Shown here: positions 1 to 64,000 of the stretch, in pieces
Numbering within the stretch: position 1 is the stretch's first letter
How the letters are laid out: each line of letters opens with the position of its first letter
IMG/VR virus record: IMGVR_UViG_3300014781_000001
DNA length: 64,000 bases
Reading direction: 5' to 3' (one strand)
DNA from: a virus
Position numbers and translations under genes: made by a program
Notes under the pieces: generated by a model
What the model saw: the letters and a program-made list of their open reading frames with translations, nothing else
Databases searched by the model: none
Told to the model about the DNA's origin: nothing

Positions 1-13
1 GGTTCTTAATTCC

Positions 14-307
14 ATGACTTTGGTGGATAATGTTGTTAATGTCAAGGTAGATGAAGAAAACGGCATAACGGTAATGTCTGAGGATTTTGGAAATAGAAAA
101 AAGATAATGGAATCAATGCCTTTGAATGCGCTCGAAGGTCCGTGTTTTAATTTTTCTATCGGTAAGGAAAATATACTGTCTTCCGTAAAATCACTTATAA
201 AAGGAGATACTGTCATGGATTGGTCTGATCAGTATAAGATGATAAAGATGTTCAATCCTAAATACGAATCAACATACGTCTTAAATCAAACATTGTATAA
301 TCTATAA
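14..307 (+). CDS. hypothetical protein. The frame is open to the window start, so this may be the 3' part of a longer gene.
   Basis: ORF track. There is no stop codon between position 2 and the ATG at 14. Confidence 0.4.
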   Translation: MTLVDNVVNVKVDEENGITVMSEDFGNRKKIMESMPLNALEGPCFNFSIGKENILSSVKSLIKGDTVMDWSDQYKMIKMFNPKYESTYVLNQTLYNL

Positions 308-319
308 AAAAATAATAAT

Positions 320-1288
320 ATGGCTTTTAGAGAAAACAGAAGTTTTGGTACAACTTATTATCTGTATATTAATTCAGATGGTAACTTGTATGAAAAAAGT
401 AACGAACCAAAAGAAGGTTTTGTTCAGCACATAAATCCTAATAGCGGTCAGCCGGCGGGATATTGGAAAGAGTATTATAATGGAGTAGTTGGATACATTA
501 ACTACATCGGGTTAAAGTCAAGCTCTTTCTCTAATGGAAATACTGTTACTAATTTCCTTATCGTATTAAAAGATTACGAGCTTAATGAAAACTATTGTAT
601 TTCCATACCTCTCGTCAATCAAAAAGGAAATATCAAGGGCTTTGTTAAGAGCTTCGTAAAATACTACGAAAACATCGATTTCAGTCGTGAAATTTATTTC
701 AATGTCTTTAAGAAGAAGAAAGATGACGAGTTTGGATCTTCGGAACTTATTATCGCATATGCCGGAGTAGACGGAGAAAACGATCAGCTTGTTGAACGTT
801 TTTATAAAAAAGGCGTAAATGGTTGGCCTGACCCTGTTGAAGTTACAGGATTTGATGGCAAGAAAAGCCTTGATTATTCAGCTCAAAACAACTTCACTTA
901 TCAGAAGATTACTGAATATTCAAACAGATTCAATGCTTCTATTAAAGATATCAGAGCAGGTATAATGGCTAAATTAGGTTTAGGAGGAAATGCTCAGCAA
1001 GATCCTACAGCTCCTCAGACTTATCCCCAGCAGCCGGCCGCGCCTCAACAGGTTCAACAACCTCAGTCTGTTCCGAGTGCTATTCCGTATCAGAATTATC
1101 AACAGCCTGCTCAACAGCCAGCACAGTATCAGGCACCGGCTTATACGCCACAGCCGACTGCTCAGCCTGCTGCACCTGCCCCGGCGCCTGCTACAAGGAG
1201 CACCAAGCCTCAGCATCAGACGCAGCCACAGCCGCAAGCACAGATGCCGAACTTTCCTCCTATGGAAGAAGATGACCTTCCATTTTAA
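320..1288 (+). CDS. single-stranded DNA-binding-like protein with a Q/P-rich linker and an acidic C-terminal tip
   Basis: The C-terminus MEEDDLPF resembles the bacterial SSB tip (DDDIPF). It is preceded by about 110 aa of Q/P/A low complexity. The N-terminal ~200 aa are not a recognisable classical OB-fold by eye. Confidence 0.5.
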   Translation: MAFRENRSFGTTYYLYINSDGNLYEKSNEPKEGFVQHINPNSGQPAGYWKEYYNGVVGYINYIGLKSSSFSNGNTVTNFLIVLKDYELNENYCISIPLVNQKGNIKGFVKSFVKYYENIDFSREIYFNVFKKKKDDEFGSSELIIAYAGVDGENDQLVERFYKKGVNGWPDPVEVTGFDGKKSLDYSAQNNFTYQKITEYSNRFNASIKDIRAGIMAKLGLGGNAQQDPTAPQTYPQQPAAPQQVQQPQSVPSAIPYQNYQQPAQQPAQYQAPAYTPQPTAQPAAPAPAPATRSTKPQHQTQPQPQAQMPNFPPMEEDDLPF

Positions 1289-1334
1289 TATAAACATCAG
1301 CCCAGGAGAATAACATCTCTTGGGCTTTTAAAGA

Positions 1335-1592
1335 TTGTGTAGAATGACAGTAGAAATAGTTACAAGATTTCCCCTTATTAAGCTTCGTAGGAAAGTGACA
1401 GAAGAAAGGATTATGGCGAAGCATGGGGATAAATTATGTATGATCTACTCAGAAACCAGAGAAAAATATAAGCAAGGAGATGAGTGGGTCGATGATCCTA
1501 ATGATGCAGACATAAGTACTTTTCGTGAGTGCTATGAATCAACGAAGGACATAAAAAAAGAAGGTATTGTTTATTGTACTATAAAAATATGA
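1335..1592 (+). CDS. hypothetical small protein (start uncertain)
   Basis: ORF track. Fits the operon context. Confidence 0.35.
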   Translation: MCRMTVEIVTRFPLIKLRRKVTEERIMAKHGDKLCMIYSETREKYKQGDEWVDDPNDADISTFRECYESTKDIKKEGIVYCTIKI

Positions 1593-2245
1593 TTATGGAT
1601 AAGTTAGAAGATATTGAAAGACTTCTTTATGAAAAAGAAGATAATAAGAAGGATACTGTTTCTGAAAAGAACAACAAACATAAAAAAGAGGATAAGGTCG
1701 TTAATAAAATACCTGAATCGTATTTGACTCCAGGGTATCAGAAGACTGTTCAGGTAGGTATTAAGAAGCTGTATCCTGATGTCGTGGCACCTGAATACAA
1801 ACATGATGGTGATGCCTGTTGTGATATTCGTGCATATAGAGTAGTGAAGATGATGAATGACATGGGAGTAGAAATAGATGTTCCTTCCGATTTTGAATCA
1901 ATTACCTTATATCAAGGTTATTCTGTTAGAATCGGAACAGGATTCAAGTTGAATATACCAGAAGGTTGGTGTGTGAATGTGGAAGGAAGATCTGGATTCT
2001 CTTTTGACGAGGGAGTGGTAGTTACTAACGCTCCTGGAAAATGCGAATTTATCTACAAAGGAGAGTATATGGTTAATCTTACTAAAATCAATAAAAAACC
2101 GACCGTAATCCGCAAAAACGATCGAATAGCTCAGATGGAAATCGTTCCACAATACAAAATGGTATTGGAAGAAGTAACAGATATTGAGGTAGAAGACGGG
2201 AATGAACGTGGAGAAAAAGGTCTTGGTAGTTCTGGAGTTAAGTAA
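1574..2245 (+). CDS. dut: dUTP diphosphatase (trimeric dUTPase) with a ~90-aa lysine-rich N-terminal extension
   Basis: Motifs read directly: GRSGFS (motif 2), GVVVTNAPG..YKGEY (motif 3), RIAQMEI (motif 4), ERGEKGLGSSG (motif 5). Confidence 0.8.
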   Translation: MYYKNMIMDKLEDIERLLYEKEDNKKDTVSEKNNKHKKEDKVVNKIPESYLTPGYQKTVQVGIKKLYPDVVAPEYKHDGDACCDIRAYRVVKMMNDMGVEIDVPSDFESITLYQGYSVRIGTGFKLNIPEGWCVNVEGRSGFSFDEGVVVTNAPGKCEFIYKGEYMVNLTKINKKPTVIRKNDRIAQMEIVPQYKMVLEEVTDIEVEDGNERGEKGLGSSGVK

Positions 2246-2263
2246 TGTTTAAATATTTTTAAA

Positions 2264-3022
2264 ATGAGCATGTTAGGTTTTACATTCATCACAGACAGCA
2301 AGCTGTCAATGTACAGGGAGAAAGCTATTAAATCCGAAAATCTTGCAAAAGAAATTGAGGAAATGCAGGATAAGGCCGCTTCTTACAAGGAAAGGCTTTC
2401 CGAACTCAAGTCAGATATCGCTTCAAAGGATAAAGAGATTTTATCTGTTGGCAAAGATCTTTCTGAGTCTAAGGAAAAGATTGACGCCTTGAAGGAAAAT
2501 CAGAAAAAGTTGATAAAAAGCGTCAAGAAGAAAACGGAAGAACTTGATGCGACCAAGGCTGATCTTGACAAAGCTAAGTCTGATCTTGATGAGGCTAATT
2601 ACAAAATCAGCAACTTGGAAGAAAAGAAAAACAGTATCTCATTTGAATTAAAAAAGAAATCAAATGAATTGATTGAAGCCAGGATCAGAATCGGAGATTT
2701 GGAAAATGAGGTTTCTATTGGAGCCAAGGCAATACTGGAGTTAGAATCGAAGCTGAAATTAATGCAAGTAGAATTAAGAGGCTACCAAATAGGTATAATC
2801 GGGAAAGATAAAAACAATGTCGCTGAGCCGGAATTGGATAAAGATGAGGAGTCAGATAAGGATGTGGCAGAATCGGAGAAATTTGATAAAAATAAGGAAG
2901 TTAAATACAATACGCTTCTTGATACAGATGTGATTCAGGAAGAAGCAGGTGACATTGTGGAGCCCGAAAACGAAGCTGAACGAGTAAAAGACACTAAAAA
3001 GAAGAAGAAAAAAAAGAAGTAG
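2264..3022 (+). CDS. coiled-coil protein with a poly-lysine C-terminus
   Basis: Heptad-like K/E/L-rich sequence ending in KKKKKKKK. Confidence 0.5.
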   Translation: MSMLGFTFITDSKLSMYREKAIKSENLAKEIEEMQDKAASYKERLSELKSDIASKDKEILSVGKDLSESKEKIDALKENQKKLIKSVKKKTEELDATKADLDKAKSDLDEANYKISNLEEKKNSISFELKKKSNELIEARIRIGDLENEVSIGAKAILELESKLKLMQVELRGYQIGIIGKDKNNVAEPELDKDEESDKDVAESEKFDKNKEVKYNTLLDTDVIQEEAGDIVEPENEAERVKDTKKKKKKKK

Positions 3023-3130
3023 GTATTTTAATCCTTTTTATATTTTAATGTTTGCCATATTATGGGTTAGTACTTAACTTTGCGTTGAGAGAGTTTTTAG
3101 GATAATTATTGGTTAAAAATTTAGCTGTTA

Positions 3131-3165
3131 TATGCAGGCGTCTGTGAAGGCTCCTGCATATTTTT
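3131..3165 (+). terminator. conserved-loop hairpin (family member H1) plus T-run, upstream of the tRNA cluster
   Basis: Stem tatgcagg/cctgcata, loop CGTCTGTGAAGGCT, followed by TTTTT. Confidence 0.5.
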
Positions 3166-3167
3166 AA

Positions 3168-3240
3168 GGTCCTGTGGCTTAGTGGTGAAAGCAAGATGCT
3201 CATAACATCGAGATCGTGGGTTCAAATCCCTCCGGGACCA
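3168..3240 (+). tRNA. tRNA-Met(CAT): tRNA-Met/Ile2 (anticodon CAT)
   Basis: Acceptor ggtcctg/cgggacc, anticodon loop cTCATAa, T-loop GGTTCAAATCC. There is one U-U mismatch in the T-stem. Confidence 0.6.
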
Positions 3241-3241
3241 C

Positions 3242-3312
3242 TGTCCAATGGTGTAGTGGTAGCACAACAGATTTTGGTTCTGTTAGCGGAGGTTCGAATC
3301 CTCCTTGGATAA
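3242..3312 (+). tRNA. tRNA-Gln(TTG): tRNA-Gln (anticodon TTG)
   Basis: Folded by hand as a full cloverleaf. Acceptor tgtccaa/ttggata with a G-U pair, D-stem gtgt/gcac, anticodon stem acaga/tctgt, loop ttTTGgt, T-arm ggagg-ttcgaat-cctcc. Confidence 0.85.
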
Positions 3313-3382
3313 CGGTACATATTTTGTGTAAAGTGTTAATTATCTAAGTGTTTGTGGTGTGTGAACATAGCAAACATTAAAT

Positions 3383-3454
3383 GGCCCATTAGTTTAACGG
3401 ATAAAACCCTTGAGTCCTAATCAAAAGTTGCCTGTTCGATTCAGGCATGGGCTA
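3383..3454 (+). tRNA. tRNA-Arg(CCT): tRNA-Arg (anticodon CCT)
   Basis: Acceptor ggcccat/atgggct, D-stem gttt/aaac, anticodon loop gtCCTaa, T-arm gcctg-ttcgatt-caggc. There is one C-A mismatch at the base of the anticodon stem. Confidence 0.7.
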
Positions 3455-3457
3455 CAT

Positions 3458-3529
3458 GGCTTGTTGGATGAGTGGTTTAGTCAGGGATCTGCAAAATCTC
3501 GTAGGGCGGTTCGATTCCGCCACAAGCCT
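3458..3529 (+). tRNA. tRNA-Cys(GCA): tRNA-Cys (anticodon GCA)
   Basis: Acceptor ggcttgt/acaagcc (perfect), anticodon stem gggat/atctc, loop ctGCAaa, T-arm ggcgg-ttcgatt-ccgcc. Confidence 0.8.
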
Positions 3530-3546
3530 CTAAAAAAAGTAAGACA

Positions 3547-4239
3547 ATGAACTACCCAGAGCAACAAATGCTTAAGATCCTTAATAGGGATCTGTTAAGT
3601 AATCCGATGTATGTTATTAACAATCTTCATATATATGATTGGGAATCTGACTTCCTGGCCATAACAAGATCATTGTACGCTTATGAAGTAGAGGTCAAGA
3701 TGTCTAAACAAGATTTCTTTAACGACTTCAAAAAGGATAAAAAACATAAGGTTCTTAAAGACGGCATTATTAAGGTAGGTGGTGTCATAAGCTATCCTCC
3801 AAACTATTTCTATTACGCCTGTCCTCCTAATATGATTGACGTAAGTGAAGTTCCGTCTTATGCCGGGCTTATTTATGTCGATGTTAGTAAAAATAGGAAG
3901 AACGTCGTTAAGGTCGCACCTTTAATTCATAGACAGAAGTTTGATGTAGTGGGTAGGAAACTGGTGGATAAGTTTTACTACAATATGCTTACTTGGAAGA
4001 AAAGAGCTATTTCAAACGTGTATGCTGACCCGGCCAAGGAAAGAGAGAAAGGCGTGCGTGCCGGAGCTGAGGCTGTGAGGAAGTCGGCCTGGGATGCGTT
4101 CAGGGCGCAGTGCCCGCACATTGCTTTCCCCTATGGAAAAGAATTTCCGATGTGTGATGATCACGAACAAGATCATCCCATGAGAGACTGCATACTTCAG
4201 TGTGAAAAAGGTAGAATATTTAAAAACAAATTAAAATGA
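3547..4239 (+). CDS. hypothetical protein with a possible PD-(D/E)xK-like D..ESD..EVEVK pattern and a C-terminal Cys/His cluster
   Basis: YDWESDFLAITRSLYAYEVEVK, and the C-terminal CPH..C..H..H..C..C cluster. Confidence 0.45.
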   Translation: MNYPEQQMLKILNRDLLSNPMYVINNLHIYDWESDFLAITRSLYAYEVEVKMSKQDFFNDFKKDKKHKVLKDGIIKVGGVISYPPNYFYYACPPNMIDVSEVPSYAGLIYVDVSKNRKNVVKVAPLIHRQKFDVVGRKLVDKFYYNMLTWKKRAISNVYADPAKEREKGVRAGAEAVRKSAWDAFRAQCPHIAFPYGKEFPMCDDHEQDHPMRDCILQCEKGRIFKNKLK

Positions 4240-4505
4240 GCACCCCACGTGAATTAAGCAGGATAGCTAATAAAATAGCCAGTAAGATGACTGATGATGG
4301 ATGGGTCAGCCCCGGTAGAAAGAATCTTGTCTCTGATAAGAAGGTCATGGAATTAATAGATTTGATCTTTAATGAAATATGGAGGGAATTAGATGACGGG
4401 AAAAGAGTCCATATCATAAAACAGATGATTTTTAAAAAGATTTTTGTCAGTAGGCAAAAAGATAAATACTACATACAATGCATAGAAAAAAGGGACGCCA
4501 AATAG
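4236..4505 (+). CDS. hypothetical protein
   Basis: ORF track. The ATGA start overlaps the upstream stop. Confidence 0.45.
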   Translation: MSTPRELSRIANKIASKMTDDGWVSPGRKNLVSDKKVMELIDLIFNEIWRELDDGKRVHIIKQMIFKKIFVSRQKDKYYIQCIEKRDAK

Positions 4506-4520
4506 ACGTCCCTTTTCTTT
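4493..4520. terminator. bidirectional intrinsic terminator between convergent genes
   Basis: gggacg-ccaaataga-cgtccc hairpin followed by a TTTTCTTTTT run. Confidence 0.6.
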
Positions 4521-4535
4521 TTCTGTAAGTAATTG

Positions 4536-5192
4536 TTATTTCATTACTTTCCTTACCAACTTAGAAACAGCTTGAGTGATAGTCCACCTGATGTTTGCAT
4601 TAACGTTGATAGTCTGAGGAGTACCGTTTGCATCCAAGTTAATTACCTCCTTGTCTATTTCCAAGAACGGATCACCTGCTGTCTGGGTAATAACCGTATT
4701 AGCTGTCTGACCACCGGCGGCCGTCACCTTAAGAGTATTTACCAGATCATTTACATCAGCGTTTTCTGGAATACTGGAGAATACGATACTGAAAGCAAAT
4801 CCCCCTGTTGCACCAGGGTCGTCGGCGATAACAGCGCCGTTGTTAGTAGCCTTGCCTGCTGCCTGATAGGAGGCTGGTATTTCCAGCGTCAGAGGATGAG
4901 ACTCGTCTGGAGTTAAGGAGAACGTTAATTTAGTTGAGTTACTTGTACCGTTGATTGTTACAGTACCACCTTCTTTCCCTACAGATGCAGTAGGATCTAT
5001 TTTTACGAACTCAGCTACCGGAGATTGGTTGATGGTAGCAACTTTCTTAACACCACCGGATTCGGCACCAAAGTTTACTTGTTGCGTGCGCTGTACACGA
5101 CCTTGGTATTTTTCACCTGATACGGTAACTGCCTGATCACCATCACCTGATCCCGGATTGAAGGTTACAAAACCTATTTTCAATTCTGCCAT
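4536..5192 (-). CDS. hypothetical T/G/S/N-rich beta-rich protein (possible Ig-like structural or decoration protein)
   Basis: A lone minus-strand gene with an AT-rich promoter-like region upstream at 5193-5377. Its composition is typical of Ig-like surface domains. Confidence 0.5.
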   Translation of the reverse strand: MAELKIGFVTFNPGSGDGDQAVTVSGEKYQGRVQRTQQVNFGAESGGVKKVATINQSPVAEFVKIDPTASVGKEGGTVTINGTSNSTKLTFSLTPDESHPLTLEIPASYQAAGKATNNGAVIADDPGATGGFAFSIVFSSIPENADVNDLVNTLKVTAAGGQTANTVITQTAGDPFLEIDKEVINLDANGTPQTINVNANIRWTITQAVSKLVRKVMK

Positions 5193-5377
5193 GACATTTA
5201 TTTTTAATTGATTAAGATACCGACAAATATATGATTATTTTTATTCTCTTACGTCATTGATTTATTTTTATTAAATACGTAGTGCTATGGTTTTTTTTAT
5301 CATATTTTAATCCTGTTTATTTCTTCGCTGATTATTTATTATGTATGTTTGCAACATCAATATAAAATATTATAACC

Positions 5378-5788
5378 ATGAAAGTAGATTTTTTTAACAG
5401 TAAGGATTTTTTAGGATCTAAAACTAAAGAAAGCAAGATCCGGAAGTTGTCAATCAGCAAAAGTAAGATAATGACTATCTCTGTAGATAATTTGAATTGG
5501 ATGGGGGTAACGGATGCGGTTGTTATCGGCTTAGAAGAAGGGAAGATATTTGAAGGAGTTGAAAATACGGTCTTTTATCTGGCTGCTTCTGATGTTGAAG
5601 ACGAGAGATCGTTTAAGGTAAATAACCTTGGTGTAAAATACAAGAGAGTTTACTTAAAAGACCTGCTCGATTATCTTGGATGGGATATAGGAGAAAATTC
5701 TTATGCTGTGTATGATATTATAAAAGAAGACAGTAATCTATTCCGTCTTCAGCTTAGGGTAATAAAAAAGAGTAGGAGTGAAAAATGA
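5378..5788 (+). CDS. hypothetical protein
   Basis: ORF track. Confidence 0.45.
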   Translation: MKVDFFNSKDFLGSKTKESKIRKLSISKSKIMTISVDNLNWMGVTDAVVIGLEEGKIFEGVENTVFYLAASDVEDERSFKVNNLGVKYKRVYLKDLLDYLGWDIGENSYAVYDIIKEDSNLFRLQLRVIKKSRSEK

Positions 5789-6663
5789 TGAACGATTTGG
5801 ATATTAAAAACAAAAGAATACTGCTATTCGATTTTGACGGGACGCTTATAGAAACCGCTTCTGGGAATACGTTCGCTACAGACTTGACAGATATGAGGAT
5901 TAAGATGGATGTGGTGAATAAGGCTCTTGACCTCATGCAGGAGAACGGTGTTAAGGTATTTGCTATCGTAAGCAATCAAGGAGGAGTAGAAGCTGGGTTT
6001 GTTTCTGGAGCTGATATTGAAGCTAAGATAGAATACGTACTGAGGTCCGTACATGATCTGGCGGTAAAGAGAGGCATAAGAGGCGTCCTATATGAAAAAA
6101 GGTTGTGTTATTCAAATGACGAACAAAATCCGATGAGGAAGCCTAACACTGGCATGATTGATGATATTCTTATGAAGTGTAAAGACACTGTAATGCGTGG
6201 TATGAACTTTAGTCAACTTAAGGGATGTTCGTTGATGGTCGGGGACGCCAGTGGTCTGCCAGGGCAGTTCTCTGATTCGGATAAGGTATGCGCTGAGAAG
6301 GCCGGTATTGAATATATGGATGTTATCACGTTTGTTGGTAAAGACCTTGATTTGAATTATGTGTTGTCCAAAGAACATACAAGTGAAGGAATAGTTATTC
6401 TCAACAACGATTATATATATATCCTTGAAAATCCTTATGGAGTTGATCTTAATATAAAAATTGAATTACAGGATATTTATAGTGCGGAGTTTGATACTCC
6501 TCCTGTCTGTAAACCTCCTTTATTTACTTTGAAGGTCCGTATTAAAAAAGATCAGGATTATAGAGGATACAGCGATATTATAAGAATAGATAAAGGAGAC
6601 AATAATATTACATTCACAAGTTTATATTATGAAGGTAAAGAAAACGGCGATAGTTTATCATAA
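5785..6663 (+). CDS. HAD-superfamily phosphatase (polynucleotide 3'-phosphatase-like) with a C-terminal extra domain
   Basis: HAD motif I LLFDFDGTLIET, motif II VSNQGG, distal GDASG..D. Confidence 0.6.
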   Translation: MMNDLDIKNKRILLFDFDGTLIETASGNTFATDLTDMRIKMDVVNKALDLMQENGVKVFAIVSNQGGVEAGFVSGADIEAKIEYVLRSVHDLAVKRGIRGVLYEKRLCYSNDEQNPMRKPNTGMIDDILMKCKDTVMRGMNFSQLKGCSLMVGDASGLPGQFSDSDKVCAEKAGIEYMDVITFVGKDLDLNYVLSKEHTSEGIVILNNDYIYILENPYGVDLNIKIELQDIYSAEFDTPPVCKPPLFTLKVRIKKDQDYRGYSDIIRIDKGDNNITFTSLYYEGKENGDSLS

Positions 6664-7585
6664 ATCGGATTTAGATGGCGTTGTATCGGCAGCCATCGCA
6701 ACCATGTACGAAAACAGTAAAGACAGGGATGTTGTTTATATCCCGTATTCGTATGAAGATGATGTTAAGAAAGTTACCAGCAAAGTGCGTGATTTAGATG
6801 CTGTTTATGTTCTTGACGTGTCTTTCGGAGCCGATTCTAAAACAGTTTTCAAAAAGTGGCTTGATGAAGGAAAGAGCCTGATGTGGATAGATCACCATAA
6901 GGGAATTATCGAAGATAGTAAGACATGGGGGTTCGTAGTTCCAGGGTTGAGGAGAGTCGGCGTCGGTGCGTGCGCTCTGGCTTCGGACCTGCTTATGGGG
7001 AAGGTGCCGGCGATCGTCCGGTGCCTGTCAGACTACGATGTGTGGAATAAAGAATCTGAATTAGGTTGGGATACGGTAGTAGCTATCCAGTATGCCTTGA
7101 GATCAAAAATAAGACTCAATGTATTAATAGCATTGTCGTATTTGTATGACCATTTTAAAGAAGATATGAAGGACAATGAAATTGATCTTATTTTTTATGA
7201 TCTCGCTAAAGAAGGACGTGCTATAATTAATTACATGGCTGGTAAAAACGAACAAGAGGTAAGTGCGTATTCGTTTGAAGCTTACGTCGATGAGGTGAAG
7301 GTAGTGGCGATGAATACCACCGAATTTAGTTCTAAGGTATTTGATTCTCTTACACCGGACTGGTTAGACGGTAGGAAAATTAAAGCCCTGATGCCATTTT
7401 GTATCATTCCAGGCGGTAAAGTCCGGTTCTCTCTTTATGAATGCGTGGAAGACAGCGCGGATTGCTGTGAGGTAAGTAAAAGATTCGGTGGTGGAGGACA
7501 TGCTGGTGCTGCTGGGTTTGTGCTTGATGTCACGGATATCAGATTCAGGGAATTTATAGAAAAACATAAACTTATATCACAATGA
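6629..7585 (+). CDS. DHH-DHHA1 family phosphoesterase (NrnA/RecJ-like nanoRNase)
   Basis: HKSDLDGVVSA (motif I), WIDHHKG (DHH motif), C-terminal GGGGHAGAAGF (DHHA1 GGGH). Confidence 0.7.
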   Translation: MKVKKTAIVYHKSDLDGVVSAAIATMYENSKDRDVVYIPYSYEDDVKKVTSKVRDLDAVYVLDVSFGADSKTVFKKWLDEGKSLMWIDHHKGIIEDSKTWGFVVPGLRRVGVGACALASDLLMGKVPAIVRCLSDYDVWNKESELGWDTVVAIQYALRSKIRLNVLIALSYLYDHFKEDMKDNEIDLIFYDLAKEGRAIINYMAGKNEQEVSAYSFEAYVDEVKVVAMNTTEFSSKVFDSLTPDWLDGRKIKALMPFCIIPGGKVRFSLYECVEDSADCCEVSKRFGGGGHAGAAGFVLDVTDIRFREFIEKHKLISQ

Positions 7586-7974
7586 AGTGCGAACTGTATC
7601 AATTTTCCCCACAAGTCTATCCCTTTAATCTGTGGATATATGTAGGTAAAGATGTTTCTGGTATAGTAGAGTGTTTCAATAACGATTTTAGTTACATAGA
7701 TAATAGTATGGGCGCAACCATAACCGTACCGTATGGAGGATGCAAATTAGATCCTTGCACAGGATTCTTGATATGGTTTATTAATAAGAACGTTATTGAT
7801 TTTAACACAGTCTCACACGAAGCAGCCCATGTGTCTCTCAATGCATTTGATTTCTTAGGAGAAAAAGTAATGAAATCAGAACCTTTCTGCTACCTCGTTG
7901 GATGGGTGGCAGGAAAGTGTGAAGAAGTAAAGAAAGGAAAAGTACGAGATAAATTAATATGGGAAAGTAAGTGA
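7582..7974 (+). CDS. hypothetical protein with an HEAAH (HExxH-like) motif, possibly a small metallopeptidase
   Basis: TVSHEAAHVSLNAFDF. Confidence 0.35.
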   Translation: MKCELYQFSPQVYPFNLWIYVGKDVSGIVECFNNDFSYIDNSMGATITVPYGGCKLDPCTGFLIWFINKNVIDFNTVSHEAAHVSLNAFDFLGEKVMKSEPFCYLVGWVAGKCEEVKKGKVRDKLIWESK

Positions 7975-8015
7975 GGTAATTTTAAAATATTGTTGGTTGT
8001 AGTAAGCAGGGAGGT

Positions 8016-8052
8016 CCTAAATAGGCTTCCCTGCTTTTTTTTATGTGATGAG
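8016..8052 (+). terminator. intrinsic terminator
   Basis: gcaggga-ggtcctaaataggc-tccctgc followed by TTTTTTTT. Confidence 0.65.
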
Positions 8053-8175
8053 AAAGAAAGGTGAAAATGTTTATGTTACGGTAGAGAGATTAAAAATGTT
8101 TATGTGATAGGAGAGAAGCTAAAAAAGGTTTATGTGATGAGGGATATGAAAAAATGTTTATGTGATGGGAGAGAG
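8040..8175. repeat. iteron-like array: five copies of TTTATGTGATG at about 29-30-bp spacing
   Basis: Copies start near 8040, 8069, 8099, 8129 and 8158. The array is followed by two GAAACGCGTTTT palindromes and C-rich tracts. Confidence 0.6.
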
Positions 8176-8282
8176 GGGGTACCTATCACGAACCTCCCGC
8201 CCCCGAAACGCGTTTTCTTCCCCACACCCCCTTCGCTGGAAAACCGGAAACGCGTTTTTATCTCAAATATATAAACTCTCTG

Positions 8283-8430
8283 ATTATCAACCACTTATTT
8301 AAATTATTGATAATCAATGTGTTATTATAACATATTGATTATAAGCCACTTAAATAAGCATATATCCTACATATTAATGTACGCGTATAACACTGCTCTC
8401 GTTCGTTTTATAACTTGCTGATAATCAGAT
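8283..8430. promoter_or_regulatory. AT-rich region with four TGATAATCA-like palindromic boxes and a 10-bp inverted repeat
   Basis: tgattatcaa(8283)/ttgataatca(8307), attgattataa(8333), ctgataatcag(8418). Confidence 0.45.
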
Positions 8431-8591
8431 AATATAATCGAAATTAATACAAATTAACAAAAAAAAGATAGCATATATATTTGTAGTAATGGTAAATGTA
8501 GTATATTTGCAATGTGATTAAGAGAGATCACGAGTTAACACAGTGAACCTATATAGTGTACCCGTTGGGCTAACTATATCTGTATCTGTAA

Positions 8592-9194
8592 TTGCCAGCG
8601 TTGTTGGCTATTAAATTGAATATCATTTGTTTAACAATTAAAATATATTGGGATATGATTACGAAAAAAAATGTAAACAAACTACAGAATGCCGTTATCA
8701 AAGAAAATGCTGCAAATTTGGTAGGTGCTGTTAAACTGTACAACGCTCTATTTGCTAATGGAGCTGATCTAAAGGCTATTTGCAAGGCTTTGGAAATACC
8801 AGCAGAATACGCTGTAAAGGTAGCAGCCCTCGCCAAGGATAAAAAACGCCTGGTAGCTGTGTGTAGCCAAATGTTGCCTAAAGTGGGTGATACCTTTGTT
8901 AAATTTTCTCTATACTCTAAAGTATATAAGGATAACAAGGTAGACAAGGAGAAAGGCGTTGAGGCTAAAACGGCTGATTGGTGCGCTGAGAATGTGGTTT
9001 ACGGTAGCGAATATAAATCATTTGGTTTTACTACTGCCGAATCATTGGAGACCAAAAAAAGCACTAAATGGTTGATAAAAGAAAACGACGAGTATAAAGC
9101 TACTTATGTGGCTGTTAAGATCAAATCTTATTCTATTCGCACTGTGGCAAAGTGTGTAAGTGAATACCTCGCACATGAAAGCAACCAGCAGTAA
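8592..9194 (+). CDS. hypothetical protein (the true start is probably the internal ATG near 8655)
   Basis: ORF track. Confidence 0.45.
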   Translation: MPALLAIKLNIICLTIKIYWDMITKKNVNKLQNAVIKENAANLVGAVKLYNALFANGADLKAICKALEIPAEYAVKVAALAKDKKRLVAVCSQMLPKVGDTFVKFSLYSKVYKDNKVDKEKGVEAKTADWCAENVVYGSEYKSFGFTTAESLETKKSTKWLIKENDEYKATYVAVKIKSYSIRTVAKCVSEYLAHESNQQ

Positions 9195-9647
9195 CAAGGC
9201 ACGGAGAGCGCCGTTAAGCTCTCCAAAGGTTTGACGCGTACCGTTAAACGCGCTTGTACGCCGTTGTCAGTGGGTGCACGTCCCGCGTATGCTTTAGACT
9301 GAAGCTGACAAGCAGAGAGTTATTTTACATATTGGAGATAGATATACCGTTGCCCTTGCCGTTGGCAATTAAAGGGCTGGTATTACTGCATGAATCACCC
9401 GAATAGGCGTGATTCATGTTAGGTATGTGATTACAGTTTGGAAAACATGCCGTTGTACGAGGTTTATCTCCAGATCGAAACGTGTCTTACTTGCTTACAC
9501 GAAAAAATAGAACAAGGCTGTAGATTAAATTACAGGGTACAAGCATGTAGCCTACCATGTAGGGACGTGCCGTATCAAAACGCAAGGACACAATCGCCTT
9601 TATTTGTGGCTAAGTTGTGTAGCAGACGGAAAATATAATAACAACAT

Positions 9648-9680
9648 AGTACGGGCCTGTACACAAGAACTACGTACTAA
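9648..9680 (+). promoter_or_regulatory. hairpin family member H-A
   Basis: tagtacg-GGCCTGTACACAAGAACTA-cgtacta. Confidence 0.35.
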
Positions 9681-9727
9681 TTACGGGCTGTTGGTTGTAG
9701 CATAAAATTCGTATAGAATAGGAATGC

Positions 9728-9949
9728 GTGTTCGGTTCGATTCCGGAGCAACCTCTAAATTATAAACAATATAATAACATGGGAAAGAAAGCAATGATCA
9801 ACGCTTTAACTGAAGCGTTCAATAAATCTAAAAACAGTTGCGTAAAAATAACATTGCGTAACTATATCGAGACGGTTGAAGCACTAAGCGAAAGTGAGTA
9901 CAAAGAGGCGGAAGGTTTCTATATTGAAGCACTTAACCGCTGGGGTTAA
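9728..9949 (+). CDS. hypothetical small protein (probable start at the ATG at 9779)
   Basis: ORF track. The 5' part of the called ORF overlaps the conserved T-arm-like box. Confidence 0.4.
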   Translation: MFGSIPEQPLNYKQYNNMGKKAMINALTEAFNKSKNSCVKITLRNYIETVEALSESEYKEAEGFYIEALNRWG

Positions 9950-9971
9950 TCATAATTAAAGCATAAAGAAA

Positions 9972-10178
9972 ATGGAAAGGAAATTTAAATCTCACATGGT
10001 AGACGTTCGCGGTCTGTCCAGGAAAGAAGCTAAAGAAAAGCGGAAAAGAGCGTATCGTGAATTTATGTTGTATCGTGATCTCAAAGAAGCGTATCATGCC
10101 GATACGGGAAAGGATAAATGCAAGCGTAAAGTTCATACATCACGAACATACGTTAAGGAAAATATAAACAGTATTTAA
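9972..10178 (+). CDS. hypothetical small basic protein
   Basis: K/R-rich 68-aa ORF followed by a hairpin plus T-run at 10189-10232. Confidence 0.4.
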   Translation: MERKFKSHMVDVRGLSRKEAKEKRKRAYREFMLYRDLKEAYHADTGKDKCKRKVHTSRTYVKENINSI

Positions 10179-10531
10179 ACAGGAGTAGGGTTGTTCCGAA
10201 CTTCGGAGCGGCCCTATTTTTGTATCCTACTCTTTATATTCATGGGTAGGATATTCTGAGAGTGAACGGCGGACGTGGACAAAATTGGTCTAAAACGAAA
10301 CAAAAATAAGGCCATTCGGATATAATGCCGGTATTTTGTCTATATCATGTCGTTAAAATTGGTCTAAAACGAAACTTGAGGCGGTTTTCTGACCCAAAAT
10401 AGGGTGTCGGATGCCGCCTTTTTCGTCTCTATGGATTGAAAATTAGGCTTATTGTATTTTTCTCAAAAATGAGGTATGCTTGATTATTAATTAGTTAGGT
10501 TTTATAATACCCGTATTTTCGGACATACTTA

Positions 10532-10717
10532 TTGTATTTTTTTTATTTTATGTGGTGGTTTTTATTAGTAGCTGACTTGTATTTTCTGTCGGTTGGTATT
10601 CGTTCTATGTTGGAGTACGGACCGGATCAGTATAATATTGTAATGGTCTTTTGCTTTTCCTTATTGGCTTTGATTATAGGCTTAAATATCTATCTTGATA
10701 GGAGGAGCAGGCGGTAG
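10532..10717 (+). CDS. hypothetical small membrane protein (two hydrophobic helices)
   Basis: MYFFYFMWWFLLVADLYFLSVG....LLALIIGLNIYL. Confidence 0.3.
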   Translation: MYFFYFMWWFLLVADLYFLSVGIRSMLEYGPDQYNIVMVFCFSLLALIIGLNIYLDRRSRR

Positions 10718-11580
10718 GGCGTGGGCTGAAGATTTCTATTCTCTCTATGGAATGATATTATTTCTAAACACTCTATATCCCATTCCATAGTATAGCTCAG
10801 TAGCGCTCTCCGTATGCCGGTAGTGAGGCTGAGAGCGCAGGTTCTATGCTGTAAGCCGGAGGATTAGCCGGGGTTGGAGAGGGGGAGAGGGAGGGCACTC
10901 TCTTCCAACAAAATTCAACAGATCAGCGTTTTAAAACAGTGTTCTGTAGATCATTTCCACAAAATTCAATATGATAAGGGTTTAAAACAGCATTATATAG
11001 GTTCCTTCCAACAGATTAAGGGTTGAGGACTGCATTATGTGAGTATTTTTTTCAATCGGAATGTATAACAATTAAAATATGGATGGTATGAACGTATATG
11101 ATTTTGCACCCGATTTAGATTTGAGTAAAGAAGTAGAAGGTTCTATTTTTGGGGTGAAAGGAATAGAAGGCAGTGATGGTATAGTATGTGCTAAGGTAGT
11201 TAGCTGTGTAGACGTTAAGGATTACAGTTGTGATAGGTGTATTTTTTTATGATTGTTATAAGGATAAATGTTTATTATCGCGTAGTGATAGTTGTATAGA
11301 TGGAGATTGGATTTGTAGGTACGAACAGGCTGCCATAGAGGGGGAGTAGGCGGCGCCTTGGGCTAAGGCCTGCGGTTGTCGGGCAGGACGTAGGTCAAAG
11401 CAGAGCCGGAACAGTTTGTTGTGGAACTAAAAAAAATAAAAAGGAGGAGATAGCGATATGAAAAAGGCATTTAAGATATTTTCTATTATGTTTGTCATAG
11501 AAATAGTGCTGATAGCTATTTTAGATGCTATGGCGTAAGTGAGAAAAATTTCTTCATTAATTTTCTTATGCTTTAGACAG

Positions 11581-11610
11581 AGTGCTCCCGTCTGCGAAGA
11601 TCGGAGCACT
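11581..11610 (+). promoter_or_regulatory. hairpin family member H-B
   Basis: agtgctcc-CGTCTGCGAAGAT-cggagcact. Confidence 0.5.
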
Positions 11611-11640
11611 TGCTTTATGGGATTCATGGTGCGGTAGGTC

Positions 11641-11668
11641 GGTTCGATTCCGGCGATCTCACACAACA
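11641..11668 (+). promoter_or_regulatory. tRNA-T-arm-like conserved box B (GGTTCGATTCCGG..ATCTCACACAACA)
   Basis: Near-identical to the boxes at 12495-12521 and 9735-9753. It lies 24 nt upstream of the ATG at 11692. Confidence 0.5.
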
Positions 11669-11691
11669 TTAAAAACAAAGGAGGAAAGAAA

Positions 11692-12039
11692 ATGAAAGAT
11701 GGTATTACATTACATCCAGAACACGGATTGAATCCGTCTATAGAAGTTTGCATGATATGTGGCGAAGAGATGGGGATTGCTTTATTAGGGAATAACATCA
11801 AAGGGCAGGCGCCGCATCATATATGCACGGGAGAAATATGTGACAATTGCAAAAAGATAATAGATGACGGAGGTTGTTTTATTATCGAAGTCGAGGATGG
11901 ATCAGATCAAAAGAATCCGTATCGTACAGGGAGATATTGCGCGATAAAGAAAGAAGCAGCAAAGAAAATACTTGGACAGGAGCATAGTATTGTGTACATG
12001 GAAAAGTCTGCGTACAGTCAAATAATACCACAAAAATAA
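11692..12039 (+). CDS. hypothetical Cys-rich protein
   Basis: A strong SD-like AAAGGAGGAAAG precedes the ATG. Contains CMICGEE...CTGEICDNC. Confidence 0.55.
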   Translation: MKDGITLHPEHGLNPSIEVCMICGEEMGIALLGNNIKGQAPHHICTGEICDNCKKIIDDGGCFIIEVEDGSDQKNPYRTGRYCAIKKEAAKKILGQEHSIVYMEKSAYSQIIPQK

Positions 12040-12047
12040 AGAAAGAT

Positions 12048-12362
12048 ATGTTTACAAAAGAAGAGCGATTATTCATATGGAAAAAGGTATATGAGATGAT
12101 TGATAGGTTAGAGGATGGGGAATACATATGTGTTGCGTTAAGAAATGTAGTGTTTATGTATTTCAAAACACATAAAAATATCTATGAGTTTCGTTCAGAC
12201 GAAATGGTGAGAATATATTTCCCGGAATTGGAGGAGAAGATAAGTATGGCCACAGAACCAGAGGAAACAAGAACGTTTTATGGGTGGTTTGGTTGTCTTA
12301 GTCCAGAAACGAAGGAGGTAAGGCTGAATATTGTGAAAGATATTATAAAAGAATTAGAATAG
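12048..12362 (+). CDS. hypothetical protein
   Basis: ORF track. Confidence 0.5.
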   Translation: MFTKEERLFIWKKVYEMIDRLEDGEYICVALRNVVFMYFKTHKNIYEFRSDEMVRIYFPELEEKISMATEPEETRTFYGWFGCLSPETKEVRLNIVKDIIKELE

Positions 12363-12408
12363 TATTTTTGTTAATCTATTTTATTCATCAAATTAAGTTT
12401 TGGGTTTT

Positions 12409-12438
12409 GGCATGTCGGTTCGTGAGGATAGGCATGCC
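12409..12438 (+). promoter_or_regulatory. hairpin family member H-C
   Basis: ggcatg-TCGGTTCGTGAGGATAGG-catgcc. Confidence 0.45.
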
Positions 12439-12494
12439 TATTTCTGCATCATAGAGGGGATGACGCGGCGTGCCGGTGCGTATGTGCCGGTCCT

Positions 12495-12521
12495 GGTTCG
12501 ATTCTGGGCATCTCACAAACA
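12495..12521 (+). promoter_or_regulatory. tRNA-T-arm-like conserved box C
   Basis: GGTTCGATTCTGGGCATCTCACAAACA, 17 nt upstream of the ATG at 12538. Confidence 0.5.
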
Positions 12522-12537
12522 ATAAAACAAAAAAGTT

Positions 12538-12771
12538 ATGAGAATATATAAGAATGATATTATAAAGGCGTCAGCAATAAGCACCGGAGCCGACAGAGGC
12601 GTGTTGCTGTGTTCAATAACAGATTCAGGCTTTACGTCTATAGCGGGCGTAATATCGGCTGTTAAGGATAGGTTACCAAACGAAGATCACAAGAAGATGG
12701 TTTTTGAAATCTTGAATGATACGAAAAAAGAGTACGGAAGATATAATAATTGCGGAACAAAAGTATTGTAA
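12538..12771 (+). CDS. hypothetical protein
   Basis: ORF track. Confidence 0.5.
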   Translation: MRIYKNDIIKASAISTGADRGVLLCSITDSGFTSIAGVISAVKDRLPNEDHKKMVFEILNDTKKEYGRYNNCGTKVL

Positions 12772-12828
12772 TAAAGAGTAGAAAACAATATGTTTATGTA
12801 ATATTAGTTTTTTCATTTTTATTGAAAG

Positions 12829-12856
12829 GAGCGCCGGCCTGTGAAGGTATGCGCTC
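12829..12856 (+). promoter_or_regulatory. hairpin family member H2
   Basis: gagcgc-CGGCCTGTGAAGGTAT-gcgctc. Confidence 0.5.
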
Positions 12857-12890
12857 TTTGTATTTGTATAATGCATAAAACAATAATAAT

Positions 12891-13145
12891 ATGACAGAGA
12901 ATAGTATAGACGTAAATATCGTACCTGTAAAGAATGGTGCGAAACGTGTTGTGGTATCATATTACCATTATTCACGCAAGGACAAAAATCACATGAGTTC
13001 CCAAACGGATTACGTTTGGGAAACAAAGAATGAAGAAATGTTTAAATACTTTGAGGCCAGGAGGACAAAAGTATTTTATAGTCAGATTCGTGCCATGTGT
13101 AGATTCTATGGCAAGAAAAATGTACGTAAATACAAAAAGTTATGA
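12891..13145 (+). CDS. hypothetical protein
   Basis: ORF track. Confidence 0.5.
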   Translation: MTENSIDVNIVPVKNGAKRVVVSYYHYSRKDKNHMSSQTDYVWETKNEEMFKYFEARRTKVFYSQIRAMCRFYGKKNVRKYKKL

Positions 13146-13951
13146 TATTAAAAACGACAACCAACGAGTTTTGTTTTATTAACGTAAGTTTCTATGAAAC
13201 AATAGCAGATCCTCGATATTTCTTTGAACAAGATTATGAAGAGATGCCGGAATATGAGGAGGAATTAGATTTTGATTTTGATTCTTATTGTAATAAGTTT
13301 ATTCCTTTTGTACAGGAATGGGCGGATAAGGTGGGCGAACGCCTTTATGAATATGGTGTGAATAACATAAAGGTAATATCGGTAGGACATCCAAAAGAGT
13401 ACAATTATGGTACTGATTGGATGGATGTAAGGATAGAGTTTTGTGATGAATGGAGGCAAAAGATGTTATCTAACATTGGTAAGATTGTTAATGATGATAA
13501 ATGCAAGAAGTATGCGGAGGCTAATTATCGGTCGGTACCAGGATACATCTTTTTAGGGCCTGAAGATTTAAAGGAATTTGAAAAGGAAATAATAGAAAGA
13601 AAGTCGGATTCCGGATATGATGTAACAATATTATTAAATATGTATCTAACTTTGGCTTTTGTAAAAGAATTTGGATTTAAAGCCGGAGAAGCATGGAGTG
13701 AAATAACAGAATATGCTTACGGATGTTTATCGTATTCCGATTTTGCAACAACAGAGATGCTTATACCGGAAGGTTCGGAGCATTTATTCAAAGACATTTA
13801 CACGGCAAAGGCCGACGAATTATATCATCATGTCCTGGATAAATTCGGATGGGCGTGGCGTGATCCGAAATATAAGTCAGAAACAGAATTATGCGCGATG
13901 CTAAAGTGGGCAAAAGAAAAAGGCTTGACCATTGAAGAGTTAAGTATTTAA
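13142..13951 (+). CDS. hypothetical acidic protein
   Basis: ORF track. ATGA overlap with the upstream gene. Confidence 0.55.
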   Translation: MILKTTTNEFCFINVSFYETIADPRYFFEQDYEEMPEYEEELDFDFDSYCNKFIPFVQEWADKVGERLYEYGVNNIKVISVGHPKEYNYGTDWMDVRIEFCDEWRQKMLSNIGKIVNDDKCKKYAEANYRSVPGYIFLGPEDLKEFEKEIIERKSDSGYDVTILLNMYLTLAFVKEFGFKAGEAWSEITEYAYGCLSYSDFATTEMLIPEGSEHLFKDIYTAKADELYHHVLDKFGWAWRDPKYKSETELCAMLKWAKEKGLTIEELSI

Positions 13952-13964
13952 TTGTTAAACATAA

Positions 13965-13996
13965 GGCAGTAGTGGTGCGTGAGTATAGGTGCTGCC
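13965..13996 (+). promoter_or_regulatory. hairpin family member H4
   Basis: ggcagtag-TGGTGCGTGAGTATAG-gtgctgcc. Confidence 0.4.
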
Positions 13997-14263
13997 GTTA
14001 AAATATTTTATAAGATGAAAAAAGAAGAGATTCAAACTATTTTATACACAATCAAAGAAGGAGACAGTATTAAAATCAAAGTACAAGACAAAAGTGAAGA
14101 GATAAGACTGCGGGATCATGTAAGAAGAGTACAGAAATACGGATACAGGTTTTGTTTGTCTCATTTACATGATGGAATTTTCTATCTGGAGAAGTTGAAA
14201 GAAGGGGATAAGGATAAATACTATAGAGTAATAAACAGAGGAAATGGAAAGACCGGAGTATAA
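13979..14263 (+). CDS. hypothetical protein
   Basis: ORF track. Confidence 0.45.
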   Translation: MSIGAAVKIFYKMKKEEIQTILYTIKEGDSIKIKVQDKSEEIRLRDHVRRVQKYGYRFCLSHLHDGIFYLEKLKEGDKDKYYRVINRGNGKTGV

Positions 14264-14537
14264 TAAGCTACGCAAAATGGCTAAGACTACTCCAGGTCTG
14301 ATAGTGGACGAGGTGCAAAACATGATGCGTGTATCGCTATACGATAATGGGGAACTTAAGAAGGTGGTAGTAGTAATGAAATGCGATTCTTTTTTACAGT
14401 CAAAAAGTAACATAGAAAAGATAATGTTATTATCATCTTCTATAGAAGATAGAAAAAACAAGGAAAAAAATAAAACAAAATCAGAAAATGAACAGAATAA
14501 CAAAAATAAGAGAAGAAATAGGAGGAAAACAGGTTGA
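14244..14537 (+). CDS. hypothetical protein with a K/N/R-rich C-terminus
   Basis: ORF track. Confidence 0.45.
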   Translation: MERPEYNKLRKMAKTTPGLIVDEVQNMMRVSLYDNGELKKVVVVMKCDSFLQSKSNIEKIMLLSSSIEDRKNKEKNKTKSENEQNNKNKRRNRRKTG

Positions 14538-14871
14538 TTTGACCTTTTACGGGCGCTTTTGCAGCCTTATCGAAGGTGATAGAAAGATAATACTAAGGGC
14601 GATAAAAAACGGTCGTAAAAAAGGCGTAATCGGAGCTATTCAGCCTGGGAGACATGATAGAATTTGGACCACATGGTCTATTGCTTTTGATGATCTGAAG
14701 GTGGGGAATACGGTAGAGTTCAGTACATCTGGAAAATACAATCCAGGTTTTCATTCTACAGAAAAGTATGTAGGATGTGTAGAATGGATAAAAGGATCGG
14801 AATGTGCGATAAAAACCGGCAATGGAATGGCGGTAGTATTAATTAAACACATAGAAAGGGTAGTAAAATGA
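14488..14871 (+). CDS. hypothetical protein
   Basis: ORF track. Confidence 0.5.
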   Translation: MNRITKIREEIGGKQVDLTFYGRFCSLIEGDRKIILRAIKNGRKKGVIGAIQPGRHDRIWTTWSIAFDDLKVGNTVEFSTSGKYNPGFHSTEKYVGCVEWIKGSECAIKTGNGMAVVLIKHIERVVK

Positions 14872-15152
14872 TGGATTTAAGGATGTTTATAGACCTATTT
14901 CAGGAGATTGAGGTAGAAAACTTGTTTAAAGCGTTAGATTTATGTATGGAATATGTAAGATTAGATTTACATGTGTTTAATGTAGGAGCTCATGTAACGT
15001 GTTCATACAGCAATGATCTTGAATCTCTTTCACAGGCAGAAGGTTGTAATGTGAATATGATAATAGAGGTACCCTACTTATTCGAAGCATTCATGGAATA
15101 TGCTTCACCGGAAATGAAGTTGTATTATGAAAAACTAACAGAGATAGTATAA
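14868..15152 (+). CDS. hypothetical protein
   Basis: ORF track. ATGA overlap. Confidence 0.5.
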   Translation: MMDLRMFIDLFQEIEVENLFKALDLCMEYVRLDLHVFNVGAHVTCSYSNDLESLSQAEGCNVNMIIEVPYLFEAFMEYASPEMKLYYEKLTEIV

Positions 15153-15153
15153 T

Positions 15154-15627
15154 ATGAAAGAAGAAGTAGAACGGATAAAGAAGTTGGTAGGCATAGATCA
15201 TAACAGATGGGAGCAACCTTGTACATGTGATAAATGTAAAAACATGTGTAAAGTTCCTTGTATTGGTACGCCAAAAGACATAGAGGCTATCATAGATGCC
15301 GGATACGCTGACAGGTTAAAAGAAACAATGTGGATGGTAGGGTATCTTGCAGTGAAAGAAAAACCAATAGCGATGATCCAGCCAACAGAGAAAGACGGGT
15401 GGTGCGCATTCCGCCAGCCGGGCGGTCTCTGCGAGCTGCATGACCTCGGACTAAAGCCGACTGAAGGAGTTCTGGCTTCTTGTAAGGTGGTTGAAGAAGA
15501 CGATATTCCGACATACGAAACATCCGTACTTAGAGCAGTAGCTCACGAGTGGGTTAAGGTGGAGAACTTTGGAAATGTAATGAAGGTCGTTTTTAAATTT
15601 TTGCATGAAAATGAACGTAGAAAATAA
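15154..15627 (+). CDS. hypothetical Cys-rich (zinc-binding-like) protein
   Basis: CTCDKCKNMCKVPC cluster. Confidence 0.5.
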   Translation: MKEEVERIKKLVGIDHNRWEQPCTCDKCKNMCKVPCIGTPKDIEAIIDAGYADRLKETMWMVGYLAVKEKPIAMIQPTEKDGWCAFRQPGGLCELHDLGLKPTEGVLASCKVVEEDDIPTYETSVLRAVAHEWVKVENFGNVMKVVFKFLHENERRK

Positions 15628-16015
15628 ATTAAATAAAGTGGTTAAGATCCTAAAAGAAAAAGGATTCGTAGTATATAGAAAGGGCGGGAAGGAGCCAGGT
15701 GTATTTTATGCCAAAGAAGGTGACAGCCGGATAGGATTCGTTTATCCAAACAACGGATATATATACGACAGGATAAAAATGTGGTCTTTTTCAAGGGTGT
15801 ATAAACCACATAAGAAAACCGGATCTTCGTGTTTAATGTGTGTCAGCGACGAATTTACTATAGAAAATGCGATTAAGAGCATAGAAGATAGACTGTGGGT
15901 GAATTACATAAAAGACGGTAACAGAAAACGACCAGAAGAATATAAAAATATAAGAGAATTTGTTGGTAGCTTCACTAAATTCTACAACTCTGTAGAATTA
16001 GTTGAGGTTAAGTAG
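15605..16015 (+). CDS. hypothetical protein
   Basis: ORF track. Confidence 0.5.
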   Translation: MKMNVENKLNKVVKILKEKGFVVYRKGGKEPGVFYAKEGDSRIGFVYPNNGYIYDRIKMWSFSRVYKPHKKTGSSCLMCVSDEFTIENAIKSIEDRLWVNYIKDGNRKRPEEYKNIREFVGSFTKFYNSVELVEVK

Positions 16016-16035
16016 TTTTCCATGTAAGTTAGTTA

Positions 16036-16072
16036 CCGGCACTGGTCTGCGAAGATAGGTGCCGTTTTTTTT
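16036..16072 (+). terminator. hairpin family member H3 acting as an intrinsic terminator
   Basis: ccggcac-TGGTCTGCGAAGATAG-gtgccg followed by TTTTTTTT. Confidence 0.65.
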
Positions 16073-16093
16073 ATTCAAGAAAGGAGGACAAAG

Positions 16094-16345
16094 ATGGAGA
16101 AAAGAGACAAGAAGATGCCTTACGAGGTAGTCATACAGGAAAGAAAAAGAGTGGATTTATACGGTAACGTAGTGTATTATATCTATTGGTTTGATAAATA
16201 TGGGTACAATATCACAAAAGAATGGAAATTCTGGAGCAAGGGCCCGAAAAAGAAATACGATAGAGTTAATCGTTATCTAACGGATAGTTGGCTGAAGGAA
16301 TACTGTGGGAATAACGATTTAAAGATAAGGAGAATAAAGGAATGA
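16094..16345 (+). CDS. hypothetical protein
   Basis: An SD-like AAAGGAGGACAAAG precedes the ATG. Confidence 0.55.
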   Translation: MEKRDKKMPYEVVIQERKRVDLYGNVVYYIYWFDKYGYNITKEWKFWSKGPKKKYDRVNRYLTDSWLKEYCGNNDLKIRRIKE

Positions 16346-16857
16346 AAAAGATAAAAGTAGACAAAGTGATATTATATTACATGGATCGGGTAGACCCTGA
16401 CGGGAACCTATACCGGTTCTATGTATATAAAGGCATGGCATCTGAAATAGAATACTTTTGCACGGAAAAGGCAGGCAATATGACTATACCAATCGGAGAA
16501 GGAGAGTATGTCAAGATTGTACCAAAAGAAATAGAGAAAATACCAGTAAGGGGATATAGGGAGCTTACTGGAATATGGAATCGTGAAACATGTAACGGGA
16601 AGGGATGGTATAGGCTTTTTAATTATTTCAAATACAAGCCGACCCTATGTTATTTTAAAAAAGCGGGACATGGTGAAAATGGGAACACAAGATACGAAAT
16701 ATCATTATTTAACAACATTATAAATGTGACAAGATATTTTAATCTGTGGAGAATGAAGCCAGGAAAGTATGCTATGGTAACAAACGAGTGTGGCGCCTTG
16801 GATGTTATAAAAGAAAAATTTGACAACATAAATATAGTGGAATATGGATCTGAATGA
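16342..16857 (+). CDS. hypothetical protein
   Basis: ORF track. Confidence 0.5.
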   Translation: MKKIKVDKVILYYMDRVDPDGNLYRFYVYKGMASEIEYFCTEKAGNMTIPIGEGEYVKIVPKEIEKIPVRGYRELTGIWNRETCNGKGWYRLFNYFKYKPTLCYFKKAGHGENGNTRYEISLFNNIINVTRYFNLWRMKPGKYAMVTNECGALDVIKEKFDNINIVEYGSE

Positions 16858-17212
16858 ATTGTACAAAGAAATAGAAAAAGCAGAGGTTGATCTGAATGCA
16901 AAAAGATTAAAGTACATCAAAGAGGCATTAGTGGAGAACGGTGGAAGTATAAAGCTAAAATTCAAAGAATTTAAAGAGTTTAAAGAAACTAATGATGCGT
17001 TTGACTTCGATGATCAGTTTCCGGTGATAATAGAAATTGCTGGGATTCCTATGTATTTAACGGAAGTGTATGTCAAAAAAAACGATTTTCGTATAGTTCT
17101 GCTGGATTATGATGATATGACTTTAGGTGATTATGATAATACAGGGGAAAATGAACAGGTTGCTTATTTTATTAACTATTGTTTAAATCAAGACAAAGAT
17201 GGGAAAGAGTAG
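16844..17212 (+). CDS. hypothetical acidic protein
   Basis: ORF track. Confidence 0.5.
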   Translation: MDLNELYKEIEKAEVDLNAKRLKYIKEALVENGGSIKLKFKEFKEFKETNDAFDFDDQFPVIIEIAGIPMYLTEVYVKKNDFRIVLLDYDDMTLGDYDNTGENEQVAYFINYCLNQDKDGKE

Positions 17213-17387
17213 AAAAGATTATGAGAAGTTTCTTAACTCCATATCTCCAGATAGAGACGATGAAGCATGGGTTATTGGAGGAAAGAACAGGTATTGCGGT
17301 AGAGAGAATTATGGCACTATGATCAAAAGGTATGATCCTATTGGTTTTAATGTAGGGTACAGGGAGTGGGTAGAACAGCCAGGGTAA
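17199..17387 (+). CDS. hypothetical small protein
   Basis: ORF track. Confidence 0.4.
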   Translation: MGKSRKDYEKFLNSISPDRDDEAWVIGGKNRYCGRENYGTMIKRYDPIGFNVGYREWVEQPG

Positions 17388-17470
17388 GGCGACGCCTGCC
17401 CTGCCATGAGGTCGGCCTGGCTGTTCGTGACCAGGACCGCACATTAGTCAGATAGTGAACAGCGAAAACA

Positions 17471-17761
17471 ATGCATAAAATGGGAAACGAATTAAAACTT
17501 AACAGCGCAGAAGAAGCAGAAGTAGTCTTAATAAGATTAACTCCAGAAGAGTATCCTATTGCGTACGCAAATAAGGTGAAATGTTTAATGCTTTCAGGTC
17601 TTAGCAAGAAAGAAGCTGAGAGGATGGCGATGGAGCCAATAGATCTTGAACTGTATTATGAAGTAGGTGTAGGACTGATGGCGGTAGAACCTGGAGCGGT
17701 GGAAGCCGGAACAATATACAGTCCATATTCAGGGGAATTATATGACAATTCAAAAATTTAA
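17471..17761 (+). CDS. hypothetical protein
   Basis: ORF track. Confidence 0.45.
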   Translation: MHKMGNELKLNSAEEAEVVLIRLTPEEYPIAYANKVKCLMLSGLSKKEAERMAMEPIDLELYYEVGVGLMAVEPGAVEAGTIYSPYSGELYDNSKI

Positions 17762-17792
17762 TGAGGTAATTATATACCTAAAATAATAGCTT

Positions 17793-18107
17793 ATGACATT
17801 CAAAGAATTTATGAAAGAAGTGGGCTATAACCTAATGACTACCTTTTGGGAAGATTTCAGCATAGCCGACAAGTATGGTATAGCAGGTGTCAAGAATACC
17901 TACAGACGTGCGTTTAATGAATGGAAAGATGATTATAAGTTTTTCACGGAATTAACGCTTGTATTGAATCATAAAATCTGGCAGCATTATGAAGGTGATC
18001 GCGAACTGGCTGCATTGTATGACCGGTTGTGGCGAGAAGCTGACGAGTATGCCATGAACAACTTTAAGGGAGAAGAACTTGATTATTATTACAGAATAAC
18101 AGATTAA
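17793..18107 (+). CDS. hypothetical protein
   Basis: ORF track. Confidence 0.5.
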   Translation: MTFKEFMKEVGYNLMTTFWEDFSIADKYGIAGVKNTYRRAFNEWKDDYKFFTELTLVLNHKIWQHYEGDRELAALYDRLWREADEYAMNNFKGEELDYYYRITD

Positions 18108-18109
18108 AA

Positions 18110-18562
18110 GTGGTTATGAAAAATACGATAGTAACAGGTAGCCTAATTGTATTCAGTGACGGATTTGTTTGGAAAAGATTGTCCAACGAAAAAGCCTATA
18201 AGATATGGGTGTCGGCAGAAAATGAAGATTTTGAGTTATACAAGATAAGAATAGATGATGAGTCTGAGTCATTGATAGAGAGTCTTGAAGACTTGCAGGA
18301 TGCCTTTAAACAAGGTCATTATGTATGTATAGAAGTAGGCAAGCTACCATATAGCATAGATTTGAATTATTTACGAAATCTGCAAGAGATGTCGGTGATA
18401 GCCGTGGATGATCTAATGGGATTAAAAGAATGTAGCAGGGAAGAGGCATTTGCCATCATTCAAGAGTGGACTAAAGAGTTTACAGAGAAATATGGGGATT
18501 TTGATGGCTCATACTATGATGTAATAGATGAATTTATCGAAGAAAAATTAAGAACTATTTAA
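18110..18562 (+). CDS. hypothetical acidic protein
   Basis: ORF track. Confidence 0.5.
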   Translation: MVMKNTIVTGSLIVFSDGFVWKRLSNEKAYKIWVSAENEDFELYKIRIDDESESLIESLEDLQDAFKQGHYVCIEVGKLPYSIDLNYLRNLQEMSVIAVDDLMGLKECSREEAFAIIQEWTKEFTEKYGDFDGSYYDVIDEFIEEKLRTI

Positions 18563-18573
18563 AATATAAAGAC

Positions 18574-19383
18574 ATGGAAGACGATCTTATTACAACAAAA
18601 GAAGTAGGAGATTATCGCATTAAAGTGTATTATTGCCATGATTCAGAATGCCCTATAACTAATTGGGGTTTGTTTGGGTCATTCTTTTTTGAATACTCTG
18701 ATATGCATCGATTGCATGATGAATGCAATTGGAAAACTTTCTTCTACGATAACAAGCATAATCTTAGAGATGTTATTGATGCTATTGTAATGAAGCATAT
18801 AGAACAGAAAGACATTGTAAAATATTTAAAGAAAGGGGAAGCGAATGGGATCTCATTCACATACAACAGAGGTAGCAATGTATGGGAGTTGAAGCATAAG
18901 ACAAGTCCATATATAGGTCAAGAGTTTTTTCCAAGTGATTTGACGGACTTTGATTGCAGAGGGGAATTAATAGAGGATCTGGATGACGAAGATTTGTTAG
19001 ATATCATATCCAAATATGGAAAAGATGTGGTGGCTATAGAGTGGTCAACAAGGGGTTATAGTCAAGGTGATTATATAAAAGGGATAGCATACGTTACAAA
19101 AGAAAAATATGATAATGAAGTCTGCGATAAGGAAGGAGACTGGAAAGAAGATTGTGCCAAAATTATAGATAATGAAGTAAAGTCCATAGGTATGTGGATG
19201 TGGGGAGATGTAAAAGGGTACGTTCTTGAAAAGAAGGTAGCATTTACCAAGAAATACAAAGACGAATCAAGAGAGGATGAAGATTGTGAAGAATGGGAAG
19301 AGGTTGATTCTTGCTGGGGATGTTACGAGGAGACAGATGAATTGATAAAGGAAGTTATGATAGAGAATGATTTAGAAGAATAG
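18574..19383 (+). CDS. hypothetical acidic protein
   Basis: ORF track. Confidence 0.5.
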   Translation: MEDDLITTKEVGDYRIKVYYCHDSECPITNWGLFGSFFFEYSDMHRLHDECNWKTFFYDNKHNLRDVIDAIVMKHIEQKDIVKYLKKGEANGISFTYNRGSNVWELKHKTSPYIGQEFFPSDLTDFDCRGELIEDLDDEDLLDIISKYGKDVVAIEWSTRGYSQGDYIKGIAYVTKEKYDNEVCDKEGDWKEDCAKIIDNEVKSIGMWMWGDVKGYVLEKKVAFTKKYKDESREDEDCEEWEEVDSCWGCYEETDELIKEVMIENDLEE

Positions 19384-19526
19384 GTTATAATGGCTGATAG
19401 TGACGGACGCCACAGGAGACAGGTGGGAAAGTGCGAAGAGCTCCGGTTCAGGGGAGACGGGGCCTGCTTTGCGTGGCGTAAGGCTACAGTAGATGAAATT
19501 GTTGAACATTTTAAAAGAAGATAATT

Positions 19527-19940
19527 ATGGGATATATATGTACAAGATGTGGTGGAACAAATGTTGCTTGTGAAGCCATAGTAAATCCGAATACCGGAAA
19601 AATAATAGATTATTTTGATGGATCTTTTATGCATGCTATTTGCTCGAATTGTGAAAACGAGGTGATAATATCCAACATTGAAGAAGTCAAACATGAAATT
19701 GATTTAAGGTTTCATGAATTTGTAGAAAGAACAGGGAAGGAGCCTGAATACGTAGAATGTCAGATTGTACGGAAAGAGACAGGAGATGAACAAAGAAAGA
19801 CAATGAAACTATCATTGAACATCAACGATGATGACAATGATGATGTTTTTTGTTACTGCAATGGGATAGAATCGTTTAAGCAACTTGCTGAATACGGAAT
19901 GGGAGAATTTATCGTAACATTTTGTTGGAGTTTCTTTTAA
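19527..19940 (+). CDS. hypothetical zinc-ribbon protein
   Basis: CTRCGG...C and CSNC pairs. Confidence 0.5.
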   Translation: MGYICTRCGGTNVACEAIVNPNTGKIIDYFDGSFMHAICSNCENEVIISNIEEVKHEIDLRFHEFVERTGKEPEYVECQIVRKETGDEQRKTMKLSLNINDDDNDDVFCYCNGIESFKQLAEYGMGEFIVTFCWSFF

Positions 19941-19977
19941 GAAACATATTTAGTTATCATTTTTAATAACATATCTT

Positions 19978-20370
19978 ATGAAAACCCAAGAAGAATATGC
20001 CCGTGAAATTGACGAAATCGTTCGTCGGGATGTGGAGAGTTGCCAGAGTGACTGGTTTAAAATCGACAAGGAGATATTTATGCAACCGAAAAACAAGAAT
20101 AAGATATTTATTCTTGGAACCAGAAAGACCGGATGTGATTTAATAATACTGGGTGGCACTAATTGTGATGAAGGTAGTATGGATTGGCTTTTTGGGAGTC
20201 TTGGCAATGAAAACTTCTATGTATGTCAACCGTTATCTTTCTACAAATCACAGCGGGAAATCCAGAAAGTAAATCCGCTGTATGCTTTTAAAGTGGCCAC
20301 TGCTTATTTTAGAGAACAAGGGATGATTCCGGTATTTGAAGATGCAAATTGCAGACTAATGAAGATATAA
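19978..20370 (+). CDS. hypothetical protein
   Basis: ORF track. Confidence 0.5.
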   Translation: MKTQEEYAREIDEIVRRDVESCQSDWFKIDKEIFMQPKNKNKIFILGTRKTGCDLIILGGTNCDEGSMDWLFGSLGNENFYVCQPLSFYKSQREIQKVNPLYAFKVATAYFREQGMIPVFEDANCRLMKI

Positions 20371-20371
20371 A

Positions 20372-20677
20372 ATGAAAGAATTTGATAAATATATAACCAT
20401 ATCATTTAAATATGGTGGGTGTAAACATAATTACAAAATAGATAAAAAAGAGATTGAAATACATGAAGACAATAATGTCTGGTTCTCTTATTTTGATTTC
20501 GGAAAATATCATTTTGAGGTATGGGGTGGGTTAGATGAGGATAATAATCCCATCACTGGAGGAGAATCAAAAAATGGTTTCTGTTCGCCTTTTGCAGTTA
20601 ATGTATATATCATAGAAAACGACGAAGGTGTACAGGTTGCTCAAATTGATGATGTGGATATAATAGAATGCGTATAA
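20372..20677 (+). CDS. hypothetical protein
   Basis: ORF track. Confidence 0.5.
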   Translation: MKEFDKYITISFKYGGCKHNYKIDKKEIEIHEDNNVWFSYFDFGKYHFEVWGGLDEDNNPITGGESKNGFCSPFAVNVYIIENDEGVQVAQIDDVDIIECV

Positions 20678-20922
20678 ACGAAGGTGGTATGATAGAAATA
20701 ATAAGATACAGGCTTCCGATTTATTGGGCTTGCGCTCTGATAAACGGTGATTATTCAGGACTGTCTGAAGAAGAAATACAGGAAATAGATGCTTTTTTGA
20801 AAAAAGCAGAAGGTTATCCGGTAGATGTAGATTTGGAAACACAAGGGTTTTACCGTTGTAATGACGCAGGAACACTTCCCGGAGAGTGTGCAGATTTTAT
20901 TTTTCATAAGTGTAATGATTAA
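20668..20922 (+). CDS. hypothetical protein
   Basis: ORF track. Confidence 0.45.
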   Translation: MRINEGGMIEIIRYRLPIYWACALINGDYSGLSEEEIQEIDAFLKKAEGYPVDVDLETQGFYRCNDAGTLPGECADFIFHKCND

Positions 20923-20933
20923 ACTAAAATAAT

Positions 20934-21830
20934 ATGGAAACTGCAAACAAACTAACTTATTTAAGTACAAAATTCTTTACAGAAAACAAAGAAGAATACA
21001 GAATAACAGTCACAGTATCTTTAGATGATGATTGTCATAACAATATGTGTGACTGGAGAGTAACAGCCGATGTTAGATGGAAAAATCAACGTGGACAATA
21101 CAAGGAGTATATGGGAGGCTGCTGTCACGATGAAGTTGCAAAACATTTTCCGGAATTGGCAAAATTCATATCGTTGCATCTTTGTAACCATTATGGTGCT
21201 CCTATGTATCCGGTGGAAAATGGCATATATCACGTTAGAAGAAGTGGCATGTCTGTAGCAATGGAGTATTTGCGTATATCAGAACAAGAATGCGCAGAAT
21301 TATATAAAGCCTCTGAGGATGAGTTGTATTTCAAGTATCAGCTTTTCAATCTTGGGATTGTGGATAGATGGAAAAGAGAATCAGAAGAGCTTATTGCGGA
21401 ACTTGAAAAATTGTGTGGAAAGAAGTGGGTTAATCCATATAAGCCGGAAGAAGAAAGATTTGTTTTAACACTAACGGACGAGGAACGATCTCTTATTGAA
21501 GAGCGTATTAAAGCCGGGCATTATTCCTCAGAAAATATAGAGAAACGCAGAGTGGAAGCCCATAAAGCAAAGATGGCGGCAAAACGTGCTGAAATTTGTG
21601 AGCGATACGATAAAAAAATCAGACAAGCAGAAGCAGAAAAGAAGATAATACTCTGTGTGTTTGATTATGGATTGCCAATTAATAATGTTATATATTATCC
21701 TCACACGAACACTTTATCTTTCAACTGGAACGATTATGGAGGAAAAATCACACAGGAAGAGTTTGATGATTTTGTGAATAACGTAGACCGCTCTCAGTTG
21801 CCGGAAGGCATCAAGTTTGAACTTAAATAA
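20934..21830 (+). CDS. hypothetical protein
   Basis: ORF track. Confidence 0.55.
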   Translation: METANKLTYLSTKFFTENKEEYRITVTVSLDDDCHNNMCDWRVTADVRWKNQRGQYKEYMGGCCHDEVAKHFPELAKFISLHLCNHYGAPMYPVENGIYHVRRSGMSVAMEYLRISEQECAELYKASEDELYFKYQLFNLGIVDRWKRESEELIAELEKLCGKKWVNPYKPEEERFVLTLTDEERSLIEERIKAGHYSSENIEKRRVEAHKAKMAAKRAEICERYDKKIRQAEAEKKIILCVFDYGLPINNVIYYPHTNTLSFNWNDYGGKITQEEFDDFVNNVDRSQLPEGIKFELK

Positions 21831-21838
21831 TACAAGAT

Positions 21839-22129
21839 ATGGAAAGATTGAATTTTGAAACATTGTTTCGTATCGTAAGATGGGATTACAACCGTTGCTT
21901 TAAGGATGAATCACTGGACAAGGATTTGTTCGTAGAAAAATACGGACGGGTAATGGGTGAACATTATTATAACAAGTTTGTCCATGAATTTGACGGAAAT
22001 ATCCTGAAGATGGTTGGTTACTTCAGAGGTTCCGAAAAAGATGGGCAAGTCTTCTGCGATATGATAACAGAACGTATTGAAAAATACGAAAAGAGAATGT
22101 CATATGATAAAGGTAAGTTAAACAATTAA
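21839..22129 (+). CDS. hypothetical protein
   Basis: ORF track. Confidence 0.5.
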   Translation: MERLNFETLFRIVRWDYNRCFKDESLDKDLFVEKYGRVMGEHYYNKFVHEFDGNILKMVGYFRGSEKDGQVFCDMITERIEKYEKRMSYDKGKLNN

Positions 22130-22141
22130 AAAGATATTTAT

Positions 22142-23203
22142 ATGAACAATTCAATGGTCGCTCACTTGTGGGCTCATGAACAAGAAGAATCAGCATCAGG
22201 GAGCAATTTCTTCTTTGAAGGTACAAGTATTTATTCTTATGGGTATCACTTTGAAGTCGGGAGAATAGTAAAAAACAAACAAGGGAAGAAAGCATACCTG
22301 ATAAATGAAGATTATTATTCTGCTACCACGAGCAAACATCAATGCTATGTTCGTAATGCGATACCAACTCAGGCAATGGTTTTCAGTGTAGGGGATAATA
22401 TATCGGATACTGGTAATATGAGGTTTGTTGCCAGCAAACTGGAATCAATTAAGAAGTCTATTGAAAAATACAAAAGAGCTAAAACAGAATTATCTTATAC
22501 AGATATTTGGGGCGCTTTTGGGAATATGATGGATTACATTCAGTTCTTTAACATGGGGACTGCTAAGAGTATCCTTAAAAAGAGTGCTAATGATTGGCTT
22601 GGAACCAATCATAAATTATCCAAGAGCGGAGATAGTATCAAGCGTAAGCACGTACATGAATTAAAACGCATCTTTCAAATTTTATTGGATCATCAAGGAT
22701 TAAAAGTGTTAGGGACCGTAAATGTGATTGTTGATGAAGTTTGCGGGGAAGGTACATGGATTAAGTATTCAGAAAGATCTGAAAGATGGAGAAAGGGTGA
22801 GGAAGAAAGAGAAAGAATAAAATTAGAGAGATTAAGAAAGGAAGAAGAAGCCCGTTACAAGGATTTTGATGAAAAACTGGAAGAGTGGAAGTCAGGAGAA
22901 ATCAATTTCTTGAATATACCTTTCTATATTCCTGGTGAAAAACCTAACGCCTGGATTCGTATAAAAGGAAATATTATTGAGACAAGTAAACAGATAAAGA
23001 TTGGAATAGCAGAAGCCAGAAAACTGTGGCGGGCTGTGTCGGCAATGCACCGGGGCGCCGAGTTTCGGCACGGTCTGGTGGAGGACATCACCGGTCACCA
23101 GTGGAGTCTAAATCGGTACGAAAACGATTTGCTAACCGCTGGATGTCATAGGATAGCATATAACGAAATGGAGAGAATAGCAAAACAACTGGGATGGGTT
23201 TAA
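22142..23203 (+). CDS. hypothetical protein with a local GC-rich segment
   Basis: ORF track. Positions 22990-23110 are much more GC-rich than the rest of the gene. Confidence 0.55.
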   Translation: MNNSMVAHLWAHEQEESASGSNFFFEGTSIYSYGYHFEVGRIVKNKQGKKAYLINEDYYSATTSKHQCYVRNAIPTQAMVFSVGDNISDTGNMRFVASKLESIKKSIEKYKRAKTELSYTDIWGAFGNMMDYIQFFNMGTAKSILKKSANDWLGTNHKLSKSGDSIKRKHVHELKRIFQILLDHQGLKVLGTVNVIVDEVCGEGTWIKYSERSERWRKGEEERERIKLERLRKEEEARYKDFDEKLEEWKSGEINFLNIPFYIPGEKPNAWIRIKGNIIETSKQIKIGIAEARKLWRAVSAMHRGAEFRHGLVEDITGHQWSLNRYENDLLTAGCHRIAYNEMERIAKQLGWV

Positions 23204-23243
23204 GTAACCCATCTTATTTTATAACAATTAAAAACGAAAAGAT

Positions 23244-23981
23244 ATGGAAAATCCAATTATTGTTCCGTTTGATTTAAATACGGCGAGAAAAATCAAAAGC
23301 GGAGAAATAGAAGGTTCGGTATTAATTAATGATATTGAAATAGAATTTGTATATGAGTCGAAAAACTGTGCAAGTCCTTATAATTTGCTTTTTGTAAAAA
23401 AAGATGGATATGGGATAAGCGCTATATATGCTAACACAGAAGGTTGTACTTTTGCTGACGCCACTCTGGAATTGAGGGTAGAGGCTGGAGCGTATTTTAA
23501 GAAAGGAGATGTATTAACAAGCACTAAAGGATGTCAATTTATATATGATGGACTTATTACCAAAGGGGTAATGGGAAGTATATGTGGAATGGTAACATCT
23601 GGAGATATTGAGTTTGATTGCAAATTATGGACTGATGTGTATGATGGATATAGAAAACGGCATGTAAGAAAGGCTATAGAAGAAGAGAAGAAATTTTTAG
23701 CAGAAAAGATTATAAAAGTCGAAGACAGTAGAAAAATAGATATAATAAAACGATATTTAAGTGAATATGAGTATCTATTAGATGAGATGCCGAAACATGA
23801 CTTCAAACCATTTGAACGAGTATTGGTAAGAAGAACTAACCAAGAGAGGTGGAAATTGCATTTATTTTCCAGAGAATCAGGAGAAGATAATAAATACGAA
23901 TGCTTAGGAGGGGTAGGATTTAGTCAGTGTATCCCATACGAAGGAAACGAACATCTTTTAGGAACCAATAAAAACAAATAA
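23244..23981 (+). CDS. hypothetical protein
   Basis: ORF track. Confidence 0.55.
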   Translation: MENPIIVPFDLNTARKIKSGEIEGSVLINDIEIEFVYESKNCASPYNLLFVKKDGYGISAIYANTEGCTFADATLELRVEAGAYFKKGDVLTSTKGCQFIYDGLITKGVMGSICGMVTSGDIEFDCKLWTDVYDGYRKRHVRKAIEEEKKFLAEKIIKVEDSRKIDIIKRYLSEYEYLLDEMPKHDFKPFERVLVRRTNQERWKLHLFSRESGEDNKYECLGGVGFSQCIPYEGNEHLLGTNKNK

Positions 23982-24235
23982 GATTATGGAATATAAAATG
24001 GTAACAATCCCGTTTGATTTAGAAACGGCAAAAAAAATAAACATAGGGGAAAGAGTAGGTCAGATTGTGACAGAGAAAGGACGAAATAGAGCAGAAATAG
24101 TATATGAAGACAATTCGTCAAGGTAATTATATACCACTTTACACTTTTCCTTAGTATTATTCCCATATAATTGAGATTGTGTCAAAATGCTGGCACAATC
24201 TCTTTTCGTTTACTAAAAAATCAATATAACAAGTT

Positions 24236-24580
24236 ATGAAAAAGAATAGACATAAAAAAGAATCGCTTTTAAACAAGCGGGTATTAGTTAAGTGGATAGA
24301 TTCCAACCTATCAGAAAGAACATGGGTAGATCTGGAGGATTACGAAACAGATATATCAGAAATAGAGAGCTATGGTATTGTTGTACATGAAAATGAGAGA
24401 TCTATATCTGTAGCTGGTCATTATGCTGTTGGTAATTCCAATACATTAGAACAAGCTTCTGGTATAATGACCATACCAAAAGCTTGTATTAAAGAACTTA
24501 TTTTCCTTTCTTTTGGCAACCACTCTTACTTTTTCCACGACGGGAAGCGGCTTGTAAAGTGTAACCTGCAAGAGTTTTAA
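24236..24580 (+). CDS. hypothetical protein
   Basis: ORF track. Confidence 0.5.
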   Translation: MKKNRHKKESLLNKRVLVKWIDSNLSERTWVDLEDYETDISEIESYGIVVHENERSISVAGHYAVGNSNTLEQASGIMTIPKACIKELIFLSFGNHSYFFHDGKRLVKCNLQEF

Positions 24581-24722
24581 CATCTTTGGAAGATATCTTC
24601 TTTCTTAATAACTTGCCTGCTTTACTGGCTGTTTTTCTTGATGGCTTTTTGCATTTGTTCATGATCTTAGATATTTTGTTGTTTATGCAAAAATACGAAC
24701 TGTTAAAATTCCCAATATTCAT
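24498..24722 (-). CDS. possible small lysine-rich basic protein (histone-like); uncertain
   Basis: MNKCKKPSRKTASKAGKLLRKK.... Its 3' end overlaps the convergent gene 24236-24580. Confidence 0.25.
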   Translation of the reverse strand: MNIGNFNSSYFCINNKISKIMNKCKKPSRKTASKAGKLLRKKISSKDVKTLAGYTLQAASRRGKSKSGCQKKGK

Positions 24723-25075
24723 TTTACATCAAATTAAATCCTTTTAAGCCGTTTTAAAATATTAGATAGAATAACTATCTTTGCCCTCACGTATTAGAAT
24801 AAAGACGTAGAAGCGTTAAGATATTATCTTGCATTGAAACTTGGACACTTTCATTCGCACAAGATAATAGACATACAGCTCCTACGCCTATGTTGTTGTA
24901 TACGCATTCTGATTATACAAGAGGGATAATAGTATACTGACATAAGGCGTGGGGCTATTGTTTACTATTGTGCGAAGGGTAGTCCAAGACCTCAATGTGG
25001 TAGTATCCAATAGTCTCCACGCTTCTTTTTTTTGTTAATCTTTCGAAGGAGGCAGAAAGAGCAAAATTATTTCAT

Positions 25076-25781
25076 ATGAAAAAGTATCTATTATTGTTAG
25101 TTGTTCTATTGGGTAGTGTATGCGCTTACTCACAAAACAAAATGGTTGAAGCTATTCATTTAAAAAATGGAAGTGTTATAAAAGGGGTTATTATCGAGCA
25201 GATACCAGACAAGCAAATTACTATTCGCACTTCTGATGGTAGTACGTTTGTGTACCCTATGGAAGATATCAGTAAAATAACCAAAGAAGAGAAAGAATCT
25301 AAAATTCCATTTAAAATATCCAATGAAAAGTACGATTTGACAGGGAGTAGATTTATGATTGATCTCGGATACTGGGCAGGTGGATACAAAGGCCCAGAAT
25401 TATATTTTACATATGGAAGCCAAATCAATCAGTATTTATTTGTAGGAGGTGGAACCGGCATACACTATATGACCGATTATTCAACAGTAAGCATACCTAT
25501 ATTTGCGGATGTGAGAGGATATGCCTTGAATGGTCCAATATCTCCTTTTATTGCATTAAGAATAGGGTATAAGTTCAATACTAAAGAAGCACCAAGACAT
25601 GCAAAAAAAAGGTGGATTGTATTGTAACCCTTTTATTGGTGTACGGTTTATGACTACTAAAAAACAAGCTGTTAATTTAGGTATAGGATATTCTATACAA
25701 AAGGTATCATTTGATGAAGAGTGGGGAGATGGAAGTGGTGACATGAACGGATTTAGTATAAAGGTAGGATATGAATTTTAA
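25076..25781 (+). pseudogene. outer-membrane beta-barrel (OmpA-like/porin-family) protein gene interrupted by a +1 frameshift at an A8 tract
   Basis: The signal peptide MKKYLLLLVVLLGSVCAYSQ is at the 5' end. The reading frame breaks at AAAAAAAA (25603-25610). The downstream frame (25599-25781) ends in the OMP C-terminal signature VGYEF. Removing one A fuses both into one ~235-aa protein. Confidence 0.65.
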
Positions 25782-26166
25782 CAATAACATGAAACAAGTA
25801 CTACATATATTATTAACCTTGCTACTTTTATTCACATTTTCGTGTAACGATGATAATGTGAATAATGACAATAACAGCATATTAATAGGTTCATGGGGAG
25901 AGCAATTCCCCGCAGATGAATTTTTCGAACTCACATTTTATAATGACGATACAGGCGTAATGACTGTATATTACAATGAAGGCAAAAAGAAAAGCCCAGA
26001 TCCTTTCACGTACTCTTTTGATAAAAATACAATGAAATTAGTCATTGTATTTGATAGTGACCCTGAGCCACCTATTGTTTATGATGTAAAGGTGTCAGAA
26101 GGTTGGCTGAAACTTGATTGTATATCAGGTGATTTTGAAGATTTCTCAATGTACAAAATAAAGTAA
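25771..26166 (+). CDS. lipoprotein (signal peptide plus lipobox FSC)
   Basis: MNFNNNMKQVLHILLTLLLLFTFSCNDDN. Confidence 0.6.
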   Translation: MNFNNNMKQVLHILLTLLLLFTFSCNDDNVNNDNNSILIGSWGEQFPADEFFELTFYNDDTGVMTVYYNEGKKKSPDPFTYSFDKNTMKLVIVFDSDPEPPIVYDVKVSEGWLKLDCISGDFEDFSMYKIK

Positions 26167-26189
26167 TACGAAACAATATGATAGTAAAA

Positions 26190-26224
26190 GCGGTGGTAAC
26201 TCAGTTTATCACCGCTTTCTTTTT
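26190..26224 (+). terminator. intrinsic terminator
   Basis: gcggtg-gtaactcagtttat-caccgc followed by TTTCTTTTT. Confidence 0.6.
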
Positions 26225-26262
26225 ATAAATCAATTAATTATTAATTTTTAAAAGTTACAGTT

Positions 26263-26457
26263 ATGAAAACATTAGAAGAGTATCAAAAAGAATTAAAACT
26301 ATTCGATTTTGAAATGCCTCATTTCAAAGAGTTTTTAGAAGATCCTAACCAAAAAGAATATCATCCTGCAAAAAGAATGGTGGTAAAAAATGATGATGGT
26401 AGTTTACAATTAGAAGTAGGGCAGCTCATTCGTAAGCGTCCAAAAATTGTAAAATGA
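26263..26457 (+). CDS. hypothetical small protein
   Basis: ORF track. Confidence 0.35.
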   Translation: MKTLEEYQKELKLFDFEMPHFKEFLEDPNQKEYHPAKRMVVKNDDGSLQLEVGQLIRKRPKIVK

Positions 26458-26797
26458 GATTTATGTCCATTTTCAAATTTAGTTTTTTTCCACAAATCAT
26501 TTCTGCATATGATATGTTTTCTTGTTGGGTTTTAAAAATGTATTGACTAAAGACTTCTTTGTTTGTCTTTGCACTGATAAAAGGTTCTACTAATCCCTTT
26601 GTTGATATTAAATAGGATACCTCACAATGATATTCTTTTTGAGATTTTATGATAATTGAATGAGTGTATAGGATAACATTTTTGTTATCAGGTAAAATTT
26701 CTACATTAAACTCGAACCTTTTAGTAGTATCAAGAACTAATTCTTTTGAATCAGATACCCATTTTTGGGGATCATTAAAATTTAATCGATTTTCCAT
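26426..26797 (-). CDS. hypothetical protein
   Basis: ORF track. Confidence 0.45.
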   Translation of the reverse strand: MENRLNFNDPQKWVSDSKELVLDTTKRFEFNVEILPDNKNVILYTHSIIIKSQKEYHCEVSYLISTKGLVEPFISAKTNKEVFSQYIFKTQQENISYAEMICGKKLNLKMDINLILQFLDAYE

Positions 26798-26963
26798 GAT
26801 ATTAGTATTATTAAGTTAGACAATCCTCAAAAATAGAAAAGAAATAGAAATTTAACAACAAAAAAATAATTCAAAATCATATATTCGATGAATTTAATTG
26901 ATTTTTAGTTGATTATATGAATGTATTTTTGTATTTTTATAATCCAATATAAAGATAAGAAGT

Positions 26964-27887
26964 ATGTTCGATTTTAAATCACTTCCCGAATTTTCAAAAT
27001 TGTTCCCTGATGAGCAAGCATGTATAACCTTTCTTGAAAAAGAAAGGTGGGGAGATCACGTTGTTTCTCCTTTTGATCCGGAATCTAAGGTGTATAAATG
27101 CAAAGGAAATAGGTACAAGTGTAAAAACACGGGTAAATACTTCAATGTTCGTACAGGAACGATTTTTGAAAATTCAAAGGTTTCATTACGAAAATGGATG
27201 CTGGCTTGTTATTTTGTTGTTGAAATGAAAAGAGGAGTATCATCTTTACAGTTGTCTAAAATCGTGGGAGTAACACAGAAAACGGCTTGGTTTATGCTTC
27301 AACGTATTCATAATTGTTTTAGTATTGAAATAAAAGAGCCGTGTTTGAAAGGCGAGATTGAAGTGGATGAAACTTATATTGGTGGCAAAAACAAGAATAG
27401 ACATAGTAAGGATAAAGTTAAAGATGCACAGGGGAGATCTTTAAAAGATAAAACCCCTGTGTTTGGGACACTCCAACGAGAAGGATTTGTTGTCGCTTAT
27501 GTCGTTACAGACACAAAAGGTAAAACCTTACTTCCTTTGATATACAATACCGTTCATCCTAATTCTACCATATATTCTGACGAATGGTATGCGTATAACG
27601 GGATCGACAAAGAAAAGTTTGATCATCAAAAAGTATATCACAAAAAGGGAGCGTATGTAATAGGCAGAAGATCAACAAACACAATCGAAGGATATTGGAG
27701 CCATTTGAAGAAAATGATTTCTGGAACCCATTTCTGGGTGTCGAGAAAACATCTTCAAAGATATGTAGATTGCGAATCTTTCAGATATAACACGAAACAT
27801 CTATCGGAATCTGAAAGATTCGATGTATTTTTGCAGAATACCAAACGACGATTAAGGTATTCACAACTAAAGAAAATTACGGCATGA
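26964..27887 (+). CDS. IS1595-family transposase
   Basis: N-terminal zinc ribbon (CKGNRYKCKNTGKYF) plus the ISXO2-like DDE region. The WMLACYF..KRGVSSLQLSK..GVTQKTAW helix-turn-helix is typical of IS1595 transposases. Confidence 0.8.
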   Translation: MFDFKSLPEFSKLFPDEQACITFLEKERWGDHVVSPFDPESKVYKCKGNRYKCKNTGKYFNVRTGTIFENSKVSLRKWMLACYFVVEMKRGVSSLQLSKIVGVTQKTAWFMLQRIHNCFSIEIKEPCLKGEIEVDETYIGGKNKNRHSKDKVKDAQGRSLKDKTPVFGTLQREGFVVAYVVTDTKGKTLLPLIYNTVHPNSTIYSDEWYAYNGIDKEKFDHQKVYHKKGAYVIGRRSTNTIEGYWSHLKKMISGTHFWVSRKHLQRYVDCESFRYNTKHLSESERFDVFLQNTKRRLRYSQLKKITA

Positions 27888-28072
27888 AAAAAAATAAGAA
27901 ATTCACAATATCAACCACTACTACGATCAGAAGTAGTAAAATTGGAAAATTAGAGAAGGATATGAAGAGAATAGCTAAAGGTGTATTTAGCTATAATCCC
28001 AAAACAGATCCTAACGACCCTCTTTTTGATAAAACCACCTCTAAAAAAGGTGGTAACGAAAAAGAATTTTAA
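27884..28072 (+). CDS. hypothetical small protein
   Basis: ORF track. Followed by the terminator hairpin at 28085-28126. Confidence 0.35.
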   Translation: MKKNKKFTISTTTTIRSSKIGKLEKDMKRIAKGVFSYNPKTDPNDPLFDKTTSKKGGNEKEF

Positions 28073-28084
28073 CCATATAAAACA

Positions 28085-28126
28085 GAAGCCGGATATACGT
28101 TAATCATTATCCGGCTTCTGTTTTAT
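28085..28126 (+). terminator. intrinsic terminator
   Basis: gaagccggata-(loop)-tatccggcttc followed by TGTTTTA. Confidence 0.55.
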
Positions 28127-28164
28127 ATAGATGGTGTAAAGTTGTATATAATCACCTAAATTTA

Positions 28165-28356
28165 ATGGCCCATTATATGAACGAACTAAACAAAGCATTC
28201 GCTTATGTTTCGGCATCTCCCCTCTCCTCGACGTGGTATTGGTCCAGTACTGAGAGCAGCCAGGCCGTCGCGTGGTACGTGGTCTTCTCCAATGGCCTCA
28301 CGGGCACTGGCAACAAGCACATCGGAGACATGGTTAGGGCGGTAATTGATTTTTAA
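28165..28356 (+). pseudogene. GC-rich fragment of a DUF1566/Lcl-like C-terminal domain gene
   Basis: YWSSTESS..AWYVVFSNG signature. About 55% GC in a ~36% GC background. Only 63 codons. Confidence 0.4.
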
Positions 28357-28368
28357 AAAGGATTACAT

Positions 28369-29172
28369 ATGATAACATCAGTAAAAATAAAAGACAATAC
28401 AAAAACTCCATTTGAATATGCTTCTGACATAGAAGCGTTTGAAAATGGCAGAGAATTTATTTTCAAGCCAGGAGTGAATGTAATTATAGGTAAAAACGGT
28501 AGTGGAAAATCAACTTTGCTTAACATCATATCAATGTATGCGTTATGTGAGAAATCCATGTGTTCTGAAATACCGATCGAGGCACTGGATTTTCCACCTA
28601 TATTTGATGATGATGATGATGACAAGGTTCTTGATGGGATTGACATATCATCCGATTATGCAGGGAAAGTATTCCGTTTATTGCCATCGGCGGAGATGAA
28701 TCGAGATAGTGTATTGAAAAACATCAGCAATTTAGATTTGTATGTGAATAATATTCAAAGATCTTATGGAGAGAAAGTGGTGTTATCATTGGAATCACTT
28801 TTCAATTTAATGTTCGGTCAAAAGGATTATACATTTCCAATACAAGATCTTGTAGAATACAAGAAAAAATCAAATGCGTTTTGGATTAAAAGAATTGATA
28901 ATCTGTTGAAGTATTATAAAAGAAATCGCATAACATTAACAGAAAGCAGTTTTGAATACACGGTTCTCATGGATGAGCCAGACAGGAATCTTGACATTGA
29001 CAACATAATGCAAATTTATAATGTATTGTCATTCCATAAACCACAAACGCAAATTATAGCCATAATACACAATCCGGCATTGATTTACAAGTTAAGCAAA
29101 TTAGATTGTGTGAATTTCATAGAGATGACAGAAGGGTATCTTAATAAAACTTGTACATTTGTGTCCAACTAA
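28369..29172 (+). CDS. ABC/AAA-type ATPase (RecF/OLD-like P-loop, AAA_15/21-like)
   Basis: Walker A GKNGSGKSTLLNIIS. Walker B/D-loop VLMDEPDRNLD. Internal DDDDDD acidic tract. Confidence 0.6.
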   Translation: MITSVKIKDNTKTPFEYASDIEAFENGREFIFKPGVNVIIGKNGSGKSTLLNIISMYALCEKSMCSEIPIEALDFPPIFDDDDDDKVLDGIDISSDYAGKVFRLLPSAEMNRDSVLKNISNLDLYVNNIQRSYGEKVVLSLESLFNLMFGQKDYTFPIQDLVEYKKKSNAFWIKRIDNLLKYYKRNRITLTESSFEYTVLMDEPDRNLDIDNIMQIYNVLSFHKPQTQIIAIIHNPALIYKLSKLDCVNFIEMTEGYLNKTCTFVSN

Positions 29173-29498
29173 TTAAAAGTGATATAAACTGGAAGAAATA
29201 CAAAGAGGAAAAACCTCCAGAGGGAGAAGAAGTGTTGGCTTATCATCCAAGTTGGATAGATGAAGATTTCAACCCAAGAGGTATAAGAATAGGATTCTGG
29301 AATGGAGGGGACGATTTTAAATCGGCTCATTGGTGGGATTATCAAGATTGTTATATCACAATCTCTCATTGTGATTGTGATGATAATTCGCTTTTTAGTG
29401 ATAGAATAAAAAACAGCATAGAGCCAGAGTTATGGATATCACTTGATGTTATTACAAATTACTTACCTGATATAAAACAAAATCACTTATCACAATGA
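29151..29498 (+). CDS. hypothetical protein
   Basis: ORF track. Overlaps the stop of the ATPase gene. Confidence 0.45.
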   Translation: MYICVQLIKSDINWKKYKEEKPPEGEEVLAYHPSWIDEDFNPRGIRIGFWNGGDDFKSAHWWDYQDCYITISHCDCDDNSLFSDRIKNSIEPELWISLDVITNYLPDIKQNHLSQ

Positions 29499-29878
29499 GC
29501 TATTTTATATTAATGGGAAGAAGAATCCCTAAGCAAGCCATAACAGGCTTCAAATTTCAAAATGAAACAGATAACATTCGTCCTTTCTTGTCAATCAGGA
29601 TAAGGGGAAAGGACGAAATTATACCTTTCAAAGATAAAAAGGAGATACAGTCTGTAAAAGCGCATCTGTGTTCTATCTTTTCTGGGTTTGTAAAAATAGG
29701 TGACTGGTATCTCAAGATGTCGGAGGTTAAGGAATATAAGCCGGTGACTGCCGAAGACATGAACCCCTACATCTTATTCAAAACATCTAAGTTCGGGAAC
29801 ATAAAAGTTCGTTTCCCGAAAGATGAAGACATGGATGCCGAATTATTGGTGTTAGATCAACTTTTTGATGTAGAATAA
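29495..29878 (+). CDS. hypothetical protein
   Basis: ORF track. Confidence 0.45.
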   Translation: MSYFILMGRRIPKQAITGFKFQNETDNIRPFLSIRIRGKDEIIPFKDKKEIQSVKAHLCSIFSGFVKIGDWYLKMSEVKEYKPVTAEDMNPYILFKTSKFGNIKVRFPKDEDMDAELLVLDQLFDVE

Positions 29879-29902
29879 ACTATTAATCATATTTTAAAAA
29901 TC

Positions 29903-30154
29903 ATGACCTGGAAAGAATTAAAAGACAAAATATCCCTTATGACAGAAGAAGAGCAACAGCAAGAAGTTGCAGTTTGGGGAGAAAATATGAATCTAATGAA
30001 AGATTGTTCCTTGGAGAAAACAGACGAGGATTTGTACTATAATACTGAATGGGATTATACTTGTGAAGAGAGTGAATTGGAACCGGAAGACAAGAATGAC
30101 CCTGATGTACATAAGGTATATGAAGCAGGAATGCATTATATTTATTCAAATTGA
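29903..30154 (+). CDS. hypothetical acidic protein
   Basis: ORF track. Confidence 0.4.
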   Translation: MTWKELKDKISLMTEEEQQQEVAVWGENMNLMKDCSLEKTDEDLYYNTEWDYTCEESELEPEDKNDPDVHKVYEAGMHYIYSN

Positions 30155-30172
30155 TTTAAAAAAGATCTGATT

Positions 30173-30919
30173 ATGGCAGCATTAACAACACTAAATATAA
30201 CGGAAAAGAACGCTAATAACAGTTTGTCTGTAACTGTTAAAGTGAATATCACCAAAAAAGGAGTGGTTACCACTACTTTATCAAAAGAAGATGTGGATAA
30301 GATTCGTTCTTATGGGATCAAATTACCTACAAACAGATTAGGTAACGAAGGATATTTCAATAGCACATCATTTTCTGATCTGGTGAGTCAAATCAGGAAA
30401 GTTCTGAAGAGATGTTTGAGTTATAAAATAGTAGAAGAAGTACCTGTTATTAAGTATCAGTTAGAAACTCTATGTTCATTTGCCTATGACAAAAACGGAA
30501 ACATTGTTCCTAACCCCTCTGTGGAATGGACAGGGAACTATGAGAATGGAGAATGGAGGGATGGAACTTCTCGTTTAGATGCTTTAAATGCCGAACCTTT
30601 CGGTTTTAGTGTTTATGCAAAACCATTTCTAAAAAGAGTAATTAAATATGGAAATGGAGAGACAAAAGTAGAATACGGCAGGTTAAATACAGAAAAAGGA
30701 ACTTATGCGCACTGGCTGAATTGTGTAACGAGCATATCATACAATAGACATAAACAGGTAATGGAAGTGGAGTGTAACGAATGTACCTCGAAATTATTCG
30801 TTGATATGATCAAGTCCATTTGTAATATAAGCGAACAAGTTAAGAGTTTTATCAATCCAGAACAAATAAAAGCAATTGCGGAGTCAAATGAACCGATTTT
30901 GCTTTTATCTAACAACTAA
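30173..30919 (+). CDS. hypothetical protein
   Basis: ORF track. Confidence 0.5.
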   Translation: MAALTTLNITEKNANNSLSVTVKVNITKKGVVTTTLSKEDVDKIRSYGIKLPTNRLGNEGYFNSTSFSDLVSQIRKVLKRCLSYKIVEEVPVIKYQLETLCSFAYDKNGNIVPNPSVEWTGNYENGEWRDGTSRLDALNAEPFGFSVYAKPFLKRVIKYGNGETKVEYGRLNTEKGTYAHWLNCVTSISYNRHKQVMEVECNECTSKLFVDMIKSICNISEQVKSFINPEQIKAIAESNEPILLLSNN

Positions 30920-31083
30920 AAAAAATCATGAGGTATGTATGTGTTTTTATCTGCTTTCTGTTATGGCTTATTTTTACGTTGTTATTATCATTCACTGTCA
31001 TAGGATTGGTTATAAGCGTGAGTAATGAATGGCAGGAAATGGGTGACAAAATAATAGATAAACTTTAAAAAGAACTGAGTCGA

Positions 31084-31533
31084 ATGGATAAAATTATATT
31101 GGATGCCTGTTGTGGCTCCAGGATGTTTTGGTTTGATAAAAATAATCCAGCAGCCTTGTTTGTTGATATCCGGAACGAAGAACATATTCTTTGTGATGGC
31201 AGAAATTTGAAAGTTCATCCTGATCTCATCGCGGATTTTACCAATCTTCCTTTCCTTGCTAAGAGTTTCAAGCTGGTTGTATTCGATCCGCCCCATCTGG
31301 TTAAGGTTGGTGAGAATAGTTGGTTAGCTAAGAAATACGGCAAACTGTCAGAAGATTGGCCAAGATTGCTGAAACAGGGGTTCAACGAGTGCTTTCGGGT
31401 GCTCGATGATTACGGTGTTCTTGTTTTCAAATGGAATGAAGACCAAGTAACCGTTAAAGAGGTTTTGAGAGCTATTGACCGACAGCCTTTATTCGGACAT
31501 ACAACCGGTCGGATATGTGGATGTGTTTTATGA
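31084..31533 (+). CDS. small SAM-dependent methyltransferase (RsmD / N6-N4 MTase-like, DPPH motif)
   Basis: ILDACCGSRMFW (motif-I-like) and VVFDPPH (DPPY-type motif IV). Confidence 0.5.
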   Translation: MDKIILDACCGSRMFWFDKNNPAALFVDIRNEEHILCDGRNLKVHPDLIADFTNLPFLAKSFKLVVFDPPHLVKVGENSWLAKKYGKLSEDWPRLLKQGFNECFRVLDDYGVLVFKWNEDQVTVKEVLRAIDRQPLFGHTTGRICGCVL

Positions 31534-31556
31534 AATTACCTAACAACTAAAAAGAA

Positions 31557-31760
31557 ATGAATATGAATAATAGAATGAAATTGGCAATAGCCTGTTATTG
31601 CAGGGTGTTCTTACGTCTTAATGGGTTTGTAACAGAATGTGAAAACGAAAGAATCCACAAGAGAATAAGAGCTTGGCAGATTAATAATAATATTGAAATA
31701 TCTGATGAGCAACTTGATTCTGTGGAAGTAACTTACAATGATAATACAAAGGAGGGTTGA
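31557..31760 (+). CDS. hypothetical small protein
   Basis: ORF track. Confidence 0.35.
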   Translation: MNMNNRMKLAIACYCRVFLRLNGFVTECENERIHKRIRAWQINNNIEISDEQLDSVEVTYNDNTKEG

Positions 31761-31904
31761 AACGGTTGTAATTATGTAGCGGGATGGTATGAGAGCTGTC
31801 CCGCTACTAATAACTGAAAAGAAATGAAATGAGAAGATATTGAAAAAGCAGCAAAAGATTATTCCGTAGGTAAAACACATTTTCGGAGAAGAGTTCTCAA
31901 AGAA

Positions 31905-32171
31905 GTGGATGCAGACGATTATGTTCTACGCAAGGATAATTGCCGTGAAGATTTCATAGCAGGTGCAGAATGGCGCATCAACAGTGTGTGGCATGATGCA
32001 AAAGAAGTCATTATAAAGTCAGGATACATCTTAGTTGAATTTAAAACGAAACGCAGTGTGTCTTACAATATATGGAAAATTGAGCGTGCAGATGTAGTTT
32101 CTTATTGGAATGTATTCATGGCAGAAAACAAGATAATAAGGTATGCTTACATAGATGATCTGTTACCTTAG
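31905..32171 (+). CDS. hypothetical protein
   Basis: ORF track. Confidence 0.4.
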   Translation: MDADDYVLRKDNCREDFIAGAEWRINSVWHDAKEVIIKSGYILVEFKTKRSVSYNIWKIERADVVSYWNVFMAENKIIRYAYIDDLLP

Positions 32172-32378
32172 GTAATTATATACCTCAATTAATTATTCAT
32201 TTTTAAAAGTTAGAGTTATGAGACAAAAAAAAGGAAAAACACTTCATCTAATTTGGAGAAACAAAAAAATGTACTGATAAGTATGAATACATATATTTGC
32301 CAAAAGATCCGTTTAAGAAGCATCCTAATAAAAAAGGAGAATGTTATTTAATTCGTAGAGGCGAGGTCTAATACCGGA

Positions 32379-32567
32379 ATGCAAAACGTTTTAGGACTTG
32401 ACGATCCTAATGATAGATCGGGTACAAAATTAGTAAAAATACTATCCTCTAAAGCTATAAGCGACTGTATTCAAGATGGTTATTTATCGGTAAAAGATAA
32501 GCCATTTCCTTGTTTTAAAGAAAATAGAAGAATGAATAAATTAAGAAGAAAATTTGAAAGGTTATGA
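32379..32567 (+). CDS. hypothetical small protein
   Basis: ORF track. Confidence 0.35.
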   Translation: MQNVLGLDDPNDRSGTKLVKILSSKAISDCIQDGYLSVKDKPFPCFKENRRMNKLRRKFERL

Positions 32568-32767
32568 CCGACAGAGAGCTTCTTGAAGAAAACAATAAGA
32601 TGTTAAAGGAAATCCTAAGTTTTGTGAGAAAAGTCGATTCTGTTGAATATAGGGATCATCATGACTTTATGGAATTTCTTAGAAATGTGGCAGCCGATAT
32701 ATGGGTAGAATATACGGAGCCTGAACAAAGAAGTAAGTTGTTTAATTTAATAAATAAAGAAAAATGA
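32564..32767 (+). CDS. hypothetical small protein
   Basis: ORF track. Confidence 0.4.
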   Translation: MTDRELLEENNKMLKEILSFVRKVDSVEYRDHHDFMEFLRNVAADIWVEYTEPEQRSKLFNLINKEK

Positions 32768-33432
32768 AAACAGTTTTTGATTTAAGCAGAGATGAGATTG
32801 TGGCATTGACAGACGAAGACATAAGTCTGTATATAGACAAAGAGCTTGCTAATAAAGGTATTCCAATTGAAGCTAAAAACTGGAATATAAAGAACAAAAA
32901 AGAAGTCGTGTATCCAAGAACTGGAGTTCCGGTATTTATGTTAAAAGATATCGGCATCGGTTTTAGAACCATAGAAGGTGCAACTGAGGTGGCTAATTTG
33001 CTTGTCAAGTATAATGCATTTAAAACAGAATCGAGATATCTGGCAGGATCGTATGAACAGTTTTGGATCATGAAGGAGGGTGTTTGCCCGGCTGTTAAAG
33101 GAGAAACAGGATATAGCAAGGAAGAGTTTGATAAGATAGATGAGAAAAATAAAAACCCTGAATTGACAAGTATAAATACCTTCAATGACACCGTGAAAAA
33201 AGCCAATGAAATTAAAGACAGGGTGTTGAAATGCGTGTACAACATAAAACAAGAGCGTTCATATAACAATGACCTGGTTGGTATCTTTGAAAGGTATAAA
33301 GATATAGCAGACGGTGATATGGAGGTAGCTATGAATTTTATTAAGGAAGACTATCCATTCAATGAAGAAACAGAGTCGTTTATCAGAAAAAAGTTTGACA
33401 TGCCTATACCGGACGAATCAAAAGAGCAGTAA
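32764..33432 (+). CDS. hypothetical protein
   Basis: ORF track. Confidence 0.5.
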   Translation: MKTVFDLSRDEIVALTDEDISLYIDKELANKGIPIEAKNWNIKNKKEVVYPRTGVPVFMLKDIGIGFRTIEGATEVANLLVKYNAFKTESRYLAGSYEQFWIMKEGVCPAVKGETGYSKEEFDKIDEKNKNPELTSINTFNDTVKKANEIKDRVLKCVYNIKQERSYNNDLVGIFERYKDIADGDMEVAMNFIKEDYPFNEETESFIRKKFDMPIPDESKEQ

Positions 33433-33507
33433 TTAAGCTAAATTAAATCATTTTGAATCTTTTTTATTATCAAAAGACATATCTTTGTCCAAAAAAAAAC
33501 AAACAGA

Positions 33508-33762
33508 ATGGAAGAAAAAGAGATAAAAGAAGCCATGATTGAAGCCCTGACGCACTTAGAGGGGTGTAAGTATTTCGTGGCTACGATAGTAAATGAAGAG
33601 GAAAGAAGATTTGATATGAGCCTAAGAATGTCACAGCATCAATTGGCGTTAATTATAAAAGGCATCTTATCTAATAATGAGATGATGATGATGGATGTTT
33701 TGCAGTGGTGTTCTGAAAGATTTAAAAACAGTATAGAGAAAGGAAAGAAATCAACTAATTAA
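33508..33762 (+). CDS. hypothetical protein
   Basis: ORF track. Confidence 0.45.
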   Translation: MEEKEIKEAMIEALTHLEGCKYFVATIVNEEERRFDMSLRMSQHQLALIIKGILSNNEMMMMDVLQWCSERFKNSIEKGKKSTN

Positions 33763-33773
33763 ATATTAATACA

Positions 33774-34244
33774 ATGAATCGCTGGTTTGAAATTACGGTA
33801 AAAGCCGAGATTGATAATATCGAGAACGGCAAAAAAAAGAAAGTAACTGAAAAGTATTTGGTGGATGCCTTGTCTTATACAGAGGCAGAATCAAGATCGT
33901 TGGAGATCTTTAAGGATTTGTACAATTCTTTCGAGGTTGTAAAAATTAACCCTATTAAAGTGTCAGAAATCTTTTTCAACGGAGAAGCTGAGTACTGGTA
34001 TAAGTGCAAGGTGAATTACATTACACTGAATGAAAAGAAAGGTAAAGAAAAGAAAACGCCATGCTATATGTATGTCCAAGCCGGCAATCCTAAAGACGCC
34101 GAAGCTGTGTTGACTAAAGGTATGCAGGGTACGTTGGGAGACTGGAATTGCGAGTCTATTGCTGAAACAAAGATCATTGAAGTGTTTAAATACGATCTGC
34201 AAAAAGGTGTAGAAAAATTGGGAGAAAAGAAAACTGATGAGTGA
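33774..34244 (+). CDS. hypothetical protein
   Basis: ORF track. Confidence 0.5.
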   Translation: MNRWFEITVKAEIDNIENGKKKKVTEKYLVDALSYTEAESRSLEIFKDLYNSFEVVKINPIKVSEIFFNGEAEYWYKCKVNYITLNEKKGKEKKTPCYMYVQAGNPKDAEAVLTKGMQGTLGDWNCESIAETKIIEVFKYDLQKGVEKLGEKKTDE

Positions 34245-34467
34245 TGTTGTTTCCCGTGTAGCACTTGCGACGGCAATTGTATTATTGGTAGTAGCAGGTG
34301 CTACTTTGCTGATAGTGATTAAGACCGAAGAAGTACCGAGATGGTTAATGAACTTACCATATACGTTATCTTTAACGGCAGTATCCTTTTCAATTATATC
34401 ACTTGTATTGAAATATAGAGAGTGGAAAAGAAATTGTACGTCTGCGAAAGATGCGGACGAAAAGTGA
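34237..34467 (+). CDS. small membrane protein (two TM helices)
   Basis: VALATAIVLLVVAGATLLIVI...LSLTAVSFSIISLVL. Confidence 0.45.
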   Translation: MSDVVSRVALATAIVLLVVAGATLLIVIKTEEVPRWLMNLPYTLSLTAVSFSIISLVLKYREWKRNCTSAKDADEK

Positions 34468-34940
34468 TGATAAGAAGTCATGGCTTATGCCAGGCTTGCA
34501 GGAGTAAAGAGTTGACTCCGAAGAAAAAAGACAGAATTACATCCATTAAAAACAGCAGCAAGAAGAAAAAGTTAGAGAACACGGATTTATCCGTGTTTTT
34601 TCGTCTTATGCTGGAAGAGTTAAATAATAGTCGGATGTCTATGACCGGTAAGGCTATTCATTTTCCTACAGTATGTAACGTCTGTCACATACTTCCGAAA
34701 AGGATATATAAGTCGGTTGCTACTTGCAGGGATAATATAGTTTTCCTTCATGAATCGGAGCATACGGTATTCGACATGTATCTTGACCGGATGGAATTTG
34801 ATAAACTTGAAACAGAATTTCCTTTTGTGTGGAAGTATGCGGTAAAGAAGGTACTGGATATGGAAAGCAGAGGAATGATCAAGGAAAGAGGTAGGTTGAT
34901 TATTGAAATAATTGATAGGTATGATAGAAGAAAAGATTAA
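34422..34940 (+). CDS. zinc-ribbon protein with a possible HNH-like motif
   Basis: CERCGRKV...CQACRS, then CNVCHILPKR..N..LHESEHT. Confidence 0.4.
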   Translation: MEKKLYVCERCGRKVMIRSHGLCQACRSKELTPKKKDRITSIKNSSKKKKLENTDLSVFFRLMLEELNNSRMSMTGKAIHFPTVCNVCHILPKRIYKSVATCRDNIVFLHESEHTVFDMYLDRMEFDKLETEFPFVWKYAVKKVLDMESRGMIKERGRLIIEIIDRYDRRKD

Positions 34941-36240
34941 AATATTAATAGATTTAGGGTTTGTACCTATGGTGAAAGGAGAGGGAAATACGTTGTTTAG
35001 AATGAACGATGTTGTGATGTCGGTGTCAGATCCTAACCAAACACCAGAGCAGTTGAAGAAGGAGGTTATGTCTTTAATAAAGAACAGAGACATAGCAGAA
35101 AGAGGCGGACAGGTTCCAGTAGTTAAAGAGCCGGCGCCTGAGCCAGAGCCGGTCCAGAAGGAGGAACCGGAAGCTCAGGCGGAGGAAGCCGCTCCTAACC
35201 CTGGAGAAGAAGATTCGAATCCGTTTACAGAAAATCAGGAAACATTAGAGCCGTTTTATATCTGTGATGAGTTAAAGAAGATTGAGACTCCCAAATTCGT
35301 AAGATTGACATTAGACGATAATCGTTTTTATGTAAGGAAGATGGATGATGGGACGGCCAAGATATATGCTTCAGTAACAACTTTAATCAAAGATGGGTAT
35401 GTAGATGATAAGACCGCACTTCAGGAATGGAAGCAAGAGATGAAGATGCTTGGTCGCAATCCGGAAGAGGTGGCGCAGTATGAAGCTGATAAGGGAACGA
35501 TCATGCACTACTTATACGGATTGTACCTAACAGGTAGAGATATGGTCTTAAATCGAAGTTTTATAGTTAAGACCGTACAAGAAGGTAAGCTGAAGATATC
35601 GAAGAAAAATCTTGACCGATTCTTTAACAGCATAGATGATCTTGACGATATGATTGTCAGAGTTATGAAGTTTGCCAAATTTTGTTCGGAGTATAAGGTT
35701 AAGCCGATGATGATTGAAAGAATATTGTCATTAGAGGATTATTTGGTAGCTACGCCGATAGATGCGATGGTTAAAATGACATTCAAATACAAAGAAGAAG
35801 GTTATTTTGGAGCCGTGTATCAAAGGGCCACAGGGCAGTTCAAAAAAGGTGATCCGAAGAAGGAGGTAAGAGACGTGGAGAAGGAAGAAGTGGTTATTCT
35901 CGACTTTAAATCAGGGGGAATATGGGAATCATACGCATTTCAATTAGAAGCTGAAAGAAGAATGGTTAAAGCATGGTATGGGATTGATGCACGTATTATG
36001 AACTTTTCTCCAAAAAGCACGAGCAGCAAAGGATATACGTTGAAAGAATGGACAGAAGACAGTATAGCACTTGAAAAGGCGGACTGCGTGTTCCAACAAG
36101 GTATGTTGAATCACCTTAGAAAAGATAAGAAGTTCAAAGTGAGAAAAGGAGTGCTGAATATCAATAAGCCTTACAATGAAGAGGATCATATTGTCGTATA
36201 TGATATTGCTGAGGAAATGTCTAAAAGATTTGTAATATAA
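34912..36240 (+). CDS. PD-(D/E)xK (RecB/lambda-exonuclease/Cas4-family) nuclease with a P/E-rich linker
   Basis: C-terminal EVVILDFKSGG, which is the (I/V)xD(Y/F)K(T/S)G motif of RecB-family nucleases. Also an upstream D/E-rich core. Confidence 0.5.
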   Translation: MIGMIEEKIKILIDLGFVPMVKGEGNTLFRMNDVVMSVSDPNQTPEQLKKEVMSLIKNRDIAERGGQVPVVKEPAPEPEPVQKEEPEAQAEEAAPNPGEEDSNPFTENQETLEPFYICDELKKIETPKFVRLTLDDNRFYVRKMDDGTAKIYASVTTLIKDGYVDDKTALQEWKQEMKMLGRNPEEVAQYEADKGTIMHYLYGLYLTGRDMVLNRSFIVKTVQEGKLKISKKNLDRFFNSIDDLDDMIVRVMKFAKFCSEYKVKPMMIERILSLEDYLVATPIDAMVKMTFKYKEEGYFGAVYQRATGQFKKGDPKKEVRDVEKEEVVILDFKSGGIWESYAFQLEAERRMVKAWYGIDARIMNFSPKSTSSKGYTLKEWTEDSIALEKADCVFQQGMLNHLRKDKKFKVRKGVLNINKPYNEEDHIVVYDIAEEMSKRFVI

Positions 36241-36249
36241 ATAAGCATT

Positions 36250-37263
36250 ATGCTTGATTTTAGAAGATACGAAAACGTACCCCGGTTTCAACTTGACCGC
36301 AGGCCTGGCAGGAGCCGACTAAAGCTGACCTGCCCGGCTTGCGGGAAAAGCCGGTGCCTCACTCCTTATATTGATGTGGCAACAGGTCAGGTTGTTGGCA
36401 ACGAGTTCGGAAGATGCGATCATGAACGGACTTGTGGTTACGATAAACGACCTACCGGTAAGGATGTAGGTGACAAAGATCTTTGGATTTCAGGAAACAA
36501 GTGTATAAGAGCTTATCGTCCTCCTGTAAATCCTGACGTTGTAAATTACATACCTTTTAGCGAGTTTGAGAGGACTGTGGTTCCAGATGATAGAAATACT
36601 GTATTTAGATTTTTATCGTCTCTATGGGGAAAAGAAAGGGTATCTGACGTATTTAGAAGATATCATGTCGGAACAATGGACTTATGGGGATGGAAAGGGT
36701 GTTGTATATTCTGGCAGATAGATAAGGACTTTGTATGTAGAACTGGCAAGATCATGGACTTTTATATAAAGACCGACAGCCAGGGGAATGAGATTGATGT
36801 AAAAAGAGTGAAAGAAAAAGACGGTGACAATGAGCGGCCTCATGTTATGTTTTATCACTCGTTGCATGCAAGAGACTTCTTGTTTAGACAATGCCTGTTC
36901 GGAGAACATCTTCTAAGCCAATATCCGGATAAGGTGGTTAATTTGGTGGAATCAGAAAAGACGGCTATTATATGCGCTGTGAATAAACCGGATGAGTTAT
37001 TTGTAGCTACCGGTGGGTTGCAGAATCTAAGACCGGAAGTGATAGATGTTTTAAAAGATAGAAAGACCGTAGCTTTTCCGGACAAAGGACAAGCATTTGA
37101 GACATGGAGTAAAAAGATAGATGGGATGATGATGAAGTCAAGGATAAAAGTATCGGACTATCTTCAAAATGTTGAAAATGTAGGAGACGGAGATGATGTG
37201 GCAGATTTGATAATCAATAACAAGGTAAAAGAAAAATATCATGAGCCTGGATGTTTATATTAA
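36250..37263 (+). CDS. DNA primase-like protein (zinc finger plus Toprim-like region)
   Basis: CPACGKSRC...CDHERTC zinc-binding motif. VESEKTAIICAV and FPDKGQAFE are Toprim-like acidic motifs. Confidence 0.45.
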   Translation: MLDFRRYENVPRFQLDRRPGRSRLKLTCPACGKSRCLTPYIDVATGQVVGNEFGRCDHERTCGYDKRPTGKDVGDKDLWISGNKCIRAYRPPVNPDVVNYIPFSEFERTVVPDDRNTVFRFLSSLWGKERVSDVFRRYHVGTMDLWGWKGCCIFWQIDKDFVCRTGKIMDFYIKTDSQGNEIDVKRVKEKDGDNERPHVMFYHSLHARDFLFRQCLFGEHLLSQYPDKVVNLVESEKTAIICAVNKPDELFVATGGLQNLRPEVIDVLKDRKTVAFPDKGQAFETWSKKIDGMMMKSRIKVSDYLQNVENVGDGDDVADLIINNKVKEKYHEPGCLY

Positions 37264-37591
37264 GAACAAGAAGAAAGAAGATCGTGAATGGGTTGCGAAC
37301 ATCACCCACAACATGAACAAGATGGCACAAAAAATATTCGTATCAGAAAACAAAGAAACACTATACGATTATGTTTGGAGACCGGAAGAATTGGGCAGGG
37401 AAATAGATACTAAGGAGATGGTGAAGATACTCACAAAAGGTATATATATTATGATCTCCAAGAGAAAGAGTCTTTTGAGATACGAACCAGAAAACGGATG
37501 GGGGTCTTATGATTCATTTCTTAAGTTTCTTATCGAATACAAAGAGGCATGTGAAGATAATCCAGGGTGTGTAATTGAAGCAAGTAGATAA
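37241..37591 (+). CDS. hypothetical protein
   Basis: ORF track. Confidence 0.45.
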   Translation: MSLDVYIKNKKKEDREWVANITHNMNKMAQKIFVSENKETLYDYVWRPEELGREIDTKEMVKILTKGIYIMISKRKSLLRYEPENGWGSYDSFLKFLIEYKEACEDNPGCVIEASR

Positions 37592-37850
37592 TATGGAAAA
37601 TTACAAAAACACTTTAAACGAGGTAGTGGTGATTGAATCGTCGCCAGAAACGTATTTTGTTTACGCTATTCGTAATGCTATTCGTATCTCTAAATGTGCG
37701 TATCCTACAGCCAAGAAAGTAATTTTCAAAAGAGAGGACGTAGAGGTGGAGATCTCGGAAATGGAAACTGAAAGCAGTTTGTATGAAAAGTTTAAAGAGA
37801 AACAAAAGAATAGGGTATGGAACTCAATGTGCGGCAACAACGGATTTTAA
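37575..37850 (+). CDS. hypothetical protein
   Basis: ORF track. Confidence 0.45.
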   Translation: MKQVDNMENYKNTLNEVVVIESSPETYFVYAIRNAIRISKCAYPTAKKVIFKREDVEVEISEMETESSLYEKFKEKQKNRVWNSMCGNNGF

Positions 37851-38383
37851 GAGGCGAAATTTGCCCTTATTGCGGAAGAGAAACCGAGTTGGTCAATGCC
37901 GATAAAATATATAGCAGAAAAGGCTTAGGGATGGTTATGATGTGTAAACCATGCAATGCTTATGTCGGTGTTCATGAATCAGGGCCGAATAAGGGAAAAG
38001 CTAAAGGCCGGCTTGCGGGCCCATCACTAAGGTCTCTTAAAATAAGAGTCCATGCCGAACTTGATAGACTATGGTCTACGCCAGAGGAACGGGAAAGGAT
38101 GTATAAAGATTTATCTGAATTTCTATCTATACCGGAAGAGTACACACATATAGGTATGTTTGGCGAGAAGACGATGGGAAAAATCTTTCAGTTCTGTCAT
38201 GTAAACAAAGAGCGATCAGGTTCGAGAATAGAATGGCATAAACCTGGAGATAAGTGCCCTAATAAGAACAATCAAATAGTGTCAGGAAGTAGCGCATGTA
38301 GAGGATGTCCTGAGTATCTTCATGATGAGAAAGACGGGTATGTCTGGTGTGATCCTGATATGAGTTACGGCAGGTTGAAATAG
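37817..38383 (+). CDS. zinc-ribbon protein
   Basis: CPYCGRE...CKPCNAY and CRGCPEY. Confidence 0.5.
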   Translation: MELNVRQQRILRGEICPYCGRETELVNADKIYSRKGLGMVMMCKPCNAYVGVHESGPNKGKAKGRLAGPSLRSLKIRVHAELDRLWSTPEERERMYKDLSEFLSIPEEYTHIGMFGEKTMGKIFQFCHVNKERSGSRIEWHKPGDKCPNKNNQIVSGSSACRGCPEYLHDEKDGYVWCDPDMSYGRLK

Positions 38384-38434
38384 GGCGAGAATTGCCTATC
38401 TTTGTGCTATTATTAATCAAAAAAATATAAGCAC

Positions 38435-38713
38435 ATGGGCAGATCAACAGAGTACTACAGGACTCATCCCGAAGCCAGGAAGAAAAAGGCTAAAAAAGAC
38501 AAGGAGATAAATGCCAGACCGGAACAGAAAGCCAAACGTCGGGAGCTTGGTCGTAAAAACTACGAAACGGACAAGAAGAAGGGTAAGGGCTGGAGAAAAG
38601 GCAAGGATTGTTCTCATACCAAGAACGGTCTTAGGTATAAATCAGTAAAAGCTAATAGGGGATCCAAATCGGATACAAAAGGTGACAAAAATGCACGAGG
38701 AGATAGCAAATAG
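38435..38713 (+). CDS. small K/R-rich basic protein
   Basis: ORF track. Very basic composition. Confidence 0.4.
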   Translation: MGRSTEYYRTHPEARKKKAKKDKEINARPEQKAKRRELGRKNYETDKKKGKGWRKGKDCSHTKNGLRYKSVKANRGSKSDTKGDKNARGDSK

Positions 38714-39815
38714 GATAGATATAAGAAGGATATTCAAGACCTCTAAACAGGTTATGGAAGAGGCGTATGAGAATATCTTGAAATACAGGCGGGGAGAGCT
38801 TATCCCCGCTAAAACCGGATACGATTATATTGATGAGGCTTTGCTTGGAGGTATTTTTCCTCAGCACGCTATTGCCATAGGAGCCCGGCCTTCTGTAGGT
38901 AAATCGTATGTGGCCCAAAAGATATTGGAAAATGTGATGAATCCGATGATCAACCCGCAAGCAGAAGATTATTTTCTTGTTAATTGCGAGTTCGAAATGA
39001 ATCCTCAAGATCTTCTTCTTCGCAGAATGAGCCAGGATATGAAAAAGCGAGCTCCTGAAATATTAAGAAGGCAAGATTCTAATACAGTAGAAGAGATGAG
39101 GATGTTTGAAATCCTTCAAGGTGAAATCAGGAATAATATAATATACATCGATGCTCCGTGTACGGTAAAAGAGTTTGAGGCGGCTGTGTATCATATAGCT
39201 ACCAAACATAAAGACAAACGTCTTATAATATTTAAAGTCGATCATATTGCTTTGATAAAAAGAATGGGGTTAGATCCTAAGTCGGCTATAGATGATTTGG
39301 TGGCGGTTATGAACGAAGCTAAATTAGTATATAAAAACATATTTTTCCTCATCATATCCCAATTCAACAGAGAGATAGAAGGAAGGATAAAAAGCCCACA
39401 AGAGCAGCCTCCGCGTCTTTCTGATTTTTACCAGTCTGATACGCTGGGTCAGTTATGTACGTTAATGATAGGTTTGCACAATCCTCGTAGGTACGGGCTG
39501 GATAAGTATATGATATTTGGGAAAGATTGGTATCAGACTCTTGATAGGTTTAAAACTGAAAACAAAACATCATTCAGGACAGCCGGACTGGTGTTTCATC
39601 ATATACTGAAGGTAAGGCAAGTTAGTATGGAAGAGCTTACTAATACAATCCACCCAGAGATCTTGCCGGGGCATGGATGGATGTACGGGGAGGGAGGGAC
39701 GAAGTTCGTGAACCCCAACCAGCCGCCGACGCCGCCCAAGCTCTATACTGTGGAAGACGTTACGGACAATCAGGAACAAGAACAAGAGACAAAAGAAGAA
39801 CAGTCATTGTATTAA
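38682..39815 (+). CDS. DnaB-family replicative helicase (RecA-like C-terminal domain)
   Basis: Walker A GARPSVGKS. Walker B IIFKVDHIALI. ISQFNREIE matches the DnaB SQLNR motif. Confidence 0.65.
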   Translation: MTKMHEEIANRIDIRRIFKTSKQVMEEAYENILKYRRGELIPAKTGYDYIDEALLGGIFPQHAIAIGARPSVGKSYVAQKILENVMNPMINPQAEDYFLVNCEFEMNPQDLLLRRMSQDMKKRAPEILRRQDSNTVEEMRMFEILQGEIRNNIIYIDAPCTVKEFEAAVYHIATKHKDKRLIIFKVDHIALIKRMGLDPKSAIDDLVAVMNEAKLVYKNIFFLIISQFNREIEGRIKSPQEQPPRLSDFYQSDTLGQLCTLMIGLHNPRRYGLDKYMIFGKDWYQTLDRFKTENKTSFRTAGLVFHHILKVRQVSMEELTNTIHPEILPGHGWMYGEGGTKFVNPNQPPTPPKLYTVEDVTDNQEQEQETKEEQSLY

Positions 39816-39830
39816 AAAAAAATAAGAACC

Positions 39831-40433
39831 ATGAGACTAACAGTAGAAGAAAACGAATACCTGATAAGTAAGTTCCTTTTGGTTCTTACTGAGTTTGCAG
39901 GGGATGAAAGAGAGATGTTTTTAATCAACTCCATACATGATAAGGCGGTGGCGGATATGAATTATCGTCTTCCGTCTTTAATAAGCAGAGAACGTAAAAG
40001 ACGAGTTATTGAGCTCCTTAAAGAAGGAACCAGAATAATCAAGGACTTTTCTGGTTATGCAGGTGATATGGGTATGATTAACGAATACGATCGTCTAAAG
40101 AAAGAAATAGGAACCGTCCAAGACCAGCTTGGTGACGTAGAAGGTCAACTTCGGGCAGCAGGAGAAGTTATTAAAAAAGAACTTGATATGATTGCTGACC
40201 GAATCAAAGAAGACCTCCTCGACCGAGAACTGGCTAAAAGTAATGCCGAGGCCGAAAGAAAAGCCAAAGTAGATCCGAGATACGAAGTAGCTTTAGGTGA
40301 TTACAAGGAGATGCTGGAAGTGATTTTTACAACCAGAAACAAGTATTCTACGGTAGATTCTGTACATGACGATCTTCGACAGTCGGTATCTACCGGTAGA
40401 AATTCGATTATTAAAGAAGGGTACAACAGTTAA
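39831..40433 (+). CDS. hypothetical coiled-coil protein
   Basis: ORF track. Confidence 0.5.
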   Translation: MRLTVEENEYLISKFLLVLTEFAGDEREMFLINSIHDKAVADMNYRLPSLISRERKRRVIELLKEGTRIIKDFSGYAGDMGMINEYDRLKKEIGTVQDQLGDVEGQLRAAGEVIKKELDMIADRIKEDLLDRELAKSNAEAERKAKVDPRYEVALGDYKEMLEVIFTTRNKYSTVDSVHDDLRQSVSTGRNSIIKEGYNS

Positions 40434-40448
40434 AAACAAGGAGGGAAT

Positions 40449-40646
40449 ATGGAAAAGAAGGAATTTAAAGTAGAAGAAGTATTTACTGCCGGACTTGTAA
40501 AATTGAAATGTGTGGAAGGTGATACATGCGATGGATGTATATTCGAAGATTACGATTCTTGTTCATGTACAGACATAATTATTGGTCCATGTGGACATGT
40601 TGATAGACAAGATAACAAGAATGTTATTTTTATTAAAGCTGATTAA
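40449..40646 (+). CDS. small Cys-rich protein
   Basis: CVEGDTCDGC..CSC..CGH. Confidence 0.45.
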   Translation: MEKKEFKVEEVFTAGLVKLKCVEGDTCDGCIFEDYDSCSCTDIIIGPCGHVDRQDNKNVIFIKAD

Positions 40647-40648
40647 GA

Positions 40649-41362
40649 ATGTACATCAATTTCAGACAACTTGCAGCATCAGACATGACTCCTAATGATC
40701 TTGCCAATCTTCTTGCCATAAGACAGAAGGATACGGTTATGATCGAAGCCATGCCGGAAGAAGATGCTGGGAGGTATATAGAGCTTGGCCTGGTTGAGAA
40801 ATTAAAATCAGGCGTGATGAGATTGACCAACAAAGGAACGTCTTTTGTGAATTATATAGAGACACCGGAAATGACAGACGAGGTTCTGGAAACGTTGAAG
40901 ATTATGATAGGAATGTACGAATCGTATTCGAAAGACATAGGTGTCAGCAGAAAAGAAGCAGAATCCAGATTGTGTTGGTTTATGGGTAATACTTCATTTA
41001 AAAAAGAGGTCATACTTCAGGTAACGGAATCTTATATAGCAGAGTCAGGAGATTATACAATGAGCTTATGTAACTTCATATGGAAACCGCCTTCTCAGGC
41101 TTTTTCAGTCCATATGAACCTTAAAAATTCAAAGCTCTTTGATTTAATAGCTGAAAAATTTAAGATCGCTACCGAGCCTTATTTGGAGTCTAAGAAGAAT
41201 AAGGAAATGGATTGGTTGTTTGCCGTATCTAAATTGCCTACGCCGCCGGCTAAAGGCAATCCGGATTATTTATTTACCGGAAGTTCTGAAACAGACAAAG
41301 AGAGATTGAAAAACATAAAAACATACTTATTTAACAAAATTAGAAAGCAATGGAAAAAGTAA
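40649..41362 (+). CDS. hypothetical protein
   Basis: ORF track. Confidence 0.5.
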   Translation: MYINFRQLAASDMTPNDLANLLAIRQKDTVMIEAMPEEDAGRYIELGLVEKLKSGVMRLTNKGTSFVNYIETPEMTDEVLETLKIMIGMYESYSKDIGVSRKEAESRLCWFMGNTSFKKEVILQVTESYIAESGDYTMSLCNFIWKPPSQAFSVHMNLKNSKLFDLIAEKFKIATEPYLESKKNKEMDWLFAVSKLPTPPAKGNPDYLFTGSSETDKERLKNIKTYLFNKIRKQWKK

Positions 41363-41601
41363 GAATCAGAAAGATAATAGAGGATATAATTATTACTCAG
41401 TTTCTTAATTCGGAAATAGATATAGTTCATGAAGAAGATGTGTCGTTTAAAGAACTTGGATTAGATTCTGTTGATCGGATTGAGCTTGATGTGATGGTGG
41501 AACAAAAATTCAATATTGTTATTATTGATTATGATATGGAGACCATCAAAGATATGACTGATCTTGTTTACAAAATAATAACAGAAGGATATGGGAAGTG
41601 A
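41350..41601 (+). CDS. acyl-carrier-protein-like protein
   Basis: FKELGLDSVDRIELDVMVEQKF matches the ACP phosphopantetheine-site motif (DSL/DSV). Confidence 0.5.
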   Translation: MEKVRIRKIIEDIIITQFLNSEIDIVHEEDVSFKELGLDSVDRIELDVMVEQKFNIVIIDYDMETIKDMTDLVYKIITEGYGK

Positions 41602-42085
41602 CATAATTTTATGCATGGCTTTAATAGCGTCATTTGCTTTTGTTATACAGTTTTTGTTGTCGATATTAGGATCTGATCTGGATACGGATATTGACATTGA
41701 CAGTGCTTCTGATTTAAGCATGTCTTTGTCGGACATCATATCATTCAAGGGCATAACACATTTTATTCTTGGATATAGCTGGACTACCTACTTTTCGGGT
41801 TCCCATTTAGTAGGGGTTGTGATAGGGTCGCTTTTCTTTATCGTTTTGTTTTACGTATATAAGTTACTTCTTAAGTTAAAGCAAGAAATGGTGTACGAAT
41901 GTCCGGAAGATTTAAACGGAAGAGAAGTGGAGATAGTGTTTAGATCAGGGAAGAATCATTATATGGTAAATATTTCGAAAAATGGAAGACAGGAGCAAAT
42001 GAGAGTAAGATGCTTGTCTGGAAAAACCTACAAAAACGGTGACAAGGTGAATATAAAATATGAAGAAGGAGAATTAAGTATCTAA
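41591..42085 (+). CDS. NfeD-like membrane protein (partner of SPFH proteins)
   Basis: N-terminal TM helices and a C-terminal short beta-rich (OB-like) domain. Sits immediately upstream of the SPFH gene, as in canonical nfeD-SPFH operons. Confidence 0.55.
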   Translation: MGSDIILCMALIASFAFVIQFLLSILGSDLDTDIDIDSASDLSMSLSDIISFKGITHFILGYSWTTYFSGSHLVGVVIGSLFFIVLFYVYKLLLKLKQEMVYECPEDLNGREVEIVFRSGKNHYMVNISKNGRQEQMRVRCLSGKTYKNGDKVNIKYEEGELSI

Positions 42086-42117
42086 TTTTTTTTATCAACA
42101 ATTAAATTTTAAAAGTT

Positions 42118-43818
42118 ATGACAACAATCATGTACGTGTCAGCTATCTTAGCTGTAGTGATTATTTTGACAATCATCGGAGTCTTATCAAGGTATCGTAG
42201 ATGTAAGCCTAATCAGGTCTTGGTCGTTTATGGTAAGACAGGTGGGGAAAAGAAGTCGGCGAAATTATATCATGGTGGAGCGGCATTTGTCTTACCTATT
42301 ATTCAAAGCTATGATGTTTTGTCAATGGAGCCTATGCAAATAGATTGCAAGCTTACCGGTGCTTTATCATCTCAGAATATTAGAGTAGATGTACCTACGA
42401 CTATTACAGTAGCTATCAGTACAAATCCAGAAATCATGCAAAATGCGGCAGAAAGACTTTTGGGGATGAATACCGAATCTACTGAAAATCTTATTACGGA
42501 CATCGTTTACGGTCAGATGCGTTTGATTATTGCTGAAATGACAATCGAAAAACTTAATTCTGACAGGGATGAGTTTTTGGATAAGGCGAGAAAGAACATT
42601 GATAACGAGCTTAACAAGTTAGGTCTTTACCTCCTGAACATCAACATCAGTGACATCAGAGACGAAGCCGGTTATATTATGAACCTTGGTAAGGAGGCTG
42701 AAAGTAGGGCTCTGAACGAAGCACAGGCTAATATCGAAGAACAGGAGAAGCTGGGGGCTATTAAGATTGCTGTACAGCAGAAGGAGAAAGAAACGGCTGT
42801 GGCTAATACCAAAAAAGAACAAGAGATTCAAATTGCTTGTACTGAAAAAGAAAAGGAAACAATAGTAGCTGAAACGAAGAAAGAAAAAGAAATAGCCTTG
42901 GCTTTAACCGATAAAGAGAAACAGATCGGCGTAGCTCAAGCAGATAGAGACAGGGCTGCGGTTATCGCAAAAACTTTAACCGACAAGGAATTGGCGATCG
43001 TAAGATCTAAGGCAGAACTTGAAGTAAATAAAGCCGAGGCTGAAAGGATGGAAGAAGTCGGAAAGAATAAGGCTGAAGCTGACAAGGAAGCAGCTATAGC
43101 AATACAAGACTCTGAAGCTCAGATTAAGAAGGCTGAGGCTGAGAAAAATGCGTCTATAGGATACAACAATGCACAGAAGGAGGTTGCTGTGTCAGTATCA
43201 GAACTACAGATCATCAAAGCTCAATCAGAGAAGAAGGCCGGAGAAGAAAAAGTTAAATCGGAAGCGGCTGTAAAAACAGCAAAAGAGCTTGCCGACAAAG
43301 AAGTGGAAGAAGCTAAGGCTAAGAAAGTTCAGGCTGCGCTTAAGGCTGAAAAGATTGTGCCGGCTGAAACCCAGAAGGAAGAGGCTATCTTGCAAGCTGA
43401 TGCCGAGGCCGAGAAGATCAAACGCCGGGCTGAGGCTGAGGCAGCAGCACATTTGGCAAAAGCTGAGGCAGAGGCAAAAGCTATTCAGATGAAGCTGGAG
43501 GCAGAAGCCGAAGGTAAGAAAAAGTCGTTAATGGCAGAAGCCGACGGATTTAAGGCTATGGTGGAAGCAGCAGAATCCAATCCTCAGATCGCCATCCAGT
43601 ACAAGATGGTTAATCAGTGGAAAGAAATTGCCGGAGAACAGGTTAAGGCATTTGAGCACATTAACCTCGGAAATATCACGGTATTTGACGGCGGTCAGAA
43701 CAGTACCGGTAATTTCCTTAACAATGTTGTCAAGACCGTCGCTCCGGCATTGGGAGTCATTGATCAGCTTCCGATTGCAGATACTTTAAAGAAGTTAAAG
43801 GGAGATGACAAAAAATAA
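42118..43818 (+). CDS. SPFH/band-7 protein, flotillin (YqiK)-like, with a long EA-repeat coiled coil
   Basis: N-terminal TM, then RYRRCKPNQVLVVYGK...AFVLPIIQSYDVLSMEPMQID, then many (K)AEAE repeats. Confidence 0.85.
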   Translation: MTTIMYVSAILAVVIILTIIGVLSRYRRCKPNQVLVVYGKTGGEKKSAKLYHGGAAFVLPIIQSYDVLSMEPMQIDCKLTGALSSQNIRVDVPTTITVAISTNPEIMQNAAERLLGMNTESTENLITDIVYGQMRLIIAEMTIEKLNSDRDEFLDKARKNIDNELNKLGLYLLNINISDIRDEAGYIMNLGKEAESRALNEAQANIEEQEKLGAIKIAVQQKEKETAVANTKKEQEIQIACTEKEKETIVAETKKEKEIALALTDKEKQIGVAQADRDRAAVIAKTLTDKELAIVRSKAELEVNKAEAERMEEVGKNKAEADKEAAIAIQDSEAQIKKAEAEKNASIGYNNAQKEVAVSVSELQIIKAQSEKKAGEEKVKSEAAVKTAKELADKEVEEAKAKKVQAALKAEKIVPAETQKEEAILQADAEAEKIKRRAEAEAAAHLAKAEAEAKAIQMKLEAEAEGKKKSLMAEADGFKAMVEAAESNPQIAIQYKMVNQWKEIAGEQVKAFEHINLGNITVFDGGQNSTGNFLNNVVKTVAPALGVIDQLPIADTLKKLKGDDKK

Positions 43819-43999
43819 ATACAATGGCCCAAGGTTACACTTGGGCCTAATTGAAGAAATAAAAGCAGCATTCATAGATTTCCTGCCGGCGGAAACAGTG
43901 CTTTTAAGTGCTTTACTAATTACGATATTTTTAACATGGATTTTGGACAAGATTTAGAACCAGAAGAACTGACCAATCATTATGATCAGTGTTATAACC

Positions 44000-44345
44000 C
44001 CAAATAGTATTAAACCAATATAATTCTATTATAAAAGTTTAATACATCTCTTTAAGAGATCGGGTTATTAGCCTAAGCCTTGAAACAAAGGCTACGTTAT
44101 TTAAGAATAGATAGTTACCTACGGATGTTTGCCCAAGTCTGTAGCTCTAAGGTAAGTGATTAAACAGTTCTGGTATTCAGGAACAGTGTTGCTTATTCAA
44201 AACCTTAAATAACATTGGCGATGGGTACTTACAGGAGAAATCCTGACTTATCCCTAACGGGATTTACATCTACCAAGGAGACCGAAAGGTCTCCGAGGGG
44301 ATGTATTAAAACATACGAATAGCTTTAAATATATTTAATAGAATA
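44000..44345 (+). ncRNA. candidate structured non-coding RNA related to the iscB upstream (omega-RNA) region
   Basis: 530-bp gap with no ORF. Positions 44199-44234 are 35/36 identical to the sequence 48 nt upstream of the iscB start (reverse complement of 63961-63996). Hairpins present: ccc-taac-ggg and ggagacc-GAAA-ggtctcc. Confidence 0.35.
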
Positions 44346-44351
44346 TGGGAT

Positions 44352-44699
44352 ATGGAATTGATTTTGAAACAGAAGAAGAGGAGGATGAAGAGTATGACTG
44401 ATGGGGAATTTGTATTGGATAATAAGAAAAAGGTTGTTGTAAGAAAAAGAATATCTTATTTAAACAAAGGTGATAAAGTATGGATCGTGTCTTCCGACGG
44501 GTATCTGCTACACACGGACGTAGTTAGAGCCGAACGCGGACGGTCTTATGTGGATATAGATGGTATCCTGTATTGGAAACGAGGATTAGATGGCAAGCAT
44601 CGTAATCGTAATAACTACATGCAGTTCGCCATGACGCCGGAGGACGGTAAGAAGTATGTCGTATATTACCTAGAAGGATTTAAAGACAATGACTTATGA
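44352..44699 (+). CDS. hypothetical basic protein
   Basis: ORF track. Confidence 0.5.
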   Translation: MELILKQKKRRMKSMTDGEFVLDNKKKVVVRKRISYLNKGDKVWIVSSDGYLLHTDVVRAERGRSYVDIDGILYWKRGLDGKHRNRNNYMQFAMTPEDGKKYVVYYLEGFKDNDL

Positions 44700-45715
44700 T
44701 GGTCCCGGAAACGCATTTGCTATATAAGGAGTTTAATGGTGTGAAACGTCTTGCCATATCTTATTCCCAGATAGATACGTTTCTTACCTGTCCAATGAAA
44801 TGGTATAAAACTTACGTAGAGGGCAAAAGGTCTACAGAAAAACAAGAAGCTACGTCTTATGGTACGGTTATCCATAAGACACTGGAATACTTCTTTAAGA
44901 ACGGAAGACAGCCTTCTGGTAAAGACCTTGGAGAAGCAATAAGTTACTATTCCTATCAAGAAGACATACCTTGGCAATCACCGGAAAATATGATGATAGC
45001 CATGAAACAATCTGGGGAGCTTCTTGCTTGGATTGTGGATCTGTTCAAAAAAGACGGCAATAGGTTTATGATAGCTGATAGTGATCTTAATCCCTGTGAG
45101 AAACTTATCAGACACGGCGCTATAATTGGAGTCGAAGAAGATTTTGTGCTGCCGTATCGTCTTCCTAAGCCTGTTGATATAAATGGTGACGTTCATACAC
45201 ATGTGTACATAGTAGGATCGGTAGATCTTCATCTGGCTATAAAGAGCAAGAACGTAGTTCACCATTATGTCATAGATTGGAAATCAGGTAATAAGGTTTT
45301 TGATTCTAAGAAGTTGGAAACAAATTTACAGCATCCTATATATTCATTTTACATCTATAGAAGATATGGTGGGGTTCTACCAGATATGAACATCTATTTC
45401 TTTACCAGGACCAGGCAGTACCAAAAGGTTAAGGTAGATGAGGAACGTAAAACAAAATCTATAGAGATGCTAAATGACACTTTGTCTAAAATGTATGATT
45501 TTGAAGATAATAGTGTAAAATCATTTCAAGCGTACATCCAGGGAGCAGAAGGAGCCAGGTATAGCAAGCGGCGTGCCACCCTAAGCCAGCCTGTTTCGCA
45601 AAACAAGCTACCCTGCCCGTCAGCACTGTGTTATTATTGTGACTTTGGATTACATAACAAAAACGAATGCCCTTTCTCTTCGGATTGGGATCCGTCTAAA
45701 AAGATAAAACGATGA
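44696..45715 (+). CDS. Cas4-like PD-(D/E)xK nuclease with a four-cysteine cluster
   Basis: HHYVIDWKSGN is the (I/V)D(W/Y)K(S/T)G motif. One N-terminal Cys (FLTCPMKWY) and three C-terminal Cys (CPSALCYYC) are arranged as in Cas4/AddB Fe-S nucleases. Confidence 0.5.
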   Translation: MMVPETHLLYKEFNGVKRLAISYSQIDTFLTCPMKWYKTYVEGKRSTEKQEATSYGTVIHKTLEYFFKNGRQPSGKDLGEAISYYSYQEDIPWQSPENMMIAMKQSGELLAWIVDLFKKDGNRFMIADSDLNPCEKLIRHGAIIGVEEDFVLPYRLPKPVDINGDVHTHVYIVGSVDLHLAIKSKNVVHHYVIDWKSGNKVFDSKKLETNLQHPIYSFYIYRRYGGVLPDMNIYFFTRTRQYQKVKVDEERKTKSIEMLNDTLSKMYDFEDNSVKSFQAYIQGAEGARYSKRRATLSQPVSQNKLPCPSALCYYCDFGLHNKNECPFSSDWDPSKKIKR

Positions 45716-45881
45716 AATACGAGGACGTTCAAAAGTTAAGAACAAAATACCGGCAAGATCCGGAAGTTATAAACGTAGAATACATGAGAGACGTTGCTGT
45801 AAGATGTGGGAATTTCAAGAAAGCATTTGAACTTCAGGAGAAGCTGGAGGATATATGGTTTAACTACTTAAAGGGAGTCCA

Positions 45882-46211
45882 ATGAAAGAAGATCTAATAT
45901 GTGGAGTAGCGATCCTTTTGTATTTAGTTTTATTATACTTGCTCACGACAGCTTTCATAAAAACAGGTAGAGCAGTAGATCGTTATAAGATGAAGAAGAA
46001 AACTGACAAAATCAAAGTAGGTCAAAGATACGAACATAAGAACTACTTTGAGGATCCATTTGAAAGAGGCAAGCATGTGATTAAGATATTAGACATAAAA
46101 GAAGGGTACGTTCTATATGAGTACGAAGAAAAACCATATATACGTTCTTCTGTGAGTCTTGAAGATATTGTTAAAAAATACATTTTAATTACTGATGTTA
46201 AACACAAGTAA
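45882..46211 (+). CDS. hypothetical protein with an N-terminal TM helix
   Basis: ORF track. Confidence 0.45.
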   Translation: MKEDLICGVAILLYLVLLYLLTTAFIKTGRAVDRYKMKKKTDKIKVGQRYEHKNYFEDPFERGKHVIKILDIKEGYVLYEYEEKPYIRSSVSLEDIVKKYILITDVKHK

Positions 46212-46214
46212 GTC

Positions 46215-46592
46215 ATGAAAAAAGAAGTCACAATCAAGGAAGATATGGCTGTGTTTTATAAAAATACAGGAAAAGAACTATGGATTTATAACGGACTTTT
46301 CAGAAACAAGGTGTTGTCTATAAAAAAAGATAAAGCCATTATCATGTGTGAAACTGATGCTGAATATGCTGTACTGATAGAAGATAATCAGTTTATTGCC
46401 GTAGCAAAAAACATGGATTATGATTACTGCTGCGCATTCACATTAGGTAATGCCGAGGCTTATGGGGATCGTATGGGCATATCGTGCAGTGTATGCTTGC
46501 TTGAAGATAATGAGAATAAGGCAAGGGAGATGTTGAAAGAGGCGATAATAGAACTTTCAAAAAATAATATAATAGATTGTGATGGGCTTTGA
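46215..46592 (+). CDS. hypothetical protein
   Basis: ORF track. Confidence 0.45.
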   Translation: MKKEVTIKEDMAVFYKNTGKELWIYNGLFRNKVLSIKKDKAIIMCETDAEYAVLIEDNQFIAVAKNMDYDYCCAFTLGNAEAYGDRMGISCSVCLLEDNENKAREMLKEAIIELSKNNIIDCDGL

Positions 46593-48003
46593 ACTTAGAC
46601 CTTACCAGAAAGAGGCAGTAGATGCCGGGCTTAAGTTTCTTACAGGAAGATCTAAGAAGCCTGGCATAGAAGTCTTGCCGTGTGCAGCGGGGAAGTCTTT
46701 GATAATTAGCAAGATAGCTCATGAATTAAAAAGACCTATCCTTGTATTACAGCCCTCAAAAGAGATTCTGGAGCAGAATTATGCGAAAGCCGTATCATTC
46801 GGTTCTGAACCTACTATATATTCTGCTTCATGTGGTATAAAGGAGCTGTCGGCTATGACTTATGCTACACTTAAAAGCATAAAGAAAGACGTAGCAAGGT
46901 TGAAAGATATAGGGATAGATACCTTATTGATAGACGAATGTCATTCAGGATATTCTCCTGAAGAAGGTTCTGAATTTATGGAATTTATGAGCGAGTTTCC
47001 CGAGGCGAAGGTACTGGGCTTCACCGCCACTCCCTGCCGCCTCAGAACCTACAGTTCCATGCTGGAAGGAAACTATAGCAAGCTCAATATGCTGACGAAA
47101 GACGAGCATAATTTCTTCAAGAAAATAGTTCATGTGACTCAAATACAAGAACTAACCTCTCAAGGGTTTTGGTGTCCACTTAAGTACGAACGATGGTCGT
47201 TTGATGAATCGGCTCTGATGTTAAACAGTACCGGAGCTGAATACACCAACGAATCTATTAAAGAAAGTATTGTACGAAACGGCTTAAACAACTCTATCTA
47301 CAAGCGCCTTCTTCAACTTATGAACGAGCGTAAAGCCATTTTGGTTTGCATGGATTCTATCGAATCATGTAATAGAATATCAGAGTTCATGAATGCCAGG
47401 ATGGGAGCCATAACCGGTGTCGTAACATCGCTAACAACCAAAAAGAAAAGAGAGCAAATCATATCCGATTTCAAAGAAGGTAAGTTGAAGGTGGTTTTTA
47501 ATTATTCAACGCTTGCTACCGGATTTGATTTTCCTGAACTTGATTGTGTGATGTTTGGTCGACCAACTTTCTCATATTCAACTTATTACCAAATATTAGG
47601 CCGCGCCGTCCGCATCCATCCTGACAAGAAAGAGGCGCTGATAGTTGATTGCTGCGACAACATGAGACGCTTTGGTCGGATAGAAGACCTGACAATCGAG
47701 CAATTCCCTTCTAAGGGCTGGTGTATGTTTGCTGGCGATCAACTTCTGTCTAATATAAGGATGGGTGATATTATTACCAAAGACGAGATCCTTCGCCGGG
47801 CAGCCTCGCTTAAATCTGTGAATGGAGATGGTAGGAGAGAAGACGACCTTGACAGTATAATAATGTGGTTTGGAAAATATGAAGGAATTAGATTCAAGGA
47901 CATACCGGTGTCGTATTTTAGGTTCTTGGCTGAGAATATGGCAGTAAAACCAGGAGACAGGAAAGAAAAGATTATCGAATATTATAATAGGATAAAGGCA
48001 TGA
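46579..48003 (+). CDS. SF2 (DEAD/DEAH-box, type III restriction-res-like) DNA helicase
   Basis: Motif I PCAAGKS. Motif II LLIDECH. Motif III GFTATP. Motif VI QILGRAVR. Confidence 0.8.
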   Translation: MMGFELRPYQKEAVDAGLKFLTGRSKKPGIEVLPCAAGKSLIISKIAHELKRPILVLQPSKEILEQNYAKAVSFGSEPTIYSASCGIKELSAMTYATLKSIKKDVARLKDIGIDTLLIDECHSGYSPEEGSEFMEFMSEFPEAKVLGFTATPCRLRTYSSMLEGNYSKLNMLTKDEHNFFKKIVHVTQIQELTSQGFWCPLKYERWSFDESALMLNSTGAEYTNESIKESIVRNGLNNSIYKRLLQLMNERKAILVCMDSIESCNRISEFMNARMGAITGVVTSLTTKKKREQIISDFKEGKLKVVFNYSTLATGFDFPELDCVMFGRPTFSYSTYYQILGRAVRIHPDKKEALIVDCCDNMRRFGRIEDLTIEQFPSKGWCMFAGDQLLSNIRMGDIITKDEILRRAASLKSVNGDGRREDDLDSIIMWFGKYEGIRFKDIPVSYFRFLAENMAVKPGDRKEKIIEYYNRIKA

Positions 48004-48356
48004 ACAACAAGAGAAGAAAAAAAATATTGGATGTTATTAACAACGTAAATAAGTATAAAACAGATTTTGAATACATCAAATCAAAGTTATCGGAGTTGAA
48101 GTACAACATAAATTCAGCCAAAGATGATGTTGATATGATTTTAGATGAAGAGACTGAGGCGAGAGATAATATACCAGAATCGTTACAAGACTCAGAAAGA
48201 TATTGGGAATCAGATCAGGCTGTAACTGATATGGAGGAGGTGGTTGATGACATGGAAGGCATTATAAATGATATAGATGATGTGATTTCAACCATAGATG
48301 GGAGCATTAAAACCATAAATGGTTCTATAAAAGTAAATTTAGAAGGAATAATGTGA
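48000..48356 (+). CDS. hypothetical acidic protein
   Basis: ORF track. Confidence 0.45.
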   Translation: MNNKRRKKILDVINNVNKYKTDFEYIKSKLSELKYNINSAKDDVDMILDEETEARDNIPESLQDSERYWESDQAVTDMEEVVDDMEGIINDIDDVISTIDGSIKTINGSIKVNLEGIM

Positions 48357-48389
48357 GTCTATAAAAACACTATAAGTAAAATTTAACAC

Positions 48390-48454
48390 AATACGCTTGT
48401 ATTAAAGTTACACAATCTATATTTTTACGTCGTGTAATTTTAATACAAGCGTAT
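48390..48454. promoter_or_regulatory. 17-bp perfect inverted repeat (AATACGCTTGTATTAAA / TTTAATACAAGCGTATT) with extra inner pairing, upstream of the KilA-N gene
   Basis: Read directly from the sequence. The arms are at 48390-48406 and 48438-48454. Confidence 0.6.
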
Positions 48455-48476
48455 TTTATTAAATAATTTAAAAGTT

Positions 48477-49214
48477 ATGATTTCTAAAGACAGGTTATTG
48501 TATGGAGTGGTAATCAGACAGGACATTAAAACTTCCTTTATGTCATTAACTGGATTACAAGAGGCATATACAAGAAAAAGAGTGGAGATGGGGTGGAATG
48601 ATAAGAGAATAGAAAATATTCTTTCGAACAAGGAGAGTGCAGAAAGGATATTTTATATTCTTAAAAAACAGAAATACATAAAAAGTGAAACCTTGAAAGA
48701 GTTTATGGATATAGTGGAAAACAACTCTTTGATAAAAGTAATGAAGTGGTATAATGCCTATAAGACTACAGGAAGAGGAACAAACAGAAATGTTATGTGT
48801 GATCCCTACATATGGGTATTAGTCGCTATAGAATTAAATCCTATGCTGTATGCAGAAGTTACTGGATGGTTAAATGATAAACTTATTTTGGATAGAATAG
48901 AGATAGGGGATAAATACAATACTCTTTCAAGGTCTGTATCAAAATTTGAAGATGTTGATTATATAGAAATGGCTGATAAGTTAAACTGGATTGTATTCAA
49001 TAAACATAAATATGTTTTAGATAACAGAGCAACTCAAGAGCAGTTAAAAGAACTTGAAATGCTTCAATCCAATCTTGCATTTTGTATAGAAATGGGAACC
49101 ATATCTTCTTTTTCTGATTTAATAAACATGATGGGGGCTATATATAAGAAAAAGTGGGGATCAGGAGCAGTATCTTCTAAAAATATAAAATCTTCAAATA
49201 ATGGAAACAAATGA
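48477..49214 (+). CDS. KilA-N domain-like DNA-binding protein
   Basis: GTNRNVMCDPYIWVLVAIELNPMLYAEVTGWL resembles the KilA-N/Bro-N C-terminal consensus. Confidence 0.4.
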   Translation: MISKDRLLYGVVIRQDIKTSFMSLTGLQEAYTRKRVEMGWNDKRIENILSNKESAERIFYILKKQKYIKSETLKEFMDIVENNSLIKVMKWYNAYKTTGRGTNRNVMCDPYIWVLVAIELNPMLYAEVTGWLNDKLILDRIEIGDKYNTLSRSVSKFEDVDYIEMADKLNWIVFNKHKYVLDNRATQEQLKELEMLQSNLAFCIEMGTISSFSDLINMMGAIYKKKWGSGAVSSKNIKSSNNGNK

Positions 49215-49506
49215 ATTAAGGGAAATACTTAAATTGTATGGTCTTCAACATGATGTTGTTATCAACAAAAGTTCAAGAAGGTATTCTATTATCTTAGATA
49301 ATAACATAATAGGAACCAATCACGACAAAGAGAGGGTGGTTGTGTTCCGTCCTATACCGGAAGGGAAAAACACATTCTGCATGGAGCGAGATAGGTTCTA
49401 CACGGAGTTTGAAGAAGCTTTTGATGATGATAAAGCCATAGAAGCCGTAAGACAATATTTTGAAAACAATAAAACAGAAAGTCATGAACGAAAACGAAAT
49501 ATTTAG
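49201..49506 (+). CDS. hypothetical protein
   Basis: ORF track. Confidence 0.45.
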   Translation: METNELREILKLYGLQHDVVINKSSRRYSIILDNNIIGTNHDKERVVVFRPIPEGKNTFCMERDRFYTEFEEAFDDDKAIEAVRQYFENNKTESHERKRNI

Positions 49507-49825
49507 ATTAAAGGGCAGAATAGCCATATCCAACCTATCACGTGAGGACAAGGATATGATAAATAGCATCCTTGATGGTATCAATAAAAAGGATGAAGAA
49601 GAAAAAGGATATCTCTATACCGTGAGAGTAAAACTAAACAACGGAAGGGTTGTGCATGCTACTTTATTTTTTAAAGACAAGAAAGGTCCCACATTTGAAG
49701 ACTTAAAGAAGGAGCTTGATGATATGGGAGTTAAAAGTGATAATTATAGCAATAACGGCATAATTATCATTAACCGCATTGTTATGAGCGGAGAAGAATT
49801 TGATCGCTTTATAGGCGAAGAATAA
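49460..49825 (+). CDS. hypothetical protein
   Basis: ORF track. Confidence 0.45.
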   Translation: MKTIKQKVMNENEIFRLKGRIAISNLSREDKDMINSILDGINKKDEEEKGYLYTVRVKLNNGRVVHATLFFKDKKGPTFEDLKKELDDMGVKSDNYSNNGIIIINRIVMSGEEFDRFIGEE

Positions 49826-49874
49826 AATAATGGGCTATATTATTATACTAATTGATTAAAACAACGATAAAACG

Positions 49875-50441
49875 ATGGAAAAGATGGACAATAATACTAA
49901 AAACATCCTTTATCCAAAAGGATCTATTTTTCGTACATTGAAAGATGATAAAATAGATAAAAGTACTATAATGTACAAAGGATCTATAGTAGTTGCAGTA
50001 ACAAATATAAAAGAAAATGACAAGTTTGCTGAAGTTTGTTACAATGGAAACACAATTATTATAGAAACAGATATTATGGAACTTGTTCTTGTAGGAGATC
50101 CAGAAAAAAGTACTTCAATAAAATCAGTGAAAAATGACATCATTGACGACAAACTACGATGGGATTTGCTTCCGATGGAAGAGATTGAGGACATTGTAAA
50201 AGTCTATCATGCCGGAGCCAAGAAATATGGGCCTAATAATTGGCAGAATCTTGACAATGGCTTTGAACGGTATCGTGCGGCGGCTGCCAGGCATATAATG
50301 GCATACCTGAAAGGAGAGAGAACGGATAAAGAGACGAACGTGCACCATTTAGCTGCGGCTGCATGGAATGTGATAACTATGTTGTGGTATGATAAACACG
50401 GAAAAGGATTAATACCATTAAATAAGGAGGAAAAGAAATGA
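49875..50441 (+). CDS. dATP/dGTP diphosphohydrolase-like (MazG-related) nucleotide pyrophosphatase
   Basis: DLLPMEEIEDIVKVYHAGAKKYGPNNW...RYRAAAARH...HLAAAAWN pattern. Confidence 0.45.
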   Translation: MEKMDNNTKNILYPKGSIFRTLKDDKIDKSTIMYKGSIVVAVTNIKENDKFAEVCYNGNTIIIETDIMELVLVGDPEKSTSIKSVKNDIIDDKLRWDLLPMEEIEDIVKVYHAGAKKYGPNNWQNLDNGFERYRAAAARHIMAYLKGERTDKETNVHHLAAAAWNVITMLWYDKHGKGLIPLNKEEKK

Positions 50442-50746
50442 CAAAAAAACAAATGATTCAACTGTTAGACGACGAGCTTGATGCAATGAACAAACATAGA
50501 AGTAATATTGAAAGAATTAAAAAGGAATATTTCGATTCTGTTTATGGGTTAAAGAATGGAGATAAAGTGAGTGTTCTTTACAAACGTTCGAAAGAGCCTC
50601 TTGTTGATTTCTTTAAGAACGTGCAAATCACAAATACTGGAACAGTTATATTTACAATCCAGAAAGCTAATAAAGAAGGAAGACCTGGAAGAGGATCTTA
50701 TTTGGTGTATGAAGACGATTTGAGCGAAATCAAAAAAGTAGAATAA
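50438..50746 (+). CDS. hypothetical protein
   Basis: ORF track. Confidence 0.45.
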   Translation: MTKKQMIQLLDDELDAMNKHRSNIERIKKEYFDSVYGLKNGDKVSVLYKRSKEPLVDFFKNVQITNTGTVIFTIQKANKEGRPGRGSYLVYEDDLSEIKKVE

Positions 50747-50747
50747 C

Positions 50748-51278
50748 ATGATTAGAGCAAGATTTTACATTAGAAAGGATGACTGTGACAATGATTACCG
50801 TCCAGTCAAATGGCCTATAAAATATCCATATTGGTGTAGTGCAGAATCCAGTAATTCATTTGTATTGGTGGCGTATGCTGAAGATGAAGACAGCATAAAA
50901 GAACTGTGGCCGGAGGCGTATGATATTAATGTCTTAGAAAAAGATACCGAGATTAGATTCACATTAAGATTTCCTAAACCAGAATGGTATGAATTGTACG
51001 AAAGGGAATTAGAAGAATGTGATAGGTTTATATGGATTACAGATGCGTGCATGAGAGACGGTATAATAAGAAAAGTAAAAGCTAAAATAGAAGAGTATGG
51101 TGGTCTTTTGTTAGCCGACATTCCTGATAGGATCACTCCTTATGAAATAGGAAGGGATGCTTTTGAGAGCAAAGAAGAAGCTTTAAAACATGCAGAGGAG
51201 CGGAGAACGTACCTGATCGAATTGACTAAGAAACAATTGAATGAACTTGAAAATCTAAAATTCGAATGTGATGATTAA
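50748..51278 (+). CDS. hypothetical protein
   Basis: ORF track. Confidence 0.5.
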   Translation: MIRARFYIRKDDCDNDYRPVKWPIKYPYWCSAESSNSFVLVAYAEDEDSIKELWPEAYDINVLEKDTEIRFTLRFPKPEWYELYERELEECDRFIWITDACMRDGIIRKVKAKIEEYGGLLLADIPDRITPYEIGRDAFESKEEALKHAEERRTYLIELTKKQLNELENLKFECDD

Positions 51279-51984
51279 CTACGCAGCAAAAGCCAGGAAG
51301 GCTTATTTGATAAACAATTTCGATAAGATTCTTAACAGTCTCAACACGCTTCATTCAACGGTTGAAACCATGACGTTGTTCGTAAACGACCAGGCTTATA
51401 ATTACATTCTTAAGCTAAAGGAAGTAATTAAAACCAGTCCTATGTATAAGCACAATATCAAGCGTCTTTTAAATGATATGGACAAAGAGATAAAGAGGTA
51501 CAATGCTTCTATCTACTACATAAATAAAGAGCGTAGTGAGGTTATAGCTGATATAACACAGGTAATGGAAGACTGCCTCATGCCATACATAGACAACCTG
51601 GCCGGCTCTATAAAGGCAGCCGTGTGGTCGAAGGGCGTGTCCGAGGAGCGGACGGAAGCGGCGGTACTGTCCCTCATCGTGTCTTCCTTGGCTCTGACAT
51701 CCGGCAGACTTATTTCAGGTGGATATCAGATCATGAAAGAAATGGGTGGTGGCTGGGGTGGTAATCCATTTACGTTTATGAGCATTGATAAGATAAGACA
51801 CTTATCTACATCATTATCTGATGCTATTACCGGTGGAGAAATAGCTCTTGAAGAAAAAGAAGCCAATGACATAACTAAGGCAATGGATGTTTTTATTGAG
51901 AAAATGTCTGATTCGGATATTGTTGACAAGGTGATCAGCATACTCGAAGAGGCAGAATCTAAAAACAAGGAGGAACGATCGTGA
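51268..51984 (+). CDS. hypothetical protein
   Basis: ORF track. Confidence 0.5.
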   Translation: MMINYAAKARKAYLINNFDKILNSLNTLHSTVETMTLFVNDQAYNYILKLKEVIKTSPMYKHNIKRLLNDMDKEIKRYNASIYYINKERSEVIADITQVMEDCLMPYIDNLAGSIKAAVWSKGVSEERTEAAVLSLIVSSLALTSGRLISGGYQIMKEMGGGWGGNPFTFMSIDKIRHLSTSLSDAITGGEIALEEKEANDITKAMDVFIEKMSDSDIVDKVISILEEAESKNKEERS

Positions 51985-52172
51985 ATTATTTGGATGGGTA
52001 CGTGAAAGAAGTTCTTTCTGAGCCGTACTATGATGATTACGGCTCTGGGATTTTTAGGTGGTGGGTGGAAGTGTCTTACGTTTGTGAAGGAATAGGAGCT
52101 GTCACTACCTTAATGTTTGATACGAGAGAAGAAGCGGAAGCTGTAAAACCAGGTTACAAATTTTTATGCTGA
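51981..52172 (+). CDS. hypothetical small protein
   Basis: ORF track. Confidence 0.4.
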   Translation: MNYLDGYVKEVLSEPYYDDYGSGIFRWWVEVSYVCEGIGAVTTLMFDTREEAEAVKPGYKFLC

Positions 52173-52178
52173 AATAAT

Positions 52179-52412
52179 ATGAGGTATTTTGTTTTATTGA
52201 TGGCACTTGTGTTATCATCATGTTCGCATGATATTCAGGTTAATGACGGATGGGTTATATATGATCTACGTCCTTTAGATGGTGAATGTGTGATGTATTA
52301 TGGTGAAGACGGAGGATTTTCAATATTTAACAGTAATAGATTTATAAAATTCGTTGGATACCAAGGGGAATACAATATCGGAGATTCTATTAAAATCGTA
52401 AAAGTGAAATAA
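52179..52412 (+). CDS. small lipoprotein
   Basis: MRYFVLLMALVLSSCSHD carries a signal peptide plus the lipobox LSSC. Confidence 0.5.
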   Translation: MRYFVLLMALVLSSCSHDIQVNDGWVIYDLRPLDGECVMYYGEDGGFSIFNSNRFIKFVGYQGEYNIGDSIKIVKVK

Positions 52413-52413
52413 T

Positions 52414-52902
52414 ATGGAAAAGAATTTAAAACTCGTATGCCCAAAATGTGGCACCCCTCACCAGCCTCATTCTCCGCACACGATGGATGCAGATGGATTT
52501 GAAAGGTGTGAGATAAGAACTGTCATGGAAGACAGGGGGTGGTGCTACGAATGCTCTTTTTGGCAAAATATGTACGACAAACACAAAGACGATCCGGGAT
52601 GGGTTAGGATAGACGGTGAAAGCTGGGTGCTTAAGCCTATGGTGGAAAACGTACCGAGCGGATGGAACAGCCTTGGATGTGGTGGAAGAAAAATGTATAT
52701 CAATATCGAAGGGAAAGGCATTGTTACATCAAATAACTGCTGGTGTCAAGGTGATGTTTCGGACGCATTCAAGGATCTTATGCCTGATAATGCTACTTGG
52801 GCCACGAAGGAGGAATTTGACAAAGCTCCTGTAGTAGGACATATCATAGAAGGTATTGGTTTAGTTTTCACAGATAGGGAAGGTCATGAAGTTAATGCTT
52901 AG
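52414..52902 (+). CDS. Cys-rich hypothetical protein
   Basis: CPKCGTPH...CYECSFW and further Cys pairs. Confidence 0.5.
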   Translation: MEKNLKLVCPKCGTPHQPHSPHTMDADGFERCEIRTVMEDRGWCYECSFWQNMYDKHKDDPGWVRIDGESWVLKPMVENVPSGWNSLGCGGRKMYINIEGKGIVTSNNCWCQGDVSDAFKDLMPDNATWATKEEFDKAPVVGHIIEGIGLVFTDREGHEVNA

Positions 52903-52991
52903 AAACTTATTTCATGTTCTGCTTATACAAGAAAAGATGGTAACTACAACAGTCCCCAACCATACAATAGGCGTACGGTTGGGGACTGTTG

Positions 52992-53729
52992 TCATATCGT
53001 AAAATTAAGTGTTTTTTTTAATATCAGATATTCAGTATGAACTTTACTTCCGCCATCATCTATCAAGTCCAAATTAATATAAGCTGTATATGATACATGA
53101 TGATCACCAGGAGTAAGACGTTTCATTTCTGATAAGAATATAGAATTTAAACCTTGGCCAGACCATGATTCTGGATATGGCAAAGGTGTAAAGTCGGCGT
53201 CTGTACATCTTATAGCCCAAGTAAGATTAGGATCTGCCCTAACTATTCTATCATGAGGTCCATCAATTACAAGGTCTGGCATCTCATATTGGTAACTATC
53301 ATAATTAAGGACAATAGGATCACCAAAGTTTACACCTTCTATAGCAGCAGGTGGAGTAAAGCTTGTTATTAAAAAGGTTCTATTAATCCTATTGGTTGTT
53401 CTTAGCGTAAACTCATCAGGTGCTATCACACTTACTCTAAATCCATAATAAGGAGAGGTTGTTAAAGCAATAGCAAGAACCACCGAATCCTGTTCAAGCA
53501 ATTCCTCTGTCGTATCAACCCTATTATCGATCTCTTGCCTATCTTCCATTGGAACACCGCCTTGGACACTTATGGAATCCAGCCGTTCTTTTTTAGACAG
53601 AAAGATAAATTGCCCGCCCTGTGGAATGGTGCCTACTTTCTTTCCTTCTACGATTACCCCCCCCCCTATACAGTTACTAACTATTTTATACTCATATAGT
53701 TTAGCGTTATTTTCAAATCTTCTTCTCAT
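52992..53729 (-). CDS. putative tail-fibre/receptor-binding protein with a G10 tract in codons 22-25
   Basis: Start MRRRF is shared with the neighbouring gene. Positions 53656-53665 are C10 on the + strand, which encodes GGG on the minus strand. Confidence 0.5.
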   Translation of the reverse strand: MRRRFENNAKLYEYKIVSNCIGGGVIVEGKKVGTIPQGGQFIFLSKKERLDSISVQGGVPMEDRQEIDNRVDTTEELLEQDSVVLAIALTTSPYYGFRVSVIAPDEFTLRTTNRINRTFLITSFTPPAAIEGVNFGDPIVLNYDSYQYEMPDLVIDGPHDRIVRADPNLTWAIRCTDADFTPLPYPESWSGQGLNSIFLSEMKRLTPGDHHVSYTAYINLDLIDDGGSKVHTEYLILKKTLNFTI

Positions 53730-53733
53730 AATT

Positions 53734-54438
53734 TCATAAAATTAATTCAGTAAAAGGACGGACATAATGTGAACTACCCCTTGAACCTGTATCCAAATGA
53801 TCTCCTTGGATGTTTATATCATAATACCACGAATAGGTAAATTGTGTAGATTGAGTGGATGTCCACATTTTATTACTCATTATCGTACCTCCTACCATTA
53901 AAAGGCATTCGTTTATTTCATTAGCATACAATGATATCAAAAAAAACTCTCCGGCGCCACCTACATATCCATTTTGACCATTTTTAAATAAATAGCTATT
54001 AGCTTTATTAAAAGCGTAATCTGTATTACTGGTATCATATTCAAGATACGCATTCTGATTTTCACGCCCCCAATAATCCTTTTTAATAGTTCCAATATGA
54101 GAACTATCTTGTGCAAATATATTGTCTATTTCTCCATCCTTACCCCAACGAAATGTGCCAATATATTCGGTGGCTATAACAAAACACACTTTATCTACAA
54201 GAGCTATTCCATTGCATAGATCATTGGAATATCCTTTATTAGACCAATTTTCTTTTGTATATAATCCTCCATCTACATGTTGGATGTATATGCCTTTATT
54301 GATTATAAGCGAGGGATTTACCCCCATCCCTGTTTGAAATCTTCGTCTCATGATTTTTGTTTGCAAGATAGCAATAATTGACAACATAAAAGAAACCGGT
54401 TCCCTATCATCCCTGACTGAGAACCGGTAAGAAAACAA
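53734..54438 (-). CDS. putative tail-fibre paralog (probable start at the internal MRRRF)
   Basis: The internal ...IMRRRFQTG mirrors the MRRRFENN start of the downstream gene. Beta-rich with a G/N/Y-rich C-terminal part. Confidence 0.45.
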   Translation of the reverse strand: MFSYRFSVRDDREPVSFMLSIIAILQTKIMRRRFQTGMGVNPSLIINKGIYIQHVDGGLYTKENWSNKGYSNDLCNGIALVDKVCFVIATEYIGTFRWGKDGEIDNIFAQDSSHIGTIKKDYWGRENQNAYLEYDTSNTDYAFNKANSYLFKNGQNGYVGGAGEFFLISLYANEINECLLMVGGTIMSNKMWTSTQSTQFTYSWYYDINIQGDHLDTGSRGSSHYVRPFTELIL

Positions 54439-54564
54439 TTTCAGAAAAAATTAAACCTACATAATCTTTCAAGTAAGAACAAAAAACGTACAATCTACTC
54501 TTTGACGATGCTAATATAACATATTGGAATCATACAAAAACAATGCAAGTCCGATATTCTTCGT

Positions 54565-57500
54565 CTATTTGTAGCTAACGTCATCGTCCCCTTCCGAATC
54601 AGGAGTGGCGCCGATGAAGAACATCATTGACTTGTTGTTCGTCTGCTGCCACCAATTATAGGCGCGCGCTACGTCTTCCGGCGTCTTGATATTATACCAT
54701 TGTTTGATAAACGTCTGTTTGGCGAGTTGCCTAAATAACTTAGACTCTCCTTTGTATGTACCGGACGTCACCTTATCAAGTGAGTAGTTCCTAAGATCGG
54801 TAAGATCCTTCAGCTTCCGTCCCATGACGAACGGATCGTTAATGATATCTACCACATTAAGCTCCATAATAAACGGCATCTGTGAAGCTATTTCATTTAT
54901 GGTTCTGAATCCGACGTAGGATCCGAATTGAGTAAGCCAACTTTCTTCGTTTTCATCATCATCACGCCATCCGGCAAGAAGCATAGATACGGCCTGCATG
55001 ATAAGGAACGTGCCGGCATAGACACTGAGGCGTTTGAGATTAGTTTTCTCTACCTCATTCATATTGTCTTTATTTTCGTTCCAGGCATCTATGATGTTTT
55101 TCATACCAGACTCGGAAGCCAGGCTAAATGTTTTGGCTATCATATTCTTTAACGTAATTGACAACCCCTCCTCTTCTTGCATTGTCTGGAAATTGAAGCC
55201 ACGTCTTTTCCACAGACGTTGAGCCGCCAGCACCAACCATCCTCGGTGGGCGGTCATGAACCTGGCTATCCAGTTGCGCGATGCGGCAGTTCGGTTTTCT
55301 TCATTCAAAGATCCGTTACATATCTGCGACAAGCTACGAACTTGATTCCTGGTTATAGCCATCTGGGTTTCAACTTCCTCAACAGTAACACCGGATCCGG
55401 GCTTTACAACCACCTTCCCATCCACGACATCTACCATACTCCATAAAGTACGATCTTTTAATGCATTCCATTCTCTTTTTATGGTACTCTGTTCTTTACC
55501 ACGTTCTTTTTCCATCTTGAAATCCTGGAACGTGTAGAACCGGCCTTTGTAATAACGAACATTGTCCATAGTAGCAATCATAACCTGCGGATCAAGAGGG
55601 TAGTTCAGGATTTCCATAAAAGCATACATAGGCGAACGCATTAAGGTCCTGGCCGCTCTATTGTATCCGGCACCATACATACGATTTCGGATATTGAATA
55701 TCCCCATTCTCTCACCTATGACATATAATTTGCTTTTTCTATCTATGTCTCCGGTTTCTGCTATACAAGATGGAGCAAGGCGTGAAAATTCAGCCGATGC
55801 GTATTTAAGGGAGTCTTTGCTTATATACTGTCCTACGGCAGATTCCATGATGAGGTTGATATGACCTGTTAAGGCGCCGGTAGCTGCCACAAACGGAGAC
55901 AGCGCCAGGTTCATAACCGACATAAATCTTTCAACGGCCATTATTATCCTGGTAAGGTCTACTGTGTACCCACCGATGTTCACCGTAAGTTTTTTGGTGT
56001 TCATCCTAATGCCATAATAATGATCGTTGAAGAAGTCCCTGAACATCTGATATGCTTGGGTTGCTTCAGCCTTCTTACCGCCCTCAAATTGTTTATTCAG
56101 TAACATCTGCTCCAGTCCTTGGGCAAGCTCTATAGATTTCTGCTTTTCGTTGTATAATGATGATTGCATCATAAGCATCGAATAAGAGTAACCAAAATCA
56201 TGAGATACGTCATCTTGGTTCTCTAATTCATATATGTAGTATTTAGGTATGGACCGAACCCTATCTTCCGGATCATATACCTCACCCTGGCGTGTTTTAC
56301 CATACAGGGAGTCATCTACGCGGTCAAGACATAAGTCGGATACGAAGTTCCTGACCGTACTTTTAAGGCTGATACCTAACCCTTCTATACGTTCTATATC
56401 TTGTTTGGATATCTGTGGAATAGCATACAGGTTCGGGCTCTGCTCTTTGTATAGATCAAGGGATTGTCTTTTTATTTCCTTGAGTTTTTGAATCATATTC
56501 CACTGCTCTACGTTTTTAGTAGCGACCTCATTACCATCAGCATCATATTTGATACCAAAGTCATTGAGATACGATTCATCACGATACAGGCTTTTCTTAG
56601 GCATGCGATGACCATACCCATGATCTTTTACATAATCAGGATTACGACCGCTATTTTCGGCTTCAGATTCAGCCACCCATGCCCTTGCAGGGTCGAAAGA
56701 CAGGTACGATATGTCCATGCCATAATCTTGGGTGGATGTACCGTTTTGTACGTCCTTAACCATCTGCGCCACATCTATCTCACCTCGACCAATTTTGTCG
56801 ATCATAGCCGCATATCCGGTAGGCGCCATGCGTTTATAATACGAAAAGACCTGGCTCCTGGCAAATTCATTAACAATAGCATTGGCCTCTTCTATGCCCT
56901 CTTCTCTTGTATTATTTAAAAATAAGCTGGCCATCTTAGCATTAACAGCATTCCTAAAATCTCTACCGTCTAATTCTTTGCTTATACCAAGCTTTTCTGA
57001 CAGGTAATTGGTTTCAGATACGGTAAACAGATATCGGTTATCAGCAGCCTTAAACAGCTTATCCCTTAAAGCCTGAATCCTTTTTGCTTTCTTCGCCGTA
57101 GTATGACGTTGTACGAACTTCCATTCCACTTCCTTGGAGTCAGCAAGAGCATTTAAATAAGACTGATTTACTTCGTTTTCAGCCTTACTGCTTTTAGTAA
57201 GGTACTTATCAATATCTTCAAGACCCACCATCTTAGCATAATCTATCAAAATAGCGTAATCGGCTTCAATAGCTTCAGATGCGGCCCTAAAAGCATCTCT
57301 TTCAGATGAGGTAAATGTCGCTTCATTAATTTCTCCGATATCAGCCACGTCACGGTTGTTGCCGATTATTTCCTTGATAATAGCCTTATTTTTTTCTATA
57401 TCTTTTACAATCGAATCCACGTCAGTCGCATCTCTATCACTTGTCGTAGAACTAATGATGTCTTGTGCCATTTTAAGATACGAAGCCTTGTTATTTGATT

Positions 57501-60500
57501 CGGTACGTGCCGACTGTTCTGATTCTACGTCATTCCAAAACCGATCATTAAATGACAGGTGACCTCCCAACATAAGTGTCTTCAGCGCAGCTTCTCCTCC
57601 AGACTCGCTCTGAATCGTTCTTAATTTTTGCAAAAACGATTCTGATACGGCATTAGTGGCATTATTTGATTCTTTTCTCCAAACTTCATTTATGGCTTGT
57701 ATTTCTTTAGCCATCTTAAGTTGGTCGCCGGTTTTATCTACTCTCCTGGTTCCTACATATATGTATTCTGAAGCCGCCTCCTTACGTTGTTTACGAAGCA
57801 GTCCTTCTTCTTCGTAGTTACTACTCTTATAGTAAGCAACCTCATCAAAATTACCATTGCTATCAATAAAAGGTTGCCTCAATATCCGCTTCTGCCGAGA
57901 AAGAGCATTAAGGTATTCTTTGGTTGTTTGAGAAACCGGATGCCCTAATTCTTCTTCAGCCTTTTTGTATATGGATTCCATTCTTGTGGCATAACTTTCG
58001 CTAAATTCCAGTTCCGAATTTTCAGCATCCCATTTTTCCATCTGTTCCGTATAGATTTTTTCCTGTTCGATAGTAAAAATATCGGTATTAACCCTATCGG
58101 ACGACGGTTTAAATTTAGCGTTCTCAGTAACCGTATTTCCGTCCTTGTCAACTACTTCTCTTTTAAATACGTAATTACGGTTATTGTCAACCACATCATT
58201 GATTTCTTCTTCTGATATCTCTATGTTCATGGCGGTCGCAAACGCTCGCATCTGCGCCAGCTTCTTATTACGATCGTATTTAGCCATATCAAGGGCACTA
58301 CGAAGGTAATTAGAAGTTTTGCCGTCTACTTTCTGAAGCAGTTTTTCAAATTCAGATTTGTTAAAACCATGCTTTTTCGCATATGCCAGAAAATCGGATA
58401 TAGCGGGCTGGGCATTCACCATCGCATTGTAATTGTCTTTGGCAATCATAGCTCCAAGAGCGTTGTTGAACGGGCTGGAAGAATGCTCTAATATACCAAA
58501 CCACCTACTTATCCAAGAAACATCGTGTTGAACCTTATCAAAGAACTCTTTTACTCTCTTTACCTTATCTGCCGGCACATGAAGTTCGTTCATTAACTTG
58601 TCAAGCAACGTACTTTCATCAAGATCTTGTACTGATTTAATATCAGACTGAATACCGTTGATGTCGGCAATGACGGTATTGATCCTATTTGTATAATCCT
58701 GCTTTTCACGTTCATCAAATTCGGTACTTCTGTTACGGATATATCCTCGAAGATCGTTCATGATCGGAAGAACCTGATTGTTGATAATATCTACGTTCTT
58801 TCGATCATTGGTATTGAAGTGAAGCTTGCCGTCTTTGGTATCACCATGAAGGATGGTGTTCACCACATTGCTTAAGTATCTGACCTGAGCTTCGGCTGTG
58901 GAGATCATGCTGTTCATGGCAGCCGCCATCTCATTCTTGTCTATTTCGGTCTCTACCTTATTTATCTTATCTTCTATGGTCTTAAGCTGAGCAAGAGTCA
59001 TAGACGTAGTTACAGCCCTATCAGAGCTTATCTGACGTAAGTCTCTTAAGGTTTTTCTTAGTGATCTGATCTTAGACTCAAGAAACTTGTTCTTGTTCAT
59101 AGAAGAAAGAGAGTATAATGTAAAATCATTATCCTTTAACAGAGAGGTGTCAAATCCTTTATCTATGTCGGTAATAGCAAGATCGCGAATGTTTTTAATA
59201 ACATTATTCAAATCTTGTCTTTGGGTAGATAAAGCTGATTTAAGCCAGCTTACTATTCCAGAGAGAAGCTGCCGGACGCGCCCCAGGAAGGAGGTGGGCT
59301 CTACCGGCGCCTGTGCTGTGCCGGTCTGCATCTCCCTGGCGAGGATCTTTCCAAGAATTTCTCTCCTAACAGCATTATCAAGCTCAGCTCCTTCATATAC
59401 CTTACCGTATGTATTATAATACTGACCTGCATACTGGTTCCACTCTTCCGTACCTTCTACATCTTGCAGAACAGCCTCAACAGCATTCTGATCTCTGTAT
59501 GCCTCTACAAGGAAGTGGGCTGTTTCTTCTACTAAATCAGATAAAGTAGCATCTTCACCAACTGCTATTACGTTATTAGCAATATCCGCCAATGCCTTAG
59601 CAGAAGGTTCATGCCCGTATTTGGTTTGGTACTTCTCTATATAGTCGGTCATACCTATGACACTAACGCCCAGCGTTTTCAGTATCTCAACAATAGAATT
59701 TCGTTGATTACGTTCCTCTTGGCTATAATCCGATACGATCTTAGCTTTAGTATCAGCATAAAGATCGTTGTCTTCTAATATGAATGAAACTACAAGCGCA
59801 TCAAAATGATCGTACTTGGCGTCCAATTCATTGTATCTTCCTGACTTTAGATCGTTCTTTATCTGCTCTTTGCTAACCCTTTCCGTTCCTCCGGTGGCGA
59901 GCCTCATAGTTACCTTACTATTATCCAACGAGCTTATGGTTATCATACCTTGGTCGTTCATGGAAACATCGGAACCAAAATGATTACGGAGCTCAGTGTA
60001 GGATAATGCTGAATTGAAAAGTCTAATTTGTCCTGTATGTCCTTCTCCTGTAATATAATAGCTTCTTGTTTCCGGATCGAATATCTTGGATCCGGACAAA
60101 AGACCTTTCTTTATAAGGTAGTTAATTATACCGCCTTTTGTTGATAAAGAAGTAGAAGCGGAAGCGGTCATGACCGGTATAAAAGACTTGGAATTATTAA
60201 GAACATACTTTCCAGCTTTGTAAGTAATGTCTGCCACGCCATCCCAGGCAGATTCTTGAACGGTGCCGGATAAGAATCCTATTCTAATATCATTCCCGCC
60301 AGAGCGAAGAGCTTCTCCGTAATCTTCAAATAATTGATTACGATCGTTCATGAAAAACAAACGAGGCTCTCCGGTCTGATACGTTACACCCACAGGATTA
60401 GAATCTGTTTCTGGTAACTCTTCTGGACTAAATATCTTAAGACCGTCCTTTATAACCATATAATTAACACCCTTATCCTGTACCATAGATACGGGAGTGA

Positions 60501-60987
60501 AGTCCGAAGATATAGCATCTTGTAGATACTGCCCGGCGTCTATTCCCGATCCTTCCGGTACGGAAATACTTGACGGAACCATAGCATCCACCAACATAAT
60601 ATTATCACCCAGATCTTGGCTGTAAAATCCAAAGCCCGATTCTTGGATTTCATAAGGTGCATCTGATTTTGACACAAGAACAGGATTACTCATCTTAGAA
60701 GCCTTATCCAGTACCCTTTCTCTATAGGCTTCCGGAATAAGATCGATGTTGGATTTCACCTTATTGTAGGCCTGTTTGTTGATAGGCACTCTCTTTCTCC
60801 AGTCGCCAAAAGCCTTTAAGAACTTATTAGAAAATACGGTTTTAAAAACAGTAGTAGCCCGTTCCCTGTTCTCCATAAGAGGAATAGATGCTATTTTATC
60901 AAATAACATAGACCTATCCCCTGATCTGGTAGAGACAGAAACAACTTTCTTTTTATTATCTCTTTTAATAATACACGTTGATGCCAT
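54565..60987 (-). CDS. giant 2140-aa virion-associated protein (possible ejection or tape-measure-like); function unknown
   Basis: Single uninterrupted 6.4-kb ORF. Coiled-coil stretches and a C-terminal hydrophobic segment (YAGTFLIMQAVSMLLAGW). No DxDGD RNA-polymerase motif seen. Confidence 0.55.
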   Translation of the reverse strand: MASTCIIKRDNKKKVVSVSTRSGDRSMLFDKIASIPLMENRERATTVFKTVFSNKFLKAFGDWRKRVPINKQAYNKVKSNIDLIPEAYRERVLDKASKMSNPVLVSKSDAPYEIQESGFGFYSQDLGDNIMLVDAMVPSSISVPEGSGIDAGQYLQDAISSDFTPVSMVQDKGVNYMVIKDGLKIFSPEELPETDSNPVGVTYQTGEPRLFFMNDRNQLFEDYGEALRSGGNDIRIGFLSGTVQESAWDGVADITYKAGKYVLNNSKSFIPVMTASASTSLSTKGGIINYLIKKGLLSGSKIFDPETRSYYITGEGHTGQIRLFNSALSYTELRNHFGSDVSMNDQGMITISSLDNSKVTMRLATGGTERVSKEQIKNDLKSGRYNELDAKYDHFDALVVSFILEDNDLYADTKAKIVSDYSQEERNQRNSIVEILKTLGVSVIGMTDYIEKYQTKYGHEPSAKALADIANNVIAVGEDATLSDLVEETAHFLVEAYRDQNAVEAVLQDVEGTEEWNQYAGQYYNTYGKVYEGAELDNAVRREILGKILAREMQTGTAQAPVEPTSFLGRVRQLLSGIVSWLKSALSTQRQDLNNVIKNIRDLAITDIDKGFDTSLLKDNDFTLYSLSSMNKNKFLESKIRSLRKTLRDLRQISSDRAVTTSMTLAQLKTIEDKINKVETEIDKNEMAAAMNSMISTAEAQVRYLSNVVNTILHGDTKDGKLHFNTNDRKNVDIINNQVLPIMNDLRGYIRNRSTEFDEREKQDYTNRINTVIADINGIQSDIKSVQDLDESTLLDKLMNELHVPADKVKRVKEFFDKVQHDVSWISRWFGILEHSSSPFNNALGAMIAKDNYNAMVNAQPAISDFLAYAKKHGFNKSEFEKLLQKVDGKTSNYLRSALDMAKYDRNKKLAQMRAFATAMNIEISEEEINDVVDNNRNYVFKREVVDKDGNTVTENAKFKPSSDRVNTDIFTIEQEKIYTEQMEKWDAENSELEFSESYATRMESIYKKAEEELGHPVSQTTKEYLNALSRQKRILRQPFIDSNGNFDEVAYYKSSNYEEEGLLRKQRKEAASEYIYVGTRRVDKTGDQLKMAKEIQAINEVWRKESNNATNAVSESFLQKLRTIQSESGGEAALKTLMLGGHLSFNDRFWNDVESEQSARTESNNKASYLKMAQDIISSTTSDRDATDVDSIVKDIEKNKAIIKEIIGNNRDVADIGEINEATFTSSERDAFRAASEAIEADYAILIDYAKMVGLEDIDKYLTKSSKAENEVNQSYLNALADSKEVEWKFVQRHTTAKKAKRIQALRDKLFKAADNRYLFTVSETNYLSEKLGISKELDGRDFRNAVNAKMASLFLNNTREEGIEEANAIVNEFARSQVFSYYKRMAPTGYAAMIDKIGRGEIDVAQMVKDVQNGTSTQDYGMDISYLSFDPARAWVAESEAENSGRNPDYVKDHGYGHRMPKKSLYRDESYLNDFGIKYDADGNEVATKNVEQWNMIQKLKEIKRQSLDLYKEQSPNLYAIPQISKQDIERIEGLGISLKSTVRNFVSDLCLDRVDDSLYGKTRQGEVYDPEDRVRSIPKYYIYELENQDDVSHDFGYSYSMLMMQSSLYNEKQKSIELAQGLEQMLLNKQFEGGKKAEATQAYQMFRDFFNDHYYGIRMNTKKLTVNIGGYTVDLTRIIMAVERFMSVMNLALSPFVAATGALTGHINLIMESAVGQYISKDSLKYASAEFSRLAPSCIAETGDIDRKSKLYVIGERMGIFNIRNRMYGAGYNRAARTLMRSPMYAFMEILNYPLDPQVMIATMDNVRYYKGRFYTFQDFKMEKERGKEQSTIKREWNALKDRTLWSMVDVVDGKVVVKPGSGVTVEEVETQMAITRNQVRSLSQICNGSLNEENRTAASRNWIARFMTAHRGWLVLAAQRLWKRRGFNFQTMQEEEGLSITLKNMIAKTFSLASESGMKNIIDAWNENKDNMNEVEKTNLKRLSVYAGTFLIMQAVSMLLAGWRDDDENEESWLTQFGSYVGFRTINEIASQMPFIMELNVVDIINDPFVMGRKLKDLTDLRNYSLDKVTSGTYKGESKLFRQLAKQTFIKQWYNIKTPEDVARAYNWWQQTNNKSMMFFIGATPDSEGDDDVSYK

Positions 60988-61132
60988 AATAAAACATTTT
61001 TGTTATGTGACAAAGGTAGCTAAAAATCAAGCATGTCATAAAAAATAGAGCCATCTAACTTCTCAGTCCGATGGCTTAAAAATAATATGAAAAAAAAATT
61101 ATAATCTGACGAAAAAAATCGTCAAGTTCAGC

Positions 61133-61456
61133 TTATATGTAATGCATGTACCCATCTCGGTGAATAAACCTTCCCGATTCAAAGCGCTCAATATCTTCAG
61201 GGCAAATAGGGCCCGAATCCTCTCTCCTGGCTTCAAACCAAAGCCCCGGCTTACGAAGTCGGCAAGTTATGATATAGTTGAAGCAATTGTGCGTAAAATG
61301 GAAAACAGATCCTACAGGGAAATACCTATCAGCTTGAAATACGATTCTTTTTCGTTTAGTATCAAACGTGATATCTCCTACTATCTTAGCCACGTAATAG
61401 CTTCTGCCATTTAACGTTTCATCTGTTTGTGGTATCCAATAATAACCTCTTGCCAT
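61133..61456 (-). CDS. hypothetical protein
   Basis: ORF track. Confidence 0.45.
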   Translation of the reverse strand: MARGYYWIPQTDETLNGRSYYVAKIVGDITFDTKRKRIVFQADRYFPVGSVFHFTHNCFNYIITCRLRKPGLWFEARREDSGPICPEDIERFESGRFIHRDGYMHYI

Positions 61457-61664
61457 GCCACAAATATATAAAAAAATCGGACAAGATACATGTCCTACTT
61501 TATATTACTTTGATTCGTTTTCAAACCGCTTTATAAGAGAAGCAATATCATCACCACAAATAAACATCATTCGACGTTCTTCTTTTGGTTTATGAGACAC
61601 TGGGATGGTTTTGTTTATCTTAATCTGATTCGCCAGACCTCTGCCTAAACGAATATCAACTTTT

Positions 61665-61982
61665 TTACCTTTCATGAATTATTTGTTTAAACAGACCAAT
61701 TCCATCTATTATAATATGACCGCTTTGCATACGACCATTATTAGGATTATGTAGAAAATTGAAACCACTTTCTTTTTCCTGTCTTTCAAAAGAACTGATA
61801 TCCTTTCCTCTACGGGCTCTTTCAAAAGCTTTCTTGAACAACTTACCCCTGAAGGTCTTGACGAGGATCTTGGTAGCGTTATTGCCGGCTCTTACCATTG
61901 CTTTCCTTGCCTGGTCCTCCGAGACAAAACTGCTTCGGAAAATATACGATGCTGCTGCTTGTATGTCCTGCTTGGTAATCAT
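61665..61982 (-). CDS. hypothetical basic protein
   Basis: ORF track. Confidence 0.45.
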   Translation of the reverse strand: MITKQDIQAAASYIFRSSFVSEDQARKAMVRAGNNATKILVKTFRGKLFKKAFERARRGKDISSFERQEKESGFNFLHNPNNGRMQSGHIIIDGIGLFKQIIHER

Positions 61983-62329
61983 ATGATAAACATTTCTTTC
62001 AGAATACTGATCTTTATTCCGTATATCAATTTCATCTCATCTCTATCATATACGTCAAAAAAGGATTCACTGGGGTCCTTTGGATTTACGTTCAATTGAA
62101 TTATGCAATTACCAGTATAAACCTTAAGCCTATAATTAGCGGAGTATATATCCTGCATGGTTTCAAATGTCTCAATTAAATTTTCAACAAGTGCTCTGTT
62201 AAATGAAAAAGATTCTTTACCATCACCTTTAAATGTGACATGATCTAAATCCCTGTTGTCAAATTCATAATTTAATTGATTGCCGTCCATCATATCATAA
62301 AATATTGACTTTCTGATTATAAATCCCAT
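61979..62329 (-). CDS. hypothetical protein
   Basis: ORF track. Confidence 0.45.
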   Translation of the reverse strand: MGFIIRKSIFYDMMDGNQLNYEFDNRDLDHVTFKGDGKESFSFNRALVENLIETFETMQDIYSANYRLKVYTGNCIIQLNVNPKDPSESFFDVYDRDEMKLIYGIKISILKEMFII

Positions 62330-62348
62330 ATTGTTTTATTTTTTTTAG

Positions 62349-62654
62349 TTAATACAAATCTTCTGAATACAACTGTTCTCTAATGGCATTCCTATCTACT
62401 ACCATTTCCTGATTATTGTTTCTAACAAGTTCAGACGCTTCCTCTCTTGTTAAAAACCGATTCTTGCTTGTCAAAAATCCTTGAACACTGCGGTTTTTAT
62501 GGGCTATACCGTATGCTGCAAGTTGAGATAGTATAGAGGGGTGTCTCAATCCACAGAACACGGTGCCGGATGGTATATTGGTGGGCTGATAGGGACGCTT
62601 CTTGCCGTCCTGCACCCAGATGGCCGCGCATATTACTATTTCTTTATTATACAT
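62349..62654 (-). CDS. hypothetical protein with weak nucleoside 2-deoxyribosyltransferase/Rcl-like features
   Basis: IVICAAIW...GTVFCGLRHPSI resembles the NDT/DNPH1 N-terminal pattern. This is speculative. Confidence 0.35.
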   Translation of the reverse strand: MYNKEIVICAAIWVQDGKKRPYQPTNIPSGTVFCGLRHPSILSQLAAYGIAHKNRSVQGFLTSKNRFLTREEASELVRNNNQEMVVDRNAIREQLYSEDLY

Positions 62655-62691
62655 GATACGTTTTTCTATTAAATTTATTAAATCCGTTCAT

Positions 62692-63912
62692 TTACTTTAA
62701 TATAATCGGATGCCTCTTCCCTCTAATGAGTTTAAACTTTTTGCGTGAAACATCTTTTGAATTTTCTCCGTTGAAATCCCTGATATTGAAACTCCCTGAT
62801 TTTCTCCTTCCATAAACAAAACATATTTTATTATTATACAACACTTTATCAAACAACCTAAAACCAAAAACCTCAAAAGGAGCTTGATTGTTTTTCTTCT
62901 TCCCCCCTTTTAAAATTTTCATTTTATGTATTTGTCTATTATGTCTACGAATTAAACGTTTTAAATATTGACGTTCGATTCGTTTCGCATTAATATTCTT
63001 AGAAATGACAAACGCGTCGGATGTATGGGATTTTTCAATCCCATATTTAATCCGATTATGTTTCGTAATGTAACCAAACGTCATAAAAACTCTGTCGTAT
63101 CTGGATTTTAACTCTTCATACAACCTCCATTTCATAATTCCCATTACGGCTGCGTCGCGAAGCGACTTGCCTCTTCTGATCTTTAAATCTATATTACCTT
63201 TATGGTATTCTTTGTGACATGTTTCACATAAAGTTATAAGATTAGAAGGGGAATCCCCTCCGGTTTTTCGAGACTCAATATGATGAACATTCAGTATAGA
63301 ATCTTTTGACTTGCCTTTACAATACTGGCATTTATGTCCATCTCTTGCTAAAACATACTCCCTTGTGTTCCAAAACTCAAGTTGATCACCTTCCTGGTAT
63401 TCTTTACCCGATATATTAGGATTCTTAATCTTTTGAGTATCGAATTGAGCTACTTCAATAACAATACGAAATATTGGTAGTATAGAGCATACATTATCAA
63501 TAACACGAATATGGGCGTCTATTTTGTACTTCACCGAAGGTGCTGTCCATCCTGGACGCTTGCTTTTTATTCTATTATTAAAACGAGGTTTTCTATATCT
63601 TAACCTGTTCCGTCTTGCTCTTCGTAGCTCCCTTCTGGTAGACAAAAGATCTACGATATCATTTCTAAGGATCACTTCACTACTGTAAAGTTCTTTGCTT
63701 TTCGTTGTAGCTGATAGACCAACATGCTTAGTTCCAGCATCAACGCCTAAAACAATTTCCTGTTTGTAATCAGATGTGACGTACGTTAATTTGATGGTAA
63801 ACGGACATAAGTTGACAACAACCGCCTTTTTGTCTTTAAGCAGTCGTCTTACCTTACCATGCCTTGTTGTGGGCATCAAAGGTTTACCATTTATGTCTTG
63901 TACGTACACCAT
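62692..63912 (-). CDS. iscB: IscB (OMEGA) RNA-guided RuvC-HNH nuclease
   Basis: N-terminal PLMP motif (NGKPLMPTT). RuvC-I GVDAGTKHVGLSA. Arg-rich bridge helix RRELRRARRNRLRYRKPRF. HNH CQYC...HHIESRKTGGDSPSNLITLCETCHKEYH. RuvC-III-like HTSDAFV. 406 aa in total. Confidence 0.85.
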   Translation of the reverse strand: MVYVQDINGKPLMPTTRHGKVRRLLKDKKAVVVNLCPFTIKLTYVTSDYKQEIVLGVDAGTKHVGLSATTKSKELYSSEVILRNDIVDLLSTRRELRRARRNRLRYRKPRFNNRIKSKRPGWTAPSVKYKIDAHIRVIDNVCSILPIFRIVIEVAQFDTQKIKNPNISGKEYQEGDQLEFWNTREYVLARDGHKCQYCKGKSKDSILNVHHIESRKTGGDSPSNLITLCETCHKEYHKGNIDLKIRRGKSLRDAAVMGIMKWRLYEELKSRYDRVFMTFGYITKHNRIKYGIEKSHTSDAFVISKNINAKRIERQYLKRLIRRHNRQIHKMKILKGGKKKNNQAPFEVFGFRLFDKVLYNNKICFVYGRRKSGSFNIRDFNGENSKDVSRKKFKLIRGKRHPIILK

Positions 63913-64000
63913 ATCTACAAACGTTTTTAATGTTTATTCAACATAAGTCAGAGTAAAACTCTGTTAGTACCCATCGCCAATGTTATTTAAGGTTTTTAGT
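63913..64000 (-). ncRNA. 3' part of the putative IscB omega-RNA (truncated by the window end)
   Basis: In IscB loci the omega-RNA lies directly upstream of and abuts the iscB start. The conserved 36-mer also found at 44.2 kb lies 48 nt upstream of the ATG. Confidence 0.4.

Follow-up and report, generated by a model that had tools for sequence, protein, structure and literature searches.

IscB is a small RNA-guided nuclease ancestral to Cas9. The natural role of iscB genes, most of which have no transposase nearby, is only partly settled, and one such gene was predicted from the sequence at the end of a viral DNA stretch of 64,000 nt (IMG/VR record IMGVR_UViG_3300014781_000001, the whole of which was analyzed and is hereafter called the window). 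The locus raises the questions of whether the gene encodes a genuine IscB with its omega-RNA, whether it belongs to a mobile element or has been co-opted by the phage, and how it may spread among related phages.

The nuclease and its omega-RNA

The iscB coding sequence was located at 62692–63912 on the minus strand by ORF calling, profile matches and motif alignment. The 406-aa ORF begins MVYVQDINGKPLMP and lies 37 nt from the next gene, a length and spacing given in the original prediction. The Pfam RRXRR domain matched residues 2–175 (1.5e-59), a region that takes in PLMP, RuvC-I and the Arg-rich helix, and the Pfam HNH domain matched residues 195–238 (4.6e-11) at a place within RuvC. The motifs were found along the protein in the order of PLMP (residues 11–14), GVDAG (RuvC-I with D58), the Arg-rich helix (93–103), IEVAQF (RuvC-II with E153), HNH (195–238), KSHTSDAF (RuvC-III with H296/D299) and a conserved C-terminal block (∼344–406), and the predicted IscB signature of PLMP domain, split RuvC, Arg-rich helix and HNH insertion was borne out by the Pfam domains and the catalytic residues alike. 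The Arg-rich bridge helix that follows RuvC-I (RRELRRARRNRLRYRKPRF, residues 93–111) is conserved, and H210/H211, N224 and the Cys pairs of the HNH domain are all there. D58, E153, H210/H211, H296 and D299 were invariant in an alignment of 16 IscBs with 38–84% identity, and D58, E153, H296 and D299 line up with the split-RuvC motifs of OgeuIscB.

The NCBIfam equivalog model guided_IscB ('RNA-guided endonuclease IscB') scored 357.5 bits against a cutoff of 175 and RuvC was present, so that the HMM comparison between IscB and a plain HNH family came out in favor of IscB. Solved IscB structures (OgeuIscB 7utn/7xht and others) matched the ORF at 1e-42 to 1e-44. Family members share the C-terminal block, the candidate TAM-interacting domain, and sequence and profile searches aligned none of it to solved IscBs; when a profile of 16 diverged IscBs was compared with PDB sequences, the alignment ended at around residue 395 of 495 in OgeuIscB. 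An AlphaFold2 model built on a 13-sequence alignment of close relatives had a mean pLDDT of 38, too low to be of use. The gene is under strong purifying selection with its function maintained, its dN/dS being 0.05–0.16 between the window copy and ten intact sibling copies, and premature stops were found in 5 of 79 iscB copies. The sequence evidence identifies the product of 62692–63912 as an intact, genuine IscB, which is predicted to perform RNA-guided, TAM-dependent cleavage of double-stranded DNA.

Contigs encoding an identical IscB protein (L001–L007) were used to read past the window end; at least 22 public contigs, the longest of 157 kb, encode this protein. L007 continues the window, because the two are identical base for base over the whole of their 5.5-kb overlap. 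In the longer contigs, a full-length match to the HEARO model (RF02033) was detected at L001 positions 9741–9950, scoring 107.7 bits where 83 is the gathering score, with its end 50 nt upstream of the iscB ATG on the same strand, and the omega-RNA was thus found directly upstream of the gene once the contig had been extended past position 64000. Window position 64000 corresponds to L001 position 9913, and the window therefore includes just 58 nt of the scaffold, from its 3′ end (63943–64000), in agreement with the predicted run-off of the RNA at its edge. A 30-nt linker then leads up to the iscB ATG; the in-window part of omega-RNA and linker occupies 63913–64000 on the minus strand, and its scaffold portion is 100% identical to scaffold positions 198–255. 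The Rfam model ends at 63963, beyond which there is a covarying terminal hairpin (CAGAG..CTCTG), and the 16-nt guide of this copy (guide #1, TGACGTAAATATATTG) lies with the remaining scaffold beyond window position 64000.

An omega-RNA scaffold was found directly upstream of every sibling iscB copy. When 37 distinct scaffolds from siblings were compared, 10 of the 38 pairs predicted had changed on both sides with pairing preserved, and the outermost stem P1 was compensatory between copies (ATATCCG/CGGATAT, ATAACCC/GGGTTAT and AATAATC/GATTATT). These covarying pairs and compensatory P1 stems show the IscB-linked omega-RNA to be real and under structural selection.

Insertion sites, guides and empty targets

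The closest deposited relative is the phage csAssE-Sib (OR575929, 151 kb, human gut), in which no IscB was found. An Rfam scan of the whole window detected a second, full-length HEARO scaffold at 43994–44232 on the plus strand, with 112.9 bits against the gathering score of 83. The scaffold belongs to a 358-bp mini-element without iscB (43994–44351, plus strand, delimited by Rfam and the csAssE-Sib alignment), hereafter the orphan, which the original prediction had overlooked in describing a single omega-RNA. Its 3′ part (44233–44351) is structured (z −4 to −5) and ends in a tail motif (…TTTAATAGAA…) like that of the iscB element. The orphan and IscB-linked scaffolds are near-identical in their core and 89% identical overall across 43999–44234, with a compensatory P1 stem, and the 16 nt upstream of the orphan scaffold differ from guide #1. 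These 16 nt (43978–43993, plus strand; guide #2, CATTATGATCAGTGTT) are the flanking DNA directly 5′ of the scaffold, as established by the csAssE-Sib comparison and guide searches. In csAssE-Sib, CATTATGATCAGTGTT is followed directly by ATGGAATTG, and in the window the same two sequences stand on either side of 43994–44351. Relative to csAssE-Sib, the orphan is therefore a clean 358-bp insertion after …CAGTGTT without target duplication; the insertion boundary is the first base of the Rfam model, and the TAM-side junction is the ATG of a 115-aa gene (44352–44354, plus strand; ORF and csAssE-Sib alignment).

At the place matching the iscB locus, csAssE-Sib has an intact 251-aa gene (WDGH domain and a DUF2829-like C-terminus) followed by a 91-aa gene. 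Homology between csAssE-Sib and the window phage continues to the end of …GACGTAAATATATTGAT and is lost with the first base of the scaffold; because it reaches through the guide to the scaffold start, guide #1 is a piece of the coding sequence of the 251-aa gene. The interrupted C-terminal domain has decayed in the window phage, with a TAA stop and a 12-nt deletion, and on the other side ∼385 bp of csAssE-Sib, comprising the rest of the domain and the 91-aa gene, are absent. The iscB locus is thus a replacement relative to csAssE-Sib, not a clean insertion. The comparison with an insertion-less relative that had been suggested for defining the element borders therefore fixed the guide-side border at the first scaffold base and failed to give a simple border on the other side, where the locus replaces ∼385 bp. 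Across copies, the iscB locus has one fixed 3′ junction and many 5′ junctions, up to >1 kb upstream, and no simple-insertion intermediates for internal junctions were found among 94 copies. Scans for sigma-70 promoters and terminators around both elements were uninformative, the consensus probably being wrong for the host.

The iscB element ends in a 37-nt 3′ tail (ATGAACGGATTTAATAAATTTAATAGAAAAACGTATC; 62655–62691, minus strand) that travels with iscB and stops at the ATG of the next gene. This ATG (62652–62654, minus strand), which opens a downstream 101-aa gene (62349–62654), is the TAM-side junction according to the ORF and a multi-copy comparison. The same tail precedes five different downstream genes. 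Its length is 37 nt in the sub-family of the window copy and 23 nt in a 408-aa sub-family, and 42 copies had a stop-to-ATG distance of exactly 37 nt and 28 copies one of 23 nt. In all 94 copies (94/94), representing at least 15 different downstream genes, the 3′ end of the element adjoins an ATG start codon. A 20-nt likeness between the 3′ ends of the two elements (E 0.026) was at one point put down to chance, a reading that was rejected because the tail is conserved across many sites.

Empty alleles were defined as guide matches elsewhere in the data without a scaffold behind them, and were recovered for 20 guides. The junction was directly before an ATG in 13 of these and 4 nt away from one in two others; the two shifted ATGs come from short-repeat differences, and the remaining five are artefacts of automatic stem calls. 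The window itself holds targets for the guides of other copies on its plus strand: an empty target for the L029-type IscB copy at 45696–45714, with a perfect 16-nt match (CTAAAAAGATAAAACG) and then ATG, and two candidate empty targets with one mismatch each, one for an L055-type guide at 33576–33595, followed by A-ATG, and one for an L044-type guide at 6612–6631, followed by ATG. For the window's own guides, no other guide match followed by ATG, and hence no self-target, was found within the window. We then searched IMG/VR with 18-mers consisting of a guide plus AT, scoring an allele as empty when ATG came next and as filled when the scaffold did. Among the at least 120 matches listed for guide #2, 107 were empty with ATG and 12 were filled, and among the at least 113 listed for guide #1, 107 were empty with ATG and 2 were filled; these counts are not independent frequencies, because most of the contigs come from the single dataset 3300045988. 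Susceptible alleles are thus common among relatives.

These junctions and empty alleles point to a TAM of the ATG type, because the empty alleles read guide match and then ATG; a filled allele would lack the TAM, because the scaffold starts with ATA. The guide of each copy is the phage DNA directly upstream of the element. The adjacency to start codons is most simply explained by a 3-nt ATG TAM and by selection, in so compact a genome, against insertions that disrupt genes. Published TAMs fit the ATG type, namely ATGAA in iscB orientation for GstIscB of Geobacillus (PMC10055086) and NTGA for DtIsrB (PMC9581776).

Distribution and proposed spread among crAss-like phages

In IMG/VR, 345 stretches encode IscB relatives with 83–99% identity on viral contigs of 80–160 kb, and four contigs hold two IscB copies. 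A large protein collection has one cluster on 547 contigs, represented in nr as 'MAG: RRXRR protein [Bacteriophage sp.]', and IscB homologues, mostly annotated as 'HNH endonuclease', are encoded by 36 phage genomes on deposit. Bacterial genomes, sampled at one per species, had only 23 relatives. The sole close match among them ('Vibrio olivae', 88%) was rejected as evidence of a host, its contig being 97% identical to viral contigs, and the next-best relative in bacterial genomes is from a Phocaeicola MAG at 70%. In 3.1 Mb assembled from the clade, we counted 93 IscB-linked scaffolds, 14 orphans and 46 distinct 16-nt guides. The window phage is a ∼150-kb crAss-like human-gut phage, and the family is very common within this group of large crAss-like phages; the clade is marked as crAss-like because csAssE-Sib is annotated with ring and muzzle proteins and a DGR.

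The identical and close proteins on viral contigs agree with the original prediction that the IscB is phage-borne, and at the same time contradict its description of such a gene as uncommon, as do Goltsman et al. (2022, PMC9755519), according to whom >16% of IscB/HEARO-encoding fragments are viral or prophage. The placement of the gene at the head of the virion-gene strand proved to be an artefact of the window edge, since genes in the same orientation extend upstream for at least another 10 kb. Domestication, one of the two states considered for the gene at the outset, is disfavored because the element is polymorphic in its presence, occupies dozens of sites, has guides that equal its flanks and includes several pseudogene copies.

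The flanks of filled orphan alleles are no less diverse than those around empty ones, and every filled allele has an empty counterpart of 96–99% identity, with the same insertion junction occurring on diverged backgrounds. This flank diversity shows mobility of the orphan, by homing gain or precise loss alike. Copies of the orphan are 89–100% identical (mean 95.6%) and their right flanks 95.3% identical; element divergence being about that of the right flank, a recent sweep is not supported.

We favor, with a probability of roughly 0.62, a reading in which the scaffold, iscB and the 37-nt tail make up a non-autonomous OMEGA element of the IS200/IS605 type that spreads between co-infecting phages by RNA-guided homing, a reading drawn throughout from comparative evidence. 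Read-through from the co-oriented upstream gene would give a guide-scaffold RNA. With either omega-RNA, IscB would recognize the same 16 nt where ATG replaces the ATA of the scaffold, and the sequence so recognized would be the unoccupied allele in a co-infecting sibling phage. IscB would then cut the empty allele with its HNH and RuvC sites, following the mechanism of Meers et al. (2023), and recombinational repair from the element-bearing genome would copy the element in (homing), or else the competitor would be removed. The AT-rich tail may stand in for the leader displaced at start codons. New sites would probably be seeded by Y1 TnpA acting in trans, supplied by a rare phage-borne copy or by the host, and recombination between copies at neighboring ATGs may account for the nested upstream deletions at the iscB locus. 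Filled alleles are a minority, although an efficient drive should be more frequent, which counts against the homing reading; so does the ∼385-bp replacement at the iscB locus.

In an ordinary transposon, which we consider an unlikely alternative, spread would be mainly by Y1 TnpA in trans, from the host chromosome or a rare phage-borne IS605, and IscB would provide only restorative homing within one phage population. Several hallmarks of IS200/IS605 elements were seen: insertion without target-site duplication beside a short fixed motif, at the orphan and ATG junctions, and multiple copies at different sites with conserved scaffold and tail ends. Precise insertions of this kind, with no target duplications and a fixed adjoining motif, are a TnpA signature and would suit such a transposon. 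We searched for the transposase with a three-seed HMM, whose ISHp608 TnpA seed was checked against PDB 2a6m (345.6 bits). One canonical Y1 TnpA was found in the 3.1 Mb of the clade (L138, 4098–4496; 132 aa with a HUH motif), divergently paired with TnpB, and TnpB genes were found in 61 of 348 clade loci, findings that also speak for a transposon; csAssE-Sib has two TnpB genes, and no TnpB was found in the window. Against this single TnpA, the HMM detected no Y1 (HUH) TnpA in the window, in 10 kb on either side of the identical protein, in the whole csAssE-Sib genome or within 3 kb on either side of 79 sibling iscB copies, so that none was seen in 3–10 kb around ∼100 IscB copies; the predicted absence of a visible tnpA thus held beyond the window. 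The guide-side end of the element is hairpin-rich as part of the omega-RNA, and at the TAM-side end of the full-length element no left-end-type hairpin was found above shuffled sequences (z −0.3); the lack of this canonical IS200/IS605 feature at the 3′ end counts against an ordinary transposon and against the homing reading as well. The recurrence of the orphan at an identical junction on diverged backgrounds would be explained more simply by site-specific homing than by repeated transposition. About 1.5% of iscB loci have a nearby tnpA and ∼98.5% are non-autonomous (PMC10055086), and the iscB element of the window is non-autonomous like the latter.

Alternatively, IscB may be a co-opted phage weapon, in which the nuclease, using several guides that include the one of the trans-acting orphan, cuts competing sibling phages in co-infection (exclusion), with the copying of the element as a by-product. 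We regard this as quite improbable, and it is not cleanly separable from homing. The strong purifying selection would be expected of a weapon, as would one nuclease with two guides in the same genome, both matching most sibling genomes, and a framework for it has been proposed for homing endonucleases (PMC13565253); yet no guide was seen that differs from the flank of the element itself and nothing pointed to guides having been selected or acquired, the pseudogenes among the 79 copies (5/79) tell against it, and the presence of the element is patchy rather than fixed. A free-standing, protein-guided HNH homing endonuclease without an RNA guide, as the annotation of most deposited phage homologues would have it, is refuted by the profile and RNA evidence, that is, by the RuvC motifs, the PLMP/RRXRR domain, the IscB equivalog score and the covarying HEARO RNA upstream of every copy.

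A wider proposal, to which we give little credence at present, is that the IscB elements of this clade need no transposase and act between co-infecting phages as a gene drive or exclusion system guided by RNA. Each nuclease would have several guides, including those of trans-acting orphans, and a new guide would arise when recombination or deletion joined the scaffold to any sequence upstream that lies next to an ATG. With an ATG TAM, start codons would serve as inbuilt safe harbors, at which the element itself provides the leader that it displaces. If true, such a system would be an intermediate, found in nature, between selfish OMEGA elements and CRISPR-like targeting with multiple guides. 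As to homing itself, the clade is a dense natural data set for the role of iscB genes: hundreds of near-identical genomes have or lack the element at defined sites, the guides can be read, a 3-nt TAM can be inferred and empty alleles match the guides. Homing between co-infecting phages is therefore directly testable. Genome-editing groups may also take an interest in so compact an IscB (406 aa), with its short TAM of the ATG type and its known scaffold.

Relation to known systems

Viral IscB and IscB homing are already known, and the window element adds a member rather than a new kind of system: HEARO has been listed in Staphylococcus phages, IscB homing has been published (PMC10055086) and a 2026 OMEGA review (PMC13565253) has a category for 'non-restorative homing between co-infecting phages'. 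Our literature search, which did not cover all journals, found no report of IscB expansion in crAss-like phages, of start-codon placement or of orphan guides, and nothing relevant on 'csAssE'. The virus-associated HEARO/IscB loci of Goltsman et al. (2022, PMC9755519) resemble the present ones in being on viral contigs and rarely accompanied by TnpA; the sections consulted report the association, and no phage clade is described in them by its insertion sites, guides, empty alleles or orphan RNAs.

Both RNA copies of the window phage match the full-length Rfam HEARO model (RF02033) above its gathering score, but in the phage scaffolds the insert within P1 is larger and variable, and a further covarying hairpin at the 3′ end falls outside the model. 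The protein shares domain order and catalytic residues with OgeuIscB and related structures (PDB 7utn, 7xht and 11hr; ∼1e-43 by sequence and 2e-70 by profile), and OgeuIscB likewise comes from human gut metagenomes. It differs from OgeuIscB in its length (406 versus 495 aa), in having ∼30 residues fewer after the Arg-rich helix and in a C-terminal domain without alignment.

The ISGst-type IscB elements of Geobacillus stearothermophilus (Meers et al. 2023, PMC10055086) are built alike, with the scaffold as one end, the guide outside and the TAM at the other end. They also share most copies lacking tnpA, co-oriented upstream genes, protein-less mini-elements and a proposed homing into the empty site, and the anatomy of the phage element agrees in full with the model of Meers et al. 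Unlike the ISGst-type elements, the phage elements lie in a lytic-type phage genome instead of a bacterial chromosome, abut start codons, carry a leader-like tail and have no detectable TAM-side hairpin, and their susceptible alleles are in other phages, not in a sister chromosome.

Among phages, the nearest parallel is with the T-even homing endonucleases SegB–G and Mob, in which the product of a nuclease gene between conserved phage genes cuts a co-infecting relative's allele that lacks the gene, and neighboring DNA is co-converted or lost. The target of the phage IscB would differ from theirs in being read by an RNA guide and a 3-nt motif rather than by the protein, and self would be told from non-self by the insertion of the element itself.

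Gene interrupted by the iscB element

The gene that the iscB element interrupts lies on the minus strand just past window position 64000 (9560-9720 of L001, a longer contig encoding an identical IscB). Its product joins a WDGH domain to a C-terminal domain resembling DUF2829, the family to which the anti-Thoeris protein Tad2 belongs. This C-terminal domain is severed and decaying in the window phage, where a TAA stands in frame and 12 nt have been deleted. Carrying the iscB element may thus deprive the phage of a putative anti-defence domain.

Variant copies and junctions in related contigs

Some sibling phages encode longer IscB ORFs, including one of 546 aa in the contig L085 (988-2628) and the 520-aa protein P0001 (94% identity), which may be read-through fusions to the downstream gene where the element's tail has been lost. 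The 4-nt unit (CTGT or TTGT) found directly 5' of the ATG in empty alleles was absent at two guide-side junctions, in L009 (about 2690-2710) and L010 (about 2700-2716), which could reflect either slippage of a repeat unit or a repair scar close to the predicted cut site. An IscB copy at 88% identity was also borne by a 20-kb contig from a Vibrio assembly, labelled Vibrio olivae CECT 8064 (L089, NZ_JBHMEP010000019.1). As this contig was 97% identical to gut-phage contigs across 7.2 kb, it is probably contamination or mis-binning and not Vibrio sequence.

Other OMEGA components and unoccupied guide-matching sites

On its plus strand (43994-44351) the window carries an orphan HEARO/omega-RNA mini-element that lacks iscB and has a guide of its own. 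It is inserted cleanly, directly 5' of the ATG of a 115-aa gene, and among the matches listed it was present in 12 of 120 related contigs. The gene adjoining it on the upstream side (42118-43818, plus strand) encodes a 566-aa SPFH/flotillin-family protein (Band_7, 9e-26; Flot, 1e-9), an unusual cargo for a phage.

Genes for TnpB, the other OMEGA nuclease, were abundant in the clade (61/348 loci) and were located within the structural-gene module. The closest deposited relative, csAssE-Sib, carries two, at 58986-60125 and 64190-65413 (8986-10125 and 14190-15413 of its stretch L346), and none was found within the 64-kb window. The sole Y1 (HUH) TnpA found in 3.1 Mb of clade sequence (L138 4098-4496, minus strand) forms a divergent pair with a TnpB gene, on a contig that also bears a degenerate IscB copy (L080).

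Three plus-strand sites in the window (45696-45714, 33576-33595 and 6612-6631) match guides of sibling-phage IscB copies, are followed by ATG and are unoccupied. The window phage, itself a carrier, is also a potential recipient of IscB elements.

Other features of the window and csAssE-Sib

In csAssE-Sib, an annotated diversity-generating retroelement (VR/TR/IMH and reverse transcriptase; 45751-47816 of its stretch L345) adjoins a putative tail-fibre gene, the counterpart region falling outside the window. A four-gene tRNA cluster (Met-CAT, Gln-TTG, Arg-CCT and Cys-GCA; window 3168-3530, plus strand) is common to the window and csAssE-Sib.
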